Positions 1 to 20,000 of a DNA stretch of 20,000 bases are shown piece after piece (the first letter of the stretch is position 1; each line of letters opens with the position of its first letter). Made by a program: the position numbers and the translations under genes. The notes under the pieces are model-generated. The model saw only the letters and a program-made list of their open reading frames with translations, was not told where the DNA came from and did not search any database. This DNA comes from Chiloscyllium plagiosum (Eukaryota). The DNA lies in contig NC_057719.1 in assembly GCF_004010195.1 (NCBI RefSeq), forward strand, positions 26,984,168 to 27,004,167, read 5' to 3'.

Positions 1-560
1 GTCCGTGGTGAGACCACACTTGGAATATTGTGTCCAGTTCTGGTTGTCCTACTATAGGAAAGATACAGAGGCTTTGGAGAGGGTGCAAAGAAGGTTTACC
101 AGGATGCTGCCTGGACTGGAGGGCTTGCCTTATGAAGAAAGGTTGAATAAGCTTGGACTTTTCTCTCTGGAGAGAAGGAGGAAGAGAGGTGACCTGATCG
201 AGGTATACAAGATAATGAGAGGAATGGATAGAGTCAATAGCCAGAGACTTTTCCCCAGGGCAGGATTGACTGGCACGCGGGGTCATAGTTTTAAGATGTT
301 AGGAGAAAGATATAGAGGGGACGTCGGAGGAAGGTTTTTTATGCAGAGATTTGTGAATGCATGAGATGCGTTGCCAGTGGTGGTGGTGATAGCAGAGTCA
401 TTAGGGACATTTAAGCGACTGCTGGATATGCACATGGATAGCAGTGAGTTGAGGGATGTGTAGGTTAAGTTTTTTTTTACATTAGGATTAAACCTTGGCA
501 CAACATTGTGGGCCAAAGGGCCTGTTCTGTGTTGTACGTTTCTATATCCTATGTTTTATG
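1..560 (+). mobile_element. CR1-clade (HER1-like) LINE 3' end: ORF2 C-terminus plus 3' UTR
   Basis: ORF 5-364 VRPHLEYCVQFW...LERVQRRFTRMLPGL...RGDLIEVYKIMRG is the typical CR1 ORF2 C-terminus. It ends with gggccaaagggcctgttctgtg and a (tctatg)-like tail. Confidence 0.93.
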
Positions 561-699
561 CAGAATGTTAGACAAGAGTACCAATCAGGGCACTAAATGG
601 ATGCTTGGCTGTCCCTTGTAGAGAAGGGATTTACCTCACGGCAGCTGCCAGTCAACAAGATGTGATTGATCTGGGCTTTATCCCATATACTGACCTTTG

Positions 700-900
700 T
701 CCCATTGCCTTCATGTTATATATCTCAAATATAAAATGAACAATTGGTCAGGCATCAGTTGCCATTTGCAGAACACAGTTCCAAAACTATGCTGTGTGGA
801 AGTGCATCCAAATTTCATTCCTGACAGGTCAGGCACTAAAGATCTGACTCCTAAGTACCAGGGGTACAGTCTTTCCCTGAATCATGCGGAGACCAATATT
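700..900 (-). mobile_element. Possible highly decayed CR1 3' fragment
   Basis: Loose resemblance to the reverse complement of the CR1 ORF2 end. No clean translation. Confidence 0.3.
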
Positions 901-2000
901 CAAGCAAGCTATATAAATAGGAAAGTAGGGAAGGCTTTAAACTGAACAGTAACAATGAGGGATTATGGCTAGATGTAGTAAATCAAGTGTTAGGAGCAAA
1001 GGCAGGAGAACCAAGCAGCAATATGGAAATGAAAGTCAGAAAGTAGTGGGAAAGGACAGAGAGAATATCTCCAAGAGCATACTAACAGTTAAAATGAAAT
1101 GTTACAAGGGTACCAAGAAGACAAAACAACAATTTCTGAATCCATAACATTAATAATAAAGTAAACTCATTGATAGCACACATTTAAATAATAAAATATG
1201 AATTGATAGCCATTATGGATACATGATTCATGTTGGCCAAGGATTAGGTGCTGAATAATGAAGGGCATAGGAAAGTAGGTTAAGGTCACAATATTAACTA
1301 AGGATGACATTGCTATAGTATTTAGAGATGACCTTGCTTTAAGAGATCAGCATATGAAATTTGTTTGAGTAGAAGTGAATAGTAGGGGGAAAAGGTACTA
1401 GTGGGAGTGGGCTACAGGCCTCCTAGCAGTAAAGCAAAGTGTACAAGAAAAAATATTGGATGCTTGTGATAAAGGGACATGTAATCGTGAGTGATTTTTA
1501 TCTACATATGAACTGAAAAAAATTCACTTTGGCATTTATAACATGGATGAGGAATTCATAGACTGCTTTTGAGAGAGTTTCTTAGCGCAACTGAAGAGAG
1601 AGCAGGTTGTGTTAGGCATCGTTATCTCAGATTTAAAGGCATCCCAATGTGGGCATGAAAGCTGAACCAGTTGAAGTGACCCGCAATACTAGGCTAGAGG
1701 ATAGATACATAGAGATGCAGTGACAGACATTTAAATGAATTTTTGATAATATAAAGAAAAGTGCTGTGGGAAGGGCCTGTGTTTAATGCGAGAACTTGAG
1801 AATAGCATCAAACTTAAAGAAAAAGCTTGAAATTGCACAAAGTTGAGGAGCAGGACTGCTGGTCGGATATTTTACAGTGTGGGAAATCAGGGTATAGGTT
1901 GTAACATATTGGCATGGATAGAAGGCTGACCGAAAACAGAGACTGTGCATAAAAGATTCTTTATCTGATTGGCAGGATGAGATGAACACGTTCCTGCAAG

Positions 2001-2229
2001 GAGAAAATGCTGGAAAATCTCAGCAGGTCTGGCAGCATCTTTAAGGAGAGAAAAGAGCTGACGTTTCGAGTATAACTGACCCTTTGTCGAAGCTTTGACA
2101 AAGGGTCAGTTAGATTCGAAACGTCAGCTCTTTTGTCTCCGTACAGATGCTGCCAGATTTGCTGAGATTTTCCAGCATTTTCTCTTTTGGTTTCAGATTC
2201 CAGCATCTGCAGTAATTTGCTTTTATTAG
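2001..2229. mobile_element. Palindromic non-autonomous element (inverted Penelope-like pseudo-LTR arms) with 11-bp target-site duplication
   Basis: 2001-2092 and 2093-2184 are ungapped inverted repeats (84/92 matches by hand), followed by a 45-bp unpaired tail. The flanks are an exact direct repeat, gttcctgcaag (1990-2000 and 2230-2240), which splits the host CR1 at its VPQG motif. Confidence 0.88.
2091..2129 (+). ncRNA. Minimal type I hammerhead ribozyme motif, U3-A8 core variant
   Basis: AGCU [UUGACAA] A GGGUC-aguua-GAUUC GAAAC GUC AGCU. Helix I is AGCU/AGCU, helix II has 5 pairs (two G-U), GAAA is intact, and the predicted cleavage is after GUC (2125). Confidence 0.72.
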
Positions 2230-3165
2230 GTTCCTGCAAGTGTCTATTCCTGCAGCCTCAGCTTATTACAACTTGATTCAATAATGTAGATGAGGGGAGC
2301 AAAGGTATGGTAGCTAAATTTGCAGATGACACAAAACTAAGTTGGAAAGTATGTTGTAAAGACATAACGAGTTTGCAGATGGACATAAATAAATTCATTA
2401 ACAGGCAAAAGTCTTACAGATGAGGTATAATGCAGGAAAATATTAAATTATTCTTTTTGGCCGGAAGAATGGAGAATGACTATAGAATTCCAAAGTGTTT
2501 AGTGCGTTAGTCAGAAAAATAAGCATGCTGGTATAGCAAGTAACTAAGGAAGTTAAGCTGATGCTTCCTTGTATTACAAGTGGACCTAAACCTAAAAGTA
2601 AGTATATTATGCTTAAGTGAGAAAGAGCATTGATGAAACCACATATCAAATGTGCAGTTTTGGTTTGTTTATTAAGAAAGTATGTAAATGCAGTTCAGAG
2701 GAGGTTTACTGGATTGATAACTGGAATGAGTGGATTGTCTAATGAGAAAGGTTGGACAAAGAGGGCTTGTTTTCACTGGAGTTTAGTAGAGTGAGGCATT
2801 ACTTGGTATATAAGATCTTGACTGACCTTGATGAGGCCAATTTAGAAAGGATGTTTCCTCTTGTGGGTCAGTCCAGAGCTAGGGGACACCGTTTCAAATC
2901 TAGAGGTCAACTTCTGGACAGAGTTGATGAGCATATTTTTTTGCTCAGTGGGTTGTGCAGCTTTGGAACTCTGACTAGACACGGTCATTGAACATTCTTA
3001 AGATGAAGGTAGATAAATACCTGTTCGGCAGTGGAATCAAAGGCTATCAGGGTAAATGTGGAAATTAAAACAGTTACAGAACAACCTTTACTTTCTTGAA
3101 TGGTGCAATAAGTCCTGGGGGTGAAGAGCTTACTTTGGTTCCTGAGTCATATAATTGTATGTTTT

Positions 3166-3300
3166 TGATTTGATTTGATTTATTGTTGTCACATATACCA
3201 AGGTACAGTGAAAAGTATTGTTTTGCGTGCTACACAGGCAGATCATACCGTACAAAAGTGCATCAGGTAGCAGAACAGAGTTCAGAATACAGTGTTAGAG
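3166..3300 (-). mobile_element. 3' tail fragment of a non-LTR retroelement with (AATCA)n terminus
   Basis: (tgatt)3 microsatellite followed by tattgttgtcacat...gtacagtgaaaagtattgttttgcgtgc, recognised as a common shark LINE tail. Clade uncertain. Confidence 0.5.
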
Positions 3301-3327
3301 CCATCAAATGCTGATGTTTTAAATATA

Positions 3328-3728
3328 TAATTCATTCCTCTGATGTTGGAGTTGCTGGCTGGACCAGTATATATTGCCCAACCCTAGTTGTCCTTGAGAA
3401 TCTGGTGATGAGCTGCCATCTTGAATCACTGCAGTCCATTGATGTAGATACAATGCTAATGTGGTAGGAATTCGAGAATTTTCATCCAGCGACACTGAAG
3501 GAATGGCGCCATATTTCCAAGTCAGGATGGTGAGTTGTTTGGAGGGGAACTTTCAGGTGGTGGTATCTTCAGCTCTTGTCACTCTGCATTGTAGTAGAGG
3601 TCATGAATTTAGAGTATGCTGTCTGAGGAGATTTGATGAATTTCTGCAGTGCATCTTGTAGATAGTACACACTGCTGCTACCGATCATCATTGGTGATGG
3701 GAGTGAATATTTGTGGATGTGATGCTGC
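3328..3728 (-). mobile_element. L2/CR1-group LINE 3' end (second family)
   Basis: The minus strand encodes a decayed ...SVAAVCTIYKMHCRNS... C-terminus, followed by a FKMAAHH-like end and a short 3' UTR. Confidence 0.7.
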
Positions 3729-3729
3729 T

Positions 3730-4215
3730 GACTCCTAGCTCTCTTGCTGATAGTCTTGAAATTGTGACTCCTAGTTACTGATAGACCAACTATTGAAAAC
3801 CAAATATCCTTTTTTATTCTGTCAAACTTGTTCATAAGTTTGAACACCTCAATAAGGTCACCTCATAAGCTTCTCTACTTTAAGGAGAATAAGTCCAATT
3901 TTATTAATCTTTCCTTGTATCTAAAATCCTTCAATCCTGATGTTATTCTATAAACTCCTTTGAACTCTCTCCATGACCTTAACATCCTTCCTTATGTAAG
4001 GTGCCCAGACCACATTCTTCCAAATATGGTCTCAACAATGATTTGGCAAGGAGTAATATCACTTCCTTGCTTATATACTCTCTGTCTATATTTATAAACC
4101 CAAGTATCCTGCAAGTCATCTTAACAACTTCAACTTGCCTGGTCACCTGCAGAGAATCATGCACATGAACTCCAAGACCATTTTGCTCCTGCACTCCCCT
4201 CAAAGTTGTACCATT
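3730..4215 (-). mobile_element. CR1 ORF2 C-terminal fragment
   Basis: ORFs 3979-4203 (EQNGLGVHVHDSLQ...RILGFINIDREYISKEVILLLAKSLLRPYLE) and 3569-3847 (FKLMNKFDRI...TRSHNFK) are CR1-like. Confidence 0.85.
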
Positions 4216-4947
4216 GAGCCCATACTGCGTCTGTGTTTCTGTGCACCTCTGTCTTTGTTCTTCTACAAAGGGGCAAGGTATTCAGTGAGGTTCATTATTG
4301 AGGGCGTCCCAAAGTCACTTTGTTACAAACAGGGTTGGAGGGGGGAGGTGATTGGATGTGGAATGGACAGGACTGAACCAACCTCTGAGCTGTTCCTAAA
4401 TGGCCTGACCTAGGAAAGCAGAGTCTTAGCTGGAAATGCAATTTTTCAACTTGCATAATTAGTTTAAGTACATCCGTGTCCCTTAGAAGCTGTAGGCCTA
4501 AAGTCATTAGAATAAAATAAATGATATTCCTAAAAAATGTTAGTACTTTCTCCTTAGAAACTCTTACTTCATATAGTCTTTATCATGGCATAAAATGTCC
4601 TACCTAGAATAATCTTACCTCATTGGTTGTAATTTCTACAAAGTATCTAGAGATTTTTACAATTTTGAAACTTATCTAAAAATCGTAGCACAAGTGATTT
4701 TCCCTTTCCTGGTCACTTGGAGCTTCTGATTTCCCTTTGCTATTGTTTCCATGTTCTCTATCTCTCCAAGAACCTACCCCTCCTGTTTCCTGTGTTTCTG
4801 TTTTGCCCATTCAAGCCCTGGTATCTTGATTTCACCTGCCTCTCTTCTGGTGTATCTCCCACTCATATCCATAGCAGTTTAACATTTTCCCAGAGTTGTT
4901 TTCAATCTGCCTTCCCTTTCCAATCTTTCCTTAGCTGGCTCAAACTG

Positions 4948-5138
4948 CCAACATCCAAAGATGTGCAGGCTATGTAGATTGGCAACCCTAAATTGCCCCA
5001 TAGTATCCAGGGAATTGCAGGTTAGGTGGATTAGCCATGGTAAAATTTGGGGATAGGATGGGATGCTGTACGGAGGGATGGTGCAGATCAGATAGGCTGA
5101 ATGGCCTCTATCAGCACTGTAAGGATTCTATGATTCTA
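4948..5138 (+). mobile_element. 5'-truncated, decayed HE1/V-SINE
   Basis: tccaaagatgtgcaggc...taaattgccc matches the reverse complement of the intact SINE at 17658-18018. It ends with a CR1-derived tail and (attctatg) repeats. Confidence 0.8.
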
Positions 5139-6537
5139 AAACATTCCATTCTCTCATGATTGTTCTATCTTACCTTCCATTATACATCCTGTAACTTCAC
5201 GTTAAGGTCAAGAAGAGGAAGATGGTGTCTGACCTAGCATTATCCATGGAACTGAAAGCAACCATTGGAATTTTCCATGTAAATTAAATTTTATTTTACA
5301 ATCTGCAAGATTACCTGAGTTCTTGATATAATAAACTGGCTCAAATGTGAAAACATTCAATGAGATTTTTATATGTTAAAATATCTTTGTTAGAGAAAGA
5401 AAAATCTAAATTTAGATTTCAGGTTTAAAGCAATAAAACTTTTGTTGCCCAGAATTATCATCTTTATACATGAATTATCATTTATAGATGGTAATGTTTT
5501 TATTTTGTTAAATTTAGGCTTCTTCAGATTTTGAAATTTTTTCCCCTGCAGCATCTAATTAAGTTTAGTATTTACCATATTTCCTGATCCCTGACATAAA
5601 AACTTTCAGACTTCAGGCATTGGTGAGTTATTTTGTCCATGCTGATTTTGATTGATTTTGCTTTAAAATTAATTAGCAGACATTAAGTTGATGGCTTGTT
5701 TCAGCATTATTTGAAGTGACTTCCATTGATTCCACCTTATTAAGAAATTAAAGTTTTCATATCCTCCCCACCGACTAAGGATTTTGAAGCATGTTCATTA
5801 CATTAGGATTAATATTAGACTATTACTCTGTCAAAAAACTTTATTTCCACTGTTGCATCAATTACACAATGGACTTAGAATGAATTAAATGTTTAAATTT
5901 GACAAGTAGTTCTTTTCCATGGGCACTCCATAATTCATACAGAGCCCTATAATGTACATATTGCTGATGTCCAGTATTTTGAGTGAAAGAATGTAAACGT
6001 TTGTAAATATAATTTTTTACCAGTTCACTGGAACATTCAAAAGCTAGTCAGCCTCAAGTACTGTTTGATAGACATAGAAAATCAAATATAATACACCAAA
6101 TTGCTCAACACTTTTTAAAATGGTTCTGCTGTCATCGATAAAGCAGTTTACTTACCACTAATGATTTGCAATAATTTAAAGTCATTTTAGCAGACAGATG
6201 TCGAGCTTATGGAACAAGTTGTGGATTTTTATTTATAGTGAAACTGCTGGATGTGTTAGCTGGCAGATGGAATGCAAGTAACTCAAAATAAATTGGTAAT
6301 GTATCTGTTCTCACCTTAGAAAATAAAGCAATTATTTCTAACATTATTGTAGTCTGCTATTATGGCCTGTGAAAACATTTACAAGCTACAAAATCATATG
6401 ATTTTGCTCATGTTTTAGCTTGATTAGATTGTATGAAAACATTTGATTCTTATGAGAACATTTTGTATTTAGCCATAGCATAAAGGAAACCAATGAAACA
6501 AAAGGATTTTCTTATAATTTGCTTCTTTAACAGAAAG

Positions 6538-6958
6538 CTTTATGAGGAAAGGATAGGAAGACTAGGTTGGTGTTGTCTGGAGTTAAAAGAGTCAGAGGTG
6601 ACTTAATTGAAACATATAAGATCTTTTCGGGGAAGTTGAAAGTATGTTTCTCAAGAGAATCTAGAACCAGAGGTTGTAGATTAAAGATAAGGGTCACGGA
6701 TTTAAGACAGAGATGAGGAAACATTATTTCTCTTAGAGGGTTGAGAGTCTTCGGATTACTCTGTCTCAAAAGGCAGAGGATGCAGAATCTTTAAATATTT
6801 TTAAGGTTAAGGCATACCGATTTTTGATTGTCAGGGATATACAGGAATGTAGTGTTCACATTAATATCAGATCAGCTATGATGCTATTGAAGGGCGGAGT
6901 AGGCTCGAAAAACTGAGTGGCCTATCCTTATTCTTGCTCATACGCTCGGATGTATGTT
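6538..6958 (+). mobile_element. CR1 3' end fragment
   Basis: YEERIGRLG...RGDLIETYKI...ESRTRG remnants, and a 3' UTR ending gagtggcctatccttattcttg. Confidence 0.85.
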
Positions 6959-7182
6959 TGCCCTGGTTAAATATTATTTTCCATCTTAAGGGCATTGTCA
7001 ATAATTGCATCTATCATACTTTAGGAGAAACATAAACCTTAATTTGTGGTCTCAGTTTTGTGAAAGCAATGAGCAGAATTAAAACTGGGATGGAGGCTAG
7101 AAAACTAACCTCATCTCTTGCAGTGGCCACATCTGGGAGGCCTGTTCAAATTTAATTCCACTCAAGCACTGACCCGATCAGT

Positions 7183-7423
7183 AAAAAAACACAAATTGCT
7201 GGAGAAACTCAGCAGGTCTGTCAGCGCCTGCAGAGAGAAAATAGAGTCAGTAATTTCGGGTCCAATGATTTTTCTTCAGAACTGATATGCTGATGAAGGA
7301 TCTCTGGACCGGAAATGTCAACTTTGCTCTCTCCCCACAGATGCTGATCGACATGCTGAGTTTCTCCAGCAATTTCTGTCTTCGCTTCAGATTTCCAGCA
7401 TCCACAGTTCTCGGTTTTACATT
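7183..7423. mobile_element. Second palindromic Penelope-like/hammerhead element (older)
   Basis: Inverted arms at ~7189-7283 and 7290-7379 (aaattgctggagaaactcagca / tgctgagtttctccagcaattt), plus a ~44-bp tail. Cores are CUGAUGA (+, 7290-7296) and CUGAAGA (-, 7273-7279). Degenerate TSD actgacccgatcagt (7168-7182) vs actaacctgatcatt (7424-7438), 12/15. Confidence 0.82.
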
Positions 7424-9366
7424 ACTAACCTGATCATTGTTGGCTTTCCCAGTTTATGTGAAGGGAGTTCCTCTCCGCAAATCCAGTTGGAAGGTGTCCT
7501 GTCTCTGAGATCTCAGAAGAGGCCAGTGGGTCTTTTGTACCTGCAGTGCCACTGAGAGTGGCGGAAACTGCCTGTACTGCAGTGTGGCCAACATTGCACT
7601 CACCTCAAGAGTATGGGTGATATGGGGTAGGATCATACGGGCAACATTCTGGGAATTTGAAGAATCAAGGGGATCTAACTCTGGGTCCATCCATTTCTGC
7701 CGGCAGGTTCATCCACTGGATTTCCCAGTAAGGAGAGGCTACGGGTTAAATACTAGTGATAGTGGAATGAAACCCTTAAAGTGGGTTTTTTTTTATACCC
7801 TGTAGCAATGCAAAAGGTAGGAAAGGCAGCAGGATCTCCAAACCTGCTTCTGGAAGAGGCATTAAATTCCACCCAAAATGTACTAATAACAACATGCAGC
7901 AGAAAGTATCATGAAATAATTTTCCAAATCTGAGAGAATTACTTGCCTTCTGTTTTTCTATTTCAAAGGAGAAATGGTGTTCAGAGAATTTTATAAAACA
8001 GCAGCCTACTTACTTTCCCACTGGAAAATCATTTTTAAGGAACCTGGTTTTTTGCAATTCATGTGATTAATTTAAATTACTTAAGTAATTTAGTAAGGAT
8101 CTGAGGTTGAAAAATTCAATAACTCAGTTAATCAAGAGTAGAAGACTAATGGGATAAAGCCAAGATTATCAGAGACAGATATTGAAAAGCTCCTTGCCAT
8201 CATCATTATTAAATACTTCAGGGATTGTGCGCTGATCTGATGTTACTTAGCATACATGACTGTTAGATTCAAAGCTATGTGCTAAAGTGCTATGTGTTTC
8301 TTGTCTCTGAACTTATCTTTGAGTTATTTATTGTAGAGTCAGCATGAGTGCACAAGGGCATTGGTTGCTTGTGGCGACAAGATTATTTCACATGGTTAGA
8401 AAAATGCATTAATGTAAAATAGTTTGACAGCAAAGTTACAATAACTTATTTCACCACTTCTTTCTCTAGGCAAATATGCTGACTGTTCTACATGCTGTCA
8501 ATTATAATCAAGATACAATAAAATTCCGATTTCTGGGAGTCCATGCTTTAGCCGCAGTAAAGACTGCTACAAGCTTAATAGTACAAGAAAAGATCTTGAC
8601 AGATCCTGCATTCAATGCAGATTCCAAACATGCTAATTCAATCTTTTCAAGATATGACCATCATTACCTGCCTTAGTTTACTGTTTACCAAGAGGAAAAT
8701 TCTGTAGTCAGTTTACTGGTTTGTGCACTTTTTAATGCAATGTCACGGATTTTGTACTTGACAACTTCATAGTTTCTTTTCTCGTCAGACATGGAGGGTA
8801 CTTTTGACATTTTCATCCAGTTACCGACTAATATTGCAATTCAAGCACATAATAACAGTTTCCAAATATAACTTCTAATAACAGGTCTGTATCCATGCCA
8901 TATGACTCTATGATGATATGACTTCCAATCACCTTTAAAAATGCTGTCACCAAGAGTTAGACTTCATTCTGTTTGAAGTTTTGAAGATTACTATATCTTT
9001 GCACTGTGGGAGCGGAATGCAGTAAGGGCAGAAAGCATTGAGAAAGAAAAATACACATTTAACTACAACCTTTTAAAGGTCTATGTAGGACACCCCACTT
9101 CCCAGTTTGCATGTTCCTTAAGCCTTAAGTCCCAGAAGAATTTTCACGAAATAGTGAAGTTTACAGAACTCAACAAATTGGAAAATGTATTTGAAAATAT
9201 TAGTGACTTTAACTAATAAGGACTACATATAATATTCAATGTTCTGTGAGTCAATAATTCTTTATTTTTAACAGTATCAGAAAATAATTCAGAATTTGAT
9301 TATTTTTAACCATGTTTGAAATCATATGTGATCCTTTCAAATCTTTAGTCAAAACCATATATCAGT

Positions 9367-9949
9367 GGCTTTGAATTTATTCCCTCCCTGTGGTTCAGAG
9401 TTGCACTAAACACGTAGGTTTCTATTGAAGTTCTGCCACTGTGTTAGTGATAGAGGATCCTCCTTAGGTTGTCAGTGGACCCCGAGAAGGCACATTTCCT
9501 GCAGCAACCAATTAAGCCAGATTATTCCAATTCAAGTCAGCAACCTGATCCCAAATCTGCTGGCTCAATTAGAGACTGCAGCGCAGCAGCAACTTCAGAT
9601 GTAATACCAGGTAGAGCTGAAGCATTGACTGCATGGAGCGGGTGCCTCACTGGCCAGGAACCAGCGAAGAGGGTTAGGTGATGACATAGACATGCTGCAG
9701 GTCCCAATGTGGGATTCCAGGGAATGGGGAGAGGGAAACATTGGGGCAAAATCCTATTGACTTTACAACTGGTTCTTAATTGGCCACTAAATTGGCTGAT
9801 CTGTTAGCTTTCTCACAATTGGCAAAGTGATATGCCCAAGGAAGATACCAAAATGTCATCTTTTCCTGACCCCATGATTCTTTTCTGTGCCACTTTGCCA
9901 ACCTCCACCTCTGCTATCCTGTTGCCAAAAAGCTGCTAAAATTCTAGCC
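9367..9949. mobile_element. Possible decayed non-autonomous DNA transposon (MITE-like)
   Basis: GC-richer block bounded by the weak inverted repeats ggctttgaattt (9367) and aaaattctagcc (9938-9949). No clear TSD. Confidence 0.3.
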
Positions 9950-11319
9950 TATGGGTTCAATGTTACCTTTTTTTGGCGAATTGCACATTAGAAGTATTTT
10001 TTAGAGGGCTTCTTGCCGTGAGATCAGTAAGATGGCTCGTCATATCTTACCAAATGTGCCTCACTAGCTGTCCATCACACCATTATGGAAACCCTCACAT
10101 CCATTCCACCTCCATCTTACCACACACTATTCCTAGAACAATTTGCTACTCATTGGATAGACGCTGAAAGGCCTACATCACTAGTGCCTGTGCCATCTTT
10201 GAAAAGCTGCGGTGCACCCAGACAATCTAGTATTACTTATCCCTTACTGGCAACATTACAGCACAGTAATCACAAAGCCATGCCATGCTGCTCATGGCAC
10301 ATAGCCAGGTTGGCTGGCAATCCCTCACACATACAACTCCATCTTTCACCCTTGTTGCTATGTAACCACAAGGCCATGCAGTTTACCTGTTCTTAGTCAT
10401 ATCCCACCTAAACACCCTCTCTAGGACACAGCCACAGCATGCAGGTGGTTGCTGATTGTTAATGGGGTGAGGTGTGGTATTAATAAGGTATTTAACGAAC
10501 AATTATATCCCTTAACTGGCATCTTACTGTTGCTTAGTGAGGGAATCACCTCTCCACTCAGCAAAAGCATAAAAGGTGGAACAATATTGCGATAGATCTT
10601 GCTGGACTTCTCATTTGATTCTTTCACAAATCTCACCATAACCACATCACTCAGATCCCTATAACATTCCACCATATTATCTAATTGCTCACTCTTAGCT
10701 AGCTATCAGGCGCATATCAGACTTTGTCTTCAACAATACCAGATGGAAAGTATGCTCCACGTACCTAACTAAGATGACAGGAGTTTCTCACATTGGTATG
10801 TATACAAATCTGAGTCCTCTTTTGGCTAAAGGTGAAATGTGGAATGAAACAAGCCTTTTACAGCTCTGTGAAACAGAGAAAACAATTCACCCTTCTGCTA
10901 ATGTCGATGTTGCTGGAAAACATATGAAGACACCCCAGCACTGTCTACTCGGACTTTTAAAACAGTTTAAGAACCCAATCCATTTCTGGAAACTGCCTGG
11001 ATACTGCCAAAACTAAGCTGCCCTTCTGGTATGGATCACTTTTCTTCTCTGAACTGGACTTACTTGTGGTGTGACCTCTTCCCATCTCTCCCTTTCTGGG
11101 TCATTAAAGCACAACTTCATAAACTCTTCAGCTGTTATTTTGTCAAGTAGCTTGATAAGTTATTTACTTTGTTGGAAATGCTATTCTGACTCACAGATAA
11201 AACAAGTCTTTGCCCTTAAAAAAATGGTTACCCTCACAGAACCACATACCCAAAAACAAATTATCCCTACCTATGACCCAAGTACCCAAATAATAGTGAA
11301 AAATTATGAACCTTTATTA

Positions 11320-11470
11320 TAGTTCCCTTCTTTAAGAAAGGATAGAATTGGAGCAGTATTGCAAAGTTTCACTTGACTGATTCTGGGATGAGGAGAAATT
11401 ATCTTATAAGGAAAGGTTGGACAGGTTGGCACTCTATCCATTGGAAATTAGAGGTAATCTTATTGTAAGA
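11320..11470 (+). mobile_element. Short CR1 ORF2 fragment
   Basis: LSYKERLDRLALYPLE / RGNLI remnants (ttatcttataaggaaaggttggacaggttggcactctatccattgga). Confidence 0.75.
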
Positions 11471-11481
11471 TTTTAATTTTT

Positions 11482-12085
11482 ACTTTAATTTAGTTAAGAG
11501 CCAAGTCAATTACAATTATAGACTGGGCCAATATAAAACTACTGTAAACAGACAGTAGTTCTACAGATGCCACATTATCCTGGTAGAGAGCTATGAAATT
11601 AGTAAGCTCCAATGATCAAGCTATCTTAAAAGGAACAAGATTGCCATTGCAAAGAACAATCAGGAAAAATAAACCAGTTAGGAATTGGTCACAAGCTGTT
11701 CAGCCAATTTGAGATTGATTATGTACTGTCCATGCATTCATAAGCCAATTAGAATTCAAGATGTCTCAGAACATGCACAGTGGGTATTGGCTAGCAAGTG
11801 TTAATAAATGATGACTCAGTGATTTAGCACAGTGAGATGACTGAAAAATAAACATACTCGACAAAAAAGAATAAGGCAAATGTGCTAAGTTAACCAGACG
11901 CATGAGCTGGTGTCCTAAAGTAATTTGAAAACCACATATTAAGTATAATTTCTGCATAAACTTAATAAAATGTATAAAACTTGTGAAAACATCAGTAACT
12001 GGAATATATCTACCAATCTGGATTTAGTAGAACTTAGTAGAACTTAGTCTATAATTGTAATTGACTTAGGTCTTACAATTAAAGT
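11482..12085. mobile_element. Unclassified ~600-bp element bounded by inverted repeats
   Basis: Perfect 22-bp inverted repeat aagtcaattacaattatagact (11503-11524) / agtctataattgtaattgactt (12046-12067), extending imperfectly outward to actttaatt (11482) / aattaaagt (12085). Confidence 0.6.
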
Positions 12086-12688
12086 TACAGTGAAACCTAA
12101 AATATGAAAGTAACTCCACATAAATGAAAACCACATTGTTTATGAAAGGTTCAAATTGCTACTTCCTGGAATGGATTATAATGAAAATCACTGACTGCAC
12201 ATTCATCAAGAATCCCACTAACTTCATCGAGATTCCAGTCACGTCCAATGCCTGAAGCATGATAATTGAAGAAGAATATATGACTGACTATAAACCGTGG
12301 AATAAAATGGAGTGTAAGATTAACAGTGTGAGCAGTGTGTTAGTGGATTTAGATTCAGTCTTCATTGGTCATACCCTATTTTAGTTCCCAGAACTAGCTT
12401 CATGGGTTTCTGAATGATATCTCATATTAATCAGAACTCCTGCATGCTCACAGCAAGACACAATTTTTTGCAGGTTAGATTATGTGGGAACTTGCATCTG
12501 GTCAAATCATGAGATTGTGGTATGAATCATCAAGTATATCAACATCCTAATATTAATCTCAAAACCAATGATACAAAATATCCATAGTGGCAAGCCACTT
12601 TGTTGAATTTAATTCTACATACAACACTGGTACTTCTTTATTTTTATACAGATTTTGTTTTATTAGGCTGATATCATACTACGTAACA

Positions 12689-12945
12689 GGCAGAGAACTT
12701 CAGTGGTTATGCGACTGGACTAAAACGTTTTGAAATTGAATTTGACAAGTCTGGTGCTATGTTAATTGCTGATTTGCTGCAAAAAGCCCAACTAGGTATT
12801 AATGTCCTTTAAAGATGTTCTGGCTGTCTGACCTACATGTGATGCTACTGACAGTACGTGTTTAATTCTTAAAGTCTGCAAAAAAACTGGACAATAAATC
12901 CAGCCATATCAGCACTACTCATCCACATCCCAAAAATGAGTAAAT
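12689..12945 (+). mobile_element. Old tRNA-derived SINE with L2-like tail
   Basis: A-box-like cagtggttatgcgactggacta and internal taatgtccttta / ctgacctacatgtga motifs recalled from a shark SINE. The 3' end ggacaataaat...cacatccc resembles the LINE end at 3328-3385. Confidence 0.55.
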
Positions 12946-14039
12946 CAATGTCAGTAGAACTGAAAGCAAACATTCTTTGTTTTGTATTCCCCAGTTTATC
13001 CAGTTGTGACAAATCTTGAGATCAATGTTAATTTGATTTCCTTTGGTCAATTGTCAGCATACACAACAATTATAGAATGGCAGTATCTTTGGTGTTGATG
13101 CATCCATAAAAGTATCAGAATTAATGGAGAAATTGATCCAGTGCTTGATGTTGAGTACTTGGAAACTTAATTTGACATTAATTGAATCACACTATCAGGA
13201 TCTTATGAAATGTTCAGGGTTGTATTGAATCACAAAACCATGCACTTTTACAGTATAGGAGAAAGCTGATCAAATCTTATCATGCCTATATCAACTCATC
13301 TTCTTTTAATTATTTCATGAGATGTGAGAGTTGCTCATTCTTAGGACTAAATTAGATGAACACATTGGTGTGCATTGTAGCTGAATTACTTCAGGATTAC
13401 ACACTAACCGAAGTAGGAAACCCAATGTATCTGAAAGTCTTCACTTCAGGAATATGCATAATACAAAACAAACTAGAACTGATTACTCTCTGTCGTATAA
13501 AGCCATCAATAATTGCCCATGCACAGGACGTTCTTTATCCAAACCTGCATATTTTATAATCATTCACTTGAAGGGTTCAAAATGAGACATGCTCCATTAT
13601 GGGTGTGCAATCTATCCTGCTGATTTATTTGATGATCTTCACTCAGTCAAGGACACCATACCTCATGGTCTAATTGGACAATACTGTGAATGCAATTCTA
13701 ATAGCAAATAATGATACATCATAGTGACAGGAGCAAATAAATATTTGTACCATAAACAACATTCAAGATTTGGGGTCTGTCAGAGGATCATATTCATGAG
13801 TTGCATTTTCTGTGAAAGAAAATTGAGATACTTTGTGGAATCATTGAATCACCAGCCCACCCAAAGGCCAATGTAGTCATTCCATCTGTGCCCAATCTTC
13901 ACTGCAGCTATCCTCTCAGTCTCATTTCTCAAATATGTTCCCATAGCTCTTGATTACTCTCTGTTTTTGTCTTGAAAAGTAAGTGCAGCTTTTTTTCTCC
14001 TGTTTCAAAGTAACATTACTCAATATCTGTTGATTTCAG

Positions 14040-14469
14040 GGTATCAGCAGCCTGTTCAGCTCCCTGAAGGTTGTGCGCCTTTTAAGACTTGGCCGTGTTG
14101 CCAGGAAGCTGGACCATTATCTCGAATATGGTGCTGCCGTGCTGGTGCTGCTGGTGTGCGTTTTTGGATTAGTGGCTCATTGGCTTGCCTGCATTTGGTA
14201 CAGTATCGGGGATTACGAGGTCATTGATGAAGTCACCAACAGAATAAAAACAGACAGCTGGCTCTATCAACTGGGTCTAAGTATTGGAACACCCTACCAT
14301 TTCAATGCCAGTGGCACCGGACAGTGGGAAGGGGGACCCACAAAAGATTCATTGTACATATCTTCCCTTTATTTTACCATGACCAGCCTTACCACAATAG
14401 GATTTGGCAACATTGCTCCTACCACAGATGGGGAGAAGATATTTTCTGTGGCTATGATGATGGTTGGCT
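14040..14469 (+). CDS. KCNH5: Internal coding exon of voltage-gated K+ channel KCNH5 (EAG2/Kv10.2): S4, S4-S5, S5, turret, pore helix/filter, start of S6
   Basis: Acceptor tttcAG (14038-14039) and donor GTAAGT (14470). The exon is 430 bp (phase 0 in, phase 1 out) and reads [67 protein letters not shown]...[35 protein letters not shown]. The GFG filter marks the EAG family. [28 protein letters not shown] and VAMMMVG match KCNH5 rather than KCNH1 (HYIEY, GLAAHWMAC, TSVGFG, VAIMMIG) as recalled. Confidence 0.95.
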
Positions 14470-14555
14470 GTAAGTACATGCATTTTTTAATTACCAATAT
14501 AAAATGGTTGTCAGTTTTTTTTTAAGATTATGGTATCCATCCTAAGATGTTGCAT

Positions 14556-14615
14556 TGATCCAGATGAAGAGTACATCTCATCTGGATCAGTCGGATCAGA
14601 TCTGGATCAGATCTG
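14556..14615. repeat. 12-bp perfect hairpin followed by GATC-rich short tandem repeat
   Basis: tgatccagatga (14556-14567) / tcatctggatca (14578-14589) with a 10-nt loop, then ggatcagatct x2 (14593-14614). Confidence 0.85.
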
Positions 14616-15520
14616 TTAGTCGGACTTAATTATGCATAATTAGGATTTAACAAGTTGACCACAAAGTTGCTGAATTTGTGAACTGACAACAGTGTGGTGA
14701 GTACAGCAGAGCGTCTGCAATTTGAGTGAACAATGGGGAAAATAATGTCTTACCTTAAAAAATGAATTTAAAGGTTTGAGAAATAACCAAAGGAAAAATT
14801 GAGAAAGAGTATGAGTTAGAAGGGATGAGTTAAATGTCAGATCAGGCACAAAAAGAAAAATTGAGAGGAAAAACGAATGGAAAGGGAAAGAAATAAAAGT
14901 CAATTTTTAAAAATTTAGATTTCCAAAATCTGCCAGAACAATTCACCACTGAAGGAATTAGGTTTTTGATTCATAATTGGTCATTTCCCGGGCAAGAAAG
15001 ATTGATGTGCAATTATTAACAGTTATAACATAGTTACAAGAGTATATATACTGATTATAACTTCATGTAGTAAATTTAGTAGTTAGTTGATTTCCAAAGC
15101 AAAAACTTTTCAATAATCATAAGAAAGTCAAAAGCAATGATGATATTTTTTGTGAAGCCTACTGCCAAGTCATAACTTGGGGACCATTTCCACTTCGCAG
15201 GGTATCTCTTCAATATCATTTGCCTTCTGATTTCCTTACCAATAAATATGTATATCATTCAAATGCCATAGTTTTTCAGTAAATTCTGGATCATTACTAA
15301 AATATAAAATACTCAATGTTATCAAAATATTGTTAAACAATTATCTATTTTACATAATCTTATTTCACGCAGTAATTCTTACAAATATGAGCAATATTGG
15401 TAAAATGTGTTAAAACATTTATAATAAATAGAAACATAATTAAATAATTAGTACTATTGAACATACAAGTGTATACTGACATGGCTGATTTCAGAAGCAC
15501 AGCAAATGAAAATATGTTTG

Positions 15521-15625
15521 GAGTTCTGAAGAAGGGTCACCGGACTCAAACGTTAACTCTGATTTCTCTCCATAGATGCTGCCAGATTTGCTGAGTTTTT
15601 CCAACAATTCCTGTTTGGGTTTTGA
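15521..15625 (+). mobile_element. Single arm of the Penelope-like/hammerhead repeat
   Basis: GAGUU CUGAAGA A GGGUC-accg-GACUC (G)AAAC GUU AACUC followed by gatgctgccagatttgctgagtttttcca. Helix I is a perfect 5-bp match, but catalytic G12 is missing. Confidence 0.82.
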
Positions 15626-16794
15626 TATTTGTTATATGACTGTTACCATTTCTAATTTGAATTGCTAAGCAATAAATGTTTTAAGGTGATTCTAGAACAT
15701 AGAGTTTATATAATTCCATTTCTTTACCGTATACTTTTAAACTTATATTTAGGTACAACATCATCCTGAATAAAATATTTAAAGATGAGAGTGAATTTAA
15801 CTGGGGAAAAACTCACCTCCATAAAACTCATAAAAATTGCATAAAACGGTCCACCTGTCATAAAAAAACTTATTCACTTACAGCATCAAAAACAGATACT
15901 TCTACAACAACCTCTTAAAACTGTCAATCAAGATTTAAATGCAGCCTTCTTGTTGAGATGAGCATTTTTGTGTCTTTTGAAATTTACAAGCGTTCACTAT
16001 AGTCCCATCTATTGAAGCAAAATCTGGAAAATGTCAACAATGCAGACAATTGAAATTGAAACATCAGATGGCTTTTCTAATTTATAAGTGATGATCTCTT
16101 CTGTTTTGTAATATTGCTTATCAATCAGTAGAGTGGGCAAATGTTTAGAGATTTTTTGTAGTCCAACAGAAGGACCATTATTTTTACAAAGCTAAAAAAC
16201 TTTGGAAATTTAATCTCAATTCAGACATGGGGTGAGAATTCCCCAGCATAATGTTTCTATAGTTTTAAATGCATTATGTTACATTCTCTAATAGGAAAAG
16301 TACTGCAATGCATTTCATCCATTAGATAATGGTGGTGAATATGATGGTCAACTTACCTTTTCAGAACAGAACCCTAAGATCAATCACTATTATAAACACA
16401 TCTGTATTCCATTACAGAATATGGTACTGTACTAAATGTGTCAAAATATATAACATGTAACTGTATGAATTTCGCAGACTCCTCAGTAGACCTTCTTCAA
16501 AGGTCACAAATTCTCAAACCTGCCATTTTGTTTAGAGCTTCACCAACTGCACCAGCACATGAAAATAGTGCAGGGAAGGAAATGTAAATTTTGGTGGTTC
16601 TTGCAATGGTGACCCCAACCTCAAAAGATGTGCAGACAGGATTCACACATAATCTACTCTGTCTGCAGAACATCCACACAAGCATAATGCAGCATTGGAA
16701 AGGGACAAAAAATTAAAGTTTCCAATCAACGGTCCTAACTGCTTTACTTTCCTGATCCCATTCCTGTCTCCATTAGGAGAAGAAAAACTGGTAT

Positions 16795-16925
16795 AATATC
16801 TCCTTTGAAGGGTAACAACAATTCAGCACTCCTTCAACACTCTAGGGATGTCTTACTCTCTGCTCTCAATTTGCTGAAATAGAATTTGAACGAGAACTTT
16901 CTGAATGAGAGTATTACTTGTGAGT
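16795..16925 (-). mobile_element. Decayed tRNA-head/Deu-type SINE 5' portion
   Basis: cagcactccttcaacactct...ctcaa...atttgaac...ctttctga resembles the reverse complement of a SacSINE1/DeuSINE-type head as recalled. Confidence 0.45.
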
Positions 16926-17279
16926 ATAAATGATGCCGCAGCTTCTCCTCCACACCCTGCCACTCAGTATCTCCTGAATAGATGGCGTTTAAGGCATTCT
17001 TGAATTTGCAGTGTTAGAATAATATGTGCTTGATAAAATAATATTATATGCGAACTCCTATGTCTGTCTTTACTTATGGTCCAGCTTGTTTATTATGATT
17101 CAAAGATCATGGTTTTTTAAATTCCTGGGGGATTAAATGACTATGGTCAATTCTTATGAAATGCATCAGGAAATAATTATTTTCATGAAATAGTTTGTCT
17201 TCCACTGAATTGTTCATAATAGAACAGTCAATACAGCAATCTGTCAGACACATGTTTGTCTTTTTGAGAATGGTTGAAG

Positions 17280-17385
17280 TACTCCATAAAAACAGTTGCT
17301 ACCCTTCAAAAATTAATTGACTGTAAAATATTTTGGGATGTTGCGGAAAAGTTAAAATGTCCTTCTATTCATGTCAAATTTTTAT
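17280..17385 (+). mobile_element. Decayed SINE/L2 3' tail
   Basis: aacagttgctacccttcaaaa...attgactgtaaaatattttgggatgt resembles the DeuSINE/L2-type tail. Confidence 0.5.
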
Positions 17386-17499
17386 GTATTTTCCAGGGTT
17401 CTTATAGGAAGAAGTAGAAAGAGCAGTGAATTGAAAGGATGTACTAGAGGCACTCATTCTGTGGGGCTCAAGAATTTTGGTGGCCTGATTGGAATTACT

Positions 17500-18036
17500 G
17501 ATCATCTAGAAACAATAATTTGGGACAAAATTAATAATCACATTGACAATTATGGGTTAATTAAGCAAAGCCAACATAGATTTCTTAAGGGAAAATTTGG
17601 TGGAGATGGGGGAATAGAGTGAGTTAATAAGGGCAGTACTGTTGATGTGGTGCATATTAGATTAGATTAGATTAGATTAGATTAGATTAGATTACTTACA
17701 GTGTGGAAACAGGCCCTTCGGCCCAACAAGTCCACACCGACCCGCCGAAGCGCAACCCACCCATTCCCCTACATTTACCCCTTTTACCTAACACTACGGG
17801 CAATTTAGCATGGCCAATTCACCTGACCTGCACATCTTTGGACTGTGGGAGGAAACCGGAGCACCCGGAGGAAACCCACGCAGACACGGGGAGAATGTGC
17901 AAACTCCACACAGCCGGTCGCCTGAGTTGGGAATTGAACCCAGGTCTCTGGCGCTGTAAGGCAGCAGTGCTAACCACTGTGCCACCGTGCCGCCCACCAC
18001 TGTGCCACCGTGCCGCCCATATAGACCTCCAAAAGA
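17500..18036 (+). mobile_element. CR1 RT fragment split by an HE1 SINE
   Basis: LETIIWDKINNHIDNYGLIKQSQHRFLKGK, then NKGSTVDVVH | IDLQK. The VDVVY.DFQKAFD motif rejoins across the SINE. Confidence 0.8.
17658..18018 (-). mobile_element. Full-length, young HE1 (V-SINE) element
   Basis: Minus strand: tRNA-derived head with A box (TGGCACAGTGG) and B box (GGTTCAATTCC, 17930-17940), V-domain (gtgtggagtttgcacattctccccgtgtctgcgtgggtttcctccgg), CR1-derived tail gggccgaagggcctgtttcc and (CTAAT)7. TSD catat at 17653-17657 and 18018-18022. CpGs are retained. Confidence 0.93.
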
Positions 18037-18039
18037 TCC

Positions 18040-18510
18040 TGGAATGACAGGGACATTAGAAACATGGATACAGAATTGTATTTGGGCCACTTAAGACTAT
18101 ATTCAATGGAGTTTAGAAGAAGGCCGGGGGAAAACTCAGGGAAACCGAGAAAATTCTAACAGAAATAGACAAATTAACTGCAGAAAGGGTGTTCCCAATG
18201 ACCAGAAGTCCGTAACCAGGGGTTTAAAGATATGGGGTGGGCCATTTAGGACTGAGATGAGGAGAAATTTCTAAACCCAGAGATTGGTGAATCTGTGCAA
18301 TTCTCAGCCAAAAGAAATGGATAAGGCCAAAACATTGAATGTTTTCAAGAAGGAATTAGATATAATTCTTAGGGCTAAAAGGATCAAGGAATATGGCAAA
18401 AAAATTCAGGAATGGAGTACTGAGTTAGATGATCAGCGATAATCATATTGAATGGCAGAGCGAGCTCAAAAGGCCAGATAGCCTACTCTTGCTCTTACTT
18501 GCTCTTGCTT
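18040..18510 (+). mobile_element. CR1 3' end fragment
   Basis: LYSMEFRR remnants, tttaggactgagatgaggagaaatttc, gttttcaagaaggaattagata, and a 3' UTR ending gcctactcttgctc. Confidence 0.8.
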
Positions 18511-18524
18511 AATCTGTTTCTGTG

Positions 18525-19365
18525 CTTGAGTGACAGGAAACAGCTGGTAACACTTAAAACATGTTCTTCAGATTGGAGGAAGCTTTATCAAAGTGTCACC
18601 TCAGTGCCAGCGTGGTGACACCACTGTCCATTCAGTGTTGGGAACCTTGCTTTTCTTGATAAATAGTAATGAAGTAGACCTCGATGTCCAGGGCACAGTT
18701 TCAAAATTTATGGATGATGCACGATTTGGTAGCATTATTAGCTGAGGAAAGTGTAGTGTTTTAAATGTAAATGGACAAGTTGCTGGAATGGACAGACAGG
18801 TGGCAAATAAAGTCAAATACAGTGAAGTCTGATATGAATCATTCTGATAGGGAGAACATTAAACAAAAACAGAAGTTGCTGGAAAAGCTCAGTAGGTCTG
18901 GCAGCATTTGTCTAGAGAAATCAGAGTTAACATTTTGGGTCTGGTGACCCTCGCTTAGAACAGAGAGAGTATTAAACCAGGGTGTAAATATGCAGAAGAC
19001 ATTAAAGGTGGCAGGACAAGTTAAGAGAATGATTTTTAAAAAAACCATATATGTAGTATTCCAATCTTTATTAATAATAAAAGACAAAGTGAGTTATGTT
19101 GAACTTGTATAAGAAACTAGTTTAACCTCAGCTGGAGCATCACAGGCACTTCTGAGCATTGTACTTGATGAAAATGTGACTGCATTAGAGAGAGTATAGG
19201 CAAGATTCATGAGAATCATTGCAAGGCTGAGAGACTTCGTTTATGAAGATAAATTGGAGAAGTTAGCACTGCTTTCCTTACAGGAGAAAAACCTGACAGG
19301 ACATCTGATAGAAATATTCAAAATCACAAGAGTTCTGGTTTGTGTGATTAGGGAGACATTGCTGG
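18525..19365 (+). mobile_element. Decayed CR1 RT fragment, interrupted at 18861-18961
   Basis: LSDRKQ...SVLGTLLFLI...VQGTVSKFMDDARFG (RT catalytic region), followed by YEDKLEKLALLSLQ...GHLIEIFKI. Confidence 0.83.
18861..18961 (-). mobile_element. Single arm of the Penelope-like/hammerhead repeat, core decayed
   Basis: Minus strand reads GUU CUAAGCG A GGGUC-acca-GACCC AAAAU GUU AACUC...atgctgccagacctactgagcttttccagcaacttctg. Helix II is perfect and the core is mutated. Confidence 0.8.
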
Positions 19366-19737
19366 AATCCATTTCCTTTACATCCAGTTATACTGATCTC
19401 TGAAATGGAACTTTCAGGTTACACTGAGTTCCAAGAGGTGTTAGGTGGAAATATTCAACTCTGCCCAACGGTAGGGCAGGGCTAATTGCCAGGTTTTCAA
19501 TATATCTCTCAAATGGTGTTCAAAGGAGACAAGCAGAGACGAAAGGGCACTTAGTCAGAGATTTCACAGATTCTGTGTCTTGGGAACCCAATGAGAAGCC
19601 AAGTTCTGTGTAATCAGGGCTCAGAAGAAATCCTGGAGAGCTGAGAAAGTCAGAAAGTCACTGGCTCTATGTTGGCAGAAACTATGAGTGGCATGGAAGA
19701 AACCTATGAGCATTAATACTTTGCTGCAGTTGAGATA

Positions 19738-20000
19738 GTTGCGGCTGTACAGGACATTGGTTAGGCCACTGTTGGAATATTGCGTGCAATTCTGGTCTCC
19801 TTCCTATCGGAAAGATGTTGTGAAACTTGAAAGGGTTCAGAAAAGATTTACAAGGATGTTGCCAGGATTGGAGGATTTGAGCTATAGGGAGAGGATGAAC
19901 AGGCTGGGGCTGTTTTCCCTGGAGCGTCGGAGGCTGAGGGGTGACCTTATAGAAGTTTACAAAATTATGAGGGGCATGGATAGGATAAATAGACAAAGTC
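19738..20000 (+). mobile_element. Young 5'-truncated CR1/HER1 LINE, continuing past the window end
   Basis: Open frame from 19739: LRLYRTLVRPLLEYCVQFWSPSYRKDVVKLERVQKRFTRMLPGLEDLSYRERMNRLGLFSLERRRLRGDLIEVYKIMRGMDRINRQS. Confidence 0.93.

Follow-up and report, generated by a model that had tools for sequence, protein, structure and literature searches.

A palindromic unit in the Chiloscyllium plagiosum genome with the pLTR of a Penelope-like element in each arm

What kind of element left a 229-bp palindrome with two hammerhead-like motifs in the genome of Chiloscyllium plagiosum, how was its mirror half made, and can either strand act as a ribozyme? The unit lies within a stretch of 20,000 nucleotides (NC_057719.1, positions 26,984,168 to 27,004,167), which is called the window here. 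A preliminary description, made from the letters alone, reported a spacer-less 184-bp palindrome with a 45-bp tail inside an exact 11-bp target-site duplication (TSD), and base-by-base pairing bore this out. Positions 2001–2184 form the palindrome (84/92 pairs matched, zero gaps), and its centre lies between AG and CT of the AGCT at 2091–2094. An unpaired stretch of 45 nt (2185–2229) adjoins the 3′ side, and the 11-mer at 1990–2000 recurs as an exact copy at 2230–2240. Three junction bases (2227–2229) have no counterpart in the left flank.

The unit interrupts a decayed dispersed repeat (1850–2440), which we take to be the RT region of a CR1-type LINE. Among 40 scored matches, 39 were paralogues of this host repeat with 71–83% identity. 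An empty-site test on the collected family loci found nothing, and the host-repeat paralogues were then used. In four of nine of them the flanks are contiguous and the projected flank overlap is exactly 11 nt; the remaining five gave overlaps of 18, 25, 25 and 31 nt and one failed alignment. Since the flanks join with an 11-nt overlap in these four paralogues, the 11-mer was duplicated upon insertion, and the single insertion event that had been proposed stands. The features of the unit and its site are listed below.

1850..2440, plus strand: decayed dispersed host repeat, interrupted by the unit (paralogues; flanks contiguous there)
1990..2000, plus strand: left TSD copy, 11 bp (exact repeat; single copy in 4/9 host-repeat paralogues)
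2001..2094, minus strand: untailed pLTR arm, arm positions 1–94 (outer ends at 95–109 in 48/54 copies)
2056..2094, minus strand: damaged minimal hammerhead motif with C4 for U4, nominal cut after 2060 (sequence and pairing)
2091..2094, no strand: AGCT junction common to both arms, also the 5′ strand of helix I (modal junction)
2091..2129, plus strand: minimal type I hammerhead motif, U3-A8, nominal cut after C2125 (features as in PMC4209133)
2091..2226, plus strand: tailed pLTR arm of 136 nt, its 3′ end being the fixed one of the family (arm flanks ORFs in L152, L154 and L155)
2185..2229, plus strand: unpaired tail (single tail in 36/40 centre-picked palindromes)
2230..2240, plus strand: right TSD copy, 11 bp (exact repeat)

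Contigs of two sequencing runs from one study (X16 and X19) join 2011 to 2435 and are otherwise identical to the locus. The join is a 423-bp deletion (2012–2434) between 13-nt near-identical repeats, by which most of the palindrome is lost; it may be a genuine allele or an artefact of library or assembly. Elsewhere in the window, an older pair of inverted arms from a related pLTR family lies at 7186–7420; it has boxes of the CUGANGA type and a tail, and its matched arms are about 73 nt apart. Single arms related to this family lie at 15522–15630 and 18850–18960. At 14034–14525 there is a coding exon with a Pfam Ion_trans match, from an ion channel that is presumably EAG/KCNH-like.

The arm of the unit is the pLTR of an element with an RT and GIY-YIG ORF. 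The same arm flanks such ORFs in three loci (L152, L154 and L155), which supports the Penelope origin suggested in the preliminary description. At one end L154 has an untailed inverted arm, TATA and an inverted 3′ UTR, and continues with the RT and GIY-YIG ORF, the 3′ UTR, TATA and then the tailed arm. As in L154, the tailed arm of L155 lies 3′ of ORF and 3′ UTR. L152 runs from AGCT through arm, tail and the 5′ part of the ORF into a second, untailed direct arm; partial tandem pLTRs were seen in L152 and L153. In L033 and L045, RT fragments in opposite orientations lie between the arms, the one in L033 being oriented like the untailed arm.

Motifs in the family ORFs are, in our view, recognisable as those of RT and endonuclease. 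Pfam matched GIY-YIG on a broken ORF fragment with E=0.004, below the Pfam cut-off (1/6 fragments matched), and RVT_1 with E=0.027, likewise below the cut-off (1/4 fragments matched; the L045 range lies outside the RT frame and is uninformative). Atlas look-alikes carry GIY-YIG (0.96) and HTH_animal (0.94), and a PDB search gave 0 matches. The ORFs of these copies are broken. The window copy has no ORF, and the RT/GIY-YIG link holds for the family. A different ORF lies at L157:6141-6639 and presumably resembles a retroviral envelope transmembrane region.

When the 229-bp unit was compared with the genome (3.56 Gb), all 40 scored matches were near full length and, self excepted, 89–95% identical. 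The exact 26-bp centre is present at 177 loci and the exact 26-nt tail pattern gave 1639 matches, so the family is of a thousands scale. Against best-hit bias, all 90 tail matches on contig C1 were chosen as an unbiased set. An inverted second arm with varied junctions is present in 54 of these 90 copies, and 36 are without an inverted arm within 1.3 kb. Copies resembling the window unit, with both arms starting at most 10 nt from AGCT and a gap of at most 15 nt, number 23/90, and the remaining ones are solo, truncated or spacer-containing; a second short direct arm was seen in 2/90. The tailed arm starts at positions 1–3 in 53/90 copies, and in 14 of these (read by eye) the arm is preceded by a T run, a TATA box and the 3′ UTR, which leaves about 39 that stop at AGCT. 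This AGCT is the modal 5′ end of solo copies, too. Only 5/90 tailed arms begin near the ribozyme cut, at 33–40. In 48 of the 54 inverted copies the end of the inverted arm lies at position 95–109, and divergence from the majority is 2.7% (73 arms).

Tabulating family copies, as had been suggested, gave varied junctions, a one-sided tail and duplications of 8–17 bp. In the C1 set, leaving out the 7 copies that run on upstream, a duplication (score of at least 8) was found in 62/83 copies; its length is variable rather than fixed, and 14 bp is commonest (n=26 of the 62 found). The tail was counted in 40 palindromes from the first 50 listed exact-centre matches: 36 carry one tail, 0 carry two, 1 has none and in 3 the sequence is interrupted by a gap or an insertion. 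An independent choice at each end would, by hand arithmetic, yield at most 1/2 one-tailed copies. The one-tail rule holds in long ORF-bearing copies as well.

These data are best accounted for by a very short Penelope-like element (PLE) insertion, made of two head-to-head pLTR copies for which both target strands were primed, and which were annealed through AGCT; we give this a probability of roughly 0.62. The palindrome was likely built during this single insertion and inert afterwards. The RNA would start at the A of AGCT, and the element protein would cut the two target strands with a stagger of about 14 nt. The cDNA primed by one 3′ end would begin at the tail end (around nt 135) and that primed by the other at around nt 100, the untailed arm (2001..2094) being the putative product of the inner RT start site. 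On reaching the RNA 5′ end, both cDNAs would run off and pair with each other by way of the self-complementary AGCT, and repair would seal a palindrome carrying one tail. As the arms retain the 35 nt ahead of the cut, uncleaved RNA would have been the template. Priming on two strands is the simplest reading of the one-tail rule, the arm lengths, the shared bases, the TATA box and the joints, taken together with in vitro findings in PMC11167929.

A putative RNA 5′ end at the A of AGCT agrees with the TATA box, which in 17 extended arms lies 28–37 nt (median 32) upstream of this A. In sequencing runs, four ORF-to-arm joints fall on this A. Against such an RNA start, raw reads of run X21, a poly-A single-cell run that is weak for 5′ ends, contained no cluster of RNA starts at the arm; they cover the arm, are drawn from many loci and show neither a start nor an end cluster, and run X22 gave 0 reads. 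A search for RNA data sets with this sequence listed none, and on expression the reads are evidence in neither direction. Also against it, a cap-derived G before AGCT was not found: among the first 100 listed matches out of 310 (counted by eye), the preceding base is C in 75 and G in 25. Of the four G/C pairs at this place, CC occurs most often (about half of the first 100 listed matches), and the CC-preceded junctions come from unrelated pyrimidine-rich flanks; the CC may be microhomology or added bases.

The AGCT follows a T run and also resembles a 3′ splice site, and in D. virilis an intron ends at helix I (PMC4209133). A spliced upstream exon before CTTTG was rejected: 20 loci share no upstream sequence beyond element pieces (L218 and L223 among them are identical and probably one duplicated locus). 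Within the arm, a 5′ splice-like site is present at position 15 (window 2105–2110 region), together with three polypyrimidine-CAG sites (arm positions 15–139), and 7 arms in the C1 set begin at arm position 15. The arm may thus contain a retained 5′ intron like those of other PLEs, although reads of the sequencing runs showed no spliced joint there.

A biochemical counterpart exists in the Poseidon element PAc of Anolis (PMC11167929). In vitro, RT starts at two sites that bound its tail and lie downstream of the HHR, cutting and extension take place on both strands, and uncleaved RNA is used, with HHR cleavage unneeded; a dimer is also predicted there. The likeness to the proposed mechanism consists in two start sites about one tail apart, in two-strand extension and in an uncleaved RNA substrate. 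The PAc work is in vitro, and inverted junctions and TSD length are unaddressed in its main text. The 45-bp stretch described as a tail is indeed present at 2185–2229, and we reinterpret it as the known PLE tail (PMC11167929; PMC3846280). It is an even chance that the short copies record a transposition intermediate, in which a dimeric protein would prime both strands of a 14-nt stagger. If the two start sites of a single RNA were occupied by one subunit each, exactly one tail would result. Like retroviral strong-stop DNA, the cDNAs would halt where the RNA begins, and then anneal or jump templates.

PMC3846280 describes EN+ PLEs (Pen2a_Av and others) with an inverted shorter pLTR beside the direct pLTR, a TSD, a TATA box, junction palindromes and a 30–40-bp tail at one end only, and PMC8557442 gives a general scheme of such PLE insertions. 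The unit resembles them in the inverted pLTR, the one-sided tail, the short TSD, the TATA box in the pLTR and the junction palindrome. Unlike Pen2a_Av-type insertions, it consists of two pLTR heads only, without an ORF, and its family, in contrast to them, has one favoured junction and 1639 exact tail matches. The two-strand priming model is not given in the parts of these two papers at hand.

The best of the alternatives, although unlikely, keeps the Penelope origin and derives the mirror half from self-priming or snap-back of one cDNA, or from antisense RNA as proposed for Adineta elements. Snap-back had been offered in the preliminary description and would explain why the two arms of one copy have derived bases in common (22 versus 7.1 in shuffles, 0/5000; without CpG sites 15 versus 2.9; 44 copies). 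These shared bases could also reflect gene conversion. Palindromes at inverted junctions are read as self-priming, on an antisense template, in PMC3846280. However, the untailed arm extends at least 10 nt further than the tailed one in 17/54 inverted copies (the opposite in 5/54) and then has sequence that is absent from the tailed arm, which fits two separately primed cDNAs better. The orientation of the RT fragment in L033 and untailed solo copies with their own duplication (L214, L216 and L224) also speak against snap-back, as does the modal junction, in which a single AGCT serves both arms without a loop. We know of no way for a single strand to fold back between AG and CT with zero loop.

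Slightly less probable again is a non-autonomous palindromic master (SINE- or MITE-like) that was moved whole by the Penelope protein, the varied junctions being later deletions. Under two-strand priming, too, the varied junctions could partly be later deletions of the palindrome tip. A master is compatible with the exact 26-bp centre at 177 loci, with one tail per copy, which agrees with a one-tailed master, and with the deletion form at the window locus. It is also favoured by an odd junction found nowhere else that is common to L146 and L147 (C1:153.65 and 153.75 Mb, 96 kb apart), which have different duplications. Some palindromes may be recopied in view of this junction, and local recopying is possible for these two loci. 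A master had further been deduced from arm asymmetries, with 16/38 pairs at arm position 25 in best-hit sets, but the diagnostic base at this position is found in 0/68 right arms of the unbiased set, and the deduction was rejected as best-hit bias. The 69T variant occurs in solos (6/34) as well as in palindromes. Moreover, long ORF-bearing copies follow the same rules and cannot derive from a 229-bp master, and a promoter was not seen inside the unit, the TATA box lying outside. As a separate observation, L050 (G000:C15:77308649-77311782) has a palindrome of a second pLTR family, with a canonical C3-G8 core and its own duplication, at the edge of an extended palindrome of the window unit's family.

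The preliminary description placed a hammerhead at the start of each arm, which stands for the plus strand, where a minimal type I motif with U3-A8 is present. The plus motif (2091–2129) has helix I formed by AGCU/AGCU, the box U3 U4 G5 A6 C7 A8 A9 followed by an extra A, and a helix II of 5 bp, two of them G-U, after which come GAAA and CGUC. There is no real helix III, a palindromic ACGU being found instead, and GUC lies at 2123–2125. The minus motif (2094–2056) fails at U4, which is C (window 2089), and at the closing pair of helix II, which is broken (window 2072). Pairing lists confirmed that AGCT serves as the 5′ strand of helix I on either strand. The canonical C3-G8 core is missing from the motifs of both arms. 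Across the C1 set, the TTGACAA box is present in 45/57 tailed and 26/33 untailed arms and C3-G8 in none, and the whole core is intact in 16/57 tailed and 14/33 untailed arms; U3-A8 is the norm of this pLTR family.

The min-HHRs of metazoan PLEs in PMC4209133 have a 4-bp helix I, an extra base between 9 and 10.1 and palindromic 15.2-16.2; opposite-strand motif pairs lie 100–700 bp apart there, and the U3-A8 core variant is given for Schistosoma. The plus motif shares all these traits (helix I length, extra base, palindromic 15.2-16.2 and U3-A8). U3-A8, in Schistosoma in that text, is the norm of a vertebrate family here, and the two motifs of the window unit, unlike those pairs, overlap by 4 nt. 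An Rfam search of the locus, the check proposed in the preliminary description, matched no hammerhead model at E up to 1, and gave four generic miRNA-hairpin models, all below their gathering scores.

Folding of the whole unit predicted a full hairpin of −155.2 kcal/mol versus −101.3 kcal/mol with the hammerhead enforced on the plus strand, and −142.6 versus −93.2 kcal/mol on the minus strand, an advantage for the hairpin of 54 and 49 kcal/mol. With only 39 nt of the second arm transcribed, when the cut site is emerging, the hairpin is already favoured by about 42 kcal/mol (−66.1 versus −24.4 kcal/mol), and pair probabilities of helix I and helix II on the plus strand are 0 in the full unit. 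For an isolated arm (39–45 nt), the hammerhead fold is at most 1.5 kcal/mol from the best. As the arm alone comes near the hammerhead fold and the hairpin dominates the full unit, the motif suits an RNA starting at AGCT and not the palindrome. The claim that the unit would present a ribozyme whichever strand is transcribed is not supported by these predictions, because the hairpin is about 50 kcal/mol more stable than the hammerhead fold on either strand and the core of the minus motif is mutated. The hammerhead motifs are predicted to be passengers, locked away inside the hairpin.

The folding also bears on a very improbable explanation, already named in the preliminary description, by which the unit is a retrozyme-like element with working ribozymes on both strands and small or circular RNAs. 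Non-LTR retrozymes are defined by units repeated in tandem, head to tail, which cleave themselves into linear and circular monomers (PMC7229834 and 10.64898/2026.07.22.740005), and the latter text proposes that they derive from pLTRs. The unit is, like them, short, non-coding and pLTR-related with a type I hammerhead, and its motifs match the minimal PLE hammerhead. Unlike them, it is arranged head-to-head with no head-to-tail repeats at the locus, and 0/90 C1 copies are a monomer array. Its ends lie at arm positions 1–3 and not at the cut site (position 36), and it belongs to a continuous series of truncated Penelope insertions. The predicted hairpin beats the ribozyme fold and the minus core is mutated, and single minimal motifs were without cleavage and dimers gave weak cleavage in PMC4209133. 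A DNA-transposon MITE with a hammerhead likeness by chance would be short and palindromic as well, but is already refuted by the arm flanking RT/GIY-YIG ORFs, and duplications of 8–17 bp instead of a fixed length and asymmetric ends also contradict it.

A side form of the family was found at 19 loci by exact pattern, in which one arm is joined at the second AGCT, that is at the cut site. Among 12 loci read, the tail is on either arm. Long hairpins capped by a hammerhead were noted at L198-L209, L032 and L035. The minimum-energy fold of L032 is a hammerhead with a long helix I, and its cut-site triplet is mutated. If any form of the family folds as a ribozyme, these predictions make the hammerhead-capped hairpin the best candidate. 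Its origin is explained equally well by a deletion between the two AGCT repeats and by a cleaved-RNA template.

The layout of the unit (inverted pLTR, tail, duplication and opposite-strand hammerheads) is already in print in PMC3846280 and PMC4209133, and the window locus itself is ordinary. Among the paper listings consulted, outside subscription journals and Repbase/Dfam, none dealt with PLE palindromes in sharks or with twin priming in PLEs. For annotation, such hairpins call for caution, as they score as miRNA precursors and double ribozymes and are predicted to be neither. The family is valuable as a dataset, since the origin of inverted pLTRs is called undefined in PMC8557442 and left open in PMC3846280. 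For the in vitro system of PMC11167929 it yields sharp predictions: one tail per copy, a duplication of 14 bp and a fixed stop. If the copies do record a transposition intermediate with both strands primed, sense RNA alone would suffice to explain inverted pLTRs, tails and partial tandems. The side product would then be a hammerhead-capped hairpin with a helix I of at least 60 bp, in which the hammerhead would fold (19 exact loci).
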